Part shown: positions 1 through 64,000 of the stretch, piece after piece
How the letters are laid out: each line of letters opens with the position of its first letter
How positions within the stretch are numbered: the stretch's first letter is position 1
Sequence record: PX969468.1
DNA: 64,000 nucleotides
Direction: 5' to 3' (one strand)
Origin: a phage
The notes under the pieces: model-generated
Told to the model about the DNA's origin: nothing
The model's input: only the letters and a program-made list of their open reading frames with translations
The model's database searches: none
Translations under genes and position numbers: made by a program

Positions 1-560
1 GACAAGTTTTTCTCCTCTTTGTCAAGTGCTGCATGAAAAATTTACAAACTGGTATGGTAGCATTTTTGCGGCCCTGTTTACATTCAGGAGTGTATGTATA
101 ACCCTTGTTGTGTGGGCGTTTAGACGTCTGGACGGTCAGAAGTCCGCAGGTTAATATCTAATCTATTGGTCGCTAACTATATCCCCCACAAATAATAAGA
201 AATGCAATTGTTATGTGCGTAAACAGTGACTCATGTTATCAATCCCTGTATGTATCGCCAGTGGTGCGCATAATGGGTATTATGTTAAATTGCCCGTAAT
301 GATAACTATTCTCACAATGATAGGTATTCTCATTCAACCCCGCAAAACAGGTTGCAAATGTTGTGCCACTGTGTGAACGGCCTCACCTATTAATCTGCCT
401 CACTGCCCCGATATTTGAGAATTGTTATAAGAATGAGAAGTATTCCCATTTCGTCCGCCTGGCAGCACTCCAGTCGCTACCGGCTCCTGACAGGGAAGCA
501 CTCCTGTTGGTCAGGTCAAAATCGTGGTATAACTGGGTCTATTCAGATATTTCTGGCTGA

Positions 561-1748
561 CTCTTCAGGTCTGTGTGGGAAAAGCCAACCCCTCCGGCGG
601 CTGGGAGGGGGTCAATTAAAAAATTTACGTGGTGTATGAAGCGCTCTTCAGGTAAGGCATGTATTATGGGATGAAACCCTCTTCAGGCAATGATATTTGT
701 AGGTGTGATATTTGCTGGAGAGCCAGATATGACGGGACTCCCGGCGGGGCAGGGGTAGTACAGACAGGGAAAATATGGGGATGTAGTTGGGTGAATTGAT
801 CAGGCAGGTAGAGTATGGAATATGTTACAAGTATGTTAAATATGGAGGGTGAATATCTGCAGGATTTGTGTGTAAAATCAAAGACTTAAGTAGTGTTGTG
901 GTATTTTCTATAAATAATTCAAGTTTAATAGGTAATATTTGTCTCTATCCACTTTGTGTGGTAAACAAATTCAAATGAGGTTGGTTTACAAGTGTATACA
1001 TAATATACAAATTAAAGATACAAGAAACCCCCCTCCCCCTTCGGCTACCATTCACCTTTTCCTCTGACTGGTACTTAAACACTTATTCAGACTCTTCAGG
1101 TTATCACCCATATACCATATGGCAGTGACTGGTGTCCTCCGGCCCCTCTTTCGTCACCCGTCCGCTTCGCCATGCTAATGCCATAGCCAAATGTTCGGTT
1201 GTTCACCCTGTTCACTCAGGTGTATCTCCATACCCCTTCAAACCGAAGAGAACAGAAAACCCGAATTACTCGGTAAAAGAAAAGAGAAGAACTTAATTTT
1301 ATCAGGATAGGCAAGAATGTCAAGGCATGACTGCTCACTAAACAAGCAAACAGTCATGTGTGGGAGGTAAGTGATTGTGGTGGTGGGAAATTTAGTTGAA
1401 AGATGGGTTATAGGTGCTTCCAGCACTTTAGCCGGGCAGCTAATTGTGTGTCAGTCCAGCGGTTCATCCTCTACTTCACTGAAATCAATGTTCATGGTCT
1501 CTTCCCAACCATCGATCTCAGCACAAGAGTGGAGTTATTTAGGGTTTACTCCCAAAGCCTCAGCAACAGAGTCTATATTTAACACCTCTGGCAGGTATGA
1601 TTCATCGAATTCAAGGTAAATCAGGCCACGAGTGTTGTCAGCTCCACCAAATATTTCTATCTTCATGAAATCTCCTCTGGAAATGAGAGTGTGAACAGGG
1701 TTTTATACGTTCCAATGCACTGGAATTATACACGTTTGCCTCTTCAGG
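561..1748 (+). repeat. Five same-orientation copies of the 9-mer CTCTTCAGG (561-569, 644-652, 679-687, 1092-1100, 1740-1748) in an ORF-poor region
   Basis: Read directly from the sequence. About 0.2 copies per strand would be expected by chance in 64 kb. Region 1-1240 has no convincing ORF with an RBS. Confidence 0.5.
1535..1666 (-). CDS. hypothetical small protein (43 aa)
   Basis: ATG preceded by AGGAGA at 4 nt spacing. Below the ORF-track size cutoff. MKIEIFGGADNTRGLIYLEF... Confidence 0.35.
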   Translation of the reverse strand: MKIEIFGGADNTRGLIYLEFDESYLPEVLNIDSVAEALGVNPK

Positions 1749-1787
1749 CCATGCTTTAGCATGAGGAATCTGTGTGGGCTCGGTGCT

Positions 1788-2201
1788 TCATAGTCTACCG
1801 CCCCTAAACTCTTCGTGCTCAGGCATAATAGAGAACCAGATATCTACGATGTCCTCCCACGTCAGGTCATCAGCCTCAGGATCTACCTGGAGCGAAGATG
1901 AAGAGTCATCAGAATCGAAGTTTTCCTCTTTCACTGGCTCAGCCAATGGACATATGGTCACTCCTTCAAATGTCTCTTCAGATACATGTGTGTTGATCAT
2001 GTTCCACCCGTGAGTATTCCGGCAACAGCCGCTATGGACGTAATGATCATCAGGATCACCACTAAAACTTCGGACAGTGTTTTCATTGTGTATTCCATAT
2101 TCTCCAAATGATGTGTGGATATTATCACCGGAGCGGCAATGTGTCAACAGAAACGCCGCGAGGGTTTGGTTAAAATCCGAGCGTATGGTGATTTGGGTCA
2201 A
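1788..2201 (-). CDS. hypothetical acidic protein; start uncertain
   Basis: Track ORF with acidic C-terminus. An alternative 33-aa hydrophobic ORF (1997..2098) overlaps it in another frame. Confidence 0.3.
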   Translation of the reverse strand: MTQITIRSDFNQTLAAFLLTHCRSGDNIHTSFGEYGIHNENTVRSFSGDPDDHYVHSGCCRNTHGWNMINTHVSEETFEGVTICPLAEPVKEENFDSDDSSSSLQVDPEADDLTWEDIVDIWFSIMPEHEEFRGGRL

Positions 2202-2359
2202 AACGGACGTGCGTTCTCGCTACGCTCGAAAAGAGAGTTGTTTGTAGGAAGCTCTTAAACGCTCTGTAATGAGATTATCTGTCCAAGGTATGCAATCGTG
2301 CACCAGATAAAGAAAAGGACGCCACAGAGCGTCCTAGGTGTCTTAAATTTGATATTTTG

Positions 2360-2659
2360 CTATACCCATGATGGCTTATCAAGGTTGGAGTAGCTGAAAG
2401 GTGTCAAAAGGTGACTGTCAAAATCTCTCAAACTATCCAGATCTTTTTCCTCGTCCTGACACCATCTGTGCCTGCATTTATTGTTGTAGTGCATAGAATG
2501 CATGGCGTTCTGCAACTTAACAGGCACAAGCGATTCAGGAGTAGATAGTATTGTTGGGTATGCCAGAACCACTTCAAACAGTGGAAACACATCGAAACTA
2601 AAATCTACCTCTGCAGAGGTTGATGGCATGTAGGAGTATTTAGCCGCCTTTGTAGACAT
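2360..2659 (-). CDS. hypothetical protein
   Basis: Track ORF; start moved to the ATG preceded by GAGGTGG. Confidence 0.5.
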   Translation of the reverse strand: MSTKAAKYSYMPSTSAEVDFSFDVFPLFEVVLAYPTILSTPESLVPVKLQNAMHSMHYNNKCRHRWCQDEEKDLDSLRDFDSHLLTPFSYSNLDKPSWV

Positions 2660-2667
2660 AATCCACC

Positions 2668-3000
2668 TCACACAGGTTTGATAATACCTTCACCGAATAA
2701 CTCTTCGTATCTAATCTTATCCGGATCCCACTCCTGGATAATTTCGAAGATAATATCCAACCCTGGGATAATCACTTCTCCGGTATCAAGCTTAGCAAGA
2801 ACAAAACCGGAAGGTTGAATGGTTTCCCAGTTACGGCGATCAGAATAAAATACTTCGAAAATATCACCAACCTCAATCCGTTTCTGTTGCTCAAGATGCT
2901 CAAGGTTCTCTTTCATACGGATGCAGCGGATTTTTCGTGCAGGCCATAGACCACCTGCATCACGTTCATTCAATTCTTTTACAGTGATCCGTATACCCAT
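2668..3000 (-). CDS. hypothetical protein
   Basis: Track ORF in the co-oriented minus-strand gene array. Confidence 0.5.
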   Translation of the reverse strand: MGIRITVKELNERDAGGLWPARKIRCIRMKENLEHLEQQKRIEVGDIFEVFYSDRRNWETIQPSGFVLAKLDTGEVIIPGLDIIFEIIQEWDPDKIRYEELFGEGIIKPV

Positions 3001-3027
3001 CTCAAATCTCCTTCATAGATAGTAAAA

Positions 3028-3047
3028 AGAGGGGCCCAAGCCCCTCT
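3028..3047 (-). terminator. rho-independent terminator-like hairpin (AGAGGGGC-CCAA-GCCCCTCT)
   Basis: Perfect 8-bp GC-rich stem with 4-nt loop, followed on the minus strand by a T-rich run, just downstream of CDS 3056..3361. Confidence 0.6.
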
Positions 3048-3055
3048 CTTTGTCA

Positions 3056-3361
3056 TTATTCTACAGAGCGTTTGAACAGAATGTCTGCCTCGGACATGTG
3101 CTCAACCTCTTCTTCGATTTTAGCTCGACGTTTTTCAGCCTCATAGCGAATATCGAACTCGGTAGCCACCAGAGATTTGATGAATTTAGGAGAATACAGG
3201 TGATCCTGCTTCTCAACGAGAATGATATCCTTAATGGCATCTTTCAGATCTTTAATCTGAAGTTGGAGTTCCACCAGTTCTTCGATTGTCTTGCGAAGGC
3301 GATCACGCTCTGCAGTGTCAGAAGGAAGGGAGGTGAACAGTTCAACTTTAGATTTAGCCAT
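3056..3361 (-). CDS. hypothetical coiled-coil protein
   Basis: Track ORF; charged heptad-like sequence. Confidence 0.5.
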   Translation of the reverse strand: MAKSKVELFTSLPSDTAERDRLRKTIEELVELQLQIKDLKDAIKDIILVEKQDHLYSPKFIKSLVATEFDIRYEAEKRRAKIEEEVEHMSEADILFKRSVE

Positions 3362-3389
3362 AGTAAGAGTCTCCTTATGTTGTTTTAAA

Positions 3390-3641
3390 TTAACGTTCTA
3401 CAAAAATACCGTTCAGCTCAATAACCAGGAATTTCTGGTCTTCACTATCGTCTCGTGCCAGCACCTCACAGACGTATCGGTCATCTCCATCATCATCGCA
3501 GTCAAATACAAGACTGAGGACTTTATCATGATAAACCTTCGCCACTACCGCCTCGTAAGTATTGCCGATTGTGAATCCAAGATAATCTCCAATGCATTTG
3601 ACAACAACATGATCGCCAGCATTCAAGTCAATCTTCGTCAT
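3390..3641 (-). CDS. hypothetical protein
   Basis: Track ORF; start moved to the internal ATG (MTKIDLN...) preceded by AAGGAG. Confidence 0.5.
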   Translation of the reverse strand: MTKIDLNAGDHVVVKCIGDYLGFTIGNTYEAVVAKVYHDKVLSLVFDCDDDGDDRYVCEVLARDDSEDQKFLVIELNGIFVER

Positions 3642-3796
3642 TACTGCGCTCCTTGGGTAATAATACTGTATGTAAAACTTTAACCAGAGATGTGAATAAC
3701 GCCCCAAAACACACTGATAGCGCTAAAACAGACAAGGCCATCATTAAAGCTTCAGTAAAATCAGTCATTCCTCACCTCTTGTTAGTCACTATACTA

Positions 3797-4060
3797 TCAT
3801 TTATCCTCGCCGTCAAGAACTTTTTTAAATCTTTCAGGTATGTCACCCGTTCTTAGATAGTTCATGACCTCACAAGGTTCCCACTTGAATTTCTTACAGA
3901 GCAGGGCGGCTGAGATTGTCTCATTGCGGAAAGAAAGGATATTAATATCCCACTCTGAGAACCCTAATTTCCGAAGAGTGGCTATAGAAATCCTCACAGC
4001 AACCCAGCAAGAGAGGCACGCAACAAACGCCACTGCTATAACCCACATCAGGATGTTCAT
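3797..4060 (-). CDS. hypothetical membrane protein (N-terminal TM helix)
   Basis: Track ORF; hydrophobic N-terminus; GAGGTG upstream of the ATG. Confidence 0.5.
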   Translation of the reverse strand: MNILMWVIAVAFVACLSCWVAVRISIATLRKLGFSEWDINILSFRNETISAALLCKKFKWEPCEVMNYLRTGDIPERFKKVLDGEDK

Positions 4061-4069
4061 ACAAGCACC

Positions 4070-4153
4070 TCACTGAAATACAAGACACAGTGTTAAGGTT
4101 ACTGACCAGCAAATAATTAACAGTGCCGTTGCAACCTTGGCAAGATTTATCAT
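4070..4153 (-). CDS. small hydrophobic peptide (27 aa)
   Basis: ATG overlaps the stop of the upstream gene (ATGA coupling). MINLAKVATALLIICWSVTLTLCLVFQ. Confidence 0.35.
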   Translation of the reverse strand: MINLAKVATALLIICWSVTLTLCLVFQ

Positions 4154-4437
4154 AGTGCCTCTAAGATTTCATATCCTTCGGGTCGGAATACAAGCCACTC
4201 CGTGGCTCCGTTTGGTCGATACGCTTTATACAGAACAACCTGATCTCGGCACATGCACATAGCTACATAGTTTTCATCCACACCTGCAGCCTGCATTGCA
4301 GCTTCTTCTCCGGCAACTGCTTTGCTTACAACCTCCTTGGTAGGCAGGTGTGCGATCAGCTCGTCACCATCATTAATTCCAAAATGGCTGAGCTCCCCAT
4401 TGGTATCTTTAATCTTAATCTTAACCAGATCTTTCAT
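4150..4437 (-). CDS. hypothetical protein
   Basis: Track ORF; tight coupling with neighbours. Confidence 0.5.
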   Translation of the reverse strand: MKDLVKIKIKDTNGELSHFGINDGDELIAHLPTKEVVSKAVAGEEAAMQAAGVDENYVAMCMCRDQVVLYKAYRPNGATEWLVFRPEGYEILEAL

Positions 4438-4766
4438 TAGTCTTCCTCCAGGTTCAAAGGCCCTAAGATTTCATATGCCAGATTAGAAGTTACCAGAGGG
4501 TCTTCTGCATCTTTAGTATTATACCACCCGTGAATAACCAGAGTCCCACTCTGTTTCATATCCAACTGGAACTGTTCTGCAGTTTCCTCATCCATCTCTA
4601 AGATCTCCATGAGGTATTTGATGTTAGGAAGGTATGCAGCTGTTACAGTTCCCTCCACCAAACCTTCGGGCCAACCTACATCTGGATGACAAGTAGGAAC
4701 CAGGTTGGTCAGCTTAATGGTGTACGCTTTTTCTGCACGAGCCTTCAGTAACGGGTCAATCTTCAT
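4437..4766 (-). CDS. hypothetical protein
   Basis: Track ORF; overlapping stop/start with neighbours. Confidence 0.5.
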   Translation of the reverse strand: MKIDPLLKARAEKAYTIKLTNLVPTCHPDVGWPEGLVEGTVTAAYLPNIKYLMEILEMDEETAEQFQLDMKQSGTLVIHGWYNTKDAEDPLVTSNLAYEILGPLNLEED

Positions 4767-5116
4767 TATTCGTCCTCCTCTTCGGTGCCTGCTTCCAGTA
4801 ATAAGTTAAGAATATCTTCTGCACAAGGCTCATAGAACTCTTGGCCTTCATTATCGATGATTTTGTAGTCATCTCCACGAATAATCAGAGGATCACTCTC
4901 AAAATTATCGAGGCCTTTAACAACGACAACACGATCGATTGCCATCATTGTAAGAACTTTATCGACATCTTCCTCTGCTACACCATACTGCAGCAGAATG
5001 TCTTTGGTAGGAGGAACAGCATCCACCACAACGCCGTTACCAAAACCTTCCGGAAGTTTAGCTAAAATATCTTCCGGAACCACATTCACATCAAAACCGG
5101 TAATTTCTACTTTCAT
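4766..5116 (-). CDS. hypothetical small acidic protein (paralog family A)
   Basis: Track ORF; MKVEITG... N-terminus and acidic C-terminus shared with other family members. Confidence 0.5.
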   Translation of the reverse strand: MKVEITGFDVNVVPEDILAKLPEGFGNGVVVDAVPPTKDILLQYGVAEEDVDKVLTMMAIDRVVVVKGLDNFESDPLIIRGDDYKIIDNEGQEFYEPCAEDILNLLLEAGTEEEDE

Positions 5117-5365
5117 TTACAGCACCTCTTCGTCAACTAATTCATAAAAATGACCAGGAATCATGATTGGATCGTCCTCTTCCCCAATGAAGAGAGTGCC
5201 GTCCATAATTAGCATAATCATTGTTGCCGCACCATCTTCTGCAAAACTATTTACCATTTCTCGGGTAGGAATTTGTGCTTCAATGATATCCCCGTTTTTA
5301 AATGGAAAATCGAAATCGATACCTTCTAAAGCGGCCTCATCAATATTCTTAAGTTTAATTTTCAT
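5117..5365 (-). CDS. hypothetical small acidic protein (paralog family A)
   Basis: Start moved to MKIKLKN..., preceded by AGGAGA. Confidence 0.5.
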   Translation of the reverse strand: MKIKLKNIDEAALEGIDFDFPFKNGDIIEAQIPTREMVNSFAEDGAATMIMLIMDGTLFIGEEDDPIMIPGHFYELVDEEVL

Positions 5366-5445
5366 TATTAAAATCTCCTGTTTTGTTAAGATGGATGTAT
5401 TATTGCACACAGGGTTGGCGTTGTCAATACCTGTGTGCAAGAAAA

Positions 5446-5841
5446 TCACTGAAACAATGCGGATAAATTACCTTCTGGTGGGAACTTATCTGCCAAAAAC
5501 GGTGTTAGCACAGTAGCCTTCTGAAGATCTGGGGTCCACTCGTTGTTCAGAACATCCCAGTAGTACGCAATGTTGCTGTGCGGGTGCCGCATTACGAACT
5601 TTTTCCCTTCGTAGTCATCTGAAACCTCTACAGAAGAAATAACAACAGAATCTTCAAGGGTTTCTTCATAGAAAGACCCGCCTTCAAATTTCCAACGAGA
5701 TGCAAGAGCCCCTGCCTTGAACGCTGCAGATAACGGACTGTCGGCAAGAACATACATTTCTTGCACTCTGTCGCTGCGATCTTTGCTTCTTACGTTGTAC
5801 ACAGTATCTGAGCTATACTCAACACGGTATAGGCTTACCAT
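5446..5841 (-). CDS. hypothetical protein (paralog family B)
   Basis: Shares the C-terminal motif FV..HP.S....YW.....WTP with CDS 7652..8050. Confidence 0.5.
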   Translation of the reverse strand: MVSLYRVEYSSDTVYNVRSKDRSDRVQEMYVLADSPLSAAFKAGALASRWKFEGGSFYEETLEDSVVISSVEVSDDYEGKKFVMRHPHSNIAYYWDVLNNEWTPDLQKATVLTPFLADKFPPEGNLSALFQ

Positions 5842-6200
5842 TACCGCACCTCCTCAATAACTTCCACATCTGAACCCACCACAAATGCAAAAGGACAGGT
5901 TTCATGAAAGACATCCGGATCGCCGCCAAGCTTGCTAACAATTTCTCCACCACTAATAAACACAAGCTCACCGATATTCATCAGATTGCTGAAATAGTAT
6001 CCATAATGATTAAAGAATGCAGCCGGGTCAGGTAAACTAGTAGCCTCAAGTTCTACATCGTTTGAGATTACTTTCCTATCATAACCTCTCGCCTTCTGAG
6101 ATGCAAGATCTGCAGAATCTTCAGGCGACCGGAGATGCACAGGAATTGTTTCACCAATAAATCGTACTTTCATATTCTCACCCAACAACCATAGCTTCAA
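5841..6200 (-). CDS. hypothetical protein (paralog family A-like, ends ...DVEVIEEVR)
   Basis: Track ORF; C-terminus resembles 8052..8306 and 8296..8523. Confidence 0.45.
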   Translation of the reverse strand: MKLWLLGENMKVRFIGETIPVHLRSPEDSADLASQKARGYDRKVISNDVELEATSLPDPAAFFNHYGYYFSNLMNIGELVFISGGEIVSKLGGDPDVFHETCPFAFVVGSDVEVIEEVR

Positions 6201-6441
6201 AAGGAGTCATGAACGAATAAACGGCATCATCATCTGCTTCAGGGAATGCTCCCAAAGACTTCATGTCTGAGCCCTTGACAAATACAAGGTTTTGATCAAA
6301 AGCTTCTTGGGGATCAATCCGATACATATCTCGTAGAATATCGCTTACCTCCTCATCAAGAGGTGAGTATGCTGTGCACGTTTTTCCGATCAAGCTTTGA
6401 GAATCAGGGTATCCACCTGAAGTTTTAAAATAAACAATCAT
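6178..6441 (-). CDS. hypothetical protein
   Basis: Track ORF; GAGGTGAT upstream of the ATG. Confidence 0.45.
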   Translation of the reverse strand: MIVYFKTSGGYPDSQSLIGKTCTAYSPLDEEVSDILRDMYRIDPQEAFDQNLVFVKGSDMKSLGAFPEADDDAVYSFMTPFEAMVVG

Positions 6442-6536
6442 ATAGTATCACCTCTGGCAAGAGATGGGGATTCCTTTCCCACAAATAATTACAAACTTTT
6501 CTTTTTATTGAGAGAAGTATGCTAATCCAAGCAGGA

Positions 6537-6806
6537 TTACTCTTCTACAATCTCATACACATCAGGAGTTACAATCAACTCTTCTCCGTTACCCGGTGCA
6601 ACAAACACCACCAAGCCTTCAGGTGTGTGCTTTTTAGCCATCTCGATAACATCTTCTCGCAGGGCTGGCTCCATCAGATCAAAGCCTTCACCCAAGGCAT
6701 CACGAACTACTTTCATGTAGTCCACTGGTTGTGCTTCAACGATCATGCCTTCAACCAGTCCACAGTTTTTGTCTGCCAGCTCAGTTTTGAATAATTTAAT
6801 TTTCAT
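6537..6806 (-). CDS. hypothetical small acidic protein (paralog family A)
   Basis: MKIKLFKTE... start and ...YEIVEE end. Confidence 0.5.
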   Translation of the reverse strand: MKIKLFKTELADKNCGLVEGMIVEAQPVDYMKVVRDALGEGFDLMEPALREDVIEMAKKHTPEGLVVFVAPGNGEELIVTPDVYEIVEE

Positions 6807-6832
6807 TTAGAGGTCTCCTCAATTATTTGATA

Positions 6833-6934
6833 TTAATAGCCGTAACCTAACATATTAACTACAACTGCGATTGCAAACATAATTTCAAAGCATGCAATCT
6901 CTACATTTGGGACTAATTTCTTAATCACTCCCAT
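6833..6934 (-). CDS. small hydrophobic peptide (33 aa)
   Basis: ATG preceded by GAGGTG at 6 nt, immediately downstream of the HPF-like gene. MGVIKKLVPNVEIACFEIMFAIAVVVNMLGYGY. Confidence 0.4.
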   Translation of the reverse strand: MGVIKKLVPNVEIACFEIMFAIAVVVNMLGYGY

Positions 6935-6943
6935 TATAGCACC

Positions 6944-7261
6944 TCATTCTCCAAAGTCAATCTTTACTTTGCCTTTCCCCTTACCTTTCTTTCCACCGCA
7001 CTTAGCCAGCTGACGTGCTGCAACATCTACCATACGGTCAGTTGCCTCGTAAGCGTCACTGCCTTTAGCTTTGGCAATAACTTCTTTTCCGGAAGTGTCA
7101 AAAATGAACGCCATGACTTCCTGGTGATCATTTTCAACTTTTACACTTACACGTGCATGATTTACAGAAGGATGTAGACGCTCCAGTTTTGACATTTTGT
7201 GGGAAATGAAAGACACCATGCCTTCAGTGATTTCTACGTTGCCAGTGATTTCAATCTGCAT
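6944..7261 (-). CDS. ribosome hibernation promoting factor / RaiA (YfiA) family protein
   Basis: 105 aa; MQIEITGNVEITEGMVSFISHKMSKLERL... and ...DAYEATDRMVDVAARQLAK align by eye with E. coli RaiA/HPF; Lys/Gly-rich tail. Confidence 0.65.
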   Translation of the reverse strand: MQIEITGNVEITEGMVSFISHKMSKLERLHPSVNHARVSVKVENDHQEVMAFIFDTSGKEVIAKAKGSDAYEATDRMVDVAARQLAKCGGKKGKGKGKVKIDFGE

Positions 7262-7343
7262 AACGTGCTCCTTTTAAAGAAGAGGGAACCAAACCCTCTT
7301 TGAAAATAATGATACTAAAGATCAAGTGTTGTGTCAACAGTTT

Positions 7344-7634
7344 TTACAGCTTGTCGTCGATAGTTTTTAAAATATCTACTGCAAGATCTGCCATTTTACG
7401 AACATACTCTGCAAACTCAACAGGATCCTTGATCAATGAGTTCACAGGGTCATACCCTAAAGCGTTTAAAATGGCTACAGCATCCACGACCTTCTCATCA
7501 TTTGCGAAGATCTCACCGTCAAACTTGTAGGTCCATTTTGAGTCAATCTTGGCATGGCAGGATTGGTCCATGCTTATTACACCATCTTTTTTAAACGATT
7601 CGGTGTTATCAGTGTCTAAAACTAAATCCATCAT
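7344..7634 (-). CDS. hypothetical protein
   Basis: Track ORF. Confidence 0.5.
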   Translation of the reverse strand: MMDLVLDTDNTESFKKDGVISMDQSCHAKIDSKWTYKFDGEIFANDEKVVDAVAILNALGYDPVNSLIKDPVEFAEYVRKMADLAVDILKTIDDKL

Positions 7635-7651
7635 GTAAGTACCCCACTATT

Positions 7652-8050
7652 TCAGCTTATCTTTTCTTCAACAACCCCATAGCTTGGGGCAGAGTCAAGA
7701 GCTTTCTGGTTTAAAAGTGGTGTAGCAGAATCTGCAAACGGTGTCCAGGTTTTTGTTCTGGCATTCCAGTAATGCTTCACTCTAGAATCAGGATGCACTA
7801 TAACAAAAACTTTTTCACTTGTCAACACATTAATTTCTTCCACACCCTTGCTGATAATTTCTCCGTCATAGCCACCAGTCTGGTATCCTTCGTACCAGGT
7901 TCTTGCATAGGCATAGCCAGCCTGCCAGCATGCAGCCTCCTCCGAGGTGGAGACTACGTAAAAGTCTTTCTCAAATTCCGGAATACGCCCCTGCTTTACG
8001 CTCCAAGCTCCGCGAATTTTCATTGTTACTTTGAAAAGCTTGTTCTTCAT
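7652..8050 (-). CDS. hypothetical protein (paralog family B)
   Basis: Paralog of 5446..5841 (HPDSRVKHYWNARTKTWTP). Confidence 0.5.
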   Translation of the reverse strand: MKNKLFKVTMKIRGAWSVKQGRIPEFEKDFYVVSTSEEAACWQAGYAYARTWYEGYQTGGYDGEIISKGVEEINVLTSEKVFVIVHPDSRVKHYWNARTKTWTPFADSATPLLNQKALDSAPSYGVVEEKIS

Positions 8051-8051
8051 A

Positions 8052-8306
8052 CTACCGCTCTACAATCTCTACATCTGTTCCTACACCGAAGGCATAGTAA
8101 TGTTCTTCCCCAAAGTAATACTTGGGGACACCCGCTTTGATCAGATCTAACCCGCGAATAAATACCACACAGTGTGATACAGTGGAATGCTTCTGACGCA
8201 CAGGATCGTTGTCAGGCAACCATTCGAAGTATACCGCAGGTACAACCTTCCCTTTAAGAAAGGATTGCCCCAAGTAGACGTTAGAATCAAGAATTTTAAC
8301 CTTCAT
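8052..8306 (-). CDS. hypothetical small protein (paralog family A)
   Basis: MKVKILDS...GLDLIKAG...GTDVEIVER. Confidence 0.5.
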   Translation of the reverse strand: MKVKILDSNVYLGQSFLKGKVVPAVYFEWLPDNDPVRQKHSTVSHCVVFIRGLDLIKAGVPKYYFGEEHYYAFGVGTDVEIVER

Positions 8307-8523
8307 GATCGTCCTCCACTATCTCTACATCCTCACCTAGGGCAAAGTTGTAGGCCCACTGGCTGTCAAAGCAGTCCTGAGATGCTCCAGCGGCAATAAG
8401 ATCTGCACCCTTTATTTTTAAAAGGTCAGGATAATCTTCGTTAGGGACAGCGGTAAACACTTTACCCACTAAAGGCTCCTGACCAATATAGAAGCTTGAA
8501 TCTAAAACTTTAACTTTCATCAA
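8296..8523 (-). CDS. hypothetical small protein (paralog family A)
   Basis: MMKVKVLDS...GADLIAAG...GEDVEIVEDD; tandem duplicate of 8052..8306. Confidence 0.5.
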   Translation of the reverse strand: MMKVKVLDSSFYIGQEPLVGKVFTAVPNEDYPDLLKIKGADLIAAGASQDCFDSQWAYNFALGEDVEIVEDDHEG

Positions 8524-8804
8524 CGGTCTCCCTCAGGTGGTTGGGGGACGTAAACACTGTTACGAATCTCATCAGCGGTGTAGTAGCAGGTTTTTCCAGC
8601 CCTGTCCCTAGCAGCAATATATTCAGCTATACCTACAAGCGCCATGGCTTTGGTAGCATATCTCCCTAATTCATCTGCTCCCCAGTAGAATTTAGACCAA
8701 TATGGGATAAGTCCAAACAAATATACCTTTTGTCTCACTTCCCAATAGGTCTCTTTACTACACACCTTGAACTCCACATCTGTATCGCAAATCTTTTTCA
8801 TCAC
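8520..8804 (-). CDS. hypothetical protein
   Basis: Track ORF trimmed to the internal ATG (MKKICDTD...) that overlaps the upstream stop as ATGA. Confidence 0.45.
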   Translation of the reverse strand: MMKKICDTDVEFKVCSKETYWEVRQKVYLFGLIPYWSKFYWGADELGRYATKAMALVGIAEYIAARDRAGKTCYYTADEIRNSVYVPQPPEGDR

Positions 8805-9097
8805 TGCCCCTCTTCTGTGGTTGGATTGGTAGTAAGATATTGTGCATTGGCCGGAGGTACACCAGACATCTTCCACACAATCATACATTTATACCCAGGA
8901 ATTCTCCTAAAAGATGCTCCTGAGGTATCCGTGCAGGAATATTTCCGTTTACCGAACCCGTTCTCAAGCATGATCCAGTATCCCGTGTCTTTATCACCTG
9001 GAATTGGTAATCCCTCATCGTCCACCCACTGAATGGACCACGGCACGATGGCTACAGCTTTATATTTAAACTTTTTAAACCACTCAAAAAGTTTCAT
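8801..9097 (-). CDS. hypothetical protein
   Basis: Track ORF. Confidence 0.45.
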   Translation of the reverse strand: MKLFEWFKKFKYKAVAIVPWSIQWVDDEGLPIPGDKDTGYWIMLENGFGKRKYSCTDTSGASFRRIPGYKCMIVWKMSGVPPANAQYLTTNPTTEEGQ

Positions 9098-9100
9098 AAT

Positions 9101-9190
9101 TCAGCCTCGCATAGACATAATCACTATAAACAGGCAAACAATGAATCCGAATGCCACGCCACCCATAAACGTTAATATTGATGCAATCAT
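9101..9190 (-). CDS. small hydrophobic peptide (29 aa)
   Basis: MIASILTFMGGVAFGFIVCLFIVIMSMRG; only a weak RBS. Confidence 0.3.
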   Translation of the reverse strand: MIASILTFMGGVAFGFIVCLFIVIMSMRG

Positions 9191-9192
9191 AG

Positions 9193-9378
9193 TCAATCAG
9201 TCTCGCTTGGCAACTCTTCCACCTTAACATGCCGAAAAGTGTTACCGTAATGGTTGATCCATGACATCAGCTCACTTTCTTGCTCTTCCTCTGGAATGAA
9301 CTCTCGAATACTGACAAGTTTTAAGAAAACCCAATCACAATCTGCACCCATTCTACCAGACAGACAATAGTGCTTCAT
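9193..9378 (-). CDS. hypothetical protein
   Basis: Track ORF. Confidence 0.4.
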   Translation of the reverse strand: MKHYCLSGRMGADCDWVFLKLVSIREFIPEEEQESELMSWINHYGNTFRHVKVEELPSETD

Positions 9379-9397
9379 AAAAACCCTCCATCCTGGT

Positions 9398-9598
9398 TTA
9401 GAATACTGCCTCTTTTAATGATCCAAGGAGCAGCAGGTGTGAAATCTGATCCACATTCATGGTAGATTCAATCTCCTCTCCTTTGAAAGGTTCTCGGCAA
9501 AACAGTACTACATTCGGGTTTTCGCTACGCACTATATAATACAGATCGTTCAAATAATTCTCATAGTAGGTATTAAATTTAAGAATTTTGTCACTCAT
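9398..9598 (-). CDS. hypothetical protein
   Basis: Track ORF. Confidence 0.45.
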   Translation of the reverse strand: MSDKILKFNTYYENYLNDLYYIVRSENPNVVLFCREPFKGEEIESTMNVDQISHLLLLGSLKEAVF

Positions 9599-9882
9599 TT
9601 TCTACTCCTCTTCTTAGATTTTTGGGGAGAAACGCTTTCTGCAATACGAGACAAACGTTCTTCTGAAGCCTTGCCTATTCCAGGTTTTTTGAGTGGATTA
9701 TCTTTATGACCACAATCCAATTGGATATCGGATACCTCTCCAACCTTGTAAGTCAATTCTAGCAAAAGGTTGTCGTCCTTGTCAAATGTTTTTACGATAA
9801 ATTTTTTATCGTCCTCCTGAACCTCATATCGGGTACCTGCAGTATACAGCATGGTGCCATCAGTATAGGATATCCAGATCAT
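9595..9882 (-). CDS. hypothetical protein (basic C-terminus)
   Basis: Track ORF; overlapping stop/start. Confidence 0.45.
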   Translation of the reverse strand: MIWISYTDGTMLYTAGTRYEVQEDDKKFIVKTFDKDDNLLLELTYKVGEVSDIQLDCGHKDNPLKKPGIGKASEERLSRIAESVSPQKSKKRSRK

Positions 9883-10226
9883 TGAGCCTCCTTCTGCTGC
9901 AACAGCATTAACTCTTTGTTAGAGATCTTTACTGCTGTTTTTATTGTTCCATCTTCACGGAACCACGACCAGAACTCTACAGTGTCACCACTATCAAGCA
10001 AAGCATGCCCATGGTAAAAATCCTTGTCCTTAGACAGTTTCTCATCTATATCTGCATCAACACATTCGTGATCCATAGCATTTTGCCTGAATGCATCGGT
10101 TATGCCAATGCATGCCTTGCTCTCAAGACTGGTATATCCGATATCTTTTAATTCAGTTTCCCAAGTCCAGTATCCTACAAAAGCTACAACAGCTGCCCAC
10201 ATTAATACCGACTTAATCTTTGGCAT
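9879..10226 (-). CDS. hypothetical membrane-anchored protein
   Basis: N-terminal TM helix (VLMWAAVVAFVGYWTW). Confidence 0.45.
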   Translation of the reverse strand: MPKIKSVLMWAAVVAFVGYWTWETELKDIGYTSLESKACIGITDAFRQNAMDHECVDADIDEKLSKDKDFYHGHALLDSGDTVEFWSWFREDGTIKTAVKISNKELMLLQQKEAQ

Positions 10227-10286
10227 TCTCTCTACCTCTTTCTTAGTTTATTTAATCATGGCACATCCTTTGTGCCTTGTTGCACA

Positions 10287-10748
10287 CTACTTGAACAACA
10301 GTTCAAGATAGTGCAAAATTAACAGAAGTTGAATTACGCCTAGCACAACGGCGAGTATGTTAATCTTAGAATCAAAAAACTTCTTAACTTTTACCCTAAA
10401 AGGCTCTTTAATGTCCTTTACGATCCTATTTATAGATGATTTCATATCCCTGATTACCATCCTAAACATTAGAGACGGATCCTCCTTCTCTGTAACAGAA
10501 TCGAAAACATACTCTCTTCGGTCATAAGGCCCTCCAGATCTGCGTATTAACCTCTCCACAGAGACCTCGTACGACACACCTGTAACGTAATCATCTATGA
10601 CAAGTAGTGACGGGTCTTTATCATCCAAGGGTATCAAAGTTATCTTTCCAGATTTTGTTAAAATTTCTCCTTTTTCAAGCAAGGTGTACCAATGCTCTCT
10701 ACCAAGGTTGTTGAGGCACGTTTTTACATATTTAACAAACATCGTCAC
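10287..10748 (-). CDS. hypothetical protein with C-terminal TM helix
   Basis: Track ORF; hydrophobic C-terminus (ILAVVLGVIQLLLILHYL). Confidence 0.45.
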   Translation of the reverse strand: MTMFVKYVKTCLNNLGREHWYTLLEKGEILTKSGKITLIPLDDKDPSLLVIDDYVTGVSYEVSVERLIRRSGGPYDRREYVFDSVTEKEDPSLMFRMVIRDMKSSINRIVKDIKEPFRVKVKKFFDSKINILAVVLGVIQLLLILHYLELLFK

Positions 10749-10948
10749 CCCTCATCACACGTCTGATATAACCATTCTATGAAATCTTGATACCACTCTC
10801 CCTCTGAGCGCTCCGTAGGCCAATAATCTTCCCCCTCTCTTGCATTAAAATCTGAGTATTCGACTTTCCACTCCTTTACCAGCTCGTGGAGAAGGTTTTC
10901 AGCCTGTTCTAAGGATTTATTTTTTGTCATTACTGTCCCCTTTTTCAA
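10745..10948 (-). CDS. hypothetical protein
   Basis: Track ORF; start could be the internal MTKNK. Confidence 0.4.
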   Translation of the reverse strand: MKKGTVMTKNKSLEQAENLLHELVKEWKVEYSDFNAREGEDYWPTERSEGEWYQDFIEWLYQTCDEG

Positions 10949-11036
10949 GATAATTATACATTAGTGCCGCACCACCCAAAATGGCTACCAGCAGTAATAC
11001 TCCGGAGAGCATTTCAATAAACATGGCTTGAAACAT
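10917..11036 (-). CDS. small hydrophobic peptide (39 aa)
   Basis: ATG preceded by GAGGGG at 8 nt. MFQAMFIEMLSGVLLLVAILGGAALMYNYLEKGDSNDKK. Confidence 0.4.
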   Translation of the reverse strand: MFQAMFIEMLSGVLLLVAILGGAALMYNYLEKGDSNDKK

Positions 11037-11150
11037 TAGAAGGTCCCCTCTAATTTCACGCACCATTTTAAATACACACTCTTTTCCCATGAAGATACTG
11101 AACTAAGGTCTGTATAGAATGCAATCTCCCTAAGAACAGTATAAACAGTT

Positions 11151-11387
11151 TCAGTCACTGTTACCATTCTTATCTGCCTCCTTCATTTTTCTGACGGTTT
11201 TACAGTGATCTACCAAGCACATAACAACAATGAAGAGAACGACAGGCCAAAAAGGTGCGGCAGTGATTATAGTTATAAAGTCGTCAAACTTAATTTTTCT
11301 ACAAGATATGATGCAAAGAGTTGCTAAAACAACCATTGTCAGAAAGGTCAATGCGCAATACCAAACCAACACAGTATCTATGGCCAT
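11151..11387 (-). CDS. small membrane protein, two TM helices, charged C-terminus (holin-like topology)
   Basis: Hydrophobicity pattern only; not adjacent to the endolysin. Confidence 0.4.
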   Translation of the reverse strand: MAIDTVLVWYCALTFLTMVVLATLCIISCRKIKFDDFITIITAAPFWPVVLFIVVMCLVDHCKTVRKMKEADKNGNSD

Positions 11388-11388
11388 A

Positions 11389-11916
11389 TTACATCTCCTG
11401 GTTCAAACTGTTAAGAAAGGATACTCTGTCTTCGCTATTTTTCTCTGTGATATACCTTCCAAACATGGAAAGAATCACATGCTTCAAGTAATCTTTTTCT
11501 GGGTCGCTTAGATGATTGCGTGGCTTTATTTCCACATCATGGTAGTCATACAATCCACAATCATGATACCCCCAGTATCGACACACCTCAATACTGATCG
11601 GGAGTTTTTTGTCACACGAAACTTTCCAACGGGTTACGTTGTTACCAGGGGATAAATCCTCGCCCACCTTCACGAATGACAAATCGTAATTCATAAACTT
11701 TTCGTACAGTTTAAGTACAAAACCCTCTACCTGTGGAGAAACACCAGCCACTAGCTGGGCGTATCTATATTTACTTTCAATAATTTTTCGGCGCTTTGCT
11801 GTAAGGTTTATTGCAGCAATTTGACTCTCTGAGTATCTCCAAGGCTTATATATAAATGCTTTCGGGTCTTTATCGCCATAAAAATCTTTCCAATCAACCA
11901 GTAGCATACCTGTCAC
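11389..11916 (-). CDS. hypothetical protein
   Basis: Track ORF. Confidence 0.5.
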   Translation of the reverse strand: MTGMLLVDWKDFYGDKDPKAFIYKPWRYSESQIAAINLTAKRRKIIESKYRYAQLVAGVSPQVEGFVLKLYEKFMNYDLSFVKVGEDLSPGNNVTRWKVSCDKKLPISIEVCRYWGYHDCGLYDYHDVEIKPRNHLSDPEKDYLKHVILSMFGRYITEKNSEDRVSFLNSLNQEM

Positions 11917-12146
11917 TCCTCCACAACTTCAAGGCCTTTGCCGCCTCGTTCTGGTAGATTACTTAAAGACAGGTAATACGTATAGTCAGGAGAGATCCTG
12001 CCAGACTCTGCACCTGCAGATAGTAAATCTTTTCCCTTAACCATGACAACATTATCGTTTGCAGATAGTCGTTTTGCTTCCACAATTTTACCAACGCAGT
12101 CAACCAAGGAAGGGTACCCTAAATCTGTAAGAAATTTAACTTTCAT
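11913..12146 (-). CDS. hypothetical small protein (paralog family A)
   Basis: MKVKFLTDL...GKDLLSAG...GLEVVEE. Confidence 0.5.
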   Translation of the reverse strand: MKVKFLTDLGYPSLVDCVGKIVEAKRLSANDNVVMVKGKDLLSAGAESGRISPDYTYYLSLSNLPERGGKGLEVVEE

Positions 12147-12185
12147 GCTACCTCCTACTTCTACCGTCCCTGGTAAGATAAATTA

Positions 12186-12584
12186 TTACTGAACAGAGCG
12201 CGGAGCTGGGAAGGATAACTCTTCTAAAGAGAAGATTTCATTCCCCACAATCCATGTTGCAGGATCATCTGGGTTGACTGGATAGATAATCATCACCTCG
12301 TCAGTGTTACATACCCGCTTTTTACCTGTGGAGTCATCAGCGACCAGCATGCGCGGTTCTTCAGAAATGCACAGGTAGCCTCCTCGGCCCACTGTTCCTT
12401 CCACAGGATCTTGTCCTTTGATCACGATGATTATCTTCTCTCCTGAGGTGATATTACCTTGCACACTCACCGTTTGACCAACTTTAGATGTGCCGAACTT
12501 GGTGGTTTCAAACATTAAATCTCGAATTACTGTTGCATAGTCTCCAGACACTTTCTTACCTTCTTTAGTGATCTCAATCTTCAT
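12186..12584 (-). CDS. hypothetical protein
   Basis: Track ORF. Confidence 0.5.
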   Translation of the reverse strand: MKIEITKEGKKVSGDYATVIRDLMFETTKFGTSKVGQTVSVQGNITSGEKIIIVIKGQDPVEGTVGRGGYLCISEEPRMLVADDSTGKKRVCNTDEVMIIYPVNPDDPATWIVGNEIFSLEELSFPAPRSVQ

Positions 12585-12847
12585 ACACTGGGCTCCTTAA
12601 ATGAATCTATGTAATCAATTAAATCCCAAGCATCCCTATGACCTGTCAGAGGGTATACTTCTCCAAGAGGGATCATAGCAATAAGTCTATCAAAAACCCA
12701 ATCTGGACGCAACATTTTATGGTGATATTCCCACTCACCTTCTACAGATTTTTTCTGAGTAATCAGGATCTCTGTGTAGTGTTTCGCCTGTCTTGAGTAA
12801 ATTGAAAATGACTTGTACATAAATGACCCCCTTGTTGAGAACAACAA
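12581..12847 (-). CDS. hypothetical protein
   Basis: Track ORF. Confidence 0.45.
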   Translation of the reverse strand: MLFSTRGSFMYKSFSIYSRQAKHYTEILITQKKSVEGEWEYHHKMLRPDWVFDRLIAMIPLGEVYPLTGHRDAWDLIDYIDSFKEPSV

Positions 12848-12854
12848 TACATAA

Positions 12855-13139
12855 CTACCAGGTTACTGTCAAGTAGGCAACCGTGTTATTTTTCTCTGGA
12901 GAGATGCCAACAACATCTACCTGCAGACCTCCTGCCCTCAAATCCCCAACAATATGCGGGAAGTAATCTGAGAGATGTGAGGGTAGATTTATCGAAAATC
13001 CGCATCCCAGAAAGCCTGCTAACGCTTTATTTTGTATCTCCCCTACAATCGCATCATAAATGGAGTTAAGCTCGTCAGGGAGCGTTACAGGACGTTTTAG
13101 CGCTAACTGGTGCAACTTGTCCTTAGCACTCATTTTCAT
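12855..13139 (-). CDS. hypothetical protein
   Basis: Start moved to MKMSAKDK..., which overlaps the upstream stop as ATGA. Confidence 0.45.
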   Translation of the reverse strand: MKMSAKDKLHQLALKRPVTLPDELNSIYDAIVGEIQNKALAGFLGCGFSINLPSHLSDYFPHIVGDLRAGGLQVDVVGISPEKNNTVAYLTVTW

Positions 13140-13669
13140 TTCAAATCTACCTCTGGTGGTGCCAACCACATAAATGGCGGCAAGTCTAGACGGTTTTTCT
13201 TGTCCCATACAAAATATGCATATGCCTGCCCATCCGTTCTACCATTGGATTGGAATGACGGGCGCTTAGATATTGTGATCACAGTGGTAGGTGCATTATC
13301 AAGCCACCATTCAAATCTGGCCTTGCTTTCCAGAAAATTAAGACGCAAAAGCATAATAACTACGTCGGCATCTTTCAACGCCTTGTCCACAAACTCACGG
13401 GCCAGGCTGTACGGCGGGTTGGTGATAATACAGTCAACATGGTTGTATTCTGTATTCAGATAGTCAACACCTTCTTGGATTTCTCCCCATGCAGATCCTA
13501 ACGGCATACGGGAGTAGAACACACCTGAGGCACTATTCCTGCAAGGCTCTAAGTAGGTCCAGTCTTCTGGGAACGGAATAAGGTCATACAGCCCTTCTGC
13601 ACACCACTCCGGTGTCACATACTCATCGTAGGCGTTACGTTGTTCATCAGGTTTTCTAGCACAAGTCAT
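13136..13669 (-). CDS. DNA N6-adenine (or N4-cytosine) methyltransferase, small phage Dam-like
   Basis: ITNPPY catalytic motif (motif IV of amino-methyltransferases). Confidence 0.55.
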   Translation of the reverse strand: MTCARKPDEQRNAYDEYVTPEWCAEGLYDLIPFPEDWTYLEPCRNSASGVFYSRMPLGSAWGEIQEGVDYLNTEYNHVDCIITNPPYSLAREFVDKALKDADVVIMLLRLNFLESKARFEWWLDNAPTTVITISKRPSFQSNGRTDGQAYAYFVWDKKNRLDLPPFMWLAPPEVDLK

Positions 13670-13720
13670 GCAAATCTCCAGATCATAAAAGCCCTCCGAA
13701 GAGGGCTTTAGAATTAATGT

Positions 13721-14770
13721 TTAAGCTTCTTCGACAATTCCTGCACCCAGGATTTTTTCATTGAGCTCTTTTGCTGTTTTAATAATATTGTCCACCAGAC
13801 GCTTGCGCGTCTTATCTTTCACCTTAACCTCTTCACCGCCGTTCAGAGTAGTCTTCAATTGAGACAGAATATCCTGAAGTTCAACGACAGAGAATCTCTG
13901 CAGATCTTCTGAAGTAATCTCACCCAGGGCAATTCTGACGGTCTCGCCACTTTCCATCTGCAGATTCAGGAACACAGTGTGAACATCACCTTTCGAACCA
14001 CCCGCTTTTGCAGATTCAACAGCATGAACTAACTCATCTAAAGATGTGCACTGGTGAATCTCCGGAAGACCTGCTTCACCTAACACGCCTTCTTCATCAC
14101 CTTTTGCCAGAAGCTTTTTCGGTTTTTGTCCGTTCTGGATGCGTTGTATGTTGCCTTCATCCAGAATAATAGCTCCAGTGCGTGCTGCCAGCTCTTCTCC
14201 GTCCAACCACACTTCGCCACCAGCTGTGATGGATGCGATCTCATCTTCTGTCAGCACCCCACCGTAGTATTTTTCGATCAGGCGTTCAAAACGTTTTTTC
14301 CAGTAGCTGACCTGAGTATTCATGTTCACACCGTTACCATAAGTGCCACCTTGATAGTAGTGGAACATAAACTCTGTGTCCGGAGCCACAGTACGTTCTT
14401 TACAACCAAGCCATAAGATTGTTCCAGCAGAGCAGCACATCCCTTCAGCATGTGCAACAACGCTTGCCTGAGACTCGCGGAATGCCTGCAGATAAGCCAT
14501 TGCAATGTGCACGCAACCTCCAGGGCTATTGATGATCACCCGAATGCTTTCTTCCGGCTGAGCCATACGGATCGTCTGCAGACGAGACATATGATCTTGT
14601 AAGTCTTCCAAATCGTCGATATAAAGAACGTGGTCAACAACAGGTGTTGGGTAGCTGTATGTTTCCATAATACCACCCGGCATACCAAACATTTTATTAC
14701 TCATAGGTTCGAAACCGTTCTGTTTTTCTTTCATGCCGTGTACCATGGTGCTGCGAGGTGTTAAATTCAT
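13721..14770 (-). CDS. ClpP/S49-fold serine protease with charged coiled-coil C-terminal extension (possible prohead protease-scaffold type)
   Basis: INSPGGCVHIAMAYLQAF and GMCCSAGTILWLGC resemble ClpP/SppA motifs; the C-terminal third is charged and helical. Confidence 0.55.
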   Translation of the reverse strand: MNLTPRSTMVHGMKEKQNGFEPMSNKMFGMPGGIMETYSYPTPVVDHVLYIDDLEDLQDHMSRLQTIRMAQPEESIRVIINSPGGCVHIAMAYLQAFRESQASVVAHAEGMCCSAGTILWLGCKERTVAPDTEFMFHYYQGGTYGNGVNMNTQVSYWKKRFERLIEKYYGGVLTEDEIASITAGGEVWLDGEELAARTGAIILDEGNIQRIQNGQKPKKLLAKGDEEGVLGEAGLPEIHQCTSLDELVHAVESAKAGGSKGDVHTVFLNLQMESGETVRIALGEITSEDLQRFSVVELQDILSQLKTTLNGGEEVKVKDKTRKRLVDNIIKTAKELNEKILGAGIVEEA

Positions 14771-14830
14771 GAGAAATCCTTAATATTGGAAGTTGAAAGC
14801 TATTTATTTAAACCTGATTCACATTTACCT

Positions 14831-15142
14831 TTATTTAGCAATCACTAGGGAATACTTACGATTGTTAGAAGCATCACAGCTCAATGATTGCCAGTCTACC
14901 ACATACCACGTATCATTGTCAACAATTACTTTATCGCCTGTTCTGTAGCAGGTACTGCTTTCAATAATCCGAGACTCGATAAAGAATCTGTGTCGGCGCT
15001 CACGTAGCAACGCTAAGTTGATTATATCACCACCACTGTCCTTGATCCACACATTCTTGGATCCTTTATTTGCCAAAATTGTCTCGCCGTTGTAGACAAA
15101 CAGGCAGTATATTTTATTCAGTCTCTCTTGTATTGTAGCCAT
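14831..15142 (-). CDS. hypothetical protein
   Basis: Track ORF; AGGAGA upstream; downstream of promoter 15173..15201. Confidence 0.5.
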   Translation of the reverse strand: MATIQERLNKIYCLFVYNGETILANKGSKNVWIKDSGGDIINLALLRERRHRFFIESRIIESSTCYRTGDKVIVDNDTWYVVDWQSLSCDASNNRKYSLVIAK

Positions 15143-15172
15143 ACTATCTCCTTCTACTTGTCTTGTCCGATA

Positions 15173-15201
15173 ATAATATCTAAAGCTTACCTGTTTGTCA
15201 A
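15173..15201 (-). promoter_or_regulatory. sigma70-like promoter (TTGACA-17-TATTAT)
   Basis: Consensus hexamers at 17-bp spacing on the minus strand upstream of CDS 14831..15142. Confidence 0.5.
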
Positions 15202-15245
15202 CAACTGTTTTAGATATTTAAGGGTGGAATAACCACCCTTCTATA

Positions 15246-16034
15246 TTACTCGGAAACAGGGGTCCAAATATGATTTGCACGATCCTCGATAAGATTGAGT
15301 GCAATCTGACGACCCAACCCGGAACGAACGACATCATCTGGACTATCAAAGCTGATCATTCCAACCTCAGGATCTGGATGGCGAGTAAAGAAATCCGTCA
15401 CCCATGCAAGGCCAGATTTACCAGGGATGTCACGTTGGCTATTATCACCCATAATTACAAGAGTGGCTTGATCAGAGATCCTTGTGATAATTGACAACAT
15501 TTCTTCAGGGTTAGTTTGCTGTGCCTCGTCAATCAGGACAAAGCATCGCTCATCGAAACTACGACCACGAATGCTTTCAACTTCACAAATCTCTATACGA
15601 CTGTTCTGACCGTCTCCCAGCATTGCGGCAAAAGCACCTTTGCCAACACGGCGACAAATCGTGTCCATCATGCTTCGAAGATAGGGCCACAGTTTCTGCA
15701 TTGCATTTCCAGGTTTAAATCCTGAAGTCTTTCCTGTCTGAACGTAAGGGCGTGCAACAATGATCTTATCAATCTCGTTCTTACGCAGAAGATCACCTGC
15801 ATATGCAGATGCCATGAACGTCTTACCGGATCCAAACACACCGTTTACAATGATAATCTTACGCGACCCTAGATAATCAAGATACTTTTGCTGCTTTTTA
15901 TTCATTGGTCGGAGAGCTGGAGCGGTGTGCTCTCGTTCGTCAGCAAATTTTTCAGCAGCCTTACGCAGGCGATCAGATTTGCGAGCCTCTCTAGCTTCAT
16001 CACGCATGCGTTTTGTTTCTTTAGCTCGACCCAT
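15246..16034 (-). CDS. phoH: PhoH-like ATPase
   Basis: Walker A GVFGSGKTFMA, Walker B VLIDEAQ, and overall PhoH-like sequence. Confidence 0.75.
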   Translation of the reverse strand: MGRAKETKRMRDEAREARKSDRLRKAAEKFADEREHTAPALRPMNKKQQKYLDYLGSRKIIIVNGVFGSGKTFMASAYAGDLLRKNEIDKIIVARPYVQTGKTSGFKPGNAMQKLWPYLRSMMDTICRRVGKGAFAAMLGDGQNSRIEICEVESIRGRSFDERCFVLIDEAQQTNPEEMLSIITRISDQATLVIMGDNSQRDIPGKSGLAWVTDFFTRHPDPEVGMISFDSPDDVVRSGLGRQIALNLIEDRANHIWTPVSE

Positions 16035-16072
16035 GTTGGGACTCCTTTCAGATTGAGATGTGTCAAGTGCTT

Positions 16073-16423
16073 TTACTGCAATAGTTTTTCAATAGCCGCT
16101 TCCATACTGCTTGCAACAGCCTGAACTCGGATATTCATCTCTTCTTGGTGGATCAGCTCCTTAAGCTCTTTAATGGTAAATTCTTTAGAGAAACCTTCCA
16201 CCATAATCTTGTGTAAGGCTTCTTGCGTGTCTACCTGCAAGAACTTTTCCAGTTTGTTGGCAGAGGCTTCTAAATCAGCCCGAATGCGAGGGTCATCTGT
16301 GCGATTCAGCATTAGGCGTAAGCCATCAAGATTAGTAGAAATAGCGTCTGCATGTTGAGTAACTAACCGTGGCAAAATGAGATCTACAAACTTATTAGCC
16401 AAATCGATACGTTCTTGTGTCAC
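16073..16423 (-). CDS. hypothetical protein
   Basis: Track ORF; GTG start overlaps the stop of the upstream peptide gene. Confidence 0.45.
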   Translation of the reverse strand: MTQERIDLANKFVDLILPRLVTQHADAISTNLDGLRLMLNRTDDPRIRADLEASANKLEKFLQVDTQEALHKIMVEGFSKEFTIKELKELIHQEEMNIRVQAVASSMEAAIEKLLQ

Positions 16424-16533
16424 TGTTGCACCCCCTCTTCATCTTCATGATGTTTCTTTTCACGCTTGTGTTTTTTCTTAAGCTCAAGCGCAATCTCTTT
16501 CTTGTACGCCTTCTTCAAGGCTTTTTTAGCCAT
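16420..16533 (-). CDS. small Lys-rich basic peptide (37 aa)
   Basis: GGAGG RBS; MAKKALKKAYKKEIALELKKKHKREKKHHEDEEGVQQ. Confidence 0.45.
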   Translation of the reverse strand: MAKKALKKAYKKEIALELKKKHKREKKHHEDEEGVQQ

Positions 16534-16597
16534 TTGGCACCTCCTCTGCTTTCATTTTACGATAATTATACCTATCTAAACAAAGCTTTGTCAACAA

Positions 16598-17071
16598 CTA
16601 GTCTACCTGGACCCAACCGCCTGCTACTTTTTTAAACATTCTTTGGTTATCGCTACCTCGGAACGGTTTCTTGGTTGGTAAATCTTTTACATACTTACCG
16701 TCAATGATGATATCAGCCAGTTTAAGAACATCACTAGAGATATGGTCAAATGTGAACCCAGTATATACAAGAATAGTTTTCTTGTCACCAAATTTTTCCT
16801 TAATTTTCTCCATCAGGCTAATAATATCTGGCTCATTATAGTATGCTAAGGGTTCTCCACCCAGCAGAGAGATACCGCACACAGACGGGTTATCTAAATC
16901 TGACAAGATTTTTTGCAAGTCTTCTTCAGTGAACTCTCTTCCCTTATCTTTTGACCAAAATGCCTGATTAAAGCAACCAGGGCAAGCGTGTGGGCACCCA
17001 GATACCCACAAGGCAGTTCTAATACCTGGCCCTTCGGTATAAGATATTTCTGTGTATCCGGCAATGTTCAT
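16598..17071 (-). CDS. nrdG: anaerobic ribonucleotide reductase activating protein (radical SAM)
   Basis: CxxxCxxC-type cluster (GCPHACPGC), GGEPL motif, NrdG size, adjacent to nrdD. Confidence 0.8.
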   Translation of the reverse strand: MNIAGYTEISYTEGPGIRTALWVSGCPHACPGCFNQAFWSKDKGREFTEEDLQKILSDLDNPSVCGISLLGGEPLAYYNEPDIISLMEKIKEKFGDKKTILVYTGFTFDHISSDVLKLADIIIDGKYVKDLPTKKPFRGSDNQRMFKKVAGGWVQVD

Positions 17072-17193
17072 AGATACTCCGCATCACATTCAGGACAATG
17101 CCAAATAAAATCATCAAGTGCCTTGCACCAACGAAGATTGCACTTACAACCGCAGTGTTTACAAATTTTTACTTTAAAGCCACCAGATGACAT
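17068..17193 (-). CDS. small Cys-rich zinc-ribbon-like protein (41 aa)
   Basis: AAGGAG RBS at 5 nt; seven Cys (CKHCGCKC...C...CPEC); stop overlaps the nrdG start. Confidence 0.5.
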   Translation of the reverse strand: MSSGGFKVKICKHCGCKCNLRWCKALDDFIWHCPECDAEYL

Positions 17194-17254
17194 AACAACT
17201 CCTTAATTTACAACGGACTGAAGGGCTAGAATAAAGCTGGCCCTTTGTGTGTTA

Positions 17255-18415
17255 TTATTTATTAGCAAATTTCTTCAAATGTTCTTCTACTAGCTCGAAT
17301 ACCTCCGGTCTGTAGTAGAAGAACTCTCGACAGCCATCAAACTTCTCTGTGAAGTTGATTTTGTATTGGCTCAAGGCTTGGTGCATAGCTTTTTCTAAAG
17401 TTTGCATGTCGTCTGTTGTTCCTTCCCAAGTTTTTATAACATGTAGATCAGAGAATCTAGCACCAGCTTTTTTAGCTCTTTTTAACACATCTTTTCTTCG
17501 TTCATCTACCCGGACACTCACACCAATTTTCATCATAGTTGGTACTTCCAGATCGTCAACCATGATATAAAGGCTACCATGTTCATGAGATAAGAAGCCG
17601 ACTTTAGCACATTTTTGACAGCCAGCTTTTTGGTTGATGTGGACAAACGGTTTTTGTGTGAACTCCCCGTGAATCGGACAGATGATAGTGACCTCTGTCT
17701 CCCTATTAACATATTCCACCCCGGAATAATCGTATTTATCTTTATGGATAGCTCTGGCTCTTGCCTCAAACCTTTTAGCCACCTCAGATGCTTTCTTTCT
17801 CTGCGTCTTCCTACTAACCTCGGCCACCTTCTTCTTCCCGCACTCGGGGCAACCTTTTCCACTTGGTGCATGGTCATGAGGTCTTTGTGGGAAGTGAGCA
17901 CCACATGTATTACAGATTATCTCCACTTTATCATTACCGGTTTTATAATTTACAAGAGAGTAATCATACTTATCGCCATGAAGCGCTTTTGCCTCAGCGA
18001 TCCACTCTTCAGTAGTCTTTCTCTCAGTTCCTCCACACTTACGGCAACCCCCCTCGCGGAGATGGTTATCAGGCTTTTGCTCAAACTCGCCGTGAACAGG
18101 ACAAACAATCACAACTTTAGTTTTAGCATTTACATACTCTACCTTAGAGTAATCATATTTATAATTATACTTAGCCTCGGCCTCCGCTTTAAATTTTTCA
18201 GCAGAAGCCGCTCTTTCTGCTTCAATCTGACATTTTGGGCAACCCTGTTTTTTACGGAGGTGATCTCCAAGAGTTTTCTTAAATTCTCCATGCTCAGGGC
18301 ATATAATTACAACCTTGGTGTGTGCACCCACATATTTGACTTTGGAATAATCATATTTATCACCATGAACTGCTTTCGCCCCCTCTATAAAATCTTCGGT
18401 TGTAAGTTTTCTCAC
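17255..18415 (-). CDS. repeat protein: four tandem ~60-aa zinc-ribbon-like modules plus C-terminal T5orf172/GIY-YIG-like domain (possible mobile endonuclease-like protein)
   Basis: Four repeats of YDYSKV.YV...TKVVIICPxHGEF...HL...GCxKC; C-terminus LYIM...MKIGVS...R...DLHVIK...REFF. Family assignment is from memory. Confidence 0.45.
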   Translation of the reverse strand: MRKLTTEDFIEGAKAVHGDKYDYSKVKYVGAHTKVVIICPEHGEFKKTLGDHLRKKQGCPKCQIEAERAASAEKFKAEAEAKYNYKYDYSKVEYVNAKTKVVIVCPVHGEFEQKPDNHLREGGCRKCGGTERKTTEEWIAEAKALHGDKYDYSLVNYKTGNDKVEIICNTCGAHFPQRPHDHAPSGKGCPECGKKKVAEVSRKTQRKKASEVAKRFEARARAIHKDKYDYSGVEYVNRETEVTIICPIHGEFTQKPFVHINQKAGCQKCAKVGFLSHEHGSLYIMVDDLEVPTMMKIGVSVRVDERRKDVLKRAKKAGARFSDLHVIKTWEGTTDDMQTLEKAMHQALSQYKINFTEKFDGCREFFYYRPEVFELVEEHLKKFANK

Positions 18416-18481
18416 TGCTGAATCCTCTTAGTTCTCGTCTTTGAACTAAGGGTGCCACATCCTTGTGGCTTTTGTCAAGTA

Positions 18482-19744
18482 TCAGCAACCACAACTTCCG
18501 TAGTGCTTAACTCGCTCGATAACTTCCGCTTGCTTACCTTTATTGTAAGGACGGGAGTTAGGACTGGAAAGGTATCCAGATACACGCCTGATCACACTGA
18601 TCGTACCTTCCTCATGGTTTCCACAACAAGGGCATATAAAACCTCTTGGAGAGGCTTTAAATTCTCCCTGGAAACCGCACTTGAAGCATTGGTCAACAGG
18701 CTGGTTTATACCGAAGTACATAATGTGTTTATACCCGAAGTCAACAAGAGCCTCTAAAGCATCCAGGTTGTTTTTCAGGTTAGGTGTTTCTACGTATCCG
18801 ATGTTGCCACCAGAGGAGATCATAGCAAAACCTTCCTCATACTCCCACTTATCAAAAGGAGAGCTATTTATCCATACTGGCTGATGGAAACTGTTGGTGA
18901 GATATTCATGCTCGTGCTTCAACACTTCCGGATATTCACGATCCAGACAGGTTGCAGCTTTATAGCATAGACTCTCAGAAGGAGTGCCGTACAAGCTAAA
19001 TGCTAGTCTACTTTCCTTCTTGTATCGCTCACAAGCATCTCTCATGTGCTGAAGGATTTCAAGAGCTAAAGCCTTGTCACCCTCTCTACCCAAAATCTGA
19101 CAGGTTTCATACACACCGATATACCCAATACTGATGGAAGCGTACCCGTCATAGAAGAGTTTATCAATACTCTCTTCAGGATCCAGGCGAGCAAGAGCGC
19201 CTTCACACCACATGATGGGGTTCTGCCCTGCCTTTGTTCCTTTTAGACGATTAACCCTTACAAGGTGAGCCTCGTATGCAAGATCCAAGTATTCGTCAAG
19301 AACTGCAAAGAAATCAACACCTTCCGTCTTGGCTTTTGCCGCAATCATTGGCAGGTTAAGGCTAACAACACCTAAGTTAAATCTACCAAGGTATTTCTCC
19401 TCGCCTGTTTCCAAGTCATTGTATTTGCTAAGAAAACTCCGGCAACCCATGCTCGTTACTTTGCCATCTGTCGAGCCTGTCACTTTTCTATTTAGTGGTA
19501 CAGATACGAAGTCAGGGTAGATACGTTCTGCACAGCATTCCAGAGCTAATCGTTTCAAATCATAGTTAGGATCCCCAGGGTTCATGTTGACACCCTCTTC
19601 CAGGAAGAACAGCACTTTAGGGAACACAGGTGTGATACGTTCTTCACCAAGACCCATTTTGTGGACTTTCAAGTAGTTTTTGGTAATCATTCTACCAAAG
19701 ACCGAGGTATCCAGTCCTAAACTTAATGTGATGAATGGAGTCTG
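18482..19744 (-). CDS. nrdD: anaerobic ribonucleoside-triphosphate reductase, exon 2
   Basis: In-frame extension upstream of the track ATG reads QTPFITLSLGLDTSVFGRM..., continuing T4 NrdD-like sequence; glycyl-radical motif RVSGYL and CxxC pairs at the C-terminus. Confidence 0.7.
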   Translation of the reverse strand, partial: QTPFITLSLGLDTSVFGRMITKNYLKVHKMGLGEERITPVFPKVLFFLEEGVNMNPGDPNYDLKRLALECCAERIYPDFVSVPLNRKVTGSTDGKVTSMGCRSFLSKYNDLETGEEKYLGRFNLGVVSLNLPMIAAKAKTEGVDFFAVLDEYLDLAYEAHLVRVNRLKGTKAGQNPIMWCEGALARLDPEESIDKLFYDGYASISIGYIGVYETCQILGREGDKALALEILQHMRDACERYKKESRLAFSLYGTPSESLCYKAATCLDREYPEVLKHEHEYLTNSFHQPVWINSSPFDKWEYEEGFAMISSGGNIGYVETPNLKNNLDALEALVDFGYKHIMYFGINQPVDQCFKCGFQGEFKASPRGFICPCCGNHEEGTISVIRRVSGYLSSPNSRPYNKGKQAEVIERVKHYGSCGC

Positions 19745-20541
19745 CTGTCTCCTCTCTGTGTTTCCACAGGGCCAGACTATCTCTTACTCTACTTCAATAA
19801 GATAATAACCCTTTATTGTGAGATGCTTACCTTCGGCATTTCCTTCGATAGCCCTATGAACGTTACCTACGTTCAAATTTAAGGCTTTTGCACAGGCATA
19901 AAGTGAAGGATATTCACCCACCAAGGTTTTCCCTTTATATGCCTGCACTTTCCTATAGCACTTACCTGGACAAAGTCCTGTTCGGAAAGCATGTCTCTTA
20001 TTATCTTCCGGCAAAACCCACTCTAGGTTAGACGGATGATCATTCAATGTATTGCCATCTTTATGATTCACTTCCCAGTTTTCAGGATCTTCTGGGACAT
20101 CTGGCAAACAATACAAGGCAACAATCCTTGAGGTTTGGATTCGAATCTTTTTACCTTTGTGGTTGAAAGAGTACATATAACGGCGTTTAACATGCTTGTT
20201 ACCTTTTCCATAACCTCCCCACAATATTGGGTGTAGCATTCCACGTTTTCCGTATACGTTTCCAACCTCATCAATCACATAGTTTGATTCTTCACCATTA
20301 AGAATGATCTTTTTCATAGAGCCTCTCCATTTCGAAGTTAGTATTTCAACTAACCCCTACACTACTTGGTTCAGAAATGTTTGTCAAGCATCTCTGCCTT
20401 TCGTTAGTCGTTACAACCGTTCCAACTCCTGTAAGAACTAGTCACGGGATTGGCATAGCTTTCGCCTTAGCGTTCCCCGTTAGCCGGATTTACCGACCCC
20501 TCTTATGAGGTTAGGAGAGTTTTACAACGGCCAGTTTGTTA
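19745..20541 (-). mobile_element. putative group I intron interrupting nrdD (about 797 nt) carrying an HNH endonuclease ORF
   Basis: Exon 1 ends ...TSVNG on a U; exon 2 resumes at QTPF after a G; the interval holds 224 nt non-coding, an HNH ORF, and 39 nt. T4 nrdD is known to carry a group I intron. Confidence 0.65.
19784..20317 (-). CDS. HNH homing endonuclease (intron-encoded)
   Basis: HNH motif VNHKDGNTLNDHPSNLEWVLPEDNKRHA. Confidence 0.65.
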   Translation of the reverse strand: MKKIILNGEESNYVIDEVGNVYGKRGMLHPILWGGYGKGNKHVKRRYMYSFNHKGKKIRIQTSRIVALYCLPDVPEDPENWEVNHKDGNTLNDHPSNLEWVLPEDNKRHAFRTGLCPGKCYRKVQAYKGKTLVGEYPSLYACAKALNLNVGNVHRAIEGNAEGKHLTIKGYYLIEVE

Positions 20542-21402
20542 ACCGTTGACAGAAGTTAACGTATTGATTTGGTAGAGCAAAGTCTGCATACTATCAAACA
20601 CGTCTTTATCTGTCATTTGCATTGCAACAGTCTCAGCATCTGGCAACCAATGTTCCTGACAAAATTTAAGGTTCTTCTCGTAGGTTGCTTCAGCATACTG
20701 TGCCAGATAATGATCAATATGGCTCATGGTCTGACCACCATATTGAGCACTAGCTACTGCACTAGAGATTTGGCTAAGGATTGTTGTTGCAACCCCTATT
20801 GACTTCGGCTTACTGACATGGGCGTTGCCAATGTTGAATCCGTTTTCCAGCATATCCGGATAATTTACCAAACAACAGTTTGTTAACGGACTGATCAGGT
20901 AGTCAAGATCATGCACATGGATGAAGCCTTTGTTGTGCTCTTCGGAGACACGGTCTGGCAGGATCTGTGTTGATGCAAGATGTTTGCTAAGGATGCCTGC
21001 AAGCAGGTCACGATGAGTATGAACATGATTAGTAGGCTTATTTGCGTTTTCTTTTGTAAATTCATCACAAGTTCGATCCAAGAAGCCACTAATATCTGCA
21101 AGCAGTTTTCCACCTGCCTCTCTGTTATTATCTCTTGTCTGTCTGTACTGGATGTATTCTCTGGCTGCACATTTTAAACCCATATCCATAAGAGCATCTT
21201 CAACAAGGATATGGATATTTTTTACAGAGATCGTGCACTGATCGGTTGGTAGATTGTTAGCAACAACTTCATTAACCGCACAGGCGATCCGGTAAGCTTC
21301 TTCTTCAGTATGTCCAGACTCAAGTAAGGCGGACTCTGCCGCCTTGATCACCTTAATTCCGTTATAGAACTCTTCTCTACCGTCCCGTTTTACAACTTTC
21401 AC
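20542..21402 (-). CDS. nrdD: anaerobic ribonucleoside-triphosphate reductase, exon 1
   Basis: ATP-cone N-terminus (KVVKRDGREEFYNGIKVIKA); ...KGFIHVHDLDY...GFNIGNAHVSKPKSIGVATTI... matches T4 NrdD from memory; ends at an in-frame stop inside the intron. Confidence 0.7.
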
Positions 21403-21677
21403 TTTTTCTCTCCAAAACCATTCTTAACAAAAGAGATGAAATCGTCGGCACCGCCTATATGGACACTGTCAAGATCGCTTTCTAAGAAGATCTGCGGCAA
21501 CGTTCTGGGGACGATTGGACTACACTTCTCAATAAGCTCTTCTTTTGTGTAGCCCTCGCCAAGTGTCTTATATACAAAAGGCAGACCTTTACTGACTGCA
21601 AATTCTTTTGCTCTTACACAATGTGGGCAGTTATCTTTACCGTAAATAATAAAGAAAAAAGATTTTTCACAGCTCAT
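21399..21677 (-). CDS. glutaredoxin/thioredoxin-like protein
   Basis: CPHC active-site motif after a beta-strand start (FFFIIYGKDNCPHC). Confidence 0.6.
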   Translation of the reverse strand: MSCEKSFFFIIYGKDNCPHCVRAKEFAVSKGLPFVYKTLGEGYTKEELIEKCSPIVPRTLPQIFLESDLDSVHIGGADDFISFVKNGFGEKK

Positions 21678-21680
21678 GTA

Positions 21681-22769
21681 TTAAAACTCCCAAATTTCTT
21701 CTTCAGCGTCATTAACAGTTGTGTTGACGCGGTAGTCAGTGTTCGACATTTCTTGGTTCGCCGTCTGTTGCAATGAAGGTTTCATCCACACCTGCATAAA
21801 CGGTAGAGGGTCCTTTGTTGGCGGCACAAAGTCTTTGTCGATGCCGTAGTAATCATAAATCGGTGAGCAGTTATAGTCAACCCATTCTTTAAGCAACGGT
21901 GAGTTAAGACCTATAATCGCTCTTCCTTCGCTGAAAATATAGTCACTCCAACCGTACTCTTTGGTTCGTACTTCATCAAGAATCTCTTTTAACTCCCCTT
22001 TTATCTCAAGGAAGCTTTTCTCCCATGCCGGATCATTAAGCAGGATATCAATGATGGCAAAATCACCTTTCGAATGTAGCATTTCGTCAAGCATGATTTT
22101 TTGAACAAGCTGCGCCACCTGAACAAAAATACCCTGTTCAGCTACTGCGAAAGTGCATGCAAAACTTGCAATAAACTCAATACTTTCCAGGGCTAAAAGT
22201 GCAAAAAGCGCTCTAAGAATGCATTTCCGCACAATATCTTCTTCAACACTAGAAGGATCCAGTCGGTATTTTGCACCAATAACCTCAAGCTCTTGCATGT
22301 ATTTGACAATAACGCCAGATCTGCTCAGAACGTTTTGGTTTTCCTGAATCTCTTCTATAATCTCACGGGCATTGGGGAGGCATTGTCTAACAATCTCTGA
22401 GTAAGTTAGTGCGTGAAGAACTTCAATCTCTGACTGTTTCATCAATAGAGTGAAAAGCTCACTATTAGTGATGAATGGTGAAAAGAGGCAGATGATCGAT
22501 CTTGCCGCAACGCTATCAGCCTCCCATTGCCACATCAAGGTCTGCACCATCACATCATAAGTTGACTTGGAGCATGTTACAAAATCTGAAATAGATTGCG
22601 ACAAATCCACTTCATCCTCTGCCCAGTCTTGTTCTTTTTGTTTTTTGTACAGTTCGAACAGTTGTGGATATTTTTTGTTGATAGAGTCGTACATACCCAT
22701 TTGCTGTCCCAGAAACAGCGGATAGTCACCAGTTTTATGAGCGGTGTTCTCAGCATTAAATACAGCCAT
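21681..22769 (-). CDS. nrdB: ribonucleotide reductase class I small subunit
   Basis: Ferritin-like iron-ligand pattern and R2 length; start moved to the ATG (MAVFNAEN...) with an AGAGGT RBS. Confidence 0.7.
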   Translation of the reverse strand: MAVFNAENTAHKTGDYPLFLGQQMGMYDSINKKYPQLFELYKKQKEQDWAEDEVDLSQSISDFVTCSKSTYDVMVQTLMWQWEADSVAARSIICLFSPFITNSELFTLLMKQSEIEVLHALTYSEIVRQCLPNAREIIEEIQENQNVLSRSGVIVKYMQELEVIGAKYRLDPSSVEEDIVRKCILRALFALLALESIEFIASFACTFAVAEQGIFVQVAQLVQKIMLDEMLHSKGDFAIIDILLNDPAWEKSFLEIKGELKEILDEVRTKEYGWSDYIFSEGRAIIGLNSPLLKEWVDYNCSPIYDYYGIDKDFVPPTKDPLPFMQVWMKPSLQQTANQEMSNTDYRVNTTVNDAEEEIWEF

Positions 22770-22807
22770 TATTCTACCTCTAAAATGGGGCCGAAGCCCC
22801 TTTAAAA

Positions 22808-25123
22808 TTATAGTGCACAGCTTTCGCAATACGGATCTTCAACTGAACTATCTGCAATCAAAGGGTAGTTCTTTCTGGTTTCATCTTCAGCCTGTTTCTT
22901 GGCATGAAGTTCCTCTGCCAAGGAGTCACCAGCACCAACCCTAGAGTTTAAATAATACCATGTCTTCATCCCGAATTTAGTGGCACGGATAAGGTACCCT
23001 AGCTGCTCCTTCATTGAAATTTTACCATCTTTCAACTTGGTGTAGTCTATGTATAAATCCGCGCTGATTGCCTGACCTGTGAATTTTTGAATCACAGCAT
23101 ACATATCGATCATGTCGTTAGTATCAACGTCCCAAGCCGAAGTGTAATACTCTTTCAACTCATCATAGTCAGGAACGATAAACAGCACCTGCCCTTGTGG
23201 CGACTTTTTAAAGATAATGTGCTCACGGACAGGATAAACCCCGTTAGTGGTGTTTGTTGCCAGCGAAGAGCTTTCATTAGGCATATATGCTTCAAGAACG
23301 CTATTACGTAGCCCACCATTTTCAATGATTTCTTTACGTAACCCTTCCCAATCCTGTTTAAGAGAAGGATCTTTCACCACGCTATCGACCTCTTTGTTAT
23401 AGGTGTCGATTGGTAACCAACCTTCTGGATATTTTGTTTTATGCATCCACTCGCAGACACCACGCTCTTTTGCCAACCGTAAACTTGCCTTATGCAAGCT
23501 GTAGCTGTGAAGTTCTGCAAGATCGTGAACAAGCTGTTTACTTTCAGGAGATCCGTAAGTAATCTTGTGGCTGGCAATAAAATGTGCAACGTTGGTAAGG
23601 CCAACCCCGATGGATCTGCGTTTTTTAACAGTGCTCTCCATATTTTCATACGGATATGTCATGATTTCCATAACATTGTCAATCATAAGCACCGTGTAGT
23701 ATGCAACATCCTCATACTCTTCTGGAGTAACCCTTCCAGCTACAAGGGATGACAGGAAGCACAATGCAACTTCGCCGTCATCAACATCGTGCTTGAAGAT
23801 ATTACGCATATCTGAATAGCCTTTTGTCGGGAGGGCTATTTCTGCACACAGGTTACTTGAATAGATCACATCTTTAAAAGGTGTATGTCTATTCATCTCG
23901 TCTGTCCAGTATACGTACAGCCTTCCAACCTCAGTACGCTGCGTGATCAGCTCAACAGCAAGATCTCTAGCTCGGATCCATGTTTTAGGAATACTATCAT
24001 CTTTAGCTATACGATCAACCTCTGCATCAAACTCCTCCATAGACATGGTGAAGATACCTTCATGCAGTTGAGGCGCGTGCTTATAAGAAACAAGCATCCA
24101 ATCTAAATTCTTAGCCACACGGTTGATAAACGACCTATTAATACCTATAGAGTAGTCCATGGTGTTGATTCTTTTTGAAGCAACAGTCATAGGGTTTCTC
24201 AAACGGATTAGCTCATCAATCTGCGGGTCTAGTGCAAGAAATGATACTGTTGCAGAACCGCCACGTGATTGTTGTCTGTTCTCCTTAACCCCAGCATCAA
24301 TACCTCGATAATATGGAATCTTACCCATGTGTTTAATAGTGTTACCACGAACACCATCGCCTGCAGATCTTGATGATAAATAGTAGCCGATACCTGCTTG
24401 GTTAACCGTCATTGTGTACGCAACTTCACGTGCCACACCAATAGATTTTGCTGTATCGTCAGCTTTTATTACACAACAAGATGCATACCCTGTCTTACCT
24501 GTGCGCAGCCCGTTTAAGTACGGTGTCGGGGCATTGATCTTTAAGTCGGACAGATAAGTGTATAATTTTACAACATCGTTGATACGACGTTCTTTCGGCA
24601 TATTCTTCATGACAGCCATTGCTATCCCCATAAACATCATCTGGGGAGATTCAAACAAGGTGTCTTTAAGAGTATCCTTGATCCCGTATTTGTCGCGAAA
24701 CTGTTTAAGGACTGCATAGCCATAACCGAGATCTTTACTGTGGTCAATAACAGCGTCTAAAGTGTTTAGCTCGGTAAAGCTATAGCCCATATCCTCCCAA
24801 TACCCTTTCTCAACCATGGTATTGTAAAATGATGGTAAGGAAGGGATCTTTGTAAACCCTCCAAAAGCCTCTTTATAAATCTGACCAATAAGAACACGAC
24901 CAGCCATACGGGAATGTGCTTCGTCTTTACGGCTAACACAGGAGTCTATGATAGCTTGGTTAACTTCTTTGGTTGTACATCCATCATACAGTCGTTTGTA
25001 TGCATCCAGTGCAATGTGTGACCAATTGCCGTTACCGTCGTCACCGAAAATAGCTGCCTTATTTAAACGTTCTGGATCGAATGCCACTTCACATCCGTTG
25101 CTTTTAATTACCTTGGTGATCAA
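22808..25123 (-). CDS. nrdA: ribonucleotide reductase class I large subunit
   Basis: 771 aa; N-terminal ATP-cone; C-terminal Cys pair (YCESCAL); immediately upstream of nrdB. Confidence 0.8.
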   Translation of the reverse strand: MITKVIKSNGCEVAFDPERLNKAAIFGDDGNGNWSHIALDAYKRLYDGCTTKEVNQAIIDSCVSRKDEAHSRMAGRVLIGQIYKEAFGGFTKIPSLPSFYNTMVEKGYWEDMGYSFTELNTLDAVIDHSKDLGYGYAVLKQFRDKYGIKDTLKDTLFESPQMMFMGIAMAVMKNMPKERRINDVVKLYTYLSDLKINAPTPYLNGLRTGKTGYASCCVIKADDTAKSIGVAREVAYTMTVNQAGIGYYLSSRSAGDGVRGNTIKHMGKIPYYRGIDAGVKENRQQSRGGSATVSFLALDPQIDELIRLRNPMTVASKRINTMDYSIGINRSFINRVAKNLDWMLVSYKHAPQLHEGIFTMSMEEFDAEVDRIAKDDSIPKTWIRARDLAVELITQRTEVGRLYVYWTDEMNRHTPFKDVIYSSNLCAEIALPTKGYSDMRNIFKHDVDDGEVALCFLSSLVAGRVTPEEYEDVAYYTVLMIDNVMEIMTYPYENMESTVKKRRSIGVGLTNVAHFIASHKITYGSPESKQLVHDLAELHSYSLHKASLRLAKERGVCEWMHKTKYPEGWLPIDTYNKEVDSVVKDPSLKQDWEGLRKEIIENGGLRNSVLEAYMPNESSSLATNTTNGVYPVREHIIFKKSPQGQVLFIVPDYDELKEYYTSAWDVDTNDMIDMYAVIQKFTGQAISADLYIDYTKLKDGKISMKEQLGYLIRATKFGMKTWYYLNSRVGAGDSLAEELHAKKQAEDETRKNYPLIADSSVEDPYCESCAL

Positions 25124-25350
25124 TTTGCTTCCTCCACTTCACTAACGTATTTATCAAGGCAGGTATCAGTATCTTGCTGGATAAAAGTATCCTCTTCTAC
25201 AGAGATATTTATAATTTTACCTGTATACTCGTCATAATAGACATCATCATACATTTTAATATCGTTTGTCAGGCCATTGAACCAAAGCCAACCAACATAC
25301 TCTGCCCGACTTGCAAAACCAAGATCCTTCCACTTGGAGTTATGACTCAT
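25120..25350 (-). CDS. hypothetical protein
   Basis: Start moved to MSHNSKWK..., preceded by AAGGTGGTG. Confidence 0.45.
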   Translation of the reverse strand: MSHNSKWKDLGFASRAEYVGWLWFNGLTNDIKMYDDVYYDEYTGKIINISVEEDTFIQQDTDTCLDKYVSEVEEAN

Positions 25351-25360
25351 CTTCACCACC

Positions 25361-25822
25361 TTAGCTTTCAATACCGAATAATTTTTCCAGGCGATGCAGA
25401 TCTTCAAAATTGAAAGGTTCATCAACAATATGAATATCTTCAGCCTTTTCAGATTGTTTTGTATACTTTCTTACATTAACACGATCCTCTACAGGGATAT
25501 CATACGGAAGATCTTGAACAAGCATTGCCTCACCGGGTGCTTTATCTACATCTAAAATATCTACACCGTTATACATTTGCGGGTATCTAAAGTCTGCACG
25601 CATGACACCAGCAAATACATCTGCCTTTCGATAATGTGTTGGCTTATTTTTGCATCGAACATTTTTTCCACGAAGAACATCAATACTTTTTAAATCAAAA
25701 CCTACGGCAAAGAGTGCAGCTCGGAGACCGTTTCGTGTGCGAACGTTAAACCCGGGAACGGTAGATAGGAAATCCAAAGTAACTGAAATAAATGTCTTTT
25801 TAGGAATCATAACATTACTCAT
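25361..25822 (-). CDS. hypothetical protein
   Basis: Start moved to MSNVMIPKK... (GGAGA RBS) because the track ATG lies inside the -10 element of promoter 25863..25891. Confidence 0.45.
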   Translation of the reverse strand: MSNVMIPKKTFISVTLDFLSTVPGFNVRTRNGLRAALFAVGFDLKSIDVLRGKNVRCKNKPTHYRKADVFAGVMRADFRYPQMYNGVDILDVDKAPGEAMLVQDLPYDIPVEDRVNVRKYTKQSEKAEDIHIVDEPFNFEDLHRLEKLFGIES

Positions 25823-25862
25823 ATCTGTCTCCATTTCTGGCTCACTAACAAAGTGAGCCATT

Positions 25863-25891
25863 ATTATAGATTATCTAATACTATTAGTCAA
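25863..25891 (-). promoter_or_regulatory. sigma70 consensus promoter (TTGACT-17-TATAAT)
   Basis: Perfect -10 and near-perfect -35 at 17-bp spacing on the minus strand, between thyX and the downstream gene. Confidence 0.55.
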
Positions 25892-25920
25892 CACAAAAGT
25901 TACCTATCGCTGTGATAGGA

Positions 25921-26904
25921 TTAACCTTTCACGAAGTGGTTATTAAGCAGCTGTCTGTGCTGAACCCACCCACAAAAGTTGGCAGACCAGAATTTACCAT
26001 CACGGTCTTGATGGGTTACACCTTCCTGCCAAGTACTAATGTCTTGTGTGATTTCACATGAAGACAGGTAGTAGTTTAAACGTTCCATTGCGTTATCATG
26101 ATCCATAGGTGTTGCCTGGTGTTCGTAAGGGCTTGCATGAATACGATCCCCACCAATCAACTTTTTAGCCACACTGTCTGCCTTTTCAAACGTACTGTCA
26201 ATATTTCGATAAGATACTTGTGCACAGCAACTAGCACTAATAGACAGAGCTTCTTTAGTATCAAGAATGCAGAGCTTTCCTTCTGTGTCACGTACAGCGT
26301 AGTTAAACTCTCCGTCCAAATAAACGTGCTCTACGTATGGAGTGTGCCATTGACCTGGTTTAAGGATTTCAGGAGTGCTATTCACAAGAGCTTCCCACAT
26401 ACAATTAGCCAACATCTGAATCGTAGGATCCGCATCGTGCCAGCAACGGAGATGGAAAAAATTATTCCACTCTGTGCTTGTTACAACTGTTTTCATGCGC
26501 TGAAACGGCTCCACTAAGCGGTTACATACTTGTTTATGGTAACCAGCAAGGGCGAACTTCTCTGCATGCCAAGCGGCGTTTTTTGCAGCTTCTTTCCAAA
26601 ACTCTTCAGGGGTTAGCTCCATGTCAGTGTACTCTACACGGATCTTTTGATCGTGTTCCCCACCATCTTCCATCCCTCGCTTATTTACACCGAAGCGAAC
26701 TGGCATTGCCGGATTCTCCACAATCTGTTGCAGCATCTTGCCGACAGGCACTGCACGGGAAGACATGGCGTTTCGGCTGAACACTCGGTGCGTCATAAGC
26801 TCTGAGTGAATAATTCGAGGATACTCTAGTTCAAAAGTGGTGATACGCTTACCTTTCTCGGAAATGCTGTCAGCAATGATCTTTGCAGTGCACAGTTTTA
26901 GCAT
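25921..26904 (-). CDS. thyX: flavin-dependent thymidylate synthase (ThyX-like)
   Basis: THRVFSRNAMSSRAV resembles the ThyX RHRxxxxxxxSxR signature; nucleotide-metabolism context. Confidence 0.5.
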   Translation of the reverse strand: MLKLCTAKIIADSISEKGKRITTFELEYPRIIHSELMTHRVFSRNAMSSRAVPVGKMLQQIVENPAMPVRFGVNKRGMEDGGEHDQKIRVEYTDMELTPEEFWKEAAKNAAWHAEKFALAGYHKQVCNRLVEPFQRMKTVVTSTEWNNFFHLRCWHDADPTIQMLANCMWEALVNSTPEILKPGQWHTPYVEHVYLDGEFNYAVRDTEGKLCILDTKEALSISASCCAQVSYRNIDSTFEKADSVAKKLIGGDRIHASPYEHQATPMDHDNAMERLNYYLSSCEITQDISTWQEGVTHQDRDGKFWSANFCGWVQHRQLLNNHFVKG

Positions 26905-27104
26905 TATTTAGCTCTCCTTGTTTTAATTTTGGAAATTTCGTCTGGGTTTATGTTAGCCTTAAATGCAAGGTATCTGTTGAACATATCGGAGCACATGTCT
27001 TGGGTGATCCTGGAGGCATACACCAGCTTACCTCCCAGATCATACACCTCTAGCCAGTCACCGTATCTGACTACAGGATCGCCACCTTTAGAACATCTGC
27101 CCAT
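26904..27104 (-). CDS. hypothetical protein
   Basis: Track ORF. Confidence 0.45.
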   Translation of the reverse strand: MGRCSKGGDPVVRYGDWLEVYDLGGKLVYASRITQDMCSDMFNRYLAFKANINPDEISKIKTRRAK

Positions 27105-27105
27105 T

Positions 27106-27699
27106 TCAAATACCTTCTAAAAACTTTCCTATTTTATACCAGCTATCAGCGGTATAGTCAACACTGACCTTTAACTCCTCAAATTGCTCATAAGGCGTAT
27201 CTTTTAAGATTTTAATAACTTCAGGTCGTGAAGCGAATTGGTTCAGGTATTCATGCCTGTCGTCAATTATAACATCTACAGCCACATTTCCTTTAAAATG
27301 TGTGGCGTAGAATCCGTGGCCCTGGGTGTGATCGTCCAGATCCATAAACTCACTTGTCCAACGCTTTAAGAACCTTGATTTAGATGCAAGGTGACCTTTC
27401 TTGCATACCGAGATAAATGCAAGCTTGTGACCACGAGCCACCAAATCTTTCATAACCTCAATAGCCCCCTCTTCAGGCTTAAGGAAGTCGTAGAGGAACG
27501 GATCACTCCAGAAATCAAAAGGTCCTATGATGTTTTCTTTGGGGCGATCAGGCCAATACTTTGACAGATCGTAATACATCAGCCCATTAGAAGGTTTAAC
27601 GACTGTCTTACTGGCTGGACCATACAAACGCTCCAACCACTCCCACCATGCTGTTCCTGAATCTACCAGTGTCAAATCTACATCAATTCCGATTAACAT
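27106..27699 (-). CDS. HAD-superfamily hydrolase, 5'(3')-deoxyribonucleotidase-like
   Basis: N-terminal DxDxT motif (IGIDVDLTLVDS); about 190 aa. Confidence 0.5.
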   Translation of the reverse strand: MLIGIDVDLTLVDSGTAWWEWLERLYGPASKTVVKPSNGLMYYDLSKYWPDRPKENIIGPFDFWSDPFLYDFLKPEEGAIEVMKDLVARGHKLAFISVCKKGHLASKSRFLKRWTSEFMDLDDHTQGHGFYATHFKGNVAVDVIIDDRHEYLNQFASRPEVIKILKDTPYEQFEELKVSVDYTADSWYKIGKFLEGI

Positions 27700-28310
27700 T
27701 CTTCTTGGGCCTCTTTAGCATCAATATACTTGCACACAATCTCCGATGCACATCCCCAAGGTGCACCTTCAGGATTTACAACATCGAACTCAATCCCTTT
27801 TATTCCATTCTTTTCCAGACTTAGATAGGTTCTGGAATCATTTCCCCAGTCATATCCAACACGGTGAATACGGAACAACAACAGATCTCCACCTGTGCTG
27901 TATGCGTACTCACTAAGGCATGCCAGCTCCTCTTTGAATCCACCATCGGAGTAAACAACAACCCCTTTACCTTTAGGGAAATCTTTCTTCAAGGATGTGA
28001 CTGCGGCCTTACCGAAAGCATCTTCACCAAAGATAGGTTTAATCAGATTTTCACTACAATGGATCATCCACTCTCGCGGAGAAACATGCTTACCGTCTAT
28101 CATTAAGAAAGGGCAAGGCTCTTCTTTGTAGTGGCGGTCATAAAGTGCATTCCAGAGTTGAGGAGTTACACCAGCTGCCTTAATTGCCACGCTGAAGAGC
28201 ATCTCCTTAACCTCACGATGGTGTGAGTTAGGAATAGCTTCCAACAAGAGATCTGCAATGTGATCCTTACCACTACTAGGTGGGGCGTTAAGAACAATAA
28301 TATCCATCAA
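27693..28310 (-). CDS. deoxynucleoside monophosphate kinase-like P-loop kinase
   Basis: P-loop NAPPSSGKDHIADLL resembles the T4 gene 1 dNMP kinase N-terminus. Confidence 0.5.
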   Translation of the reverse strand: MMDIIVLNAPPSSGKDHIADLLLEAIPNSHHREVKEMLFSVAIKAAGVTPQLWNALYDRHYKEEPCPFLMIDGKHVSPREWMIHCSENLIKPIFGEDAFGKAAVTSLKKDFPKGKGVVVYSDGGFKEELACLSEYAYSTGGDLLLFRIHRVGYDWGNDSRTYLSLEKNGIKGIEFDVVNPEGAPWGCASEIVCKYIDAKEAQEEC

Positions 28311-28510
28311 AAACCTCCGTGGTATTCTTCAACTGCATCAATAATACTTTTACACTCATCTACCAGCTCGTTAGCCACTACAGCATCGTCTTCCCAAACA
28401 GCCTCTTCAATCTGATCAAGCAATGATCGCATCTTATCCATCATTTCTGGGATAAAGTTTTCTGAAAAGCTGTCTGGAACTGTTAACTTTAGTGTCATTG
28501 CGGTCTCCAA
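28307..28510 (-). CDS. hypothetical protein
   Basis: Track ORF. Confidence 0.45.
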   Translation of the reverse strand: METAMTLKLTVPDSFSENFIPEMMDKMRSLLDQIEEAVWEDDAVVANELVDECKSIIDAVEEYHGGF

Positions 28511-28525
28511 TCATACTATGCGTTA

Positions 28526-28984
28526 TTAGAAGTTTGTTTTTACACGTCCCTTTTCATCTACCTCATTGTTAGCTAAAAGCGTTACAAAGTCTGTGAAACG
28601 GACATGAAGAACTCTTTTCTTGTCAAGGTATCCTAAAGCCACCCCTGAAAAATTTAGCATCAAGGGGGCTAAAGAAGCTCTAGCACTGAAATGCTGTTGT
28701 TCTACTCTTCCTACACCCTTAGTGTAGGATGGGTTAAGATTGTAAGTTCTGAATCCCAGTTTTGTTGGAGCTTTAGAATTAAAAACAACTTTATAGCGTT
28801 TCTTACTCAACTTATGCTCCAGGATAAGAATTCCCTTATCACCCTTGATAAGTTGAAAATCTGTAAAGTGCTCTTTTAAGACGAAAGGTAGTGCCAGTCC
28901 CATAGCCTGGCCTCTTTGTACCGCTGTCTCACCAAAAGCTTTTGCATCAGTAAGTTCTTTGGTCAAGTCTATGCTTTTGATCAT
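28526..28984 (-). CDS. hypothetical protein (downstream of methyltransferase)
   Basis: Track ORF overlapping the 3' end of the methyltransferase gene. Confidence 0.45.
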   Translation of the reverse strand: MIKSIDLTKELTDAKAFGETAVQRGQAMGLALPFVLKEHFTDFQLIKGDKGILILEHKLSKKRYKVVFNSKAPTKLGFRTYNLNPSYTKGVGRVEQQHFSARASLAPLMLNFSGVALGYLDKKRVLHVRFTDFVTLLANNEVDEKGRVKTNF

Positions 28985-29765
28985 ACCGGGTCTCCAAAAT
29001 GTATTGTAGTTCTTTCTTGCCTATACTCTTCATTCCAGCAGTCTTACCTGCTTCTTCTTGAAAAGAAGAATAGCATTCAGCAAACACTCTGTCAACACCG
29101 TCAACTAAAGATTTTATGAAATATGTAGATTCTTCAGATTTTGGATCATCATCACCCAATACTTTTCCAGCGTTATACCCAACACGTCTTACACAGAAGT
29201 CGTAGTCATCCGGTGTGCCAAAAGAAAATAACTTATTCTCTCCAATCTCTACAGGATCCCTATTGCACGCCTTTTTCTCCCAAATTTGGAAAACACATGG
29301 CACGTCATAAGGTTTGCCATTAAGTAAAAACGAGTTCTTAGGGCACCTTTCGCTGTAGACAAGGTGCATAGACATGTCCAGCCTGTTTGAAAAAAATATT
29401 TTTTCAAATGTCCGTGGCAAGATGAAGGCTATAGCCCCGCCAAGCTCTAGCAATGATGCACAATGGTTAAAGAATTTGCAAGCTAAAGATGAATTCTTAC
29501 CAAACGGTGGGTTACCTATGAAGACATCTGCCTTGGGGTGCACCTCCAAGAAGTTTGCCTGAATGCACGGTGTTGGTCCTTCAAATTCAGGATCTGGTAC
29601 TAAATCGTACGACAGTATCTCTGAAAATAGTTTTGAAAAAGAACCTCTTCCAGCAGAAGGCTCAACGTATGCACAATTCCCATACTTATCTTTTACTTTA
29701 CCAACAAGATATTCTGCATACTCAGGGTTTGTGTAATATTTGTCGTTGGACTCTTTCTTACTCAA
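28947..29765 (-). CDS. DNA N6-adenine methyltransferase
   Basis: Motif I-like VEPSAGRGSF and motif IV FIGNPPFG; probable TTG start preceded by GGAGG. Confidence 0.6.
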   Translation of the reverse strand: MSKKESNDKYYTNPEYAEYLVGKVKDKYGNCAYVEPSAGRGSFSKLFSEILSYDLVPDPEFEGPTPCIQANFLEVHPKADVFIGNPPFGKNSSLACKFFNHCASLLELGGAIAFILPRTFEKIFFSNRLDMSMHLVYSERCPKNSFLLNGKPYDVPCVFQIWEKKACNRDPVEIGENKLFSFGTPDDYDFCVRRVGYNAGKVLGDDDPKSEESTYFIKSLVDGVDRVFAECYSSFQEEAGKTAGMKSIGKKELQYILETRYDQKHRLDQRTY

Positions 29766-29770
29766 AGTGC

Positions 29771-29802
29771 CTCCAAAAGGAAAAGGGAGGCGCAAGCCTC
29801 CC
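29771..29802 (-). terminator. rho-independent terminator (GGGAGGC-GCAA-GCCTCCC plus T-run)
   Basis: 7-bp GC stem with GNRA loop, followed on the minus strand by TTTTCCTTTT; lies between the exonuclease and methyltransferase genes. Confidence 0.6.
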
Positions 29803-29810
29803 TATACTTG

Positions 29811-30794
29811 TTAGATTATCTGAATCAGGGTGTTTTTCATCTCTTCTCGGGTACGGATGTTGTTACGATCACGAACAACAGATCCACAACCTTCGCAGCG
29901 GTATGTTTTAAATGCACTCAGCTGAGTATATGCCAAAGCTTCTTCCTCGTGAAGGTGTTCTCCACCACAGCGTGGGCAACGAACCTTTGGCTCCTCGTCC
30001 TGGTAATACAATGACATGTTTGGGTGTTGCTTAGCAAACGGGCGAGCCAGCAAATACAGTCCTTCCAGAGACAGGATATCACCAACATTATACTCCCGCA
30101 TCTGCTTAAATGCCTCAAGATCACCATGGACACACTTGATCCACATTTCAAATGTGTGATCAATCAGTTTCTGTCGGGCCAGTTGGAAGTATTTGCATGC
30201 ATACTCCAAAGTGTTTGCATTCAAACGGAATGCCTTCTTGATCATTTTAAGGGTGTCAACCTCTTTGTAGGGGCTTGTTGGAGGCAACCCGTGAAATGCA
30301 AATCGTTGGTTGGCCCACCCGCAGTCAAAACCTGAATTGTGGGCTACTGCGACATCGCATTTATCCAGATAATACCACAAATCCTGAATCAATTCGAGAT
30401 CATTGTGAATATCTTCATCCCACATTTTGTAATCTGGAAGAGCGCAGTCAACTACACTAGGGCTGTCTAACCACTTACCTGCGAAAGTTAGCATATAGGG
30501 CATAACTTCAATACCACAGGTTTGAATGTTGGTCTTATAGTGCCCAAAGAACCAGCCGTTTGTTGGGGATGTCTCTGTATCATACACCCAAACTTTAGCA
30601 CCTTTGTGCTCTTCAAGGAAGCGCTCCGTTGCTTCTCCTACAATCTCTGACATATTCTCTTGTGCACGTTTAAGCTGTAGTCGGATCCAGCTCTCACGTG
30701 ACTCACGGCCTAAAAATTCACGAGCAATTTGTCTATTAGTGTATCCCTGTTGCTTTAGTGTTAAAATTTGCTCAAGAGTTAACTTTGTCATCAT
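29811..30794 (-). CDS. DnaQ-like (DEDDy) 3'-5' exonuclease with N-terminal HTH and C-terminal zinc ribbon
   Basis: Exo motifs VWVYDTETSP, AHNSGFDCGW and YNVGDILSLE; C-terminal CPRCG...CEGCG. Confidence 0.55.
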   Translation of the reverse strand: MMTKLTLEQILTLKQQGYTNRQIAREFLGRESRESWIRLQLKRAQENMSEIVGEATERFLEEHKGAKVWVYDTETSPTNGWFFGHYKTNIQTCGIEVMPYMLTFAGKWLDSPSVVDCALPDYKMWDEDIHNDLELIQDLWYYLDKCDVAVAHNSGFDCGWANQRFAFHGLPPTSPYKEVDTLKMIKKAFRLNANTLEYACKYFQLARQKLIDHTFEMWIKCVHGDLEAFKQMREYNVGDILSLEGLYLLARPFAKQHPNMSLYYQDEEPKVRCPRCGGEHLHEEEALAYTQLSAFKTYRCEGCGSVVRDRNNIRTREEMKNTLIQII

Positions 30795-30806
30795 CGTTAA
30801 GATTCC

Positions 30807-31028
30807 TTAGTAAAACTGAAGAATGTCTTTTAAAGCGAAGTCACGATATTCGCCCTTGTCTACATCGAAGGCACGCATCAACCACTGCTCTTCTTTATGA
30901 TACTCTGTAGAGCCAAACCATAAATTAGGCTCAGTAACGCAGCGATCTGCAACAACACCTTTCCAGTTACGGTATTTCATCCTGATCAGGACTGAGTCGC
31001 AAGGATTGAATACCTTTTTCATCCCCAT
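30807..31028 (-). CDS. hypothetical protein
   Basis: Track ORF; overlaps the 3' end of the upstream gene. Confidence 0.4.
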   Translation of the reverse strand: MGMKKVFNPCDSVLIRMKYRNWKGVVADRCVTEPNLWFGSTEYHKEEQWLMRAFDVDKGEYRDFALKDILQFY

Positions 31029-31572
31029 AGAAATCTCTCTCCTCAGTTTTCTTTATAAACTCTTGCATGTAGAACTCAATAGCCTCATGCTTGGTGCACT
31101 CCGGATCAATGACAAGATTGAGATCTGATTCTGCTCGTGCAATAATCGTAGCTTTAGAGCATCTCCTCAAGAACTTTGTCATATCATCTCTGTAGTTTTT
31201 GTGGAGCGGGAAGTCGCTGTAGTCTTTCTCCAAATAGTCAGCCATCCGGCGCAACGCCTCTGATAAACTGCAATCTGTATACTCGTTACAGTATTTCATC
31301 CAGTATTTAAGCACATACCCCTCAAAGGTATTAGTGCATTGAGACAAAACACCCCTGCAACGACCAGTCAGATGATCATGATCTAAACAAGGCTTACGAA
31401 GTGGCTCGCACAAGATCGGATCAAGACCATCCTGCTCCTCTGACAATTCTTTTCGAAAGTTGGCTATGTCCTTAGAATCTTTTAACCACCCGTTATGAAC
31501 GGGGGCTTTGACAGCTTTCTTTCTTATTTTACGCTTTGCGATAATCCCTCCAGATGCGCCCTGCCTATCCAA
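30967..31572 (-). CDS. endonuclease VII-like (T4 gp49-type) junction-resolving nuclease; start uncertain
   Basis: CLDHDHLTGRCRGVLSQCTN matches the EndoVII DHDHxxGxxRGxLCxxCN core. Confidence 0.5.
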   Translation of the reverse strand: MDRQGASGGIIAKRKIRKKAVKAPVHNGWLKDSKDIANFRKELSEEQDGLDPILCEPLRKPCLDHDHLTGRCRGVLSQCTNTFEGYVLKYWMKYCNEYTDCSLSEALRRMADYLEKDYSDFPLHKNYRDDMTKFLRRCSKATIIARAESDLNLVIDPECTKHEAIEFYMQEFIKKTEERDFYGDEKGIQSLRLSPDQDEIP

Positions 31573-32153
31573 TAAGCATCTGCGAGATCGGCCTTACCTT
31601 GTACCAAATTGATCCCATCTAGGAACCCAGGTTCAGATACTTCGCAGGCCTTAACCATCAACTTTTTATCCATTGTAACAGGTTTCTTCACAGTATGCTC
31701 TTTACCTGTCTTTTTGTCAAGCTTTTTCTTCTCCTCGAAAGCAAGTTCCTCAGGAAGATGACTACGAGCAAACTTTTTGGCAGTTGTTGGTGTCACTGTG
31801 TGGACCTTAAACAGGCCGTCATTTTCACAATCAGCTAAGGCATCCCAAAGCATAACTTCAAGACCGTAAAACAACCCAGCCAGTTCACGTGTGGCATCCC
31901 CGCGTGATCCAAAGGAAAGCCCTTCCATAACTACGGTGTCAACGCCGTGCGTGTGGATATAATATCTGACCTGTTTGCAGATCCAGTCAATACGCTCAGC
32001 AGCTGTTGCAAAAGAAACCGTCCCTGGTTTCTTCTCTTTTGCAGATGAGCTTTGAGTTCGTAACACAACCTTATGAACAGGCTTTCCATCGTCCCATACA
32101 ACGCAAGCTGTGTGTGTCAACGACTGGTCTATGGATAATAGACGCTCTCTCAT
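31524..32153 (-). CDS. RuvC-like Holliday junction resolvase (RNase H fold)
   Basis: N-terminal LLSIDQSLTHTACVV and VVMEGLSFG resemble RuvC/YqgF catalytic strands. Confidence 0.45.
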   Translation of the reverse strand: MRERLLSIDQSLTHTACVVWDDGKPVHKVVLRTQSSSAKEKKPGTVSFATAAERIDWICKQVRYYIHTHGVDTVVMEGLSFGSRGDATRELAGLFYGLEVMLWDALADCENDGLFKVHTVTPTTAKKFARSHLPEELAFEEKKKLDKKTGKEHTVKKPVTMDKKLMVKACEVSEPGFLDGINLVQGKADLADAYWIGRAHLEGLSQSVK

Positions 32154-32485
32154 GCTTCCTCATCCTCCTCTCCTTCATCAGGAGCATAAGCCTTATCTTT
32201 GAACAAGACGAGAGAGCAAAGCTTAACATCTGTTTCCACACTGGTGAACATGCATAACCGCTCGCCCTCAATCAGCTCACAATCCTCTTTTAAAACAGCA
32301 GACCATACACGGTCATCTGCGTAATCATCCGTGTACAGGATGTATGAAATGGTGTCATCTTCATACAACCGCCACATACCTGTGGCAACAACGAATGTGT
32401 TTTTTGTTTTAAGTGTCCCTGTTGTATGATCATCCTCAAAAACAGCTTCCATAATTGCGTTATCTACAGCATTTTTAGTCATCAA
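32150..32485 (-). CDS. hypothetical acidic protein
   Basis: Track ORF. Confidence 0.45.
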   Translation of the reverse strand: MMTKNAVDNAIMEAVFEDDHTTGTLKTKNTFVVATGMWRLYEDDTISYILYTDDYADDRVWSAVLKEDCELIEGERLCMFTSVETDVKLCSLVLFKDKAYAPDEGEEDEEA

Positions 32486-33621
32486 ATTGCTCCAACATTT
32501 CTAAGAACATTAACAAGTTTTGTTTGATCATTGAATGTTCGCTTCATATACAAACAGTCAAAAATTATACTCATCCATTGACCTACGGAAATTCTGCGAT
32601 CAATACCATTGAAGTCAGTATACTTAACAACACCTTTCGGGAACCACTTCTTGTACTGATCAATAATAGCCACCCACATCTCCTTTGGAGTGCTGCACTG
32701 AGACAGTAGGTAGAATGCTGAGGCATCCCCGAACTTACCCTTACCGATAAGTCCTTGATACGGCTTGATATTGTCAGCAGAGTCACCACACAGCATTTGG
32801 TATCCGAAGAACAGCATCCCGTAACCACCAACCTCTCCATTAGGCTTCATGAAGATGTTCCCCATACCGTTATCGATCAGCATAGGGGTTTCCCTTACAA
32901 AATCTCCCTTATCGTTTCGCATGGGATCGAACACAAGCCCCGGTAGTGTTCTTTGGTCCTTATCAATAGAGATAATAAACTTGTTGAACTTACCTGTTTT
33001 TTGGTAGTGGTTCCAACCTTCAAATTGCTGGATAGCTAACCAGTCGTCAGCCTCGATACCGTTGATCACTTGAGCATTATACTGCTTTTGGAGATACTGT
33101 CTTGCATCTCCAAGCAGCAGTGGTCGAAGAGTATTGTTACGGTTGGCTTTATATCTTTCCGGCATGGGAAGATCTAGTCTGAAATTACCTGTGCCTCCAA
33201 GTACCCCTACGCACCGATCTTCCGGAATACCGAGATAATTAAGGACTGCATTAGCTTTACACTTAATTGTGTGCAAGCAGTTCTCTACAGGATCAGGGGT
33301 TTGGATATCCAAGACATCGAAATCTTCTCGTGTCCACGGAATAAACTCCTTGCCAGCCTTTTTACATGCAGCTTCACGGTTGGTATTCTCAGCTTTTAAC
33401 CAACCACCAACGGTGTTCTTCTGCCGCCCCCAGAACTCTGTTCGTGTTTTAAACATCTTCTTACGTCCGGAGGCTTTGTGTGTTACCTCAATTGTCCTTT
33501 TTTCACAACTTGCTGCAGCTTGATATGCAACCTGATCGAAGTCATAATAAACTATAGCGTCAGGTTCAAGAAGATCAGCCAGACAATCTATGGACTCAAT
33601 AAGTGGATATTCTCTACTCAA
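32482..33621 (-). CDS. 5'-3' exonuclease / flap endonuclease (RNase H-like)
   Basis: GIEADDWLAIQQ matches the GxEADD motif of 5' nucleases. Confidence 0.6.
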   Translation of the reverse strand: MSREYPLIESIDCLADLLEPDAIVYYDFDQVAYQAAASCEKRTIEVTHKASGRKKMFKTRTEFWGRQKNTVGGWLKAENTNREAACKKAGKEFIPWTREDFDVLDIQTPDPVENCLHTIKCKANAVLNYLGIPEDRCVGVLGGTGNFRLDLPMPERYKANRNNTLRPLLLGDARQYLQKQYNAQVINGIEADDWLAIQQFEGWNHYQKTGKFNKFIISIDKDQRTLPGLVFDPMRNDKGDFVRETPMLIDNGMGNIFMKPNGEVGGYGMLFFGYQMLCGDSADNIKPYQGLIGKGKFGDASAFYLLSQCSTPKEMWVAIIDQYKKWFPKGVVKYTDFNGIDRRISVGQWMSIIFDCLYMKRTFNDQTKLVNVLRNVGAI

Positions 33622-33922
33622 AGACCCTCCTGTTAGTTATTCTGCAAGATGGTTGGATGCTGTAATGGAATGCATCATCACTCTCTGCAATAAGTGACTC
33701 AACATCCCAATACTTTTCAAAAAGGAACGGATTAGACCCCCAGTGGTGGGTTATTTTCATCAAGGAGTCTGGTATCATATAACCACAGATCTTAATTACA
33801 TCGCCAGGTTGAATTGTGTTTTCATGAAGGTTGCTTGCCTTCTTCAGAATCATACCTTTATGATTCTCGTTTGCATACAACTGGACAATATCTTTATCTT
33901 CAACAATAAAAATTTTAAGCAT
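33614..33922 (-). CDS. hypothetical protein
   Basis: Track ORF. Confidence 0.45.
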   Translation of the reverse strand: MLKIFIVEDKDIVQLYANENHKGMILKKASNLHENTIQPGDVIKICGYMIPDSLMKITHHWGSNPFLFEKYWDVESLIAESDDAFHYSIQPSCRITNRRVFE

Positions 33923-33981
33923 ATCTAGTTCTCCTAGTTTATAGATATCTGACCGATAATATCAGATTAATAACACTTTTG

Positions 33982-34275
33982 TCAAGACTTTTTAGTCTTT
34001 CTTGGAGAGCTTTTTGTTGATCTTTTCCTTTTGTGGTAGATTCCAAGTGCAGCGTTTTCTTGGGCGCACGTTTTAACAGTTCTCAGACAAGAACTTTCAG
34101 CTTTAGGCAGGTTTAACTCCCACCAACCAAGCCAGTAAAGTTCTGATTCAGACAACTGCTCAGATTCAGCCTTCCGATACAAGGCTTGCATACCTCTGAT
34201 GATATCGTCCAGAGGTGTATCGAATACAAAAGCTGTCTTATCGAATTTCTCTTTTACAGGTCTCTTAGCCATCAA
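33982..34275 (-). CDS. hypothetical protein (basic C-terminus)
   Basis: Track ORF. Confidence 0.45.
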   Translation of the reverse strand: MMAKRPVKEKFDKTAFVFDTPLDDIIRGMQALYRKAESEQLSESELYWLGWWELNLPKAESSCLRTVKTCAQENAALGIYHKRKRSTKSSPRKTKKS

Positions 34276-34729
34276 GGTAACCCTCTATCCACGAAAAGTC
34301 AGTCTTCCATTCTGGAACTTTACTAAGCTCACGCCACTCTGCAAAGCAGTCTCTGTAATACGCCTCTGCCATACCTTTGGTGATCTTATTCACCTTAGCC
34401 AACTGATTAACTGCCTGAGCATACTTTCCACGGATATTTGCTAACCCAGGATGCACCGATGTGTGACAATCTGGGCACAACGCTATCAGTCCGACAAGCC
34501 GGATCACTCCATCTTCGAAAGTGTAAAGTTCATGACACTCCACTGGGTGTTTGCTGCCTTTACCGCCGCACACCTCACAGGTGTAGTTGGCTTCTCTATA
34601 GCACTTCTTGCGGATCTTATCCCACTCACTCTTCTTTACAGCGTTTCGGAGGTTATTATACCAAGCTGTTTCTGGGATCAGTTGCACAATAAGCCTGCGT
34701 TCAGACTTCATTAAACGTCCGTCTTCCAC
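34265..34729 (-). CDS. HNH-like zinc-finger nuclease family protein
   Basis: CEVCGG...HPVECHELY...LCPDCH pattern. Confidence 0.4.
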   Translation of the reverse strand: MEDGRLMKSERRLIVQLIPETAWYNNLRNAVKKSEWDKIRKKCYREANYTCEVCGGKGSKHPVECHELYTFEDGVIRLVGLIALCPDCHTSVHPGLANIRGKYAQAVNQLAKVNKITKGMAEAYYRDCFAEWRELSKVPEWKTDFSWIEGYLDG

Positions 34730-34738
34730 GTATTCTCC

Positions 34739-34945
34739 TCATTCAAAGAAATGGGTGCGAGGACAAGATCCAGCCTCGCCTTGTTTCACAAGCTCGTAGA
34801 GCTCACCTTGACTTGTCTCATAAAGGCAAATACGTTTACCATTGTCCCGGTATACATCGACAAGATACGCTGTTTCACCTGCAAACACGACACCACAGGC
34901 CAGACATGCTGCCATGAACAAAATTGCCAACAGAAAATCTTTCAT
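34739..34945 (-). CDS. small secreted protein or lipoprotein (signal peptide)
   Basis: N-terminal hydrophobic signal (MKDFLLAILFMAACLACGVVFAG). Confidence 0.45.
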   Translation of the reverse strand: MKDFLLAILFMAACLACGVVFAGETAYLVDVYRDNGKRICLYETSQGELYELVKQGEAGSCPRTHFFE

Positions 34946-35008
34946 GGTTAAACCCTCCTAAACATTTTATGAGGTAACAATACCACGTCCGTGTGGTTAT
35001 GTCAATGA

Positions 35009-35770
35009 TCAATCCTTAACACAAGGTCTTGGATAGCCTCTGGATAACTTCCACTCAGTTAGTGACATCTCTCCGTAGAGACAGTTTACTTCCCAAGACT
35101 TTCTTGCACAAACTGCCTCCCACCACGGATTTAGCCACTTCCTGTCGTTGAAGCACCTTAAGTTTCTTCCTTTGTTATCTCGTGCCCTCCAACAGGTATC
35201 TTTCTTAGACCAATCAATACCGGGCAGGATATTATTCTTGTGCGGGTTTGGAACTATCTTTAAAGCCTCTTCCGGGTTGGCTATCGACCATTCAATCCTA
35301 GATTTAGCCTCTTCGAAAGTGTCAAAATCTCCCAACCTAACATTTACCCTATTTATCCTTCTACTTGCCCTCCACTTACCCTCTCTTTTCAGCCATACCA
35401 CACCAGTCACTGTAGAGGTATTATTGCTTTGTACATTTTCCAAGGCTCTCTTACAGTAGTTATCCCATGGCTTCAACATTTGAAGGTTTTCTATCTTGTC
35501 TACAGGCACTCCGTTAGTAGAATTTTTCTTAGATACGATATGATCGATATGCCAAGTATCTGTGACACATCCGTAAAACATGTCAAAAATTTCCCTATGT
35601 CTGCCACGTTTAACATTTGTCAGCTTATTGTACACTTGGAAATATCCAGTCTTTTTGTTGTAGTGTCCAGCCCTATTTCCATTCCTACTGTAGCCAGGTT
35701 TCCAAAAGATTAGATCACCATCCTTGTACCAATAAGGGTAATGATCATTAAAAAAGAAATGTATCTTCAT
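35009..35770 (-). CDS. free-standing HNH homing endonuclease with AP2-like DNA-binding domain
   Basis: HNH motif HIDHIVSKKNSTNGVPVDKIENLQML; AP2-like VTGVVWLKREGKWRASRRINRVNVRLGDFDTFEEA. Confidence 0.65.
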   Translation of the reverse strand: MKIHFFFNDHYPYWYKDGDLIFWKPGYSRNGNRAGHYNKKTGYFQVYNKLTNVKRGRHREIFDMFYGCVTDTWHIDHIVSKKNSTNGVPVDKIENLQMLKPWDNYCKRALENVQSNNTSTVTGVVWLKREGKWRASRRINRVNVRLGDFDTFEEAKSRIEWSIANPEEALKIVPNPHKNNILPGIDWSKKDTCWRARDNKGRNLRCFNDRKWLNPWWEAVCARKSWEVNCLYGEMSLTEWKLSRGYPRPCVKD

Positions 35771-35824
35771 ATCTCAACACACCTCTGGTGTAGAAAGGTA
35801 GGCGAGTGGCCTACCTTTTGATCA

Positions 35825-36322
35825 TTAATCCAGAACAACACCTCCAAACTCTACAAATTTCTTAAGCAACTTGTCAATGGTTTTTGGATTTTGGTCGTAC
35901 TGGTTGTATGGGAACGAAGCCCAAATATTTGAGGTCTTACGTATAGCAGATTTAATATGACCGTTATCTATGTCTTCAAGTGCTTTACGTTCCCTGATCA
36001 ACTGGATTGCCCACTTATCCTGGCTATCTGGTCCAAAATCCGGCAACTTAAGCTGTTTTTTGTAGTGTTCCCAGTATTTGACAAGAAATTGATATTTACC
36101 GCAGGCTGTAGTTCTTTGCCCTTTTGAGTTAAACACTTTACCAGGGCGACCGTTTGCAAAAGGGTGTGTAGAAAAATCTGTAAAGATTTCAGGTTTTCCG
36201 TCCATCCCGTATGCTACAACATCGTATCCTCCACATTTGGTGGCAGGGTGGGTTGTTGTTCCCTCTGCCCAGCCAATAAGATCCAAGAAAGCTTTTCGTT
36301 GAATATTTTTATCAAGTTTCAT
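35825..36322 (-). CDS. endolysin, lambda R-like lytic transglycosylase
   Basis: NIQRKAFLDLIGWAEGT... aligns by eye with lambda R (NNQRKAFLDMLAWSEGT), including the catalytic Glu context; 165 aa. Confidence 0.8.
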   Translation of the reverse strand: MKLDKNIQRKAFLDLIGWAEGTTTHPATKCGGYDVVAYGMDGKPEIFTDFSTHPFANGRPGKVFNSKGQRTTACGKYQFLVKYWEHYKKQLKLPDFGPDSQDKWAIQLIRERKALEDIDNGHIKSAIRKTSNIWASFPYNQYDQNPKTIDKLLKKFVEFGGVVLD

Positions 36323-36464
36323 TTTTCATACTCTCCAGTTCACTCATAACGAGCCCCGATCAGCACCACTGTGTGGTGTGGCTAGGTTGCCCAGTTCATA
36401 CATCAGGGCATATGTAGGTGCAAATTGAAAACACTTATTCAATTGGCTACTAAACATACCTAAA

Positions 36465-37748
36465 TTATTCCAGCACCTCCCAAGTGTCTGGGTTAACATT
36501 TCGGACGCAGATACCGACAGGGAATTGGTAGTTATTGTCTTCTGTCCTTGCTTGATATTTGAAGGTGACAAACTTGCCGATCATTTCCTGCATTCTGTCA
36601 TAGCTACGCTCCTCGTGCGTACCTTTCATCTTCATTTTAACAACAATACCTTCCTTGTCAACACAGATAAGAACACCTTCATCATTCTTATCTTTCTCAA
36701 CGTCAATAACTTTCACCTCTGCGTCGTTGAACTTTTTCCATTTCAATGCTTCAGATGTTCGCTGACCGTACTCGTATTTACCGCAGAAATTACGCATGAT
36801 AGTACCTTCATATCCTTCGGACATGAATATACCAACAGATTCTTCGCAATGATCAACTGTGTACGCAAGCTCTGCGTCAACAACCTTGATATGGTCAAGC
36901 ATCAGAGTGGTAACGGTATCCTCTGCATCCATAAGATCCTTGCAGCGTCCAGACTCTGTTTCTGGATCCCACCACACCTTGTCGCTAGGAATATCAAAAA
37001 TGTGATACTCCAGATCGTAGCTACAGTACCCACCGTAACGCAAATCATCACGAACAGGCTCAACATCGACAGGAATATCTACCTTGTTGAAGTTTTTGTA
37101 TGTTGATAAGCCTGCCTTAATTGCGGCATGACGGCGTTTTTTATCTGCCTCATAGTCTTTATCGATCTCGGCCTGAATCTCTTCCTGTGTGCGCCACCGT
37201 TTAGCAAGAGACACTATTTTCTGCAAAGGAAGACCATGAATGTATAGTTCCCCATCAAGTTGTTTAATCCCAGTGGTAGAATGGAAAGAACGAAGTTGCT
37301 CTAAAAGCTTTCCTTGAATAGGGTAGGACTTATTACCACGGGAAATAAATTTAGGCTCACCGTTTTGGAAAACAACTAGTAGACGAAGGCCATCTAACTT
37401 ACGCAAGATCCAGCAAGGTAATTTAAGTGCCTTTCCACGCTTCAGGTAGTCATGCACCAGCATGGGTAAAAGGTCAACACCCTGCTCGCAATCTTCCATA
37501 TTTTCAACATACCCCAGACGGACTTGTTTTTCCCACTTACTGATCGCTTCCAGCTCAGCCTGTTGCTCAGCTGTAGTTTCATTGGCACGACCCACGTTCT
37601 TAGGTGTGCAGATCGTCTCTTTGTATTGCAGTTTACCATCAAGCTTGCCAAACTCTACGATAACCTTATCACCATCCGTGAATACTTTCCACTGTTGGTA
37701 GCTGCCATCTTTATTCAGTGCGTACAGTGTTGTTTTGATTTGATGCAT
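36465..37748 (-). CDS. ATP-dependent DNA ligase
   Basis: Nucleotidyltransferase motifs KLDGLR (I), DGELY (III), EGYEGTIMR (IV), LKWKK (V). Confidence 0.65.
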   Translation of the reverse strand: MHQIKTTLYALNKDGSYQQWKVFTDGDKVIVEFGKLDGKLQYKETICTPKNVGRANETTAEQQAELEAISKWEKQVRLGYVENMEDCEQGVDLLPMLVHDYLKRGKALKLPCWILRKLDGLRLLVVFQNGEPKFISRGNKSYPIQGKLLEQLRSFHSTTGIKQLDGELYIHGLPLQKIVSLAKRWRTQEEIQAEIDKDYEADKKRRHAAIKAGLSTYKNFNKVDIPVDVEPVRDDLRYGGYCSYDLEYHIFDIPSDKVWWDPETESGRCKDLMDAEDTVTTLMLDHIKVVDAELAYTVDHCEESVGIFMSEGYEGTIMRNFCGKYEYGQRTSEALKWKKFNDAEVKVIDVEKDKNDEGVLICVDKEGIVVKMKMKGTHEERSYDRMQEMIGKFVTFKYQARTEDNNYQFPVGICVRNVNPDTWEVLE

Positions 37749-38017
37749 TACTCGGCCTCTTCCTTAAAAATTTTAAACATCTCTTCTTTACTCATTACCA
37801 ACCAGTCTCCCATAAAGTCAACTAACCAATCTCCCTGGTACAAGACTAGGTTACCAAACGGCTCTACAAGCTCACACATGCGACGAAGATCTCTGGTCCG
37901 AACAGGTGACGATGTAAACACACCTGTATCAATCCACCGTTGCAGATCAGATACTGATGAAGAGCTTCCGTCAAACTGGTGTGCTTCTACAGGTTTAGCA
38001 AGATTAAATAACGGCAT
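37748..38017 (-). CDS. hypothetical protein
   Basis: Track ORF. Confidence 0.45.
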   Translation of the reverse strand: MPLFNLAKPVEAHQFDGSSSSVSDLQRWIDTGVFTSSPVRTRDLRRMCELVEPFGNLVLYQGDWLVDFMGDWLVMSKEEMFKIFKEEAE

Positions 38018-38312
38018 TACAGTCCTCCTTATCTAATAGGTCTTTTATCGGGTAAACAAGCAGGTGTGGATCGTAATAATTTATAGTTTTATTCTGCCAC
38101 ACTATGAACTTAATTACAACTAAATTTACCACATCTTTATCTCCATGTAGTCCAACACACAGATTTGTCCATATTTTGTGGTTGAATACTTTGCTGTCGA
38201 TGTAGATCTTAGTGTCAAACTTATCCTCTATCCTGCCTATGAGTTTAACCAACTCTTTCATCTGATCCCCAAACACAGCATCGTTTTCAAGATCTCTAGA
38301 GTGCTTGTACAT
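38004..38312 (-). CDS. hypothetical protein
   Basis: Track ORF. Confidence 0.45.
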   Translation of the reverse strand: MYKHSRDLENDAVFGDQMKELVKLIGRIEDKFDTKIYIDSKVFNHKIWTNLCVGLHGDKDVVNLVVIKFIVWQNKTINYYDPHLLVYPIKDLLDKEDCNAVI

Positions 38313-38376
38313 AACTTTCTACCTCACTTGCATACTTTCCTAAACAAGTAAAGCCGGGATCGCCCCGGCTATGTTA

Positions 38377-39090
38377 TTAAATATATTCTGTTACATCCTT
38401 GAAGCTTGAAGGCTTCATAATCTTACCTTTACTGTCGAGGAATATGATAACTTTATTTCCGTTGTAGAATTCTTCTTTAGCAACAAAACCTTCATAGCGA
38501 CCATCAAAGCGTCGCTCAAGATCTTTAATCTCCAACTCGATGAGTTGTTCAACAGGCATATCTGCACTGGCACCGTGTGAATACCGCAGATGGTTGACGC
38601 GTGCAAACTTGCTGTCATTAGATTTTAGAACCTTCCGCATCATCCCGCACACATCACCGCGAAGCTGGAACAGCAAAGCTGTTGACAACTCTGCTAAGCG
38701 GTAAGCAGACGCTCTTTGCTTAGAGGTATTTTTCGCAGCGATCAGTGTATCATAAAATTCACCGATCTTAAACTTAAGACCTCGCGGATTATCAAACAGG
38801 TTTGACCACTTTTCATGGTTATCGTTAACAAGATAAGCGGCATAACTTGTGACAACATGAAGATCGCAGGCCTCTTTTAGGAGATGATCCCCACCATCAC
38901 CTTTCTCCAACTCTTCCAAAACCTCATTGAACTCTTCCTCAATGAAACTCAGCTGAAGTTCGAATGGTGTGTATGATTTTTTCACTTTAGCTGCTACACG
39001 GTTCCAGTTTTCCACCCAGTTGGCAGACCAAAGGTAGTTTTCAGGCTGGGACAGTTTTTCCAGGTTGTCGATCAGTTTAGTATTCAGCAT
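38377..39090 (-). CDS. hypothetical protein (possible MazG-like NTP pyrophosphohydrolase)
   Basis: Acidic helical EE..E pattern (FIEEEFNEVLEELEKGDGGDHLLKEACDL); weak. Confidence 0.35.
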   Translation of the reverse strand: MLNTKLIDNLEKLSQPENYLWSANWVENWNRVAAKVKKSYTPFELQLSFIEEEFNEVLEELEKGDGGDHLLKEACDLHVVTSYAAYLVNDNHEKWSNLFDNPRGLKFKIGEFYDTLIAAKNTSKQRASAYRLAELSTALLFQLRGDVCGMMRKVLKSNDSKFARVNHLRYSHGASADMPVEQLIELEIKDLERRFDGRYEGFVAKEEFYNGNKVIIFLDSKGKIMKPSSFKDVTEYI

Positions 39091-39104
39091 TAAAAGGCCT
39101 CCGC

Positions 39105-39866
39105 TTACAGTTCCATAAAGTTTTCTACGATGTCAATAAATGTTTTATCAGAGAAAGCGTCAACCGCCCCGTTAAACCAAACTGGGATGCCGCGATCCTC
39201 ATATTGATAAAGGTCGCTACGTGAAATGCCGCTTCCATCTGCACTCTGCGAATCATACTTGTTTACAATCAGTAGTTTTGTGCCTTTACAAGTAGCAGGA
39301 AACAATTCCCAGTTAAAATTAATAACTGTGTTAGAACAACCCACCAGAATCACCATATCATTGCTGGTAAGAGATGTCAATAGGTCATACATGTCTGTAT
39401 ACTTAGGAGCAACCTCACCGAAGAACACCACATTGGGCTTAACCCAAGTATACTTGCCTGTATCTACCTCCGTGTATCCGATATTTTTAATTACATCATT
39501 ACCTTCAGCATCTTCGTAGGTGATTTCAGGCAAATACCCGTGGACATGTAAGATATCTTCATGTTTAACACCAGCACGCTCCAGCAAATCATCTATATTG
39601 GTTGTCAGGTTGATCACACGACCAGACCAACGTGAATACCACTCAGCGATCCGGAGATGTGCAAGGTTAGGATCAACACTGCCCAGAGCTACACGCCGTG
39701 CATTGTAAAAGTCATGCACCTTATAGTAGTTCTTGGCAAAGGTGTGGATGTTACACACCTCATCGATGCTGAAATTCTCCCACATTGCAGTTTGACCAGA
39801 ACGAAAAGTTGGGATCCCAGATTCTGCGCTCAAGCCAGCACCAGAAATAACAATAAGTCGTCGCAT
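39105..39866 (-). CDS. Sir2-family NAD-dependent enzyme
   Basis: ISGAGLSAESGIPTFRSG NAD-binding signature; 253 aa. Confidence 0.65.
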   Translation of the reverse strand: MRRLIVISGAGLSAESGIPTFRSGQTAMWENFSIDEVCNIHTFAKNYYKVHDFYNARRVALGSVDPNLAHLRIAEWYSRWSGRVINLTTNIDDLLERAGVKHEDILHVHGYLPEITYEDAEGNDVIKNIGYTEVDTGKYTWVKPNVVFFGEVAPKYTDMYDLLTSLTSNDMVILVGCSNTVINFNWELFPATCKGTKLLIVNKYDSQSADGSGISRSDLYQYEDRGIPVWFNGAVDAFSDKTFIDIVENFMEL

Positions 39867-39874
39867 AAATGTCC

Positions 39875-40225
39875 TTAGTAGATGTTTTGGTTGATCTCTA
39901 TTCCAAACTTCTTGAATGAGTCAGCAGCAAGCATAAATTTACGAGCCGCTGATGGGTTAGAAGTATGCACGAAAATCTTCACGTTGTCAACTACAGGAGG
40001 CTTACCAAATACAAATTTTTCCTCCAACATAGATAGGCAATCGTACCCTTCAAATACCTCTCCAAGATCGTTGTCCATGTGCCACTCAGAAACGCGCCTG
40101 TAGAGCTTTCCCTTATCGTTAATAAAATCCATAAACTCAGAGGAATTCTTTAGCCAAATAGCATCGGGGATCCCATAATTTGACGGATCTCTCAAGTCAT
40201 CCAGCCACACGATCAACTTCTTCAT
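39875..40225 (-). CDS. hypothetical protein
   Basis: Track ORF between the Sir2-like and RNA ligase genes. Confidence 0.45.
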   Translation of the reverse strand: MKKLIVWLDDLRDPSNYGIPDAIWLKNSSEFMDFINDKGKLYRRVSEWHMDNDLGEVFEGYDCLSMLEEKFVFGKPPVVDNVKIFVHTSNPSAARKFMLAADSFKKFGIEINQNIY

Positions 40226-41157
40226 TGCATATAGTCCTCGTTGTGGAAATAGCAGTCAAGTATCTCACGGCGTTCCTGCTCTAGGAGGCAGTTCCACACA
40301 TCTTCTGTGTAATTGTTACGAATGAAGTTTACCATGCCGTAAAACTCTTCGTCAATACGTTTAAAGATATCATCATCCCAAATCTTCCAAGCTTTACCCC
40401 TCATTACGGCCTTCCGTGCCAAATAGTATGGAGACTTGATCTTCAGCTGCAGATCATAAGGGTAGTAAGGCTTACGAATCATATACCCTTCACCTCTTGT
40501 TTCTGCAGCTAATTCTTTTGCATAGCTGAACGGAATTTCACGCACAGTGTGAGGACGTTTTGCACCAAGGTATTTGGCAATCCCATCTAAAGCTGCTTCT
40601 GGTAGCATTATTCCAGAATCATTATATCTGCAACCTATCAAATATGCGCCATGATCTTCCTGAACAATATGCGGATCTGAAGGGTGACAAATTTCAAACA
40701 TGAATGTCATGTTTTCATGGCCCATAACCTTCTTGATAAGATCTAAATTACCACATTGCTCCTGGATGGTTTCCTTTGCAAGGTTACAATATGGAGAATC
40801 AAGAGACCCGGTTGTTGAAAACAATAGTTCACCTTTATGAGATGATACCACACCAAGGAATCCGTTCTTTTTCTCTACCGCCGTCACAAGTTTATTGTCA
40901 GGCAGGTTGGTGGAGTTTTCTCCCAAATTAAACACTTTTGTGAAGGGCCATGCCACAACATTTCCTTCATTACCGACAACAATGCCTCGGCACTCTAGTA
41001 AACGCGGAGACAAATGCCATAAATTGTTGTAGAATACTTTTCTGGCATATTTGTAGATCTTTAATCCAAGATCTGGGTAATATCTGCTGGTTACAAGACC
41101 TTTGTCAACCAGGTCGTCTGCATTAAAATACTTCATCATACATTCCTCATTTGTCAT
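40222..41157 (-). CDS. RNA ligase-like nucleotidyltransferase
   Basis: Putative adenylylation motif VEKKNGFLGVV (KxxG); sits next to a polynucleotide kinase and separately from the DNA ligase. Confidence 0.45.
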   Translation of the reverse strand: MTNEECMMKYFNADDLVDKGLVTSRYYPDLGLKIYKYARKVFYNNLWHLSPRLLECRGIVVGNEGNVVAWPFTKVFNLGENSTNLPDNKLVTAVEKKNGFLGVVSSHKGELLFSTTGSLDSPYCNLAKETIQEQCGNLDLIKKVMGHENMTFMFEICHPSDPHIVQEDHGAYLIGCRYNDSGIMLPEAALDGIAKYLGAKRPHTVREIPFSYAKELAAETRGEGYMIRKPYYPYDLQLKIKSPYYLARKAVMRGKAWKIWDDDIFKRIDEEFYGMVNFIRNNYTEDVWNCLLEQERREILDCYFHNEDYMQ

Positions 41158-41200
41158 TTTGTCCCTTTATTCTGCCACACAAATAACCTGGTGTCAACAC

Positions 41201-41229
41201 TTGAAATTAACAAAACAGTTAGGTATACT
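41201..41229 (+). promoter_or_regulatory. sigma70-like promoter (TTGAAA-17-TATACT)
   Basis: Hexamers at 17-bp spacing, about 30 nt upstream of the first plus-strand gene. Confidence 0.5.
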
Positions 41230-41257
41230 CTCATTAAAATTAAAACGGAGAGTTACT

Positions 41258-41668
41258 ATGTCTAAAATGCTATATATCGTGCGTGGTCTACCAGGGTCTG
41301 GCAAATCAACACTGGCAAATGCGCTATCTTTAGAAGGTCTGTATCCACATTTTGAGAACGATATGTTCTGGTACGACGATGACGGCAATTACAATTGGGA
41401 TGCAAGTAAAGTAACACTTGCAGCAAAATGGTGCAAAGATAACGTAGAAGATATGATGCGTATGGGCTACGACCGTATCGTGGTAAGTAATACGTTTACA
41501 AAAGAAAAATATGTGCAAGAATATATTGACATGGCGATCAGTCATGGATATAGTTATACCGTGATCGTGGTTGAAAACCGCCATGGTAATAAAAGCATTC
41601 ATGATGTTCCAGACAGGGTTGTGGATCGTATGGAACGCCAGCTTAAAAACTGCATTAAACTTAAATGA
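41258..41668 (+). CDS. polynucleotide kinase-like P-loop kinase (Pnk kinase domain)
   Basis: LYIVRGLPGSGKSTLANAL resembles the T4 Pnkp kinase N-terminus; GGAGAG RBS. Confidence 0.55.
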   Translation: MSKMLYIVRGLPGSGKSTLANALSLEGLYPHFENDMFWYDDDGNYNWDASKVTLAAKWCKDNVEDMMRMGYDRIVVSNTFTKEKYVQEYIDMAISHGYSYTVIVVENRHGNKSIHDVPDRVVDRMERQLKNCIKLK

Positions 41669-41675
41669 GGAATGT

Positions 41676-42230
41676 ATGAAATACTTTGTAACAAGCGACA
41701 CACACTTTCTCCACCAGCGGGTAATGGAGTTCGACTCATGTCAAAAACACAGATCTCAGTATGATCACAATCTTGACAGTATGAATGCGGGAATCATCAC
41801 CAAGTGGAACTCTGTTGTGTCACCTGCAGACACTGTGTTTCACTTGGGGGATATTGCGTGCACTAATGATAAGAATATCAACAAATTGCTTCCAGATGTT
41901 CTAAATATGTTGAACGGACATATTATTCTTGTTCGTGGTAACCATGACACAAGGACGACTGTCAGAATTATGAAAGAGTTCGGTCATGAGGTTGTAGATT
42001 ATTACGAGCTTCGCCACAACAAGAATTTGATCTGTATGAGCCATTACCAGTTTGCAAAGTGGAACAGAAAGCCTCACGGATCAGTCCAACTGTTCGGTCA
42101 TGCTCACGGAACCACACAGCAGTTGTTTGGCAGGCAGTTTGATGTCGGTTGGGATGTGTGGGGGAGACTCTTACCATTAGAAGAGGCATACCGTATTGCA
42201 ATGAGTCTTGCTATTGACAGCGGGGAGTAA
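41676..42230 (+). CDS. calcineurin-like metallophosphoesterase
   Basis: Motifs DTHF, GDI and GNHD; GAGGAA RBS. Confidence 0.6.
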   Translation: MKYFVTSDTHFLHQRVMEFDSCQKHRSQYDHNLDSMNAGIITKWNSVVSPADTVFHLGDIACTNDKNINKLLPDVLNMLNGHIILVRGNHDTRTTVRIMKEFGHEVVDYYELRHNKNLICMSHYQFAKWNRKPHGSVQLFGHAHGTTQQLFGRQFDVGWDVWGRLLPLEEAYRIAMSLAIDSGE

Positions 42231-42277
42231 TCCCTGCTATTTTAAAGAAAATTGCCACACAAGGAGAATCAGGAGAT

Positions 42278-42628
42278 ATGAAAGATGAGGATAAGCTGCT
42301 ATATCTTAAAGTCCCCCTTGAAATACTGTCTATGTCAAAAGTTTTGAATGGCACAACTGGGGAGGTTGTTGTTCTTGACTTATATGACAAGATCGTATAC
42401 TGCTACCTGCACAACTGGTATAAGCTTGGAGAAAATTCACGCTTCACACCCAGCACCAGGAAAATTGCAGCAGATGTTGGGATAAAGAAAACAAAAGCAG
42501 CAGCGTGCGTTAAAACTTTAGAATGTGCAGGAGTGGTTGAAATATCCACACAAGGGAGAGGTAAAAGATGCACATTTTCCAAAGTTTTGCCACCAGAAGA
42601 AGTTATTCGAATGTCAACAACTGGTTAG
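42278..42628 (+). CDS. helix-turn-helix DNA-binding protein (putative regulator or initiator)
   Basis: HTH-like segment RKIAADVGIKKTKAAACVKTLECAGVV; directly upstream of the iteron array. Confidence 0.45.
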   Translation: MKDEDKLLYLKVPLEILSMSKVLNGTTGEVVVLDLYDKIVYCYLHNWYKLGENSRFTPSTRKIAADVGIKKTKAAACVKTLECAGVVEISTQGRGKRCTFSKVLPPEEVIRMSTTG

Positions 42629-42700
42629 ACCAGTAAAAACTTAAACATCTGTACTATAAGGATTTGTATGTTTTATGTTCACTCTGGAGCAGAAGTTAGT

Positions 42701-42785
42701 AACTGTCCGTGATACGGACACTACTGTCCGTCACGCGGACACATCTGCCCGTAATACGGACACTAACTGTCCGTGATACGGACAC
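42701..42785 (+). repeat. Four tandem 21-bp direct repeats, each with a 15-bp palindrome GTCCGT-N3-ACGGAC (iteron/operator array)
   Basis: Repeat cores at 42705-42719, 42726-42740, 42747-42761 and 42769-42783; 21-bp period. Confidence 0.7.
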
Positions 42786-42925
42786 ATAAAGAATATAACT
42801 AAAATAACTAAATAATAAAAAATAAAAGATCTAGTACTTATGGTACTAAAGTACATATACTTAACTTATGTAGAATATACTAGATCCTAAGTACCATGTT
42901 TTAAATTTATTACTTATTATGGGTA
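42786..42925 (+). other. AT-rich block with a 9-bp inverted repeat (GATCTAGTA ... TACTAGATC); possible DNA-unwinding element
   Basis: Strongly AT-rich by eye, directly after the iterons. Confidence 0.5.
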
Positions 42926-43160
42926 GTGTCGGCCCTTCATTGGCACTCGCCTACGAGGGGCGAGATGCCGGGCCTCCATAGTGCACACAATAACAGAAGT
43001 GCATACATGCAGGACTGTTAACATGTGTGGGAACGAAGCGATAGCGCAGGCCAAAGGCCGAGCACTAATGTGGACCACCGACGAAAGCTTGCCAGCGCCG
43101 GAAGGAGTCGGTTGAGAGCCTCCCGCGCGAGTTCGGATAAAGTTTATGTGTGGAAACTGA
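42926..43160 (+). other. GC-rich ORF-free segment; candidate structured non-coding RNA
   Basis: No ORF of 60 aa or more in any frame between 42628 and 43290; abrupt rise in GC; multiple stem-forming segments. Confidence 0.35.
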
Positions 43161-43289
43161 CAAGAAGGACCCTAAATCGCTCCACAGCTATATAAACTAT
43201 ACCAAGTAAGGCAATCGCACCAGTTTGATAGAAAAGCTCGTTACAAAGCGATACAGTGAGTTTTTCTATAACTTGAAGAGGAGGCTGCT

Positions 43290-43868
43290 ATGAGTTCACG
43301 CAAAGATGCCAGTGAAAAGATTGCAAAACGTTATCAGAATGAAGAACAGATGGAGAAAACTTTCAAGTGGAAGCCAGGTTTCCAGCGTAATCATTCTAAC
43401 GCTCGTGATCGTAAGCATCCTGATAAGTGGCTAACACCGCCAAATGATGGCATGCAGGTTGGTGATGAGAAGGAGCTATCACCTGGAAAAGATGGCAACT
43501 ACATTCGCACTAAGGACGCTAGTCCAAAGGATGACAGCTATCTTGTAGATAAGGTTCTTAATGGTATTGATGTAGATGTTGACACTACACGGAACTTTTT
43601 TCTTGGGTGGTATCGCACAGGTTTTTTCGACATCAAGGCCATTCGTCGTGTTTGTGATATTAAAAAGTCTGCATATGATGACGACTCGTTACATCGCACA
43701 CTGAGACAATATTCAGAAAGATATGGTCATCCGGTTATCACTCTTGACGATGTTAACGAAGTGATGTATCATGCAGAGGTTGTTGCAGGCAGATTTGGTG
43801 ATGCATATCTTGATATCCTTTCTGCAAACGATGAGGTAATGTTGAATAAGATTTACTACGAACGTTGA
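43290..43868 (+). CDS. hypothetical protein
   Basis: Track ORF; GAGGAGG RBS. Confidence 0.55.
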   Translation: MSSRKDASEKIAKRYQNEEQMEKTFKWKPGFQRNHSNARDRKHPDKWLTPPNDGMQVGDEKELSPGKDGNYIRTKDASPKDDSYLVDKVLNGIDVDVDTTRNFFLGWYRTGFFDIKAIRRVCDIKKSAYDDDSLHRTLRQYSERYGHPVITLDDVNEVMYHAEVVAGRFGDAYLDILSANDEVMLNKIYYER

Positions 43869-43878
43869 GGAGAGCTTA

Positions 43879-44067
43879 ATGAACAATCCGGTAGCAAAGA
43901 ATTGTAATAAGTTCAACAAGTCTGCAATTCACACTGACAGGAAAAAGAGCTGGTCACCGGACATTGACGAGGAGCTGGAGAATTACTTTGAAGATCTGGT
44001 TACCAATGCAGGCGAGGTTGCGATTAAAGAATACGCAGACAGGAGGGATAAGGCCGGAATCTGTTGA
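43879..44067 (+). CDS. hypothetical protein
   Basis: Track ORF; GAGGAG RBS. Confidence 0.45.
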   Translation: MNNPVAKNCNKFNKSAIHTDRKKSWSPDIDEELENYFEDLVTNAGEVAIKEYADRRDKAGIC

Positions 44068-44143
44068 CAAAAATAATGTTACCTGATAAGATCTGCAATA
44101 TGATGTGATACAATTTTAACTTACGAGGTCTACAGGTAATGCT

Positions 44144-44386
44144 ATGTTTAAGGTTAAGCTCGTTTTCCGTTCCATGAATGAGGATTATTTAGAAGATGAA
44201 GGTGAATTTCGTGCACTAGATGATGCAATAGATTTTGCCAACGACTTAGCTTGTATGAATACGGGTTATGGTTTATGTTGTTGGGATGGTGGTGTTCAGA
44301 TTGGTGATAGCAAGATCTTCTACTTCTACCCTGAGCCCGATAACAAACAAATTAAGTATGTTTTATTTATTTGTGCTTTACAATGA
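44144..44386 (+). CDS. hypothetical protein
   Basis: Track ORF. Confidence 0.45.
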   Translation: MFKVKLVFRSMNEDYLEDEGEFRALDDAIDFANDLACMNTGYGLCCWDGGVQIGDSKIFYFYPEPDNKQIKYVLFICALQ

Positions 44387-44399
44387 GGTTGTTTTCGTG

Positions 44400-44720
44400 T
44401 ATCATGATGAATATCCAATTTAAAGATGAGTTTGATGGCTTTATCTCCGGATGCTTTGAAACAGGGTTCGGAGAAGGCTGAGTTACCCTTAGAGGGCTTG
44501 ATAGTGCACCACACTTAAAATGGTAGGGGCAGCCAGCACATGACGATGTGACCCCAGCCAACCTGTAATAAGGTCGAGCCAGAGCGCGGTAATGGGTATC
44601 TGGTAACCCACTCGTTGGGTCTTGTTGGTCCAGGACGCTGGGCAAGTCGCAGGGAACACCACCCTGCGGCGAACTTGACAATCAGTATTTGCCGTGATAA
44701 AATCCACCTATCACGTGATA
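44400..44720 (+). other. GC-rich segment upstream of the tRNA cluster; candidate stable structured RNA
   Basis: Only mutually overlapping ORFs on both strands; GC-rich with hairpins such as CAGGG-aacaccac-CCCTG. Confidence 0.35.
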
Positions 44721-44731
44721 ATGGAGGAAAC

Positions 44732-45070
44732 ATGGCGGATACAACTAAAAAGCGTCGCCGTAGAGGCAGACCTCTGAAAGAGGAGTCCAACGCCATTCAG
44801 CTAGAGAAGAACATTCTTGATATGAAGGAATCTTTTATAGCGATGGTTCCAGAAGCTCACAAAGTTTTAAGAGAGCTGATGTTGGATCCGAAAACCAAGC
44901 AAAATATTCGTCAAAGCATTGCAGAGTATGTCCTTGATAAGGCAGACCGAATGCAGGAAGAATATGATGAGATGTTTGGTGAAGAGGAAGAGGTGGTAGT
45001 AGAAGAGGCTGAAAAACCAGCACCTTTTATGCCATTTACCACAGAGATACAGCCTGTTGGCAATAGTTAA
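44732..45070 (+). CDS. small basic protein with AT-hook-like KKRRRRGRP segment
   Basis: Start moved to the ATG preceded by GGAGG. Confidence 0.5.
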   Translation: MADTTKKRRRRGRPLKEESNAIQLEKNILDMKESFIAMVPEAHKVLRELMLDPKTKQNIRQSIAEYVLDKADRMQEEYDEMFGEEEEVVVEEAEKPAPFMPFTTEIQPVGNS

Positions 45071-45079
45071 AATATTTTC

Positions 45080-45108
45080 TTGACAAACTTTGCTTAACAG
45101 TGTAATAT
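45080..45108 (+). promoter_or_regulatory. sigma70 consensus promoter upstream of the tRNA cluster (TTGACA-17-TAATAT)
   Basis: Perfect -35, 17-bp spacer, near-consensus -10; about 60 nt before the first tRNA. Confidence 0.6.
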
Positions 45109-45166
45109 TATAAACATGGTCTCCCACCTTTTCTGGCGGCTCAGGTGTAAAAGAAAGCCACCCAGT

Positions 45167-45241
45167 GCCCTGTTAGCTTAGTGGATAAAGCAGCGGCCTT
45201 CTAAGCCGTTGACACTGGTTCGAGTCCAGTACGGGGTGCCA
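45167..45241 (+). tRNA. tRNA-Arg (anticodon TCT)
   Basis: Cloverleaf folded by eye: 7-bp acceptor stem, D-arm GCTT/AAGC, anticodon loop CTTCTAA, T-arm ACTGG-TTCGAGT-CCAGT, encoded CCA. Confidence 0.75.
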
Positions 45242-45245
45242 AATT

Positions 45246-45332
45246 GGGGAGTTATCCCGTAGAGGTAGCGGTGTAGACTGTAAATCTATTGTCATTGCGA
45301 CTCGGGTGGTTCGACTCCACCACTCCCCACCA
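45246..45332 (+). tRNA. tRNA-Tyr (anticodon GTA), type II with long variable arm
   Basis: Acceptor GGGGAGT/ACTCCCC, anticodon loop CTGTAAA, T-arm GGTGG-TTCGACT-CCACC, CCA. Confidence 0.75.
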
Positions 45333-45446
45333 AATTTATATTTTTAAATGCATAAATCATACAGATAATGACATTGATATTTATCGTCGTTTATACTAGT
45401 CACTAACTGCTCGAAAATCAGTGTCATTATCAGTGTAATTTATAAA

Positions 45447-45537
45447 GGAGGGTAGGGAGCAATGGTGCTCAAGCGGTCTTGAAAACCGTCCCGTTGAGGA
45501 TGACTCGATGATGGTTCGATTCCATTACTCTCCGCCA
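45447..45537 (+). tRNA. tRNA-Ser (anticodon TGA), type II
   Basis: Acceptor GGAGGGT/ACTCTCC, anticodon loop CTTGAAA, long variable arm, T-loop TTCGATT, CCA. Confidence 0.65.
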
Positions 45538-45635
45538 CATTGTTGACCTTGTAATTAAGCGAAAGCCGGAAGCAGAACCGGATTATCAAATGTTACAGTC
45601 GTCATCGCCGACTAGCCACATGGTCAACATATTGC

Positions 45636-45734
45636 GCTAGGTAAGCCCTTTGGCAAGGGCGAGGATTTTTAATCCTGAAAATAGACGAGGTAGTCGTTGA
45701 ATACATAGGTGGTTCGATTCCATCACCTAGCACC
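45636..45734 (+). tRNA. atypical tRNA-like gene (about 99 nt; Lys TTT-like anticodon loop; about 29-nt extra region); possible pseudogene
   Basis: Perfect 7-bp acceptor (GCTAGGT/ACCTAGC), D-arm, T-arm GGTGG-TTCGATT-CCATC, anticodon loop TTTTTAA with a 4-bp stem; insertion too long for a canonical type I tRNA; no full CCA. Confidence 0.35.
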
Positions 45735-45738
45735 TTTT

Positions 45739-45814
45739 GCTGATGTAGCACAATTGGCAGTGCAATTGATTTGTAATCAATAGGTTGCAGGTTCAAGTCC
45801 TGCCATCAGCACCA
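45739..45814 (+). tRNA. tRNA-Thr (anticodon TGT)
   Basis: Acceptor GCTGATG/CATCAGC, D-arm GCAC/GTGC, anticodon stem ATTGA/TCAAT, loop TTTGTAA, T-arm GCAGG-TTCAAGT-CCTGC, CCA. Confidence 0.8.
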
Positions 45815-45815
45815 T

Positions 45816-45890
45816 GGCCCTGTAGCTGGAAGGTTCAAGCAAGCGACTCATAATCGCCAGACGGTGGTTCAATTCCACCCAGGGCCACCA
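45816..45890 (+). tRNA. tRNA-Met or Ile2 (anticodon CAT)
   Basis: Acceptor GGCCCTG/CAGGGCC, anticodon loop CTCATAA, T-arm GGTGG-TTCAATT-CCACC, CCA; G1-C72 argues against initiator. Confidence 0.7.
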
Positions 45891-45901
45891 AATAATAAAT
45901 A

Positions 45902-45978
45902 CTCCGCGTAGCTCAGCTTGGTAGAGCGCCTGATTTGGGATCAGGAGGTCGAGTGTTCGAATCACTCCGTGGAGACCA
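45902..45978 (+). tRNA. tRNA-Pro (anticodon TGG)
   Basis: C1-G72 acceptor, D-arm GCTCAGCTTGGTAGAGC, anticodon stem CCTGA/TCAGG, loop TTTGGGA, T-arm GAGTG-TTCGAAT-CACTC, CCA. Confidence 0.8.
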
Positions 45979-46024
45979 CCTTTAGTTATACTTTAAATAT
46001 ATACACACAAAAGGAACCTTTAAA

Positions 46025-46294
46025 ATGTATACACTTAAAATTGTAGAACGTGTAAATCCAACCCATACTTTAGATCTTCGTGACGATTTCAACCCTCTTG
46101 CTGTAAATCTTCGAGAGTCGTATCATGAACTAAGCTGCGATGCAGTTGTGGTCTTCTTTGAAGACAACTCTGAAGGGGCAGTAGCTTGTGTTGTTGATAG
46201 CGAGCAGAAGTTTTATATTTACAGAGATGTGGATGCTTACTTGATGAATGAGAATGCGGTTACTGTCAGAATCATCCACCGAGTGCCTCGATAA
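46025..46294 (+). CDS. hypothetical protein
   Basis: Track ORF; AAGGAA RBS. Confidence 0.5.
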   Translation: MYTLKIVERVNPTHTLDLRDDFNPLAVNLRESYHELSCDAVVVFFEDNSEGAVACVVDSEQKFYIYRDVDAYLMNENAVTVRIIHRVPR

Positions 46295-46347
46295 GTATTA
46301 GTCTCCTTTTAGTTAGTTTCGATCTATTTAGGTTACTCAATTTTAAC

Positions 46348-46382
46348 CCGCCCCGTTAGCTGTATAGCTGCGGGGTTTTTTC
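46348..46382 (+). terminator. rho-independent terminator (GC hairpin plus TTTTTT)
   Basis: CCCCG...CGGGG stem followed by a T6 run downstream of CDS 46025..46294. Confidence 0.55.
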
Positions 46383-46399
46383 GTTTCTGGAGCCTTAAA

Positions 46400-46798
46400 A
46401 TGATTTCAGTCTTAACATTGATGAGTAAATACAGAGGGATCATAAAAGGTTTAGTTTTTGCAGCGGCTATAGGCATGGCTTATCTTGGGGCCGTGTATTG
46501 GTTTAACTCTAAGCTCAATGATGCTTATCAGGAAGGTGTGTCAGCAACAGAGTTAAAGTGGGAACGGATCCTTGACCAACAACAAAAGCAGGCCGACAAA
46601 ATTAAAATGGGCCACGCAGAGGAGGTTAAAAACCTTGAAAAATCTCTTTCTGATCTACAGGATAAATTAAATATGGCTGAGAAGGCAGGTAAAGAAAAGC
46701 AGATTATCTACCTCCAATCTCCTGAAGGTAAGAAGTCAACACTTCCTGATCAGCTAATAGATATTTATAATGAGAGTATCAATCAGGAGGTTCGATGA
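46400..46798 (+). CDS. i-spanin (Rz-like): N-terminal TM helix plus periplasmic coiled coil
   Basis: TM segment GLVFAAAIGMAYLGAVYWF then charged coiled-coil; immediately followed by a lipoprotein gene. Confidence 0.6.
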   Translation: MISVLTLMSKYRGIIKGLVFAAAIGMAYLGAVYWFNSKLNDAYQEGVSATELKWERILDQQQKQADKIKMGHAEEVKNLEKSLSDLQDKLNMAEKAGKEKQIIYLQSPEGKKSTLPDQLIDIYNESINQEVR

Positions 46799-47082
46799 GA
46801 GTTACTGCACTGGTTGTTTTGTGCTTGTTATTGTGTGGGTGTGCAACCAGCGTTGAGAGAGAATACAAGATTGACCCTCCGGATGTAGGAAGGTTGATTG
46901 TTAAACCTCCCGAGGGTGCTATGAAACCACCTGCTAAAGCTATCCCTTTGAAGAAAGGTGCGCCAGATGCGGTGAATTCTGGCATTATGAGGGATAATAA
47001 CCTGTCTTGTAGTAATGATAGAGCTAAATTGATCATTTTGCAAGACTATATAAGAACACTGTTTCCAAAGGAGAGAGGTTAA
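46795..47082 (+). CDS. o-spanin (Rz1-like) outer-membrane lipoprotein
   Basis: Signal peptide with lipobox-like LLCGC, proline-rich mature region; start overlaps the i-spanin stop (separate architecture). Confidence 0.6.
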   Translation: MRVTALVVLCLLLCGCATSVEREYKIDPPDVGRLIVKPPEGAMKPPAKAIPLKKGAPDAVNSGIMRDNNLSCSNDRAKLIILQDYIRTLFPKERG

Positions 47083-47507
47083 TGTCTAAGATTTACGGAC
47101 CGTGTTCTGAAAAGCAGAAGATGATCCTAGAGAACGATGCAGATATTTTGGTGATCGGAGGTGCAGCTGGGTCTGGAAAGTCGTTCCTCTTGCAGCTAAT
47201 GCCACTTAAAATTATTGATGACCCACACAGCTCTGTGGTTATGTTCCGAAGAACAACTCCACAGTTGGAAGGTGAGGGTGGGCTATGGCCTAAAGCAGTA
47301 GCTATTTACAGTGATCTGCCTGAAAACATTAAACCAAAGTTCAGAGAGAAGGATCATAAGTTTATTTTTCCACGGTTTGATCCGAGCACTGGCAAGTGGG
47401 ACAGGAGCAAAAAAGGGGCCGTTGTAAAATACTGCCACATGGAGTATGTCCAAGATAAGCTTAACCATCAAGGCCTTGAGTACACCATGGTTTGCTTCGA
47501 TGAGGGT
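47082..47507 (+). CDS. terminase large subunit, exon 1 (ATPase N-terminal part)
   Basis: Walker A GGAAGSGKS, Walker B-like MVCFDEG; reading frame stops right after the Walker B region. Confidence 0.65.
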
Positions 47508-47557
47508 TAATTTGTAGCTCTCGTAAAACCTCCCTAATTGCGGGGAAATCTTTATTA

Positions 47558-47586
47558 TTGACACCACCAACCTGTTATGGTAACAT
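47558..47586 (+). promoter_or_regulatory. sigma70-like promoter inside the intron (TTGACA-17-TAACAT)
   Basis: Hexamers at 17-bp spacing about 140 nt upstream of the endonuclease ORF. Confidence 0.4.
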
Positions 47587-47725
47587 GATAGAGGCTTCGA
47601 AGAGAGATCGAAGGTATGGTAACAGTGTGTTGATTTAGATAATCCGCAGCGAAGCATCCGAGAGGATGAACGTTCAACGACTAGTCGAAAGACGTAGAAT
47701 CAAGCGATTCGAAACGGGAGGGTGA

Positions 47726-48316
47726 ATGTGTAATACTAAAAAATGTATGGATTGCCAAAGAGTTCTACCTCTTGATGATTTCTTTTTATCATCTAAGAGC
47801 CAGGATGGATACTCAGGTACATGCAAGGAATGCTATATGTACTACAGGAAGAATGGATCTCGTAGAAACAAAAATATGGTTAAGAGAGATGATGCAGCAT
47901 CTTTTATTCAAGACTTACTGAAGAAAGGTGAGCTTTTTGAATGTAAATCTTGTCATGAAAGTATGCTTGCTGATAGTTTTTACACAAAACGCGACTATGG
48001 TAAAGTGTATCTAGTCACGAACAGGTGTAAGATGTGTGAAAAGTTTTATCAGATTGAGAAGAAATTTCACATAACAAAAGATGAATACTATCGTCTACTC
48101 TCAGATCAAGATCATAAGTGTGCAATCTGTAGAATATCTCTTGATGAGTATAAGACTCAAGGATATAGAGATTTCTTTTGTGTTGATCATGACCATAAAA
48201 CTGGTGCTGTAAGAGGGTTGCTTTGTGATAAATGCAACAGGGCTTTAGGTTTCTTCCAAGAGGATGAGGAAACCATTCTTAGAGCGGCAGAGTATTTACA
48301 CATTCATAAGATATAG
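47726..48316 (+). CDS. endonuclease VII-like / HNH-family zinc-finger homing endonuclease (intron-encoded)
   Basis: CVDHDHKTGAVRGLLCDKCNRALGF matches the EndoVII core; several upstream CxxC pairs. Confidence 0.6.
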   Translation: MCNTKKCMDCQRVLPLDDFFLSSKSQDGYSGTCKECYMYYRKNGSRRNKNMVKRDDAASFIQDLLKKGELFECKSCHESMLADSFYTKRDYGKVYLVTNRCKMCEKFYQIEKKFHITKDEYYRLLSDQDHKCAICRISLDEYKTQGYRDFFCVDHDHKTGAVRGLLCDKCNRALGFFQEDEETILRAAEYLHIHKI

Positions 48317-48390
48317 TCTGGTCTGCATGGAGACATGCAGCTGCCTGAAAATGGCGGGGCAAGACTAGCGACCTTGCCCGAACATAAACG

Positions 48391-49512
48391 ACGCAATTCG
48401 AATGGGAGCAGATAGACTATTTGATGTCTCGTCTGCGATCTCAGTCAAAGTATCCATCAAGAATGGTTATCAGCTGTAACCCCGACTCAGAACACATGCT
48501 TGCCAAACTGGTTAGGTGGTGGTTGGACGATGAAGGGTATCCAGATCCGGAGAAATGCGGTAAGAAAAGATATTTTATCCGACGCGACGGGGAATTTATC
48601 TGGGGAGATTCTAAAGAAGAGTTGATAGAGAAATACACCACGGTTAACGGACTTGGCGTAGAGATCAAGCCAAGACCGTTGTCATTCTCGTTCATAGGCG
48701 CAACAATATTCGATAATCCTGTCTGTTTGAGAGACAACCCAGAATACCTTGCTTTCCTCGAAGGTCTACCAGAGCTGGAAAAAGCTCAGCTTCTCCATGG
48801 TAACTGGTTTGCAAAGCCTGAGGGTGCAAACTATTTTCAAAGATCTTTCCTTCGTGATGCCGATAGAGTACCTCTTGGGTCAGTATCTTGCAGGGCATGG
48901 GATAAGGCAGGAACCGAGAGAACTTCCGGTAATAAATTTCCTGACTTTACTGCCAGTATTAAGGTAAGTAAAGATAGCGACGGATTTTATTACCTGTCCG
49001 GTGATTATTGTCCTGAGAACGTGGATGACGGGAGGTATTCCACAGGTCTGGAAGGCAAGTTCTGTAAAAAGGCTGGTGAACGAGATGTGATCATCAGGAA
49101 ACAGGCGCAGTTCGATGGTGATGATTGCATAATCGTCTTCTCTGTGGACCCAGGGCAGGCAGGTAAGAGTGAGTTCTTAACCTCCTCCAGATCCTTGCTT
49201 GCCGAAGGGTTCAGGGTTGAAGAAGACCCAATGCCTTCCAACAAGTCTAAACTGACAAGGTTCTCACCTTTTGCCAATCTTGCCCAACAAGGAATGGTGA
49301 GGATTGTAAAATCCAGTTTCCATCCTGATACTCTGGAAGCATTTCTGACTGAACTTGAAAAATTCAACGGGGAAAGATCAACATTTAACAGAAAAGACGA
49401 CTGGGCCGACTGCGTAGCTTCTGCGATTAATTTCCTGGAGAAAGAGGAGGTAGCACTTCCTTGTGTGATTCCATCAATCTCATCACCTTCTATGTTCAAG
49501 CGTTTTATCTAA
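48391..49512 (+). CDS. terminase large subunit, exon 2 (ATPase motif C plus nuclease domain)
   Basis: In-frame region upstream of the track start reads TQFEWEQIDYLMSRLRS...; ISCNPD coupling motif; nuclease Asp contexts RAWDKAGT, IVFSVDPGQ, DDWADCVASA. Confidence 0.65.
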   Translation, partial: TQFEWEQIDYLMSRLRSQSKYPSRMVISCNPDSEHMLAKLVRWWLDDEGYPDPEKCGKKRYFIRRDGEFIWGDSKEELIEKYTTVNGLGVEIKPRPLSFSFIGATIFDNPVCLRDNPEYLAFLEGLPELEKAQLLHGNWFAKPEGANYFQRSFLRDADRVPLGSVSCRAWDKAGTERTSGNKFPDFTASIKVSKDSDGFYYLSGDYCPENVDDGRYSTGLEGKFCKKAGERDVIIRKQAQFDGDDCIIVFSVDPGQAGKSEFLTSSRSLLAEGFRVEEDPMPSNKSKLTRFSPFANLAQQGMVRIVKSSFHPDTLEAFLTELEKFNGERSTFNRKDDWADCVASAINFLEKEEVALPCVIPSISSPSMFKRFI

Positions 49513-49562
49513 GTGTTGCCAATCTTAATTAGATGTGGTACAATAAAGTAATTGGAGATACT

Positions 49563-49588
49563 AGCCCTCTGACGAGGGCTATTTTGTT
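49563..49588 (+). terminator. terminator-like hairpin (AGCCCTC-TGAC-GAGGGCT plus T-rich tail)
   Basis: 7-bp stem then ATTTTGTT, after the terminase gene. Confidence 0.45.
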
Positions 49589-49612
49589 ATACTGTTTTGA
49601 GGGGTAAAGCTT

Positions 49613-51169
49613 GTGTCCAAAAAGAACCGCAGGAAACACAACGCCACAGCCAAAACTGTGAATAAATCTGGGAACGCAGGCGCACCAACTCATAATGTTC
49701 GTATGAGTGAGATCGGTTCTGGCGCACTTTCCCAAATTATGGCAGAATCGCAATCTATGATGGTTGAGGAATTGCGTTGGCCTCAGCTGATTGCCACAGT
49801 GGAGACTATGAAATGTGATTCCACAGTTGCTACTGCCTTAGATACAAAATATGTTTTCATCACGAAAGCATTCAATGATTTTAAGATCCTTTATAATGTT
49901 AAAAGTGAAGACTCTAAGAAAGCTGCCGAGCTTATAGAGTATTCTTTGCGTAATTTGGCAAACCAACAAACTCTTCGAGATATTGCAAGAAGCGCAGCTA
50001 CCTTTAACGAGTATGGTTTTTCACTGTTTGAGAAAGTATACCGCAGAGAGAAAGAAGGTAAATACGCCGGGATGCTTCTTATTGATAAAATTGCATTCCG
50101 ACCTCAGGCCAGTTTGTCCAGATCAGAGCCGTTTGTCTTTGACAAGAATAGTAGAACACTGACAGGTATTTATCAATCACCTAATGCATTTCTAAACACG
50201 CAGAATGCACGCTGGGCTGGTCCTCTTGCTGCAATGCCTTCAAAAGGCTTTAATGAGCCTGAAATTTTCATCCCTGCTAAAAAGCTTATGCTCATGACTC
50301 TGTCAGGAACAGAATCTAACCCTGCAGGTGTGTCACCAATGATAGGTTGCTACAGATCTTTCCGTGAGAAAGTCTTGATTGAAAACCTTGAGGTAGTTGG
50401 CTGCTCCAAAGACCTTGGTGGTGTGCTTGAGCTGAAAATTCCTTCCAATATTCTGAACAAGGCCAGCATTGACCCGAATTCAATGGAAGGGAGAATGGTT
50501 GCAGATCTTATGCTTGACGCAGCAAATGCCCATAGTGGGGAGCAAAGTTTCTTTATACTTCCGTCTGATAGAGATAAGTCTGGTAAAGAGCTTTACTCCA
50601 TGACCCTGAAGGGGGTTGATGGTATGGGCAAGCAGTATTCGACTAAAGATTTGATTGATGCCCGTAAGAAGGCGATTCTTGACCGTTTCGGTGCTGGCTT
50701 TATTAACCTCGGTAACGATAACGTTGGATCCTTCTCTCTGTCTGAGTCAAAACAGTCTATCCATGGTCATTTTGTTCAGCGTGATATAGATATTATCACT
50801 GAAGCCTTCAATAAGGATCTTATTCCACAGCTTCTGGCATTGAATGGTATCATCCTTGAAGATGATGATATGCCTAAACTGAAACCTGGTCTGATTGAAG
50901 AGGTGGACATGGAGAGCTTCTCCAAATTTGTCCAGAGGATCGGTGCTGTAGGTTACTTGCCAAAAACTCCTGCAGTAATTAATAAGATTCTTGAAGTAGG
51001 CGGGTTTGATGAAAGATTTGACGAGGACATGGATCAGGAAGAGCTGATGAAGCTCTTGGGCCAGGATATCAGTAGGGCTGGTGATGGAATGGCTGCAGGA
51101 TCCACTGGTAACGGCACTTCTAAGATGTCATCAACCAGAGATAATTCCATATCCAACATGGAAAATTAA
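49613..51169 (+). CDS. portal protein (putative)
   Basis: 518 aa immediately after the terminase; GTG start with GAGGGG RBS; position and size only. Confidence 0.5.
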   Translation: MSKKNRRKHNATAKTVNKSGNAGAPTHNVRMSEIGSGALSQIMAESQSMMVEELRWPQLIATVETMKCDSTVATALDTKYVFITKAFNDFKILYNVKSEDSKKAAELIEYSLRNLANQQTLRDIARSAATFNEYGFSLFEKVYRREKEGKYAGMLLIDKIAFRPQASLSRSEPFVFDKNSRTLTGIYQSPNAFLNTQNARWAGPLAAMPSKGFNEPEIFIPAKKLMLMTLSGTESNPAGVSPMIGCYRSFREKVLIENLEVVGCSKDLGGVLELKIPSNILNKASIDPNSMEGRMVADLMLDAANAHSGEQSFFILPSDRDKSGKELYSMTLKGVDGMGKQYSTKDLIDARKKAILDRFGAGFINLGNDNVGSFSLSESKQSIHGHFVQRDIDIITEAFNKDLIPQLLALNGIILEDDDMPKLKPGLIEEVDMESFSKFVQRIGAVGYLPKTPAVINKILEVGGFDERFDEDMDQEELMKLLGQDISRAGDGMAAGSTGNGTSKMSSTRDNSISNMEN

Positions 51170-51236
51170 AAATTATCAACACAGGGGGTTGCAAAACCTC
51201 CTTTGGCGTGATAAAATAATCCACATGGGGAATAAG

Positions 51237-51656
51237 ATGCCACAGGAAGAAATGATTTCCTACGAAATCATCTACGAGCCTGACACTAAAGATGCTCACG
51301 GTGAGTGGATGAGTAAAGACACCATCAAAAAGGCTAAAGATAACTGGGACGCAGCATACGCCGCAGGCCTAGTTTCTGAAAACCTTTTTCACTTGACCTC
51401 TACAGATGCTTTCACTATTGAAAAGACGTGGATTCAAGAAGAGTTTGATGTTGTAGTAATTGGCACTGAGCAGGTCATCAAGGCTGGCTCTTGGGTTGCT
51501 AAAGTTAAATACAATAATCCTGAACTATGGGAAGCTAAGAAGGCTGGCATTGTTGGTGGCCTAAGCATTCAGGCAACAGGTAATGTTGATGAAGAAACTG
51601 GTGAAATTACCAACGTAAACTTCGGGATCAGTGTTGTAGAAGAGGGCAATGAATAA
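51237..51656 (+). CDS. hypothetical head-module protein; start uncertain
   Basis: Track ORF between portal and scaffold. Confidence 0.4.
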   Translation: MPQEEMISYEIIYEPDTKDAHGEWMSKDTIKKAKDNWDAAYAAGLVSENLFHLTSTDAFTIEKTWIQEEFDVVVIGTEQVIKAGSWVAKVKYNNPELWEAKKAGIVGGLSIQATGNVDEETGEITNVNFGISVVEEGNE

Positions 51657-52633
51657 TGTCTGAAAAAACGATTACTATTAAAGAGAAGGGGATTGCCCTG
51701 TGCCATAAGGCGCAAGGCTATAGCGCTAACAACAGACCTGTATCTCTTTTGATGAAGAGTGATCTTAAGCCTGAGCAGTTAACAGACGACATTGTTAAGG
51801 CACTTCGCCAAGTTACTGTGGAGCTTAGTTTTGAAGAATACCTGCGTCGTTTCTTCGATATGTGGTATGATGATGCTAAAGCACTTGCACACATGCTTGG
51901 TTTTGAGATTGAAGAGGAGGCTTGGGCTAAAGAGCATCCTGATTGGGAATGGGCGCAAGCTGACGCAGAGTCTTGTATTGCATGGCTGGAAGAGCGTTGT
52001 GATAACGTGACCATTCATAAAGCTGCAAAAGAAGGCAAACAGCTTAGTGTGGTAGATCAATACAGCCTGTTAAAAACACAACAGATTTTTGAACAAGTAA
52101 CCGCTGATCTCTTCGATAAAGAAGGGAACCTGATCAAGGCGGTACAGGAACCTGCTGAGGTGGATAAAACTACCGAGGTGGATGATGTTGCAAAATCCGC
52201 AAATACCGAGGAGAATCCGGTGGACGTAACCAAAACTAAAGAGTATCTGGATCTGCTGAAGCAAGTAGAAGAGCTGAAAGCAACCCAGAGTAAAGCTGAA
52301 GAAATCATCAAGGCCCAGGTTGAAGTTGAAAAAGCTAAAATGCTGACTAAGGCTCAAGCTTTAAGCTTTGTTGGTGAAGAAGATCACGCAACCCTGGTTG
52401 ACTTCATGCTGGAAAAAGCTAACGAACCTATCGTAGCTATGCTGGAGAAAGCTCAAGCAAAAATTGAAGAGCTGGAAGCAGAGGTGCATAAAACTAAAGA
52501 AGAGTTTGCCACCACTGAACATGGTAATGATGGCGAACCTGTTGTGGATGATATTGCAAAATCCGCAGAAGAAATTCTTGCTGAAAACGTTGCAAAAGCA
52601 CTTGCTCGTGCACGTGCAGAATCTGCCAAATAA
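51656..52633 (+). CDS. scaffolding protein (putative)
   Basis: Long charged helical region (KAEEIIKAQVEVEKAKMLTKAQALS...) upstream of the capsid genes. Confidence 0.5.
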   Translation: MSEKTITIKEKGIALCHKAQGYSANNRPVSLLMKSDLKPEQLTDDIVKALRQVTVELSFEEYLRRFFDMWYDDAKALAHMLGFEIEEEAWAKEHPDWEWAQADAESCIAWLEERCDNVTIHKAAKEGKQLSVVDQYSLLKTQQIFEQVTADLFDKEGNLIKAVQEPAEVDKTTEVDDVAKSANTEENPVDVTKTKEYLDLLKQVEELKATQSKAEEIIKAQVEVEKAKMLTKAQALSFVGEEDHATLVDFMLEKANEPIVAMLEKAQAKIEELEAEVHKTKEEFATTEHGNDGEPVVDDIAKSAEEILAENVAKALARARAESAK

Positions 52634-52653
52634 GACATTAACGGGGGAAATAA

Positions 52654-53043
52654 ATGATTACCGCTCAATATTCTGATATCGTGCTCGGCAAAGTTGATTC
52701 TAGCGATGCTGGCTACAATTTTAAAGAGATGGAAATTACACTGACAGAGCACCATCATGCTGGTACTGTTGTAACAAAAACTGGCACTATCGCTAACGAT
52801 GATGGCTCAGACGTTTATGGTGTTCTCGTAGACCGAGCTCTGGTAAAAGATGCAGGAAAAGTTCATCTCGCTGAGCCTCTGCAAACAGGTCAGAAATATA
52901 AACTGGTTGTTGCAGTTCACGGTGTTACCTTTGCAAAAGATAAGCTGCTGGGGTCTAACGGTGAAGCAGCTAAGCAGGCTGTTCTTGAAAAGCTGGAAGC
53001 TCTGGGTAACAAAGTTCACGTCCAGACTCTTGGTGAAGAGTAA
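52654..53043 (+). CDS. head decoration or minor capsid protein (putative)
   Basis: 129 aa directly before the major capsid gene; codon use typical of highly expressed genes. Confidence 0.4.
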   Translation: MITAQYSDIVLGKVDSSDAGYNFKEMEITLTEHHHAGTVVTKTGTIANDDGSDVYGVLVDRALVKDAGKVHLAEPLQTGQKYKLVVAVHGVTFAKDKLLGSNGEAAKQAVLEKLEALGNKVHVQTLGEE

Positions 53044-53091
53044 GCCCTAAATTGTTCGGGAAAATATTTAAGTTTTACTTTGGAGAAATAA

Positions 53092-54102
53092 ATGATTACT
53101 CGTAAAGATGAATTTGGCATTGTCGATTTAGGTGCTACTCTGGACCTTGTTCCGCGTCAATTTCGCCTGATTACCGGTATGGATCTGTTCGAAACTCGTC
53201 TCGGCACCTCAACAATTGCTCAGATTGAACGTGTTGATGAAGTTGTAACCGACATTCCGGCACGCCGTCGTGGTGGTGAGCGTAACTACGTGGGTAGTGA
53301 ACGTGCTCAGGTTAAAAACCTGAACATCCCGTTCTTCCCTCTGGACAAAGGCATCACCGCAGCAGATGTTCAGAACTTCCGTCGTTACTTCACCCCTGAT
53401 GCTCCGAAAACTGTTCAGGACGTAGTAACCCGCGTTGTTCGCCGTATCCGTGTTTCTCATGAAGCACTGCGTGAGAAAGCACTGTTCCAGGCTATTCTGG
53501 GTAAATCCTATGCGCCTGGTGACACAACCTGTCAGTATGACTACTACACTCTGTGGGGTGTGTCTCAGAAGTCTGTTGAGATTGACCCTGCAAAAGCAGA
53601 TCAGGATCCGATGGAGGTTCTGGAAGAAGCTCGTCTGCACATCGCGCTGCAAGCTGGCGATAACGCAGCTGGCTATCGTATTGTAGCCCTGTGCTCACCA
53701 GAGTTCTTCAGTGCTATTACCCATCACCCTCTGGTAGAACTGGCATACACCTATTACGGCTCTGCTCAGGAACCTCTGCGTCGCCGTCTGGGTGCTGGCG
53801 GTCAAGACAGCGTATACCGTGTGTTTGAGCATAAAGGTATCACCTTTATCGAAGATATCTCTGGCAATATTCCTAAGAAAGAAGCTCGCATTCTGCCGAT
53901 GGGTATTGATCAGATGTTCCAGCTGCACTTTGCTCCGGCAGACGATGTTAACGAAGCAAACACCCCAGCACAGGAACTGTACATGTGGTATAAACACTCT
54001 GCATACCTGCGTGAAGAGAAGATTGAATCTGAAACTTCTATGCTGGCAGTTAACACCCGTCCAGAGCTGGTTGTTAAAGTAACTCTGAAAAACGGTGACT
54101 AA
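53092..54102 (+). CDS. major capsid protein (putative)
   Basis: 336 aa after scaffold and decoration genes; strong codon bias; followed by the strongest terminator in the window. Confidence 0.55.
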   Translation: MITRKDEFGIVDLGATLDLVPRQFRLITGMDLFETRLGTSTIAQIERVDEVVTDIPARRRGGERNYVGSERAQVKNLNIPFFPLDKGITAADVQNFRRYFTPDAPKTVQDVVTRVVRRIRVSHEALREKALFQAILGKSYAPGDTTCQYDYYTLWGVSQKSVEIDPAKADQDPMEVLEEARLHIALQAGDNAAGYRIVALCSPEFFSAITHHPLVELAYTYYGSAQEPLRRRLGAGGQDSVYRVFEHKGITFIEDISGNIPKKEARILPMGIDQMFQLHFAPADDVNEANTPAQELYMWYKHSAYLREEKIESETSMLAVNTRPELVVKVTLKNGD

Positions 54103-54126
54103 TCACTAAGGTGATTCATCCCATAC

Positions 54127-54160
54127 GGGGAGGGGGTTCTCCCCTCCCCTTTTTATTTAT
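54127..54160 (+). terminator. rho-independent terminator (GGGGAGGGG-TTCT-CCCCTCCCC plus TTTTTATTT)
   Basis: 9-bp G/C stem and T-run immediately after the capsid gene. Confidence 0.8.
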
Positions 54161-54182
54161 TAGGGTTTAACAGGAGTGTCCC

Positions 54183-55010
54183 GTGAAGAGAGCCGTATAT
54201 CCAGTTGAGTATGATCCTCTATTAAGAGTTTTCAACAATCAGTTAAGTTTTTATCAATTTTTAGCACAATATAACCCAGAAATCAATGTTGGTTTATCAG
54301 CCCTGCTGCCACCAACAGAATTCGTTATTGGCAGTGTTCACTATCCATGCAGAACGATTGTAGACTTCTTCGAGAAGATTGCAAAACATACAGGCCTGCC
54401 AATTGATACTGGTATTTCAACTATCCGTATGGGTGTTATTCTTCTGTTCTTCACAGAAAACCTTGATGAAAGCACTTTAACACTGCAAAGCGGGGATGTC
54501 AATATCACACTCACTCCGTCAGTGTTTAAAGAGGTAGATGCTGCTTTCCAAGTTTCCGTGGCAGAGGGCCATTTATGGGACCCTGTAGGGATGCCTAAAA
54601 AAGTGACCATAAACGATGAGCAATGCAACATTGTTTATGAAGAAGATACCCAAACTTTCACCATTGAGTGGCCTAAGAAACGTTCTCAGGTTGTAAATCT
54701 TGGACTGGTCTCTACGATAGCTCCACCTCCTGAACCAGAGCCGGAGCCGCCTGTAGGTCCTACTGAACCTAGTGGTGACGGTGAAGTTACTGTAGCAGAT
54801 CCGCAAGATGTGACTGTATCATCTTCCTCATTTGTAGCCATTGAGAATAAGGATGAAATCCTTAAACAGGCCGCAGCTCTTAACAACGAAGATGACAAAA
54901 GTGGTTCAAAAGATGCACTCCAAACCTTCGCTAAAGAGTACGGTGTTACCTTAAGTAAGGCAAAAACTTTCCAAAATATGATGAAAGATTTTGAGGCTGC
55001 ACTGGCATAA
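54183..55010 (+). CDS. hypothetical structural protein with Pro/Glu-rich linker
   Basis: GTG start with AGGAG RBS; linker PPPEPEPEPPVGPTEPSGDGE. Confidence 0.5.
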   Translation: MKRAVYPVEYDPLLRVFNNQLSFYQFLAQYNPEINVGLSALLPPTEFVIGSVHYPCRTIVDFFEKIAKHTGLPIDTGISTIRMGVILLFFTENLDESTLTLQSGDVNITLTPSVFKEVDAAFQVSVAEGHLWDPVGMPKKVTINDEQCNIVYEEDTQTFTIEWPKKRSQVVNLGLVSTIAPPPEPEPEPPVGPTEPSGDGEVTVADPQDVTVSSSSFVAIENKDEILKQAAALNNEDDKSGSKDALQTFAKEYGVTLSKAKTFQNMMKDFEAALA

Positions 55011-55019
55011 TTTTGTTAA

Positions 55020-55055
55020 GGCCCCTTCCAAATCAGGAATGGGGCTTTATTTTTA
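55020..55055 (+). terminator. terminator-like hairpin plus T-run
   Basis: GCCCCTTCC...GGAATGGGGC followed by TTTATTTTT. Confidence 0.5.
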
Positions 55056-55069
55056 CGAGGTATTTTCAA

Positions 55070-55690
55070 ATGGCATGGTATGAAGATGAAGAGATTATCC
55101 CGTCACCGCCTAACCATGATGGTGTAGTCGATACCCCAGAAGAGCCACCAAAAGAAGATCCTGTACCTCCAGAACCTGATCCAGACCAACCTCTTATTAA
55201 TATTATGAGGTTGTTGCTCGGCAATGTTGATGAGGAAACTCTCCCTGATGAGGTAATTAAAACATTCCTTGACATGGAGAAGTTGAAACTAAATTATCCG
55301 GCAGATCCTGATAAGCTACCTCTACTTAAATACAATGTGCTTGTGCAACTTGTGCGGTGGCTGATGATGCAGGAAGTGTCCAGCGGTAATGCAAGTATAA
55401 CTTCCCGTCTGGAAAAAATAGGTGATGAGACTATAGAGATTCGTGGTGGGTCTTCCTACGCTCAATGGAAAGATTTCCTTGATTGGCTGCTGGCACACCC
55501 CGACTATGTAGATTCTGAGCTAGATGCTTACAGCAGAATGATTATCATTGGTGGTGTTCGTGTAGATGAAGGAATTCGGGTTAAATTTAATGAAAACAGC
55601 AACGGGCCGTTCGATGTCCAGGGTATTACACCTATCAGTGGTCTAAATAACCAACCTCCTCGCCACCCAAGACGCAAACGCAGTTTTTAA
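55070..55690 (+). CDS. hypothetical head-tail joining region protein
   Basis: Start moved to MAWYEDEE... downstream of the terminator hairpin. Confidence 0.5.
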   Translation: MAWYEDEEIIPSPPNHDGVVDTPEEPPKEDPVPPEPDPDQPLINIMRLLLGNVDEETLPDEVIKTFLDMEKLKLNYPADPDKLPLLKYNVLVQLVRWLMMQEVSSGNASITSRLEKIGDETIEIRGGSSYAQWKDFLDWLLAHPDYVDSELDAYSRMIIIGGVRVDEGIRVKFNENSNGPFDVQGITPISGLNNQPPRHPRRKRSF

Positions 55691-55696
55691 AAATTG

Positions 55697-55725
55697 TTGC
55701 TTTTGATGTATCTTTGTGGTAAAAT
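55697..55725 (+). promoter_or_regulatory. sigma70-like promoter with extended -10 (TTGCTT-17-TGgTAAAAT)
   Basis: Shares the tGGTAAAATAC motif with the promoter at 59218..59246. Confidence 0.5.
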
Positions 55726-55743
55726 ACATTAGTGAGGGATATA

Positions 55744-56202
55744 ATGCTAAAGGTTAAATGTCAAACAAGGTTCAACCTAAAGCGTTTAGATCGCTTCTAC
55801 AAAGAACTTGTGAGACTTGAAAGTAAAACAATAACCTACGGCTTTTATGACGAACCTCACCCGTCAGGCTTAAATATGGCAACATTGGCAGCCATTCACA
55901 ACTTCGGTTGGAACGGGCTGCCTGTTCGCAATTTCATGGAGACAGCCTTTGCATTTCACAGCACTCAACTACAGACCTTGACAGAAAAATTGTTGAGAGC
56001 TATGGCTAGAGGATCAAGTGCAGAGGCTATTCTTAAGCAGATGGGGGACACAGGGGCCAAAGCTATCCAGTTTGTTATTGAGGCTGGTCAGTTTAGTAAC
56101 CCTACTGTTAGTGAGCAGTGGGCACAAGAAAAGGGCTTCAACGAGGCTATGCGGCATTACGATGTGCTGCTTGAATCTGCAACCTTTAAAATTGGACAGT
56201 AA
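55744..56202 (+). CDS. hypothetical structural protein (neck/tail completion region)
   Basis: ATG preceded by GAGGGA. Confidence 0.5.
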   Translation: MLKVKCQTRFNLKRLDRFYKELVRLESKTITYGFYDEPHPSGLNMATLAAIHNFGWNGLPVRNFMETAFAFHSTQLQTLTEKLLRAMARGSSAEAILKQMGDTGAKAIQFVIEAGQFSNPTVSEQWAQEKGFNEAMRHYDVLLESATFKIGQ

Positions 56203-56217
56203 AAATAAGGGGGTTGA

Positions 56218-56643
56218 GTGGCAGCAGGTTATAAGCTGATAGGAAAGAACAGGCTAATACCTCGTAAAACATTCAAAGGTCGCCACAGAGTGTATAACAA
56301 AACAGTTGGTGGTCCTTTTGCTAACGAGGGGTTAGAACTTAAGTATGAAGAGTTTGATGTCTTAGAGTGTGTTGTGCAGCCGTTGACAGGAAGGGCAGCC
56401 AAAGATTACTCCTCTCAAATAAACCCTGAAGGTGACAGACAGTACGAGGCTTTTACAGTTTACTCCTCAACCAAGTTGTATAGTCCGGATGAAGGAACAT
56501 ATGCAATGGCTGACCAAATTCAGCTGCCCGACATCCGTGGTGACTTGAAATGGTTTACTGTTTTAAAATGCGATGCATATGTTACCTCTGGTGGTGGGAG
56601 ATATAGATTTTTTGTGGTAGAAGAGCCTGAAGGAGAAAACTGA
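56218..56643 (+). CDS. hypothetical structural protein
   Basis: GTG start with GGGGG RBS. Confidence 0.5.
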   Translation: MAAGYKLIGKNRLIPRKTFKGRHRVYNKTVGGPFANEGLELKYEEFDVLECVVQPLTGRAAKDYSSQINPEGDRQYEAFTVYSSTKLYSPDEGTYAMADQIQLPDIRGDLKWFTVLKCDAYVTSGGGRYRFFVVEEPEGEN

Positions 56644-57194
56644 TGGAAGCTTTCGAAAAAGTTTTTTCTGATCTTGAAACAACCATTGCTAAGCTCGTCA
56701 AGGTTGCCACAGGAAGAACTGTAGTTCTGGCAGAAAGCTCTACCATACCTAAGCCGGAAGGTGAGTTTGTACTTTTACAAACCTTGGCGATCAATCCAAC
56801 CACTTGGGAAGATAATGAGTTTCAAGACGCGGAGGGTAATGCCTACGTCACCCACAGTTACACTGTTACTTATCTGTTAACAGCTTATCGTGGCAGGGCA
56901 TATGCTGCACTTAGCAGAGTATTGCAAGCAATAAACCTTCCGATGTTTTATGACAAGTATTTCCCTCTGGGATCGTGCTTTGCCTACTCTAACAATTCAA
57001 CAATCTCACCTCAAAGAGTGCCGTTGAATAAGCAGACGTATGAAAATAGAGCCACTGTGATGCTGACATTTAACGTAAGGTTTGTTGAAACAGACATTGG
57101 GGCTTTTGAGGATCTTGAGGGAATTAAGGCTGAAATAACCACACACTTCCCTTCACCCAATTCTGGTAAAGCGGTTACAGACAGTGGTCAGTAA
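56643..57194 (+). CDS. hypothetical structural protein
   Basis: Translationally coupled (ATGA overlap). Confidence 0.5.
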   Translation: MEAFEKVFSDLETTIAKLVKVATGRTVVLAESSTIPKPEGEFVLLQTLAINPTTWEDNEFQDAEGNAYVTHSYTVTYLLTAYRGRAYAALSRVLQAINLPMFYDKYFPLGSCFAYSNNSTISPQRVPLNKQTYENRATVMLTFNVRFVETDIGAFEDLEGIKAEITTHFPSPNSGKAVTDSGQ

Positions 57195-57266
57195 TCGTTA
57201 TAATTGTGTAGTGTAATGATTACACTGCGTGTTTGATATCCGTGCACAGATATTAAGAGGAAACAA

Positions 57267-58643
57267 ATGCCATATTTAGATAAAGTGGTAGATGTTACAG
57301 TTAACCTCGGAACCCAGCCTATTGACACTGTAGGTTTCGAAACTCCCCTGTTCATCGCTATCCACAACAACTTTACTGAGCGAGCTCGCGTATATGCAGA
57401 GCTGGATCAGATGGTGGAAGATGGTTTCGCACAAGGCTCTGCAGCGTATGAGTTTGCAGCAAAAGCTTTTGGTGGTGTATTCCCTCCACAATACGTTATG
57501 ATCGGTAGACAGGCCAAAGAAAAGACCACTGTAGATTTTAAAGGTATTGCTGCCGCAGCTGATACCGATGTCGTAATGACTATTGCAAAAGGTAGCTACA
57601 ATACCTCTTTGATAGTCCCTATCTCTGGTGGAACAGCTGCAACTCAGATTGCAGAATCAATGAAGACTAAAATCGAAGCAGATGATAACTTGGACGATAT
57701 CACTGTAGAGGCTGCTGATGGTGTTATCACCATCACTGGTGACTGTACTGTTGGTTACCATACTGGTAACTATACAATCAAAAATATCGCCAATGCTGAA
57801 AAACCTTCTACAGTAGTTGATAAGATCAATGCTGAGCGTGACAATTGGTACTTCCTGTGCCATGAAGACCACACCGACATTGAAGCATGTGCTAAGTGGG
57901 CTCAGGCTAACTACAAGCTGCATGTCTACTCTACGGCAGAAGATGTGACTGGTAAAGATAATAACATCGCCACCAAACTGAAAGCTGCACAATATGACAG
58001 TGTCGGCATGTACGATCCTCGCGCAGATAAGGACTTCCCAGAGGGTGGTATCGTAGGCGCTATGGCATCCAACGATCCGTCTTACGGTGACAGCTTGCAT
58101 TTAAAACAGATGCCGGGTGTGATTGCACCATCTATGACTTTAACTCAGCGTATGGCGATTTGGGAAAACCACGTTAACTTCTACAGAATGATTAACGGTG
58201 TTGGTGCTTTCTGGGAAGGCAAGTGTGCTTCAGGTCAGTATGCAGACGCTATTCGTTTTGCACACTGGATCAAGTTCAGATCTGAAGAATCTATGTTTGG
58301 GTACATGCATCGTCGCTCCAACATGGGTTTAAGCATGAAGATGTCTGATGATGATCTTCCGGTTATCAAGTCTGTCCTGATGAACAACCCAATCAACACT
58401 GGCATTAAGAATGGTGCGATCCTGACAGGTTTTGACGAAGACAACAATGTGTTCTACGACCCGATCATCACAGTTCCTAAACGTGCAGAGATTCCAACCA
58501 ATCAGTTGGCTGCTCGTGTTCTGGAAGGTGTGAAAGTAGAACTGGTGTATAACAACGCCCTGCACTTCGTTCGTATCCGGATCAACGTCCTTCTGGACAA
58601 AGTTGGTTCTAAATCCACCAATGCTGTTGCAATGACTGAATAA
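57267..58643 (+). CDS. tail sheath protein (putative)
   Basis: 458 aa immediately followed by a 157-aa tube-sized protein, chaperone and tape measure (contractile-tail gene order); strong codon bias. Confidence 0.5.
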   Translation: MPYLDKVVDVTVNLGTQPIDTVGFETPLFIAIHNNFTERARVYAELDQMVEDGFAQGSAAYEFAAKAFGGVFPPQYVMIGRQAKEKTTVDFKGIAAAADTDVVMTIAKGSYNTSLIVPISGGTAATQIAESMKTKIEADDNLDDITVEAADGVITITGDCTVGYHTGNYTIKNIANAEKPSTVVDKINAERDNWYFLCHEDHTDIEACAKWAQANYKLHVYSTAEDVTGKDNNIATKLKAAQYDSVGMYDPRADKDFPEGGIVGAMASNDPSYGDSLHLKQMPGVIAPSMTLTQRMAIWENHVNFYRMINGVGAFWEGKCASGQYADAIRFAHWIKFRSEESMFGYMHRRSNMGLSMKMSDDDLPVIKSVLMNNPINTGIKNGAILTGFDEDNNVFYDPIITVPKRAEIPTNQLAARVLEGVKVELVYNNALHFVRIRINVLLDKVGSKSTNAVAMTE

Positions 58644-58653
58644 GGAAGACTAG

Positions 58654-59127
58654 ATGGAAACTCAAATTTTAACTCCTTATGCTTATGATCCTAAAAAGGT
58701 CAAACTGTATCTGATGCAGCAGCGTGTCACTGGCTTCGCTGCTGACACCAAGATCGTTGTTTCAAGAAACGAAGACAACATCTACCCTCACGTTGGTGTG
58801 GATGGCGAAATGTCTGCTGCCCTGTCTCGTAACCAATCTGGTGTTATGACTGTATCTTTGCAGAACACTTCTGTATGGAACGCTTACCTTTCTGACTGGC
58901 AGAAACAGGCATCGATTACTGGCCTGGTATTCTTCCCGGTTCTGCTGGAAGGTAGCCAGGGCCCTGGTATTTCCACAATTGGTTGGATCCAGAAACAGCC
59001 TGACCTGACTTACGGAACCGAAGTAGGTCAGCTGGACTGGGATATCGGTATTCTGGATGCATGGCTCAACCGTGATAACATCACTGGTGCTCTTACTGGC
59101 CTCGCAGGTCTTGCAGGTATTATCTAA
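58654..59127 (+). CDS. tail tube protein (putative)
   Basis: 157 aa between sheath and chaperone genes. Confidence 0.5.
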   Translation: METQILTPYAYDPKKVKLYLMQQRVTGFAADTKIVVSRNEDNIYPHVGVDGEMSAALSRNQSGVMTVSLQNTSVWNAYLSDWQKQASITGLVFFPVLLEGSQGPGISTIGWIQKQPDLTYGTEVGQLDWDIGILDAWLNRDNITGALTGLAGLAGII

Positions 59128-59145
59128 GGGCACACTTTAGCATAA

Positions 59146-59170
59146 GCCTCACCTTCGGGTGGGGCTTTTT
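59146..59170 (+). terminator. rho-independent terminator (8-bp stem, TTCG loop, T5)
   Basis: GCCTCACC-TTCG-GGTGGGGC followed by TTTTT. Confidence 0.7.
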
Positions 59171-59217
59171 GCTTTTATGGTTTTGACACACGTTCTTGAA
59201 TTGCTTGAAAGGTTAAA

Positions 59218-59246
59218 TTGACAATGCACCATAATCATGGTAAAAT
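59218..59246 (+). promoter_or_regulatory. sigma70-like promoter (TTGACA-17-TGgTAAAAT)
   Basis: Consensus -35 and extended -10 upstream of the chaperone gene. Confidence 0.55.
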
Positions 59247-59289
59247 ACACAAATATGGTGCACAACATGACTAATAAGGATGCTATAAA

Positions 59290-59763
59290 ATGGCTATAAA
59301 CTTTAGACCTACAACAGAGATTGATTTAGCAGGGCACAACTTTGTGATCACCCACTGGGGACCGATGAAAGCAATGAAAAACATGCCTAAAATCGGTAAG
59401 ATTGTGGCTGTCCCGCTAGGTGCTATCGGTGGATCTATTATCTCAGGCGGTCAGAACATGGCAGAGGTCCTTCCTACAGCTCTGGCTTACCTGTTCCAAG
59501 AACTTGATGATAACTCTATTGAAGAGCTATTTAAAATCTTGTTCGAAGATATTACCGTAGATGGTGTGGATAAGCTTAACCCGGATGTTGTGTTTGCAGG
59601 GCATCTGCTGGAGATGATTAAGCTGGCAGGTAAGGTTCTGGAGGTTAACTACGGCTGTTTTTTCACACAAGACGGTTTAGGAAGCCTTCTGGAGATGTTA
59701 CAGCAGATGGGTATGATTCAGCAGGTGAACAACCTGGATCAGACTCCGGAAGAGCAGGAATAA
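59290..59763 (+). CDS. tail assembly chaperone (short form)
   Basis: Located between tube and tape measure genes; contains a slippery heptamer and an overlapping -1 frame ORF. Confidence 0.6.
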   Translation: MAINFRPTTEIDLAGHNFVITHWGPMKAMKNMPKIGKIVAVPLGAIGGSIISGGQNMAEVLPTALAYLFQELDDNSIEELFKILFEDITVDGVDKLNPDVVFAGHLLEMIKLAGKVLEVNYGCFFTQDGLGSLLEMLQQMGMIQQVNNLDQTPEEQE

Positions 59764-60023
59764 GCAAGGTTGTTGTGAGGGCCAGTGAGTGGGCAGCCAA
59801 GAACAGTTCACTCAACTGGTTCGACTTTCTTTGGTGCAGGGTGCTCAAGAATTTCAAAGGGGAAAATTTTGAATCGCTAAATCTTGCAGATATGGCGTAT
59901 TTCCTGAAGCTCTGTGAGTATCTTGATATCGAAGAATTCCTAGATACCGTCCAAAACAGGGAAATGGAGCGGGAGCAGAAGGCTGCCGCAGCTGCTGCGA
60001 AAGCTAAGCGCAGGAGAGGATAA
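59290..60023 (+). CDS. tail assembly chaperone, predicted -1 frameshift-extended form (about 244 aa)
   Basis: Slippery T TTT TTC at 59658-59664; the -1 frame is open from 59649 to 60023 and covers track ORF 59775..60023. Confidence 0.5.
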
Positions 60024-60027
60024 TCTA

Positions 60028-60066
60028 AGGGCCGGATTCCTTTTCTGGGATCTGGCCCTTTTTATT
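60028..60066 (+). terminator. terminator-like hairpin plus T-run
   Basis: AGGGCCGGA...TCTGGCCCT followed by TTTTTATT. Confidence 0.5.
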
Positions 60067-60077
60067 ATGAGGAAACC

Positions 60078-62411
60078 ATGGCTACAAACAAAATAGTTGC
60101 CACAACAGTCAACAAGATTGGCTTTGAGATAGAGAACTCCTCCTACAAAAAAGCTGTAGAGAAAATTCGCAGTATTGGGAGGGAGTTCAGGAAACTGGGC
60201 GAGGATTTTAACTCAGCCAACCCCATGAGTAGATGGCAGGCGGTAGCTGTTAAAACCCAGCAGACAATGCAGAGGGTTGCCAGACAGCAATCTCAGGCAA
60301 ATGCTAAACTGCACAGAGAGAGCGTAGCACAGGCCAAGAAAGAGGCTGCAGTAAGGGCTGCAATAGAACGTAGGGAGAATGCGAGACGTAAACAAGCTGT
60401 AGGTAATCTTACCGCTAAAAATCCAGAAATGGCTAGGATGCGTAAGTTCTACCAGCAGCAAGCTAAAGAGGCCAAAAAGGCTGCCAAATCTGCACCAGTG
60501 TCTTACGGCGGTTATAAGCCACCTAAGGCAAGAGTTCTGGCTAATGCTAAAGCTTTCAAATATATCCCCGGTAACCCTAATATGGGTGGTGTGGCTTCCG
60601 ACCCTAATCTTGTGAAAGCTCAGACAGCTGCTATGAATCGTTATCATAGACAGCTAAGAAGGGACGGTAAAGCTGGTATGGATAATAGGCTTATGTCGGA
60701 TCGTGAGGCAAGAAGAACCCACCTCTACAACTCCGCGATAAGACTTTCTGCCAAGTATGGTGCCGGATTCCGTGGAAGCTTGCCAGGATACTCAGAGTTA
60801 GAGTCCAGGTTTGCTCGCGGGGAGATGAAAAAGTCAACCTTTAACGCCCACCTGTCAGCGCTGCAGTCTGGATTTAAAAGTGCCACCAGCCAAACGCTTA
60901 CACTAGGCGATGCCATGAGAGACTTACGTAGATCTGTTATTAATGCAACAGCTGCGTATACAGCTTTTTCTGGATTTGCTGCGGTTAACAGATCCGGTCA
61001 CATGATGGAGGGGGCAAGTGCTGCTCTTACTGCTGTTACTGGAGATCCAAACAAAGCCAACAGTGAGGTTGCGTTTGTCCAGCAAGAGGCTATGCGTCTT
61101 GGTTTTGATCTCAAATCTGGTCTTCAAGGTTACGCCCAAATGTCGGTAAACGCCAAAAACCAGATGACAAACCAGGAAGTGCATGAGCTGTTTTCTGCAT
61201 ATTCCCAGTATGCTGCTGCTTATGGTGCTGATGAGGTAAAATACCAGCGCGGTATTATGGCAATCCAACAGATGCTCGGTAAGGGACAAGTAATGTCCGA
61301 AGAGCTGAAGCAACAACTCGCTGAAGCATTGCCTGGTGCATATGAACCTTTTATCAAGGCCACCAAAGAGGCTTTTGGTCTTTCTGAACTCTCCATGGAT
61401 CAGTTCATGGACATGATGAAGAAAGGTGAGGTTAAAACAGCCAAGATCATGAAGTATGTAGCTAAGTACATGAACGAGGCATCTGCAGCTGGTTATGAAA
61501 GAATGCAGAAGTCTAACGTGCTGGCAGAAAACAGACTGAAAACCTTCATCGAACTGACTCGTCAGAAACTGTTCACCCGTTGGTCTGACGAACTAACAGA
61601 GTTCTATTATACACTAATCCGCACTGGTGAGACTCTGCAATTTGTGTGGGATGCCTCTGGTGATTTTGTTAGCGGGTTTGTGAGAGGCCTTAACTGGGTA
61701 GTTGGTGAACTAAACAATACTATAGTTAAGATCCGCATGTTTTTCCTTGAATGGGGTATTAAATGGGGATTCATAACAGCTAAGACGAAGGAATATTCTG
61801 AAGAGCTTCATGACACCTTTAGCTATGCTAAATGGGCAGGGTTTGCTGCTGCCATCATGCTGGTCGTCAACGCCCTAACAAAAGGTTTTGTCATGGCATC
61901 TATGCTTGTAAAAACCTTTAAATTCCTTAATTCTCTAAGAGGTGCAGCTGGAGCAGCAGGTGCAGCTACTGCAGAAGGATCTGGTGGTGGCGCGGCAGGA
62001 AAAGGTGGAGGTGGCCTCAAGACACCTGGTGGTAAAGTTGGTCTGCTTGGCAAGCTGGGCATTATCGGTACAATATTAAGCGCCGGGGAATTATTTAATG
62101 ACCGTTTCAACCCGCTGAGTGAAAGAAATCAGCAACTGGATACTATCAGCGATATGATTCGCAAAGATATCATATCGGGAGGTAACGGGTTTGTTAATCC
62201 TTTGGACACCTTGCCGGGTGGGACTCTTCCGTTGCCAGGTGGTCCTGGTTTTGCTTCTCAATTAAGAACTATGGAAATGCTACCTTTAGAGATCAGTGAT
62301 GGGAAAATCACGCTTTCCATAGATGAGGGCGAGTTTAGCAAAATACTTGATGCAAAACTTGAGTGGGAGAACAGTAAAGATATCAACTTCATGTCTACCG
62401 ACCTTTGGTAG
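60078..62411 (+). CDS. tail tape measure protein
   Basis: 777 aa, Ala/Gln-rich helical N-terminus, Gly-rich tract (GAAGAAGAATAEGSGGGAAGKGGGG), directly after the chaperone pair. Confidence 0.7.
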   Translation: MATNKIVATTVNKIGFEIENSSYKKAVEKIRSIGREFRKLGEDFNSANPMSRWQAVAVKTQQTMQRVARQQSQANAKLHRESVAQAKKEAAVRAAIERRENARRKQAVGNLTAKNPEMARMRKFYQQQAKEAKKAAKSAPVSYGGYKPPKARVLANAKAFKYIPGNPNMGGVASDPNLVKAQTAAMNRYHRQLRRDGKAGMDNRLMSDREARRTHLYNSAIRLSAKYGAGFRGSLPGYSELESRFARGEMKKSTFNAHLSALQSGFKSATSQTLTLGDAMRDLRRSVINATAAYTAFSGFAAVNRSGHMMEGASAALTAVTGDPNKANSEVAFVQQEAMRLGFDLKSGLQGYAQMSVNAKNQMTNQEVHELFSAYSQYAAAYGADEVKYQRGIMAIQQMLGKGQVMSEELKQQLAEALPGAYEPFIKATKEAFGLSELSMDQFMDMMKKGEVKTAKIMKYVAKYMNEASAAGYERMQKSNVLAENRLKTFIELTRQKLFTRWSDELTEFYYTLIRTGETLQFVWDASGDFVSGFVRGLNWVVGELNNTIVKIRMFFLEWGIKWGFITAKTKEYSEELHDTFSYAKWAGFAAAIMLVVNALTKGFVMASMLVKTFKFLNSLRGAAGAAGAATAEGSGGGAAGKGGGGLKTPGGKVGLLGKLGIIGTILSAGELFNDRFNPLSERNQQLDTISDMIRKDIISGGNGFVNPLDTLPGGTLPLPGGPGFASQLRTMEMLPLEISDGKITLSIDEGEFSKILDAKLEWENSKDINFMSTDLW

Positions 62412-62421
62412 TAAACTGTGT

Positions 62422-62447
62422 AGGGGGCTCTGGCCCCCTTTATTTTA
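62422..62447 (+). terminator. rho-independent terminator (AGGGGGC-TCTG-GCCCCCT plus T-rich)
   Basis: 7-bp stem followed by TTATTTTAT. Confidence 0.6.
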
Positions 62448-62515
62448 TCAGTGTTGTAAAAACGGCTATTTTATGATACAATATTTAGATGGTATCGGAG
62501 TGTCCTGGAGAGGTT

Positions 62516-63400
62516 ATGCAAAGTAATATAGTTGATGAAAAAGACCTGTACAAGCCTCAAGAGGTTAAATCTCCAAAGGCTGAAAAGGCAGAGCAGCAAA
62601 CCGAAAGCGATGTAAAGTACACTATGTTTGTCAGCGGTCTTAACTATGGCGGTCGCAACATAGAAATGAAGGGTAAAAACTTTACTAACGATCTTGCCAT
62701 TATCTTCGATCAGGTTGAGAATTACTCTTTCAAACATTCTGTTGATAAGACGGGGTTTGCGGTGGAAGATAAATCTACCCTGTCAGACCACGCTGTAATT
62801 AAAGATGGTGTATTTTCTTTTACCGGTAGGGTAAATACATCTCCACATATAATCTATGAGCAAAACTACATCGATAGGAATACTGACTCTAAAAACCCTG
62901 CAGCATCTATGCGACCAAGTGCTGCACTGGAGGCTTTGACTGAGATCATTAACAAGCGACAGTTGGTTTCTTTGGTTACCGAGGAGAGACTTCTTGAGAA
63001 CTACATCATAACCAGCCTTTCTGCCAGCAAGTCTGTTGGTGAAGGTGCTGCAATGGTTTTTGATGTAGAACTTACAGAGTTCCGCACATTCTACTTGAAC
63101 AAAGTTGTTAATGCAACTGTATACAGCAATCCTAAGAAAGTAGGCAAGACCCAACAAAAAGGTGCTGTCAACGACTGTAAGAATGGTAGTAACGTAGGTA
63201 ACAAGAGGGACACAGGAGCATTCGCAGACACCGCATCCACAAATGCTGCAGAGGAGTGGCAGCCATATAAATCTATGATGTGGACAGATGAAAACGGTGT
63301 TACCCAATCGGCTGCGGATTGGTATTACCAGGAATATGGAAGACCTTCTACCATAGTCCCATCTGAGCAGGGAAACTACGACAAAGTTAACGGGAAATAA
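62516..63400 (+). CDS. hypothetical tail/baseplate-region protein
   Basis: Start moved to MQSNIVDEK... (GGAGAGG RBS) downstream of a TTGTAA/TACAAT promoter-like element; start coordinate may be off by 1. Confidence 0.5.
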   Translation: MQSNIVDEKDLYKPQEVKSPKAEKAEQQTESDVKYTMFVSGLNYGGRNIEMKGKNFTNDLAIIFDQVENYSFKHSVDKTGFAVEDKSTLSDHAVIKDGVFSFTGRVNTSPHIIYEQNYIDRNTDSKNPAASMRPSAALEALTEIINKRQLVSLVTEERLLENYIITSLSASKSVGEGAAMVFDVELTEFRTFYLNKVVNATVYSNPKKVGKTQQKGAVNDCKNGSNVGNKRDTGAFADTASTNAAEEWQPYKSMMWTDENGVTQSAADWYYQEYGRPSTIVPSEQGNYDKVNGK

Positions 63401-63412
63401 GGGGAGCGTATA

Positions 63413-63793
63413 ATGGAGCTTAAAGATTGGTGCATAATCACCTTTGTGTGGGACATTGACGGCTTTCCTGATCAAACCATGCGTGTTGTTTTAGACAATG
63501 AAACGTATGAAATGCGTATGCAATGGAATGAGAGGGATGAGTCCTGGTGGTTATCTCTTGGTCCAGTAGGTGACAGCCCTTTAGTAACCAGAAAAGTAAC
63601 AGCTTGTCAAGATATTTTAGACGGACTGCATTACAGAGATGATTTACCAAAAGGTAGACTGATGGCGCTGTCGTTTAAAGACGATCAATATTGGGGTAGG
63701 GTTGGAAGATATAACCTTGGGGCGAGATCTGAGCTACAGCTTGTATACGGCACCCCGGTTGATCTTTACAAGGAACAGCAAGGGTTAGAATAA
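63413..63793 (+). CDS. hypothetical tail/baseplate-region protein
   Basis: Track ORF; GGGGAG RBS. Confidence 0.5.
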   Translation: MELKDWCIITFVWDIDGFPDQTMRVVLDNETYEMRMQWNERDESWWLSLGPVGDSPLVTRKVTACQDILDGLHYRDDLPKGRLMALSFKDDQYWGRVGRYNLGARSELQLVYGTPVDLYKEQQGLE

Positions 63794-64000
63794 TGGCAGA
63801 GTACAGACGTAGAACATGGCGATTATTGTTTGGTCGTCCGGTAGAGCATGGGGGTAAATCAAAAACCAATATCCCAAAATCTGTTGAAAAGAAAGGGGAT
63901 AGTGATTCCGGAGTTTATGAAGTTAGCTCAGACACTGGTGCTGCCAATATAGAGTTTGACATACAAAAGGACAATACCAAAGAGCCGAACAAAGGTTATG
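63793..64000 (+). CDS. hypothetical protein, 5' partial (runs off the window)
   Basis: ATG overlaps the upstream stop; open to the window end. Confidence 0.4.
   Translation, partial: MAEYRRRTWRLLFGRPVEHGGKSKTNIPKSVEKKGDSDSGVYEVSSDTGAANIEFDIQKDNTKEPNKGY

Follow-up and report, generated by a model that had tools for sequence, protein, structure and literature searches.

A 37-codon gene on the minus strand of a 64,000-nucleotide stretch of phage DNA (PX969468.1; the whole stretch is hereafter the window) almost certainly encodes a genuine, selected protein of the phage subfamily Vequintavirinae. Genome comparisons indicate that this peptide and the 116-aa product of the gene directly behind it make up a pair, present together in every genus that has either, and substitution patterns indicate that selection acts on the amino acids of the first 20 residues of the peptide, its tail being free to vary and losable. 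We lean towards the small protein acting together with its partner. The features of the locus are as follows.

16420..16533, minus strand: gene for the 37-aa small protein, orthologue of rV5 ORF118, Murica gp173 and bas56_0177 (PHROG 7670)
16540..16546, minus strand: Shine-Dalgarno sequence GAGGAGG, 6 nt 5' of the small-gene ATG
16565..16594, minus strand: sigma-70 consensus promoter TTGACA-N18-TATAAT (12/12), beginning 3 nt past the nrdG stop codon
16420..16423, minus strand: GTGA stop/start overlap of small gene and partner gene, a predicted translational coupling junction
16073..16423, minus strand: partner gene, directly 3' of the small gene, for a 116-aa acidic protein of four predicted helices (rV5 ORF119, phrog_7650)

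The initial annotation had described a peptide gene at 16420-16533 that follows a GGAGG site and overlaps the next gene, and the gene is there exactly as described, on the minus strand: its ATG occupies 16533-16531, its 37 codons specify MAKKALKKAYKKEIALELKKKHKREKKHHEDEEGVQQ and its TGA occupies 16422-16420. The existence of the gene is not new, as it is an annotated member of a family without an assigned function. In this region the window shares 96-98% identity with genomes of Vequintavirus, the rV5-like E. coli myophages, with matches in 121 phage records, and the ORF is already called as a CDS for a "hypothetical protein" in Murica (gp173, YP_009593950.1), AlexBoehm/Bas56 (bas56_0177, QXV75728.1), O157 typing phage 14, FV3 (FV3_00110) and ECP26. 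In rV5 it is ORF118 (ABI79183.1), listed as a protein of 37 aa, 4482 Da and pI 9.8 with no homologues at that time (PMC3606486 Table S3). The Murica and AlexBoehm products are 100% identical to that of the window and rV5 ORF118 differs by one residue, H28Y; position, promoter P118, Shine-Dalgarno sequence and GTGA overlap are the same in rV5, Murica, bas56 and FV3 as in the window. Residues 1-37 align to positions 1-37 of 46 of the HMM of phrog_7670, a family of unknown function (E=2e-20, 73.6 bits). Separately, E. coli Vequintavirus is matched at 97-98% identity in this region by 19 records titled 'UNVERIFIED: Campylobacter phage' (MG0656xx, host given as Campylobacter jejuni); mislabelling, or contamination by E. 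coli phages, is the probable explanation.

Signals around the ORF set it apart from its background. Its Shine-Dalgarno sequence is invariant in 16 Vequintavirus copies, and the Murica record annotates a ribosome-binding site. When the 174-nt gap between nrdG and the partner gene is shuffled, only 0.6% of the shuffles contain an ORF that starts with ATG, reaches 37 codons or more and has a Shine-Dalgarno 5-mer. Of the first-ATG ORFs in the window that encode 30-50 aa, 154 in all, only 2 have GGAGG at a matching distance; this rarity makes a chance ORF unlikely. The promoter at 16594..16565 is the only 12/12 sigma-70 site within the scanned 5.5 kb (13500-19000), and both of its hexamers are invariant in the 16 Vequintavirus copies, with a variable spacer. 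Transcription is predicted to start near 16558, which gives a leader of about 24 nt before the small gene. Because this perfect site follows directly on nrdG, the small ORF would be the first cistron of a transcription unit; the site is P118 of the rV5 annotation (PMC3606486 Table S4; DQ832317). Promoter-like sequences (TTGACA-N17-TATGAT or TAAGAT) also lie upstream of the small gene in Mydovirus and GAP31-like phages, and none was found upstream of it in PVP-SE1, Hena1 or a metagenomic lineage whose partner is 66% identical to that of the window (lineage 2). The 5' leaders of the Mydovirus and GAP31-like phages contain a GC-rich hairpin that is absent in Vequintavirus (CCTGCCG...CGGCAGG; GCCCATC...GGTGGGC; L004:2242-2320 and L015 upstream of 1501), which may be a 5' stabiliser or a processing site.

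All neighbouring genes share the minus strand with the promoter and the Shine-Dalgarno sequence. Their order of transcription is nrdD (split by an HNH gene), a 386-aa endonuclease-like ORF, a 41-aa zinc-ribbon ORF, nrdG, the small gene, the 116-aa ORF, phoH, a 103-aa ORF and a gene for a ClpP-like protease. A separate 11/12 sigma-70 promoter at 15201-15173 (minus strand), P121 in the rV5 annotation, precedes the 103-aa ORF after phoH (14831-15142, minus strand; phrog_5456, a family of unknown function). The small-gene operon is therefore probably limited to three genes, those for the 37-aa protein, the 116-aa protein and PhoH. Further upstream, nrdD, the anaerobic ribonucleotide reductase gene, lies in two ORFs, 20539-21402 and 18482-19690 (minus strand), interrupted by an HNH_3 endonuclease gene (19784-20317), and the AlexBoehm record gives nrdD as a join of two pieces. 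The 386-aa ORF between nrdD and nrdG (17255-18415, minus strand) carries DUF723 and DUF4379 treble-clef zinc-finger repeats and a C-terminal MUG113/T5orf172 (GIY-YIG-like) domain; among the best matches it is common only to O157 typing phage 14, other Vequintavirus genomes aligning from query position 147, and it looks like a mobile homing-endonuclease-type insertion. A second conserved small protein is encoded by the 41-aa ORF (17068-17193, minus strand), which overlaps the nrdG start; this protein has two CxxC pairs (MSSGGFKVKICKHCGCKCNLRWCKALDDFIWHCPECDAEYL), hits phrog_20137, a family with the label 'ribonucleotide reductase' (E=2e-24), and is possibly a zinc-ribbon accessory of NrdG/NrdD.

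The small protein belongs to a compact family. Protein searches used the 37-aa peptide extended by six real in-frame upstream codons as query, and later a three-genus alignment profile. At 90% identity, the hits of a profile search through 5.8 billion proteins form 29 clusters. HMMER, run exhaustively over 1.84 billion representative sequences, returned only 8 members at 50% identity and placed the whole family in one phage subfamily, the Vequintavirinae. Every member is a stand-alone protein of 32-52 aa, and none forms a domain within a longer polypeptide. Orthologues occur in Vequintavirus, Seunavirus, Mydovirus, Henunavirus, the TH18 group and the Erwinia pEa_SNUABM phages. Lack of conservation, which the initial annotation had named as grounds against the gene, is thus clearly not what a homology search finds. 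With the Seunavirus orthologue as tblastn query for distant relatives, Seunavirus members were recovered from PVP-SE1 (ORF144), SSE121, GAP31 and 4MG. In Mydovirus (KB57, Mydo) and Henunavirus (Hena1), an ORF of 46-49 aa sits directly 5' of the partner homologue and overlaps its start; its product is homologous, reading MSKKALRKAYTKELALELRGKK... in KB57/Mydo and MSKRTLRKAYQKELAMALRTTK... in Hena1. Lineage 2 adds a 37-aa peptide, MAKKLLKKLYKRELAMEHKKKRKQNDKSKDYFEEEFK; IMG/VR holds few Vequintavirus genomes, and the partner search there yielded one locus only.

Aligned, the family falls into four parts: a near-invariant N-terminus, a basic run, an acidic patch and a genus-specific tail. The N-terminal motif is M[SA]K[KR]xL[RK]KAYxKE[LI]A[LM][EA]L[RK], with M1, L6, K8, A9, K12, E13, A15 and L18 invariant, and the window peptide carries all of these plus Y10. 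The distant orthologues (PVP-SE1 ORF144, KB57_139, Mydo_133, Hena1 gp045, pEaSNUABM56_00218 and TH18 peg174) have the same motif, basic run and acidic patch, and adjoin a phrog_7650-type partner on its 5' side, between ribonucleotide reductase genes and phoH. They differ from the window peptide in being longer (45-49 aa, with an extra genus-specific C-terminal segment such as LMQLVADAAARGNY) and in having Arg for Lys and a less low-complexity sequence, whereas their loci differ in having an endolysin gene between partner and phoH and, often, glutaredoxin/nrdAB instead of nrdG as the upstream neighbour.

Conservation is divided very unevenly along these 37 codons, which split into a core and a tail joined at a homopolymer.

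16474..16533, minus strand: codons 1-20, the conserved, putatively functional core MAKKALKKAYKKEIALELKK, consensus MSKKTLRKAYQKELA[LM][EA]LR, a predicted alpha-helix
16423..16473, minus strand: codons 21-37, a basic run and then an acidic tail, KHKREKKHHEDEEGVQQ, weakly constrained and apparently dispensable
16471..16476, minus strand: A6 homopolymer in codons 20-21, a natural indel/slippage hot spot

The 16 Vequintavirus copies represent 10 alleles. Polymorphism among them affects 7 of codons 1-20, synonymously in every case, and 8 of codons 21-37, 4 of which change an amino acid (H28Y/R, H29Y, E32V, V35A). Comparing codons 2-20 of the window with those of an IMG/VR Vequintavirus (L007) gives 5 synonymous and 0 non-synonymous differences; PVP-SE1 against the GAP31-like phages gives 8.5 synonymous versus 2.5 non-synonymous. 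Between genera, pS over these codons is saturated (0.8-1.1) and pN is 0.2-0.36, much of it Lys/Arg exchange, and the tail is unalignable. Inter-genus identity is 47-89% for the N-terminus of the small protein, 59-87% for PhoH and 24-47% for the partner; between the window and KB57, the respective values are 68% (first 19 residues), 59% and 27%. Conservation across genera and purifying selection together bear out the reality of the gene asserted by the initial annotation.

The tail has also been lost outright in nature. A frameshift allele with five instead of six A residues encodes 45 aa, keeping residues 1-20, continuing with NTSVKRNIMKMKRGCNSDTRTYRFG and stopping 28 nt inside the partner gene. 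It is present in the cultured phage vB_Eco_Alma, where it is an annotated 45-aa CDS, and in at least two distinct metagenomic genomes (L012/L013); an expansion of the A-run (+6 nt, two extra Lys) occurs in P0002. Replacement of the basic-then-acidic tail in a cultured phage suggests that it is dispensable. The Lys run is moreover a Vequintavirus peculiarity, other genera reading MSKKTLRKAYQKELALELR at that place. Since the Lys run and the acidic tail vary or get lost, the proposal of the initial annotation that this composition suggests a nucleic-acid- or ribosome-binding peptide rests on the least conserved features of the protein.

By tblastn, peptide and partner occur in the same phages, ~185 records, and are always adjacent. 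With Seunavirus-type queries the peptide and partner counts are equal in every host group (Klebsiella 29, Salmonella 13, Escherichia 8, Cronobacter 7, Enterobacter 2, Raoultella 2 and Proteus 2), and besides those ~120 Vequintavirus records carry both. The Erwinia pEa_SNUABM phages are the one apparent exception, in which the partner is present and too diverged for tblastn; the pair was confirmed in pEa_SNUABM_56, in TH18 and in the 66%-identity lineage. Partner homologues in Mydovirus (KB57, Mydo) and Henunavirus (Hena1) are 26-29% identical to the window protein. What flanks the pair varies, with nrdG or glutaredoxin/nrdAB on the 5' side and phoH or endolysin on the 3' side. The junction between the two genes is tight in 8 lineages, being an overlap of 4, 1 or 8 nt, or an 8-nt gap with the stop inside the next Shine-Dalgarno sequence. 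In the window, the small-gene stop shares 4 nt with the GTG of the 116-aa ORF at 16073..16423 (caGTGAc); the 66%-identical orthologue begins with an ATG at the aligned position, and the GTG is on that ground taken as the true start. The partner gene also has a Shine-Dalgarno-like GAGGGGG of its own before the GTG. Conserved adjacency and a tight junction despite changing flanks argue for joint action of the pair.

The two proteins are complementary in charge. Partner proteins of all lineages have an acidic pI (4.7-5.6; 5.2 in the window), and in all five lineages tested a peptide of +6/+7 faces a partner of -2 to -9; because most cytoplasmic proteins are acidic, this is weak evidence for a complex. 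From a shallow alignment, four helices are predicted for the partner (pLDDT 83), a fold that recurs in the BFVD models for its Hena1 and Mydo orthologues (TM 0.80-0.86). Conserved positions of the partner are concentrated in two of these helices, helix 1 (LAxxFVxLxxPRL) and helix 4. The peptide is predicted as one helix, with pLDDT ~90 over residues 1-20 and 53-65 in the tail.

Searches for relatives of known function returned little for either protein. The partner had no recurrent Pfam match (sub-threshold Ribosomal_S30AE, E=0.035, Phage_TAC_19 and Endonuc_Holl, in 1-2 of 8 orthologues) and no recurrent PADLOC match (HEC-02B 0.0017, Cas4b 0.0009 and Cas8g 0.016, scattered and each in 1 of 8 orthologues). 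We attribute the Ribosomal_S30AE, Phage_TAC_19, Endonuc_Holl, HEC-02B and Cas8g matches to chance, as they do not recur in the 8 orthologues. PDB sequence and fold searches with the partner gave no specific match, and Ni-SOD, its sole PDB profile match (E=0.15), was rejected. The small protein had no Pfam match at E<=1, no NCBIfam match and no match to the anti-phage defence and anti-defence models of PADLOC, and none to ribosomal, RNA-binding or DNA-binding families in Pfam, NCBIfam or the PDB; a PDB profile search retrieved only two non-significant, non-ribosomal chains. A ubiquitin-interacting-motif (UIM) helix (E=0.25-0.35, 14 bits) was rejected, as only an ELALxLR core is common and the residues before it are basic, not acidic; the UIM consensus has an acidic N-terminal flank and a conserved Ser. 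Mass spectrometry of rV5 virions does not list gp118 or gp119. Our literature search found no transcriptome or Ribo-seq of the subfamily and no functional study of the small gene; a transposon-mutagenesis preprint concerns phiKZ, not an rV5-like phage.

We propose that the small protein is an early, co-translated helical subunit working with its partner, a mechanism that, taken as a whole, we consider to have an even chance of being right. Host RNA polymerase would transcribe the small gene and the partner gene before the late genes, and ribosomes ending the small ORF would reinitiate on the partner, so that both proteins arise at a constant ratio. The +6/+7 peptide would then dock, by its conserved N-terminal helix, on the conserved helix-1/helix-4 surface of the acidic partner to form a small helical complex, and the basic run of the peptide would stay free for a polyanion, either RNA or DNA, or else for a conserved protein of the host, a contact that would be placed in the nucleotide-metabolism/PhoH phase of infection. 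Contact of the peptide with a polyanion is the least certain part of this proposal, and we give it low confidence. Coupling by the overlap itself appears not to be essential, as the A5 allele puts the small-gene stop 28 nt into the partner gene, and the lack of a promoter site before the small gene in lineage 2, PVP-SE1 and Hena1 also counts against the proposal.

The main rival is that the peptide is a stand-alone, host-directed effector, its 20-residue helix binding, on its own, some highly conserved machinery of the Enterobacterales (ribosome, RNA polymerase, nucleoid protein or protease). Adjacency to the partner would then reflect shared regulation only, and the idea of a ribosome- or nucleic-acid-binding peptide would fall under the same heading. 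Many small early phage proteins target the host, among them lambda CIII, T7 Gp2 and T7 Gp0.4. The hosts are all Enterobacterales, the peptide has a net charge of +6/+7 in every lineage, its gene is the first behind an early-type sigma-70 promoter, and its N-terminus is conserved at the level of an enzyme as the partner drifts to 24-30% identity. That the N-terminus is so much better conserved than the partner as a whole is explained by a conserved host target no less readily than by binding to the partner. However, co-occurrence and adjacency with the partner are perfect in the ~185 phage records though both flanks change, the peptide resembles no ribosomal or nucleic-acid-binding family, and its Lys-rich, low-complexity look is limited to Vequintavirus. 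We regard stand-alone action as possible, though doubtful. The invariant 20-residue helix (MSKKTLRKAYQKELAxxLR) could also be a host-takeover module directed at conserved machinery of the Enterobacterales, for example the ribosome, RNA polymerase, a nucleoid factor or one of RNA decay, with the co-translated partner as its carrier or regulator in a two-component early effector; this we offer as speculation and think rather unlikely.

A lysis-related or membrane-active cationic peptide is far less probable. The gene order peptide-partner-endolysin-phoH in Mydovirus, Henunavirus, GAP31-like phages, TH18 and pEa_SNUABM_56 would suit such a role, as would the predicted cationic helix, but the endolysin gene is not adjacent in Vequintavirus or lineage 2 and the promoter is of early type. 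The peptide also lacks the physical character: its mean hydrophobicity is negative (-0.26 to -0.49) and its hydrophobic moment (0.25-0.40) is no higher than that of shuffled sequences (0.24-0.27; fraction of shuffles reaching it 0.15-0.50), on which grounds type I toxin, membrane-active and holin-like peptides were rejected. Neither peptide nor partner shows a transmembrane-like segment.

Still less credible is a pure translational-coupling leader (uORF), in which the peptide would be functionless and its translation would load ribosomes on the weak GTG of the partner. The 4-nt GTGA overlap, the strong Shine-Dalgarno sequence of the small ORF as against a GTG start for the partner, and the tight junction in all lineages are what such a leader would have. 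Yet residues 1-20 are under strong purifying selection with synonymous sites saturated, the partner has its own GAGGGGG, the A5 allele persists without the overlap, and the junction RNA shows no significant fold against shuffles (z = -1.38) and no Rfam match. A regulatory leader, arrest peptide or attenuator was likewise rejected, as conservation is N-terminal and the C-terminus variable, with no significant RNA fold and no Rfam family. The reading as a chance ORF, or as a real feature on the other strand, is practically negligible: the codon-aligned antisense -1 frame is open in 7 lineages and a 72-aa plus-strand ORF spans 16417-16635, but an ORF with a Shine-Dalgarno sequence is as rare in shuffles as given above, the neighbouring genes and signals all lie on the minus strand, and the within-genus polymorphisms of codons 1-20 are all synonymous in the sense frame and all non-synonymous in the antisense frame (AAA/AAG becoming TTT/CTT; GCG/GCT becoming CGC/AGC), a substitution pattern that points to the annotated minus-strand frame as the selected one and effectively refutes this reading.

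Three kinds of known system serve as analogies for the small protein. The ribosome-associated E. coli proteins Sra/bS22 and bS21 are highly basic, helical proteins of ~40-70 aa, and they and phage-encoded bS21 resemble the small protein in size, high positive charge and helicity. Unlike them, it has no Pfam, NCBIfam or PDB match, its family lies within one phage subfamily, and its core is a specific 20-residue helix instead of a generic basic composition. Lambda CIII, a small early phage protein that inhibits FtsH, has its activity in one conserved helix and is a functional analogue in size (~40-55 aa), single conserved helix and early host-type promoter; it differs in showing no sequence similarity, and the gene of the peptide described here comes with an obligate partner gene behind it. 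Translationally coupled leader ORFs share the short first cistron whose stop overlaps the next start. However, the peptide itself appears to be selected here, at its N-terminus and not at a C-terminal arrest motif, and no alternative RNA structure is detectable at the junction of small gene and partner, as a regulatory leader would have.

The importance of the finding is modest, as the gene is not new and the mechanism is at the stage of inference. The case illustrates that amino-acid composition can mislead on function, the Lys-rich and acidic features being the least constrained parts of the protein. The rV5-like phages, PVP-SE1 and the Klebsiella Mydovirus phages are widely used biocontrol or therapy candidates, and in rV5-like phages and their relatives most early genes have no known function. 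Among these, an anonymous 37-codon ORF is now a testable member of a putative subfamily-wide pair, with a core conserved at the level of an enzyme and a seemingly dispensable tail, and the frameshift allele of vB_Eco_Alma provides a ready-made natural mutant.

Follow-up and report, generated by a model that had tools for sequence, protein, structure and literature searches.

A strongly conserved seven-cysteine micro-ORF between nrdD and nrdG in rV5-like coliphages

Ribonucleotide reductases of two classes are served by small redox helpers, YfaE in class Ia and NrdI in class Ib. The micro-ORF described here resembles the genes for these helpers in being a small gene within a ribonucleotide reductase cluster (here nrdD and nrdG, of class III), and its product could in principle service a cofactor. 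Unlike YfaE and NrdI, to which it has no sequence relationship, the micro-protein is not conserved with nrdDG beyond one genus, and it is also encoded by ACG-C91, a podovirus absent from the best 60 of the 2,237 records that matched NrdG. Zinc-ribbon and rubredoxin-type proteins offer a second comparison, since the allele analysed here has their two-knuckle pattern, C-x2-C-G ... C-P-x-C; the common allele of the family differs from them in reading C-x-C-G at the first knuckle, and the micro-protein has three extra invariant cysteines. Rubredoxin is a domain of 45–55 aa with CxxCG ... CPxCG, whereas the micro-protein has 38–41 aa and an Asp after the second knuckle. Desulforedoxin, with 36 aa, provides a size precedent for small knuckle proteins.

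The micro-ORF, its signals and its conservation

The window (the whole stretch of phage DNA that we analysed, 64,000 nt) derives from a Vequintavirus, an rV5-like myovirus of E. coli, and the 1.1 kb surrounding the micro-ORF shows 99.1% identity with phage SophiaRose; for O157 typing phage 14 the value is 98.5%. The genes of the locus lie on the minus strand in the order nrdD 5' part (20539..21402), an HNH endonuclease ORF (19784..20317), nrdD 3' part (18482..19690), a homing endonuclease gene, the micro-ORF, nrdG, a 37-aa basic ORF (16420..16533), a 116-aa ORF (16073..16423) and phoH (15246..16034). The 3' part of nrdD encodes the glycyl-radical domain and a C-terminal Zn ribbon, with the tail ...VKHYGSCGC. 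Inserted between nrdD and the micro-ORF is the gene for a free-standing homing endonuclease of 386 aa (17255..18415, minus strand), which combines a T5orf172/MUG113 nuclease domain with DUF723/DUF4379 zinc-finger repeats. The nrdG gene (16598..17071, minus strand) encodes the class III ribonucleotide reductase activase, 157 aa in length (PF13353, E 9e-43; PF04055; phrog_626, E 1e-54).

The first-pass annotation had proposed a 41-aa, seven-cysteine frame at 17068..17193, without giving its strand, together with an AAGGAG ribosome-binding site and a stop codon overlapping the nrdG start. All three features are present in the sequence. The frame lies on the minus strand, where 41 codons run from an ATG at 17193..17191 to a TGA at 17070..17068 and encode MSSGGFKVKICKHCGCKCNLRWCKALDDFIWHCPECDAEYL, with cysteines at residues 11, 14, 16, 18, 23, 33 and 36. 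The Shine-Dalgarno sequence AAGGAG (17199..17204, minus strand) is separated from the ATG by a 5-nt spacer, and the TGA forms an ATGA overlap (17068..17071, minus strand) with the ATG of nrdG (17071..17069), the downstream ORF being verified as NrdG. A GGAG within the Ala-Glu codons of the micro-ORF (17077..17080, minus strand), 5 nt before the nrdG ATG, is likely the Shine-Dalgarno sequence of nrdG, so that these two codons would be under dual constraint. The arrangement suggests that the micro-ORF would be translated from an nrdD-(endonuclease)-nrdG transcript and that ribosomes terminating on it would re-initiate on nrdG.

Seven cysteines occur in 2 of the 397 ORFs of 30–60 aa in the window, so cysteine richness by itself is within chance, and we judge the micro-ORF to be a real gene because of comparative evidence from indels, distribution and substitution patterns. 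The micro-protein was matched in 133 phage records (tblastn), 127 of them with at least 80% coverage, and about 125 Vequintavirus records carry the micro-ORF. Its common allele encodes 38 aa (MSSGIYKICKCGCSCNLRWCKALDDFIWHCPKCDAEYL), from which the window allele is separated by two indels, one of 6 nt and one of 3 nt, both of which preserve the frame. In the metagenomic lineages L005, L006 and L009, the gene encodes a 53–54-aa form with a Lys/Glu-rich N-terminal extension and overlaps nrdG. A Shine-Dalgarno sequence is found in every allele despite unrelated upstream sequences (AGGAGG in the V5 type, TAGGAGA in L005 and L006, GAGGA in ACG-C91).

Over a 28-codon core, pN/pS ranged from 0.02 to 0.2 (Nei-Gojobori counts). 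Between the window and L005, this core contains 13 synonymous differences and 1 non-synonymous difference (pS 0.92), i.e., 27 of the 28 residues are the same at saturating synonymous divergence. The same pair of sequences shares 52% identity in NrdG, 59% in the N-terminal part of NrdD and 87% in its C-terminal part, and these values set against the core substitution counts indicate that no other coding segment of the locus is as conserved as the micro-protein core. Among the sequences that we extracted and aligned, no variation was seen at any of the seven Cys, at the Gly that follows the second of them, or in NLRW, LDD, IW, Pro and EYL. The His before CP is replaced by Tyr in several alleles and is therefore no required ligand. 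Taken together, the comparisons indicate that the micro-ORF is a genuine gene, that strong purifying selection preserves its amino-acid sequence, and that it is specific to coliphages of the rV5-like type (Vequintavirus). The initial identification of a real micro-protein gene is thus borne out by the kept frame, the 127 records and the low pN/pS.

Such constraint bears directly on whether the micro-ORF could be a regulatory uORF or leader peptide, in which the act of translation (e.g., through Cys-tRNA sensing) sets the level of nrdG and the peptide itself is functionless. The ATGA overlap, the nrdG Shine-Dalgarno within the last codons of the micro-ORF and the presence of seven Cys codons among 38–41 are all features that such a leader might have. 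However, nearly every residue, cysteine or not, is under purifying selection, and the micro-ORF stays intact both where it is uncoupled from nrdG and where it precedes a ligase gene in ACG-C91 (both described below). We consider a leader-peptide function very unlikely.

A chimeric 5' end beside a homing endonuclease

The 41-aa allele of the window has two distinct sources. In megablast comparisons, the alignments to most Vequintavirus records start at window position 17154 (query position 347), inside the micro-ORF. Upstream of it, L005/L006-like sequence makes up the endonuclease gene's 3' end, a hairpin, the Shine-Dalgarno sequence and the first ~13 codons, and downstream of it the sequence is of V5 type; the endonuclease part was covered by only 2 of 120 related records. 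This junction between an L005/L006-like 5' part and a V5-type remainder implies that the 41-aa allele is a chimera of the co-conversion type that arises from endonuclease homing. The chimeric segment, as delimited by megablast and alignments, occupies 17155..17254 (minus strand) and comprises the hairpin, the Shine-Dalgarno sequence and the ~13 codons, all of which the endonuclease at 17255..18415 brought along in donor form. The hairpin itself is a conserved stem-loop (17219..17247) between the endonuclease gene and the micro-ORF, and the homologous hairpins of L005 and L006 differ by paired changes. One consequence of the chimeric 5' part is that the first cysteine pair, C-K-C, becomes C-K-H-C. 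The locus offers a clean example of homing-endonuclease co-conversion reshaping the 5' end of a neighbouring gene.

The same neighbourhood raises the question of whether the micro-ORF is mainly a homing-endonuclease part, serving either as the conserved site of targeting or landing or as a factor linked to the endonuclease. Genes of the T5orf172 type lie directly upstream of it in the window (386 aa) and in phage nomine, where a different endonuclease of 310 aa occupies the same site; L006 has a related 404-aa DUF723 protein in the same position as the window endonuclease, and the 5' end of the micro-ORF is itself the co-conversion tract. Yet most genomes carry the micro-ORF with no endonuclease adjacent to it, and a target site would explain neither its free synonymous variation nor the constraint on its amino acids. 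On these grounds, we regard an endonuclease-linked role as highly improbable.

Distribution relative to nrdG and a copy in a podovirus

Within the genus, the micro-ORF always lies after nrdD and before nrdG, even in lineages whose synonymous divergence is saturating, and two arrangements occur. In configuration A (the window and about 86 records with a window-type NrdG), the micro-ORF overlaps nrdG; the junction is ATGA in these relatives, and in L006 it is GTGA. In configuration B (33 records, including the type phage rV5, DQ832317), the micro-ORF stays intact and ends in TAA, and it is followed by about 150 nt and then by a 78-aa ORF that is coupled to nrdG. The NrdG of configuration B is divergent over its N-terminal two-thirds, with 52% identity overall.

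Beyond the genus, the micro-ORF was missing from every other nrdDG phage group that we sampled. It is absent from L025, a 139-kb syntenic Vequintavirus-like contig whose NrdG is 65% identical to that of the window and in which the nrdD stop is followed by a hairpin, a Shine-Dalgarno sequence and nrdG. In Certrevirus CB7, Phapecoctavirus and the T4-like Mosigvirus, the stop codon of nrdD overlaps the start codon of nrdG without a micro-ORF, and in Felixounavirus and a Klebsiella phage unrelated genes lie upstream of nrdG, again without a micro-ORF. Of 80 nrdG loci surveyed across diverse viruses, 32 have nrdD directly upstream and 2, both Vequintavirus-like, carry the micro-ORF. The first-pass annotation had pointed to frame conservation at homologous nrdD-nrdG loci as the observation that could overturn its proposal, and here the result is divided: the frame is kept in Vequintavirus and in two related metagenomic lineages, but it is absent from L025, the five other phage groups just named and 78 of the 80 surveyed loci. 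Absence from L025 and from the other sampled groups indicates that NrdDG does not need the micro-protein. We also considered the Cys-containing NrdD tail (..HYGSCGC) as a partner and rejected it: the tails differ among lineages (FH; TNNGDCCSIY; VGNVDCCPLSK), and an unrelated contig that lacks a micro-ORF has an ..EGCGC tail.

ACG-C91, an SP6-like podovirus of the genus Vectrevirus (43.7 kb), encodes a micro-protein with all seven cysteines (MSVFKICKCGCRCNLRWCKALDDVIWYCPKCNTEYL). Its micro-ORF is flanked by the genes for a nucleotide kinase and a DNA ligase and is coupled through ATGA to the second of these, whose ATG is also preceded by GGAG. No nrd gene is annotated in the 8-kb neighbourhood of this micro-ORF, and the phage was not among the best 60 of the 2,237 phage records matching NrdG in tblastn. 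In alignments, the flanking sequences are K1E-like up to the ATG of the micro-ORF and again from the ATG of the ligase gene, which indicates that the exchange was a precise cassette swap involving the ORF body only. The locus also exemplifies the transfer, between a myovirus and a podovirus, of a cassette whose limits are exactly those of the ORF. The ACG-C91 evidence comes from a single genome (two database records), in which selection after the transfer is inseparable from selection in the donor lineage.

The same Vectrevirus slot holds an unrelated 38-aa CxxC..CxxC ORF in K1E and an ORF lacking Cys in Mt1B1_P10. The K1E ORF is like the micro-protein gene in size and in its coupling to the downstream gene, but unlike the micro-protein it gives a sub-threshold match to the Lar family (20.7 versus a cut-off of 39.6 bits), and it shows weak similarity to zinc-ribbon families of a generic kind, Lar-type ones among them. 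Neither micro-protein allele matched TIGR03655 (Lar-type restriction alleviation). Homology between the micro-protein and the K1E ORF was rejected, with an hhalign probability of 21% over 9 residues.

These distributions bear on the claim that the micro-protein is translationally coupled to nrdG, which holds for the ATGA arrangement of the window but not for the 33 uncoupled records, nor for ACG-C91, where the coupling is to ligase. They also bear on the function that was originally suggested, that of an accessory to the class III reductase. Such an accessory would be a small metal or redox protein helping NrdG or NrdD of the phage, or possibly of the host, perhaps by delivering electrons to the [4Fe-4S] cluster of NrdG or by stabilising or loading a metal site. 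Several observations are in line with this role: the location between the two reductase genes, shared by about 125 Vequintavirus records and the divergent L005, L006 and L009, the ATGA coupling in the majority configuration, the C-x2-C-G ... C-P-x-C pattern of the window allele, and the fact that the best-conserved neighbour is the glycyl-radical/Zn-ribbon domain of NrdD (87% identity between the window and L005). Even ACG-C91 can be accommodated, as its micro-ORF adjoins nucleotide-metabolism genes and its host, E. coli, encodes its own NrdD and NrdG, so a reductase-directed function would still be feasible there. Against an accessory role, the micro-ORF is uncoupled from nrdG in the 33 configuration-B records (rV5 included), the micro-protein is unchanged while NrdG drops to 52% identity, the gene is missing from the syntenic L025 and from all other sampled groups with nrdDG, it is present in ACG-C91 with no NrdG match within the scope given above, and the protein matches no rubredoxin or zinc-ribbon family in Pfam. 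The distribution as a whole (the 33 uncoupled records, L025, 78 of 80 loci and ACG-C91) lends no support to an accessory role, which we consider possible but clearly doubtful. If the partner did prove to be NrdG or NrdD, the micro-protein would be the first small accessory factor of class III ribonucleotide reductases.

A position directly upstream of a radical SAM enzyme gene is also where a short, Cys-rich precursor of a radical-SAM-modified ribosomal peptide might be expected (SCIFF/ranthipeptide-like), with NrdG as the modifying enzyme. Peptides of this class match a precursor profile and are encoded alongside a SPASM-domain radical SAM maturase. However, the NrdG of the window is a 157-aa activase paired with NrdD whose only Pfam matches are Fer4_12 and Radical_SAM, the micro-protein has no NCBIfam match to SCIFF-type precursors, and the micro-ORF also occurs with no radical SAM gene adjoining it. 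We find a precursor-peptide function scarcely credible.

Homology, metal site and candidate roles

The micro-protein belongs to an orphan family that is already catalogued in databases. It matches PHROG 20137 with E 2.2e-24, residues 1–41 aligning to positions 1–38 of the 38-position profile. Searches for wider homology returned little beyond the family: no Pfam family matched at E<=1 (rubredoxin and zinc-ribbon families included), all NCBIfam matches had E 0.3 or worse, no PADLOC family matched, and a profile search against the PDB reached no better than E 3.7, to a zinc-finger stretch in the DP2 subunit of PolD. When 1.84 billion representatives were searched exhaustively with a HMMER profile, four matched (two family members, one deletion fusion and one repeat artefact), and a word-indexed search of 5.8 billion proteins returned only the family itself and generic Cys-knuckle noise. 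Neither the species-representative genomes nor 5,426 genomes of E. coli yielded a bacterial or prophage copy.

Several apparent relatives were set aside. The single 'plasmid' match is a 137.6-kb Vequintavirus genome, a 248-aa protein is repetitive, of low complexity and a spurious match, and a 42% 'relative' on a 39-kb viral contig is a spurious, out-of-frame stretch inside a tail-fibre-like gene. Derivation of the micro-protein from the NrdD zinc ribbon was likewise rejected, as hhalign gave a probability of 1% over 7–9 residues and the micro-protein has no similarity to NrdD or NrdG.

The micro-protein probably binds metal, judging from its cysteine arrangement. A zinc ribbon holds one Zn through four Cys, on two CxxC (or CPxC) knuckles spaced some 15–20 residues from each other. 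In the window allele, CKHC and CPEC are separated by 18 residues, and the resulting C-x2-C-G ... C-P-x-C pattern would suit a metal site of the zinc-ribbon or rubredoxin type; in the common allele the first knuckle is CKC (CxC). The earlier suggestion of a zinc-ribbon or metal-handling protein is accordingly matched by the cysteine pattern of the window but not by any zinc-ribbon or rubredoxin profile, nor by the AF2 model, which was built from a 6-sequence alignment, reached a pLDDT of 56.6 and a pTM of 0.27, and contains short beta hairpins at low confidence.

A more specific version of the reductase-directed role would make the micro-protein a minimal rubredoxin- or desulforedoxin-like iron (or iron-sulfur) carrier that reduces the [4Fe-4S] cluster of NrdG, from either the phage or the host. 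We consider such a carrier very unlikely. If it were nonetheless correct, phage dNTP synthesis in the anoxic gut would be independent of host flavodoxin, and the micro-protein would be a class III counterpart of YfaE and NrdI, one portable enough to be useful to a podovirus relying on the NrdDG of its host.

The reading that we favour, at roughly an even chance, is that the micro-protein acts autonomously, as a small factor partnered by something other than the phage NrdG, and that its position is incidental. In favour of a self-contained, movable gene are the intact micro-ORF of the 33 uncoupled records, its absence from L025 and the other sampled nrdDG groups, and the ACG-C91 cassette, whose slot is filled by unrelated small ORFs in K1E and Mt1B1_P10. 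In such a scheme, the peptide would fold around a metal by means of its C-x(1-2)-C-G and C-P-x-C knuckles, leaving three spare cysteines for a second or shared site. The partner of this cassette might be something conserved, e.g., a host protein or a component of DNA or nucleotide metabolism. The site before nrdG would be positional, a permissive intergenic spot with free translational coupling, and the micro-protein would be no obligate subunit of NrdG. Several points count against autonomy: the constant position between nrdD and nrdG within the genus is also what a functional link would produce, the micro-ORF of ACG-C91 again lies inside a nucleotide/DNA metabolism module, in a single genome whose host has its own NrdD and NrdG, and such extreme conservation would be unusual for host-takeover proteins engaged in an arms race. 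If a defined partner exists, the micro-protein would be among the smallest phage proteins under such constraint and would offer a tractable 38-aa metal-binding module.

GenBank already contains CDSs for the micro-ORF at the same locus (e.g., SOPHIAROSE_118, bas56_0179 and nomine_167), under the names 'hypothetical protein' or 'putative anaerobic NTP reductase protein'. The latter name, like the label 'ribonucleotide reductase' for PHROG 20137, derives from genomic position alone; a literature search returned no paper on the micro-ORF and no experimental basis for its GenBank labels. The micro-ORF should be annotated in every Vequintavirus genome; some records omit it or put a terminator inside it. 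One such record is that of phage Murica, in which the micro-ORF is unannotated and the 'terminator' placed within it corresponds to a 5-bp stem at 17129..17117 of the window, a pairing that we take to be due to chance.

Mosaic nrdG and damaged micro-ORF alleles

In the configuration represented by phage nomine (33 records, including rV5), a 78-aa ORF annotated as 'putative minor capsid protein' (3268..3504 of the nomine locus, L013) is coupled to a mosaic gene for NrdG, the activase of the anaerobic ribonucleotide reductase. The mosaic NrdG combines a C-terminus like that of the window with a divergent N-terminal two-thirds, and the divergent segment looks like a recombinational replacement.

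Two damaged alleles of the Cys-rich micro-ORF (41 aa in the window) were found. In one (L104; 652..840 of a 1.47-kb ENA contig), an in-frame deletion has fused the first 20 micro-ORF residues with the C-terminal portion of the 78-aa ORF; the junction falls at GGTGC, a string common to both sequences. The other, in phage Alma (P0005), encodes 61 aa, with the last residues altered and 20-odd residues added, and retains all seven cysteines. Since nomine-type downstream sequence read one base out of frame reproduces the Alma tail, we infer that this allele arose by a 1-nt insertion.

Endonuclease genes and NrdD tails

A free-standing homing endonuclease gene (386 aa; 17255..18415, minus strand), encoding a T5orf172/MUG113 nuclease with DUF723/DUF4379 zinc-finger repeats, has nrdD on one side and the micro-ORF on the other. 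Alignments to related phage records seldom reach into it (2 of 120); the same site is taken by a different, 310-aa endonuclease version in phage nomine and by a 404-aa version in the metagenomic lineage L006. Within nrdD itself, an insert of ~850 nt (19691..20538, minus strand) interrupts the gene and contains an HNH endonuclease ORF (19784..20317, minus strand). In Rfam, this insert matches a group I intron weakly and below threshold (19754..20041; 28 bits vs. a gathering score of 50). At the same place, the nrdD of phage SophiaRose has a shorter gap (~300 nt) without an annotated ORF, and the AlexBoehm annotation gives nrdD as a two-piece join.

The NrdD C-terminal tail (past ..RVKH; 18482..18505, minus strand) varies by lineage, with a Cys pair in most of the sequences compared (the window, L005, L009, L013, and L089). 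Cys-pair tails include YGSCGC, TNNGDCCSIY, and VGNVDCCPLSK, as well as EGCGC from an unrelated 39.6-kb contig, while the L005 tail is FH only. Tail type showed no consistent link to the micro-ORF across the window and these four lineages.

Downstream of nrdG and the Vectrevirus slot

Immediately 3' of the nrdG stop, a perfect sigma-70 consensus match (TTGACA-18-TATAAT, 12/12; 16594..16565, minus strand) precedes a second, very basic/acidic micro-ORF of 37 aa (16420..16533, minus strand; MAKKALKKAYKKEIALELKKKHKREKKHHEDEEGVQQ), which overlaps the start of a phrog_7650 gene (116 aa; 16073..16423, minus strand). The 37-aa ORF is annotated in relatives and is kept even in L025, a syntenic contig without the Cys-rich ORF.

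In Vectrevirus, the slot flanked by the nucleotide kinase and DNA ligase genes is hypervariable; in ACG-C91 it holds the Cys-rich micro-ORF. Phage K1E carries there a 38-aa CxxC..CxxC ORF (790..906 of L007) whose resemblance to generic zinc-ribbon families, Lar included, stays below threshold, and Mt1B1_P10 carries an unrelated ORF without Cys, listed with a TTG start and a length of 63 aa.

Record labels and other ORFs beside nrdG

In the micro-ORF region, about 18 'Campylobacter phage' records (MG0656xx), which give C. jejuni as host, share 97-98% identity with E. coli Vequintavirus, and this raises doubt about their host label. A PLSDB E. coli 'plasmid' (CP057073.1), at 137.6 kb a match in size to a Vequintavirus genome, has the 38-aa allele beside nrdG. 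In many Felixounavirus-like contigs (L053, L057-L060, and similar), a 131-aa ORF with six cysteines lies directly upstream of nrdG.

Follow-up and report, generated by a model that had tools for sequence, protein, structure and literature searches.

The stretch of DNA analysed here (the window) comprises 64,000 nucleotides of a phage genome, sequence record PX969468.1. An earlier note, made from the letters of this window, had pointed to an open reading frame between nrdG and nrdD, next to an intron-carrying gene, and had proposed a mobile-endonuclease-like insertion. The reading frame is real: it runs on the minus strand, encodes a protein of 386 aa and begins with a GTG codon that has AAGAGGA 7 nt upstream of it. 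Its position between the two nrd genes was described correctly, with a 41-aa ORF intervening on the nrdG side, and the neighbour on the other side, nrdD, is split by an intron that bears an HNH ORF (Table 1). Beyond the HNH ORF, going upstream, follow nrdD exon 1, a glutaredoxin-like ORF, nrdB and nrdA. In a profile search the 386-aa protein matched PHROG 681, 'endonuclease' (E 5e-81). A 97%-identical protein, P0001, is named 'GIY-YIG nuclease family protein' by NCBI, and the same gene is annotated in phage SophiaRose as 'putative GIY-YIG nuclease family protein'. No paralogue was found by tblastn within the 64-kb window beyond the gene itself. Base composition was considered as a sign of foreign origin and is uninformative, as the gene has 41.4% GC and the window 42.8%.

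Table 1. Features of the nrdG–nrdD region of the window, in window coordinates.
Feature	Position	Strand	Details
nrdG (anaerobic RNR activase)	16598..17071	minus	downstream flank; Pfam Fer4_12 9.4e-43 and Radical_SAM
41-aa Zn-binding Cys-rich ORF	17068..17193	minus	between the 386-aa gene and nrdG; phrog_20137 'ribonucleotide reductase' 2.2e-24
Mobile cassette	17135..18452 (17135 approximate)	minus	5' UTR, gene, 3' UTR and remodelled first ~55 nt of the small ORF
Endonuclease-like gene	17255..18415	minus	386 aa, GTG start, TAA stop; ORF list and Pfam/PHROG matches
T5orf172/MUG113 nuclease domain	17258..17584 (aa 278-386)	minus	conserved Y283, K296-I-G298, S300, R306, E341, H345, E364-F-F
Zn module 4, type A	17609..17785 (aa 211-269)	minus	CPIHG...CQKC
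Zn module 3, type A'	17840..18019 (aa 133-192)	minus	four Cys: CNTCG...CPEC; DUF4379 best stretch aa 161-194
Zn module 2, type A	18035..18208 (aa 70-127)	minus	YKYDYS...CPVHG...CRKC
Zn module 1, type A	18230..18406 (aa 4-62)	minus	HGDKYDYS...CPEHG...CPKC; DUF723 best stretch aa 26-62; pLDDT ~94
Cassette hairpin in 5' UTR	18424..18452	minus	CCCUUAGUUC-8 nt-GAACUAAG.GG; pairs part of Shine-Dalgarno AAGAGGA (18423-18429)
nrdD exon 2	18482..19745 (ORF list: 18482..19690)	minus	upstream flank; hyper-divergent patch ~18553-18700
nrdD intron	19746..20542	minus	797 bp, splits nrdD, bears HNH ORF
HNH ORF	19784..20317	–	inside nrdD intron; HNH_3 6.8e-7

A megablast search with positions 16500-19800 matched 121 phage records, almost all of them from Vequintavirus (rV5-like coliphages), and the window itself is from a Vequintavirus, an rV5-like phage of E. 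coli. The full query was covered by two of the 121 records, SophiaRose (97.2%) and O157 typing phage 14 (96.9%); in most records the match extended over about 60% of it, and the stretch spanned on the record fell about 1.2 kb short of the query length. The order in phage nimi is nrdD, a short spacer and the small ORF. Aligned to this arrangement, the insertion corresponds to window positions 17195..18452, 1258 bp in place of 33 bp in nimi. A 401-bp probe across the nimi-type junction showed the empty junction to be contiguous in 91 phage records. The nuclease domain, searched for by tblastn at 55% identity or more, was present in 29 records, 27 Vequintaviruses and two lambdoid phages, and the shared locus was confirmed for the Vequintaviruses in those records whose coordinates were checked. 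The 1258-bp insertion itself occurs only in SophiaRose (99.9%) and typing phage 14 (99.5%). The comparison of nrdG-nrdD spacing in relatives that the earlier note had suggested thus sets the empty records against about 27 occupied ones, of which two have the allele of the window, and about three quarters of the phages that are otherwise near-identical and have the same nrd genes lack the gene. Judged from these alignments, the gene is an insertion, sporadic at a fixed site, with the intact empty site in close relatives. Together with the homology to nuclease and DNA-binding families described below, its absence from most relatives supports the mobile-endonuclease-like insertion.

The protein contains four tandem repeats in units of 63-64 aa (aa 4-67, 70-133, 133-196 and 211-274), with a basic helical linker (aa 193-210) ahead of the fourth Zn module. 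The motif YDYS recurs at aa 21, 87, 150 and 228, each time followed by a C-x2-H/C and then a C-x2-C knuckle. The earlier note had counted the four repeats correctly and had called them near-identical, which they are not: their pairwise identity is 38-52% at the protein and 47-60% at the DNA level. A complete four-ligand Zn set is present in each module, C-x2-H...C-x2-C in modules 1, 2 and 4 and C-x2-C...C-x2-C in module 3. The protein matched the Pfam families DUF723 (1.4e-14, 54.1 bits, cut-off 20.9) and DUF4379 (4.9e-12, 46.3 bits, cut-off 24.5), and the CapR profile scored 15.9 bits, under its cut-off of 24.2. In a full-length AF2 model the modules have a pLDDT of 87-95 and consist of an alpha-helix, a beta-hairpin with the first knuckle, and a short helix, with the second C-x2-C at the N-terminus of the next helix. 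Because of this arrangement of helix, hairpin and knuckles the modules, as modelled, look treble-clef-like and not like the classical zinc ribbon that had been proposed for them. Treble-clef-like modules agree with the Pfam description of DUF4379. A Foldseek search of the full-length model against the PDB found nothing at E ≤ 1e-3, so that no solved relative of the Zn module is detectable by fold search, and a PDB search with a sequence profile gave chance matches only. By analogy with CapR, the modules would bind Zn and would bind DNA at specific sequences (PMC10448857). Arrays of DUF723/DUF4379 modules are present in at least 8000 proteins, from metagenomes. Among the matches listed, most are proteins of 450-670 aa that do not have the T5orf172 domain; the alignment consensus of the array proteins ends in another C-terminal motif, DFYxP...ExxGxQ, which we read as a putative PD-(D/E)xK-like nuclease domain.

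At the C-terminus, T5orf172 (PF10544) matched aa 282-372 (6e-6, 27.1 bits, cut-off 20; profile positions 3-92 of 101) and MUG113 (PF13455) matched aa 296-384 (4.9e-7, 30.7 bits, cut-off 22.3). The motifs of these families are Y-I/V in strand 1, K-I-G-x-S/T in strand 2, an Arg in helix 1, E..xH in helix 2 and E-F/W-F near the C-terminus. All of them were found, as Y283-I, K296-I-G-V-S300, R306, E341...H345 and E364-F-F. In a word-indexed search, aa 264-386 found 17 homologues. Most of these are 165-200 aa long and combine a single Zn module with the same domain; they include P0126 from the lambdoid phage mEp013 and P0131, attributed by NCBI to E. coli. The domain was also located by tblastn in mEp013 and mEp021. 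In the alignment of 17 sequences, K296, G298, S300, R306, E341, H345 and E364-F-F are invariant and Y283 is nearly so. The GIY-YIG superfamily has an alpha/beta fold, in which a three-stranded sheet has helices on its flanks; the AF2 model made for aa 205-386, of modest confidence (pLDDT 64, with 72-78 for the core), has the order beta-beta-alpha-beta-alpha-beta-alpha. Of the T5orf172/GIY-YIG-like assignment made earlier, the first part holds, with T5orf172 and MUG113 above their cut-offs; the canonical GIY-YIG family (PF01541) gave no match to the protein at E ≤ 0.1. Likewise, hhalign against the catalytic domain of I-TevI returned nothing (probability 0.06%). The link to the GIY-YIG superfamily rests on the Pfam clan assignment and on published alignments (PMC8263062). 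Odn of phage ICP1, a T5orf172 protein, is a proven nuclease that needs the conserved Glu (PMC8263062). No match annotated as 'Hef' was among the search results for the protein. The NCBIfam search gave no match and the best PADLOC match, PDC-S57, was marginal (E 7e-4, 17 bits), and for these two reasons an identity as a defence system was dropped.

Since the gene lies inside the nrdD-nrdG operon, which is rich in Zn-binding proteins, with CxxC pairs also in NrdD and the 41-aa ORF, its product might be thought to belong to the anaerobic ribonucleotide reductase system, as a subunit with an accessory or regulatory role. This is highly improbable: so many near-identical phages keep the same nrd genes and have no such gene, its domains belong to nuclease and HEG (homing endonuclease gene) families, and thousands of metagenomic proteins have this Zn array joined to different C-terminal domains.

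At least seven alleles occur at the site, which share the nuclease module and differ in their Zn arrays. The nuclease modules of ECML-10, phiWec189, nom, inoa, JEP1, Mangalyan and PMBT16 have 55-91% mutual identity, that of inoa being the same as that of PMBT16. The arrays are built from three types of Zn module: A (DUF723-like, CPxHG), A' (CNTCG) and B (DUF4379-like, 'CRCKxCxHEW...GHGCPRC'). Their order is A-A-A'-A in the window allele, A-A-A' in phiWec189, A-A-B in inoa, A-A'-B in nom, A'-B-A in JEP1, A-A'-B-A in Mangalyan and A-B-B-B in ECML-10. The third module of the window has its counterparts at different places in the arrays of other phages, as module 1 of JEP1, module 3 of phiWec189 and module 2 of nom. 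Modules 1-2 of Mangalyan are 95-97% identical to modules 1-2 of nom, and its modules 3-4 are 93-95% identical to modules 2-3 of JEP1; on these identities the Mangalyan allele is a clear recombinant of the nom and JEP1 alleles. In PMBT16 and inoa, a sister allele is split or has lost its 5' part.

Both sides of the insertion are 98-100% identical to nimi with the exception of two tracts, the last ~60 nt beside the insertion on the nrdG side (64% to nimi) and the patch at ~18553-18700 in nrdD (62-84%). Within the first tract, the start of the small ORF reads MSSGGFKVKICKHCGCKC (+9 nt) in the window, against MSSGIYKICKCGC in all other phages examined, with or without an HEG allele; among 122 matching records, the MSSGGFKVKICKHCGCKC variant was found only in the two other carriers of the insertion. 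Since the variant is restricted to carriers, the remodelled start of the small ORF belongs to the cassette. Over its 1318 nt the cassette has one mismatch to SophiaRose and seven to typing phage 14, while the adjacent 200 nt of nrdD have 51 and 38 mismatches, respectively. The state of the nrdD intron also varies, from 797 bp with the HNH ORF in the window to 254 nt without an ORF in SophiaRose and no intron in typing phage 14, and as it is found in these three different backgrounds the cassette is independent of the intron. Homing, or recombination associated with an HEG, would be expected to leave such a near-identical cassette that ends sharply against diverged backgrounds, and the near-identity favours a recent transfer. 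The exchange-boundary pattern also matches a theme of Barth et al. 2023 (PMC10448857).

The haplotypes of the nrdD patch are different in all three carriers, and that of the window has a best match of 80.6% among 50,697 phage records. A firm claim that the patch is the target or immunity site was rejected, the same allele being found with three patch haplotypes; as these do not track the HEG allele, the patch gives no target location. Our best guess for the place of the target or of self-immunity is the 5' end of the 41-aa ORF.

Sharp exchange boundaries adjoining the gene could also be produced by a site-specific nuclease whose main use is to attack competing phages or satellites, which would cause marker exclusion, with homing as a by-product. 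Odn, a T5orf172 nuclease redirected against the origin of a satellite, is a precedent (PMC8263062), and the short form with one Zn module and the same nuclease module is present in mEp013, mEp021 and E. coli prophages. We regard this as distinctly unlikely to be the main role of the gene, because many alleles at one fixed intergenic site with an empty counterpart are the signature of homing and not of a defence gene, and because the marginal PADLOC match is the only one to a defence family. It also overlaps with the explanation preferred below and does not exclude homing.

A bolder idea, which we hold tentatively and think more likely wrong than right, is that the junction serves as a natural testing ground for zinc-finger nucleases built of modules. 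The alleles would have kept one T5orf172 cutter and swapped, duplicated and reordered modules A, A' and B, with the effect that cleavage is retargeted. An arms race would then be under way, with escape variants in two neighbouring host sequences, the beginning of the 41-aa ORF and the Zn-ribbon patch that nrdD has in the window alone. If this were true, and if each module read a fixed short DNA word, pairs of alleles and targets could give a recognition code, which would serve a DUF723/DUF4379 family with at least 8000 metagenomic members and no solved structure.

No convincing sigma-70-like promoter was found directly upstream of the 386-aa gene, and for this reason its translation probably depends on the operon transcript. 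The empty site also has the TTGACA at 18474-18479, whose -10 partner has been replaced by the insertion. Two matches to the promoter consensus are predicted inside the coding region on the minus strand (18193->18164 and 17559->17532). The 5' UTR, folded as part of 18395-18490, gives -31.8 kcal/mol (z = -5.6), with one hairpin that belongs to the host backbone (18454-18469) and one that belongs to the cassette (Table 1). Among T4 endonuclease genes, masking of the ribosome-binding site by a hairpin is a familiar feature (PMC2988022). The cassette hairpin is kept in the ECML-10 allele with a G-U pair, and it carries little weight because several other alleles do not have it. A hairpin in the 3' UTR (17219-17247) was rejected as a terminator, its fold on the gene strand being no better than that of shuffled sequences (z = -0.16).

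We consider it likely that the gene is a free-standing T5orf172-type HEG, of a branch of the GIY-YIG superfamily, inserted in the nrdD-nrdG operon of a Vequintavirus. Strung out like beads, the four treble-clef-like Zn modules would each read a short stretch of DNA and would jointly recognise a long site in phage genomes that do not have the gene, and the C-terminal T5orf172 domain would cut close by. In a mixed infection, the broken genome would be repaired by recombination from the carrier, which would copy the 1.3-kb cassette together with adjacent markers. Protection of the carrier itself may come from the insertion, which takes the place of the empty junction and gives the small ORF a new sequence over its first ~55 nt. 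Read from the operon transcript, the gene would have its translation damped by the hairpin over the ribosome-binding site.

According to Barth et al. 2023, active homing and a domesticated nuclease are not distinguishable from sequence alone (PMC10448857). The gene could accordingly be a domesticated or decaying former homing endonuclease whose Zn array still attaches to DNA, perhaps repressing the nrd operon or another promoter in the manner of CapR or I-TevI, and which no longer spreads itself. Repression has precedents in CapR, whose Zn modules are related and which is a transcriptional repressor in PLE satellites, and in I-TevI, which doubles as a repressor (PMC10448857, PMC2988022). The allele is moreover rare; present in only three known genomes, it is not spreading widely among sequenced phages, and decay does occur at the locus, as in PMBT16 and inoa. 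We nevertheless find domestication unlikely, as the residues of the nuclease motifs are intact and invariant, none of the three carriers has a shortened ORF and only 4 aa differ between them, and the near-identical cassette in diverged backgrounds argues for recent transfer.

The main gain from the finding, taken alone, is better annotation, as most homologues at the site are labelled 'hypothetical protein'. Some neighbours at the locus are mislabelled 'minor capsid protein'. The multi-allele, module-shuffled locus and the unique nrdD patch of the window are of some local interest, and the classification is affected by neither. With one site, one nuclease module, many arrangements and dozens of near-isogenic genomes, of which some have the gene and others do not, the locus is a compact natural series. 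It is convenient for testing how T5orf172 enzymes choose their targets and how repeat shuffling affects specificity, and for seeing how HEGs create recombination boundaries in coliphages that are candidates for therapy.

Among known systems, ICP1 Odn (Gp88) belongs to the same nuclease family and is the only member cited here for which cleavage has been demonstrated. Its conserved Glu is E180, of which E364 of the 386-aa protein is the proposed equivalent (PMC8263062). Unlike the gene of the window, Odn has no Zn-module array and does not lie at an nrd locus; its DNA-binding part is a RepA_N domain that was acquired from a satellite and turned against the same satellite.

The site itself has a parallel in T4, in which nrdD and nrdG are targets of seg and mob endonucleases and mobC, of the HNH type, sits between nrdG and nrdD (PMC2988022). 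As in T4, a free-standing endonuclease gene lies in the nrdD/nrdG gap of a large lytic coliphage, the occupancy of the site is variable and different endonuclease genes alternate. The segH gene reportedly takes the place of mobC in relatives, going by the title of a 2005 paper by Sandegren et al. The nuclease of the window is of the T5orf172 and not of the HNH type, and its DNA-binding domains differ as well; because the phage lineages are unrelated, the use of the same site by mobC and by the gene of the window is convergent. With I-TevI and the Seg proteins the protein shares the beads-on-a-string plan, in which a catalytic domain is tethered to DNA-binding modules, and the genes share RNA hairpins that mask the ribosome-binding site. 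In contrast to these proteins, its nuclease domain is C-terminal, the domain order thus being reversed, and the second Tyr motif has become K-I-G. DNA binding is assigned to repeated Zn modules with no helix-turn-helix, and sequence similarity to I-TevI and Seg is not detectable (Pfam PF01541, hhalign).

Barth, Dunham and Seed 2023 described phage T5orf172 HEGs as N-terminal CapR/DUF723/DUF4379 repeats joined to a C-terminal T5orf172 domain, with ICP1 gp165 and gp174 and the HEGs of Vibrio phage Helene among their examples (PMC10448857). These genes are enriched beside ribonucleotide reductase and other essential genes, their repeats are degenerate, recombination takes place between modules, and they are positioned at exchange boundaries (PMC10448857). 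The modular architecture that the earlier note had called unusual is therefore typical, and the architecture, the link with RNR genes and the module shuffling of T5orf172 HEGs have already been described (PMC10448857). The gene differs from those HEGs in its host lineage, a Vequintavirus of E. coli (neither 'rV5' nor 'Vequintavirus' occurs in that paper, PMC10448857), in repeats that match DUF723/DUF4379 with CapR below the cut-off, and in the presence of at least seven alleles at one intergenic site. It resembles them in its Zn array joined to a T5orf172 domain, its free-standing state, its place beside RNR genes, its degenerate and recombining modules and alleles, and its location at an exchange boundary, and it is a typical, already loosely annotated member of this recently described family of selfish elements and not a new kind of element.

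The nrdD gene of the window carries a divergent tract in exon 2, whose product is the C-terminal Zn ribbon directly ahead of the glycyl-radical motif RVSGY. Sequence on either side is 98–100% identical to that of nimi, a relative without the endonuclease gene between nrdD and nrdG; within the tract 29 codons differ from nimi, 20 of them synonymously and nine nonsynonymously. The top match to the tract among 50,697 phage records reached 80.6%, and at least three haplotypes of it are in circulation. The tract may be the product of gene conversion from an unsampled donor; alternatively, it may be a variant that escapes some endonuclease. Haplotype and adjoining endonuclease allele did not track each other.

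Features in and around nrdD and nrdG, and a second endonuclease gene, in the window and its relatives
Feature	Position	Size	Strand	Remarks
nrdD divergent tract	window 18553-18700	~150 bp	minus	within exon 2
nrdD intron	window 19746-20542	797 bp	minus	interrupts nrdD
HNH ORF inside nrdD intron	window 19784-20317	177 aa	minus	HNH_3 / I-HmuI-NUMOD-like
Second "GIY-YIG nuclease family" gene, SophiaRose	L011 5768-6697 = MW748998 92143-93072			record annotation
Additional small ORF before nrdG, inoa	L006 2753-2989			
Additional small ORF before nrdG, Mangalyan	L008 3190-3426			
Additional small ORF before nrdG, PMBT16	L009 3166-3402			

The ends of the nrdD intron were set by colinear alignment to the intron-less O157 typing phage 14. 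SophiaRose has a 254-nt version without an ORF. The Rfam group I intron model scored only 28–30 bits (E-values 4e-4 and 8e-6; gathering score 50). The second GIY-YIG-annotated gene of SophiaRose is an insertion flanked by two phoH-like genes, and no counterpart was found in the window at its PhoH-like ORF (15246..16034). The phoH-like locus is a further variable endonuclease site within the genus.

Upstream of nrdG, the small Zn-binding ORF is conserved in every relative examined except nimi (L004, MN850626), in which the ninth of its 38 codons is an in-frame TGA, at a position where other phages have TGC (Cys). Either the ORF is truly knocked out in nimi or the TGA is an error of sequencing; the nimi record does not annotate this ORF. 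In inoa, Mangalyan and PMBT16 one or two additional small ORFs separate the 41-aa ORF from nrdG, one of which is labelled "putative minor capsid protein". The same label is given to nrdG itself in nimi and nom, where it is a propagated annotation error. About 20 GenBank records (MG0656xx, e.g. MG065644, MG065647, MG065653 and MG065659) are titled "Campylobacter phage" with C. jejuni as stated host. They are 90–99% identical to E. coli Vequintaviruses over the nrdD-nrdG region, and their host label looks doubtful.

Among the matches listed in the metagenomic homologue alignment (A2, P0003-P0120), long homologues of 450–670 aa mostly have at least six DUF723 modules, and most end in a "DFYxP...ExxGxQ" motif in place of T5orf172. 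This region looks like a candidate PD-(D/E)xK (Vsr/DUF559-like) nuclease domain; with such a domain as an alternative to T5orf172, the same DNA-binding array would be paired with at least two nuclease types.

Follow-up and report, generated by a model that had tools for sequence, protein, structure and literature searches.

How might nrdD of an rV5-like Vequintavirus coliphage, split by 797 nt, give rise to a normal NrdD, and what is the DNA that splits it? The gene lies on the minus strand (21402..18482, as do all features described below) of the window, a 64,000-nt stretch of phage DNA (PX969468.1), and the interruption occupies 20541..19745. The initial annotation had read this interval as a putative group I intron that carries an HNH ORF, and its coordinates for the split gene are all correct, to the single base. 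Exon 1 (20542..21402) has a GTG start that overlaps the stop of the glutaredoxin gene, is colinear with rV5 nrdD, and extends from the ATP-cone to ...NTLTSVNG. Exon 2 (18482..19744) begins with QTPFITLSLGLDTSVFGRM (QTPFITL...) and runs through the glycyl-radical domain (RVSGYL) to the stop. Excision of the 797 nt gives a 2124-nt gene with a 707-aa product. The joined protein covers the full Pfam NRDD profile (1-562 of 562), with the junction inside the match, and also matches Pfam ATP-cone and Gly_radical. The proposed colinearity of the two exons with T4 NrdD is confirmed (45% identity, gap-free at the junction), and 694 of 708 positions (stop counted) are identical to those of the uninterrupted rV5 NrdD. 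The rV5 allele, which includes AACGGGCAAACT, is exactly as long as exon 1 plus exon 2, and the joined junction is matched unbroken in about 76 intron-less phage records. An intein was considered and ruled out, as TAA stands directly after ...NTLTSVNG, the last exon-1 codon, so that there is no stop-free in-frame insert.

The distribution of the insert among relatives, present or absent at the same nucleotide across dozens of related genomes, indicates that it is no chance feature. Within approximately 119 related Vequintavirus records, the ORF-containing insert occurs in 28, an ORF-less version of 257 nt occupies the same nrdD site in 14, and about 76 have no insert. Such variation in the occupancy of a single site between close relatives is a footprint of mobility. 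Homologous introns are found at the same NG/Q site (the slash marks the insertion point) in unrelated nrdD backgrounds (L035, L044, L049, L050 and L052). In every intron-bearing allele the final base of exon 1 is U and that of the intron is G; five intron-less nrdD alleles have GGG where exon 1 would end. The copies in WalterGehring, EmilHeitz, MaxBurger, FV3, FFH2, slur16 and others are 97-99.9% identical to the window intron over the 797 nt, with no difference of substance. Two further intron sites (second and third) are located close by in nrdD.

The presence and absence of the insert in relatives, a sub-threshold match to RF00028 and covariation together identify the interval 19745..20541, which starts with the in-frame stop TAA and ends in G, as a group I intron. 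The final six bases of exon 1 (AACGGT, 20547..20542) form the 5' strand of P1, and the internal guide sequence GCCGTT (20526..20531) forms its 3' strand, the G of which pairs with the last exon U. This U•G pair at the 5' splice site of P1 (AACGGU/GCCGUU) is invariant in all seven sequences, and a flanking pair (alignment columns 6/29) covaries between C-G and U-A. The 5' strand of P3 (CTCTCC, 20514..20519) pairs with GGAGAG (20328..20323), a pairing recovered by both MFE folding and RNAalifold, and a compensatory change from C-G to G-C is seen in the HeinrichReichert type. Between P3 and P4 are two hairpins (20483..20510), which we name P3.1 (CCTC/GAGG) and P3.2 (GTCGG/CCGGC), both with covariation. 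A literature search for named P3.1/P3.2 elements returned a single line, which counts P3.1 among the optional helices of group I introns. On visual inspection, many related phage introns have both hairpins in their flanking sequence as well.

P4-P5-P5a (20445..20479) has a GAAA loop, and in its P4-P5 region it shares 85-88% identity with introns in the DNA polymerase genes of Listeria phage LP-114 and Bacillus phage S4-2. All lineages have a hairpin at the place of P6/P6a (20416..20442), but its sequence differs from one lineage to the next. The 5' strand of P7 (GACTA, 20405..20409) pairs with TAGTC (19779..19775, preceded by J8/7 AAGAGA), and this pairing is invariant; the adjoining AACGACTA and AGATAGTC agree with the cores of phage IA2 introns. 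Two hairpins separate P7 from the 3' strand of P3: P7.1 (20368..20398), which is variable and holds TTGACA in its loop, and P7.2 (20334..20357), which covaries strongly, with double changes in six of its nine pairs. P8, which also covaries, is made of GCTCTA (20322..20317) and TAGAGT (19791..19786). P9 (19754..19771) is closed by a GAAA loop, and a G-to-A change in the window copy leaves one C·A mismatch that is without counterpart in relatives.

The core thus comprises helices P3-P9 with the P3/P7 pseudoknot, and its covariation support was quantified in an alignment of seven sequences (A2). In this alignment 94.7% of the cells are paired, compared to 34-47% with slid partners, and 25 pairs are doubly changed, compared to 3-9 in the slid controls; the observed value was reached in none of 500 shuffles. 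The P3 and P7 pairs are invariant within this set. The HeinrichReichert-type and L035 introns were left out because MAFFT misaligned both in the P7.1-P8 region, and their helices were checked one by one by script. RNAalifold independently recovered P1, P3, P3.1, P3.2, P4, P5, P5a, P6a, P7.2, P8, P9 and the hairpin at the 3' splice site described below, and the MFE z-scores were -4.4 and -3.35.

A search with Infernal group I models was the check proposed at the outset. Rfam at gathering thresholds found no intron. In E-value mode, RF00028 (Intron_gpI) matches the window at 28.0 bits (E 8e-5, local search) and aligns at full length to an ORF-less relative at 29.8 bits (E 7e-6, local search), both below the gathering score of 50. 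The window match runs in part into the ORF, where it is misaligned, as the model has no means of skipping the 530-nt insert in L8. An alternative P3 taken from the Rfam alignment (CGCUG/CAGGG) was ruled out, since its two strands are not complementary in the window-type sequence. As for the subgroup, P7.1 and P7.2 are in the position that is typical of IA2, whereas the extended P9 domain of that subgroup (P9.0, P9.1, P9.2) is not found: only 30 nt follow P7', with room taken by P9 and a short tail, and there is no P9.1 or P9.2.

P10 amounts to just 2-3 bp in most lineages. A hairpin spans the 3' splice site (19737..19752), in which GGAG (19752..19749) pairs with positions +5 to +8 of exon 2 (CTCC, 19740..19737), and its loop contains the terminal G of the intron and the first exon bases. 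All variants of the intron end in G (...ACAG, ...ACCG, ...AAUG or ...CUGG), as expected of an omega-G. The hairpin exists in five different complementary versions across lineages, and its covariation tracks both synonymous and non-synonymous exon changes. These features allow a bolder reading, to which we give only tentative credence: the NG/Q introns of nrdD may form a sub-lineage of their own among phage group I introns, one in which a short exon-2-pairing hairpin (in its five covarying versions) replaces the long P9 domain and P10 as a 3'-splice-site device that co-evolves with the host gene, and in which L8 carries an endonuclease cassette with its own P7.1 promoter and a ribosome-binding site masked by P3.

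The P8 loop carries the gene of an I-HmuI-like HNH endonuclease (19784..20317, 177 aa; Pfam HNH_3, PHROG 59), in agreement with the HNH ORF originally assigned to the interval. The protein scores 29.3 bits against PF13392 (HNH_3; cutoff 24.8) and aligns end to end with I-HmuI (PDB 1U3E, E 2.7e-4). Against the C-terminal NUMOD/helix-turn-helix profile PF22083 it scores 18.4 bits (cutoff 27), and the 1U3E alignment spans this region. The homologues that we inspected are all inside nrdD, and a search with the HNH protein for related loci in viral contigs found nothing. The 3' strand of P3 (GGAGAG, 20323..20328) doubles as the Shine-Dalgarno sequence of the ORF. Upstream lies a weak, sigma-70-like candidate promoter made of TTGACA (20387..20382, in the P7.1 loop), a spacer of 17 nt and TAGTGT (20364..20359), the -10 hexamer of which is poor (3/6). 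TTGACA is kept in the four ORF-bearing lineages and is missing from the ORF-less lineages; a promoter scan did not list the TTGACA-N17-TAGTGT site. That this site serves the HNH gene as its promoter is a weak hypothesis.

Is the endonuclease of the window copy still a homing enzyme? The ribozyme might continue to splice while the endonuclease gene no longer serves homing, which would place this copy late in the homing cycle. Derivatives without the ORF exist in two lineages (HeinrichReichert type compared to window type, and L044 compared to L050), and the catalytic His of the window protein is preceded by Asn, in place of the Asp of I-HmuI. Against such a loss, the ORF is intact over its full length, with 87-99% conservation across many genomes and a 168-member cluster, and the HNH motif retains its His and Asn, which align with those of I-HmuI. 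We regard the loss of homing as unlikely, although it is the strongest of the competing explanations.

The hallmarks of the core, the covariation and the HNH_3 domain bear out the reading of the insert as a group I intron that encodes an HNH homing endonuclease. It is very probably a mobile, phage IA2-like group I intron in nrdD of this rV5-like Vequintavirus, for which we infer both splicing and homing. The pre-mRNA is predicted to fold into the group I core (P1, P3-P9) with the hairpins P3.1, P3.2, P7.1 and P7.2. An external guanosine would attack on the 3' side of the exon-1 U in the wobble pair with the guide sequence, the terminal G of the intron would then take the place of the guanosine, and the exons would be joined to encode the normal 707-aa NrdD. 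The TAA, as the first codon of the intron, keeps ribosomes out of the fold. By analogy with known homing enzymes, the HNH protein would nick or cut intron-less nrdD (AACGGG/CAAAC) in mixed infections, and repair would then copy the intron into the cut allele. The ribosome-binding site of the HNH ORF is probably the 3' strand of P3 and would therefore be expected to be masked in the folded precursor; the enzyme could perhaps be expressed from the weak promoter-like site in P7.1, as in the case of the T4 intron ORFs.

A different reading would dispense with splicing: a free-standing HNH gene was inserted into nrdD, and NrdD is made as two polypeptides that assemble later, as with mobE in nrdA of Aeromonas phage Aeh1. 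The Aeh1 case is a precedent, and two separate nrdD CDSs are annotated in many records. However, exon 2 has neither a start codon nor a ribosome-binding site at QTPF, and a start at its first ATG, 17 codons in, would lose conserved residues. The 257-nt version persists at the same site without any ORF, and the sequences on either side of the ORF form a ribozyme core that covaries. We consider a split NrdD highly improbable.

The intron is a real and ordinary mobile element, and in near-identical public phage genomes it is already annotated as an intron. In the BASEL GenBank records the nrdD CDS is a join that encloses a 'putative homing endonuclease', and the BASEL paper used comparative genomics to set intron boundaries. 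The rV5 paper deals with terminase introns only, and our literature search found no paper on an nrdD intron in rV5-like phages. In many public Vequintavirus records nrdD is broken up into two or three separate "genes", with a hypothetical protein in addition; such entries should be re-annotated to show a joined CDS, an intron and a homing endonuclease. The locus leaves existing knowledge of group I introns unchanged, and it offers a well-sampled natural series at one site (ORF-containing intron, ORF-less intron and empty alleles) that is usable for studies of the homing cycle and of intron-exon co-evolution.

The intron of T4 nrdD (sunY) invites the closest comparison. It has in common with the window intron the gene, the conserved region, an IA2-type phage ribozyme and an early in-frame stop. 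Its insertion point follows the first base of codon Tyr180, a junction that we confirmed against the crystallised T4 NrdD (1H78), and, as stated at the outset, it encodes a GIY-YIG enzyme, I-TevII. The window intron is inserted between Gly287 and Gln288, Gly287 corresponding to G190 of T4. The initial suggestion that the endonuclease had been swapped at a conserved site, with an HNH gene in place of I-TevII, is the least probable reading of all and fails on alignment to T4 nrdD and its intron: although both introns are in the same short conserved stretch of nrdD and their IA2-like cores have similar J1/3 (GUAAAA), P3 and P7.2-P3' motifs, the T4 site is 32 nt upstream, the T4 ORF is downstream of P9 (intron nt 236-1012) and not in L8, P3.1 and P3.2 are missing in T4, and blastn gives no significant match of one intron to the other (best E 0.35), whereas a different intron, present in some relatives, is clearly T4-like. 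That intron (phita32, VB-EcoM-WM, L044 and L035) combines a T4-nrdD-like core (79% identity over 120 nt, E 2e-23) with an HNH ORF, is inserted at the third nrdD site, after ...TSMG, and is missing from the window.

Beyond T4, the RB3 nrdB intron with I-TevIII is likewise a case of an HNH endonuclease in an intron of an RNR gene of a T-even-type phage. It is set apart, by description, by the different gene, and I-TevIII is of a different HNH architecture, a dimeric zinc-finger enzyme. Among group I introns with HNH ORFs in DNA-metabolism genes of phages, close known systems are the SPO1 DNA polymerase intron with I-HmuI, the LP-114 DNA polymerase I intron, and the RNR introns of Twort and SPbeta, with which the window intron has in common an IA2-like core with P7.1 and P7.2. 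Its HNH protein, at about 175 aa, is similar to the SPO1 intron enzyme, and, as in other HNH-bearing phage group I introns, the insertion targets a nucleotide-metabolism gene in one of its conserved stretches. In contrast to the SPO1, LP-114, Twort and SPbeta introns, its host gene is nrdD with insertion at NG/Q, its P9 domain is very short, and a hairpin spans its 3' splice site; its ORF occupies L8, while that of the LP-114 and S4-2 introns is found in P6.

The nrdD gene of the window runs on the minus strand and is interrupted by a 797-nt insert (20541..19745). Judged from its sequence, this element is truly a group I intron, and L8 contains a putative I-HmuI-like HNH homing-endonuclease gene. 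The first nrdD ORF extends from 21402 to 20539 and ends in ...NTLTSVNG followed by TAA, the first codon of the intron. The exon 2 frame opens with QTPFITLSLG... at 19744 and continues to the stop at 18482, and an HNH-like ORF (20317..19784, minus strand) lies between the exons. When 21402..20542 is joined to 19744..18482, the product is a protein of 707 aa that matches the full Pfam NRDD profile (1–562 of 562), as well as ATP-cone and Gly_radical. It is 45% identical to T4 NrdD, and the alignment is ungapped at the junction. The exon coordinates and the interval of the initial annotation were exact, and the collinearity with T4 NrdD that it stated holds. The rV5 nrdD has the same length as the joined exons (2124 nt), and the two proteins are identical at 694 of 708 positions (stop included).

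The intron folds as follows. P1 pairs exon AACGGU with GCCGUU, with a U•G at the splice site, and J1/3 (GUAAAA) leads into P3 (CUCUCC with GGAGAG). Two hairpins, named here P3.1 and P3.2, lie between P3 and P4 (CGGGG/UCCCG). P5/P5a, capped by a GAAA loop, is 3' of P4, followed by P6/P6a, P7 (GACUA with UAGUC), P7.1 and P7.2, P8 (GCUCUA with UAGAGU), whose loop is the HNH ORF, J8/7 (AAGAGA), P9 with its GAAA loop, and the terminal G at the 3' end. Minimum-free-energy (MFE) folding with the L8 ORF removed recovered P1, the long-range P3, P3.1, P3.2, P4–P5a, P6a, P7.1, P7.2 and P8; the MFE z-score was -4.4, and that of an ORF-less relative was -3.35. The group I model search that had been proposed did match Rfam Intron_gpI, at scores below the gathering score of 50: 28 bits for the window intron, and 29.8 bits (E 7e-6) for the ORF-less relative, aligned end to end. 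The P3.1/P3.2 motif was seen by eye 5' of P4 in many related phage introns (P3 was explicitly traced in one, locus L036) and is not peculiar to this one; one source counts P3.1 among the optional helices of group I introns. P9 of the window (19754–19771, minus strand) has a G-to-A change, CACAGAG versus CACAGGG in most relatives, that leaves one C·A mismatch.

The fold is matched by covariation. In an alignment of seven intron sequences, trimmed of the ORF, 94.7% of the cells were paired in the proposed structure, compared to 34–47% when the 3' partners were slid, and 25 pairs had changed on both sides (3–9 with slid partners). Values as high as those observed were not obtained in any of 500 shuffles. 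RNAalifold, supplied with no structure, predicted P1, P3, P3.1, P3.2, P4, P5, P5a, P6a, P7.2, P8 and P9. The HeinrichReichert type (an ORF-less 257-nt intron) and that of locus L035 were misaligned by MAFFT, and their helices were checked by script instead. All helices form in both, with a compensatory C-G to G-C change in P3 and with P3.2, P6a, P7.2, P8 and P9 of wholly different sequence.

The region is 94–97% identical to that of the rV5-like phages (genus Vequintavirus), in which the intron is polymorphic. Three allelic states occur at one identical nucleotide position of nrdD, the NG|Q site between Gly287 and Gln288: the 797-nt insert that contains the HNH ORF (28 records, 97–99.9% identity), the ORF-less 257-nt insert (14 records, HeinrichReichert among them), and an uninterrupted match to the computed spliced junction (~76 records, including rV5). 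Five intron-less alleles read AACGGG|CAAAC and every intron-bearing allele reads AACGGT|, which supplies the U required at a group I 5' splice site. The element is an ordinary finding, and near-identical genomes in public databases already mark it as an intron: in BASEL-collection records, nrdD is a CDS joined from two parts that flank a "putative homing endonuclease", and the BASEL paper used comparative genomics to set intron boundaries. Our literature search did not find a paper describing this nrdD intron. Pattern and protein searches placed homologous introns at NG|Q in other nrdD backgrounds (loci L035, which is T4-like, L044, L050, L049 and L052). The contigs of L044 (ORF-less) and L050 (with ORF) belong to one lineage, with nrdD exons identical around the splice site, and provide a second, independent case in which the ORF was gained or lost. 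In phage V18 (L056, NC_041937 80347–80744), HeinrichReichert-type exons meet as AACGGT|AACCCC; besides the intron, two more bases (CA) are missing, nrdD is frameshifted, and no CDS is annotated at the locus. Either the intron was lost imprecisely or the assembly is in error.

A split gene that does not splice, as in Aeh1 nrdA/mobE, has that precedent in its favor. It is unlikely here: exon 2 lacks a start signal at QTPF, the site retains an insert even where the ORF is missing, and the sequences on either side of the ORF fold into a ribozyme with covarying helices. The stop codon immediately after exon 1 excludes an intein. The endonuclease may have decayed, but its ORF is both intact and conserved. 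We infer that the nrdD intron splices and homes.

The initial assignment of a group I intron with an HNH ORF is borne out. The ORF, of 177 aa, contains an HNH_3 domain (29.3 bits, cutoff 24.8) and a below-threshold match to the I-HmuI NUMOD-like model, and is a member of PHROG 59. Its residues 8–160 align with I-HmuI (PDB 1U3E; E 2.7e-4), which nicks DNA and is encoded in the SPO1 DNA polymerase intron. Both the His and the Asn of the I-HmuI motif are kept, whereas the residue preceding the His is Asp in I-HmuI and Asn here. Homologues at 52–65% identity were inside nrdD genes wherever the context was inspected. The 3' strand of P3 doubles as the Shine-Dalgarno (GGAGAGG), and the start codon adjoins P8; the ribosome-binding site should therefore be occluded in the modeled precursor. 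TTGACA in the P7.1 loop is kept in the four ORF-bearing lineages and not in the ORF-less ones; in the window, a 17-nt spacer separates it from a downstream TAGTGT. A transcript begun there would be without the P3 5' strand, exposing the ribosome-binding site, the same expression logic as described for T4 intron ORFs. Because the -10 hexamer is poor and our promoter scan did not list the site, the P7.1 promoter is hypothetical.

A hairpin spans the 3' splice site (19737–19752, minus strand; same place in loci L002, L035, L044, L049, L050 and L052). It forms in every lineage between the 3' end of the intron and positions +5 to +8 of exon 2, with the terminal G and first exon bases in the loop. 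The pairing covaries through five complementary versions (GGAG/CUCC, GGGG/CCCC, GGGCA/UGCCC, GGCUG/CAGCC and GGCG/CGCC) that follow changes in exon 2 codons 2–3. We found no named group I element corresponding to it. P10 is weak (2–3 bp in most lineages, 6 bp in L035) and the P9 domain is minimal. The hairpin may help to present the 3' splice site.

A second group I intron (47498–48340, plus strand; RF00028 48.3 bits, E 3e-9, slightly below the gathering threshold) interrupts the gene for the terminase large subunit, with exons at about 47082–47510 and 48421–49512. It contains an endonuclease VII/HNH-like ORF (47726–48316) and is the counterpart of the terL intron reported for rV5. At least six tRNA genes cluster at 45167–45975 (plus strand). 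Downstream of nrdD (17255–18415, minus strand) is a free-standing 386-aa putative homing endonuclease with repeated DUF723/treble-clef zinc modules and a C-terminal T5orf172/MUG113 domain; its gene is not at this place in HeinrichReichert or rV5. In T4, by comparison, mobC lies between nrdD and nrdG.

The initial annotation contrasted the HNH ORF with the GIY-YIG ORF of the T4 nrdD intron, correctly, and from this suggested an endonuclease swap at a conserved site. The comparison with T4 contradicts the swap. The T4 intron (1033 nt, coding for the GIY-YIG enzyme I-TevII) interrupts codon Tyr180 after its first base, at a point 32 nt upstream of the window site, and the protein sequence across its junction, AYE|YEVNTLF, agrees exactly with that of the crystallised NrdD (1H78). 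Its ORF (intron nt 236–1012) is downstream of P9, whereas that of the window is in L8, and it is without P3.1 and P3.2, both present in the window intron. In blastn the two introns had no significant similarity (best E 0.35). Another nrdD intron, after ...TSMG, occurs in phita32 (L003 2468–3217), VB-EcoM-WM, L044 and L035, with an HNH ORF in P6 or ORF-less; the window is without it. A stretch of ~300 nt in nrdD thus holds at least three intron sites. The swap does not fit the element in the window and is wrong; it is the ...TSMG intron whose core resembles that of the T4 nrdD intron (79% identity across 120 nt, E 2e-23).
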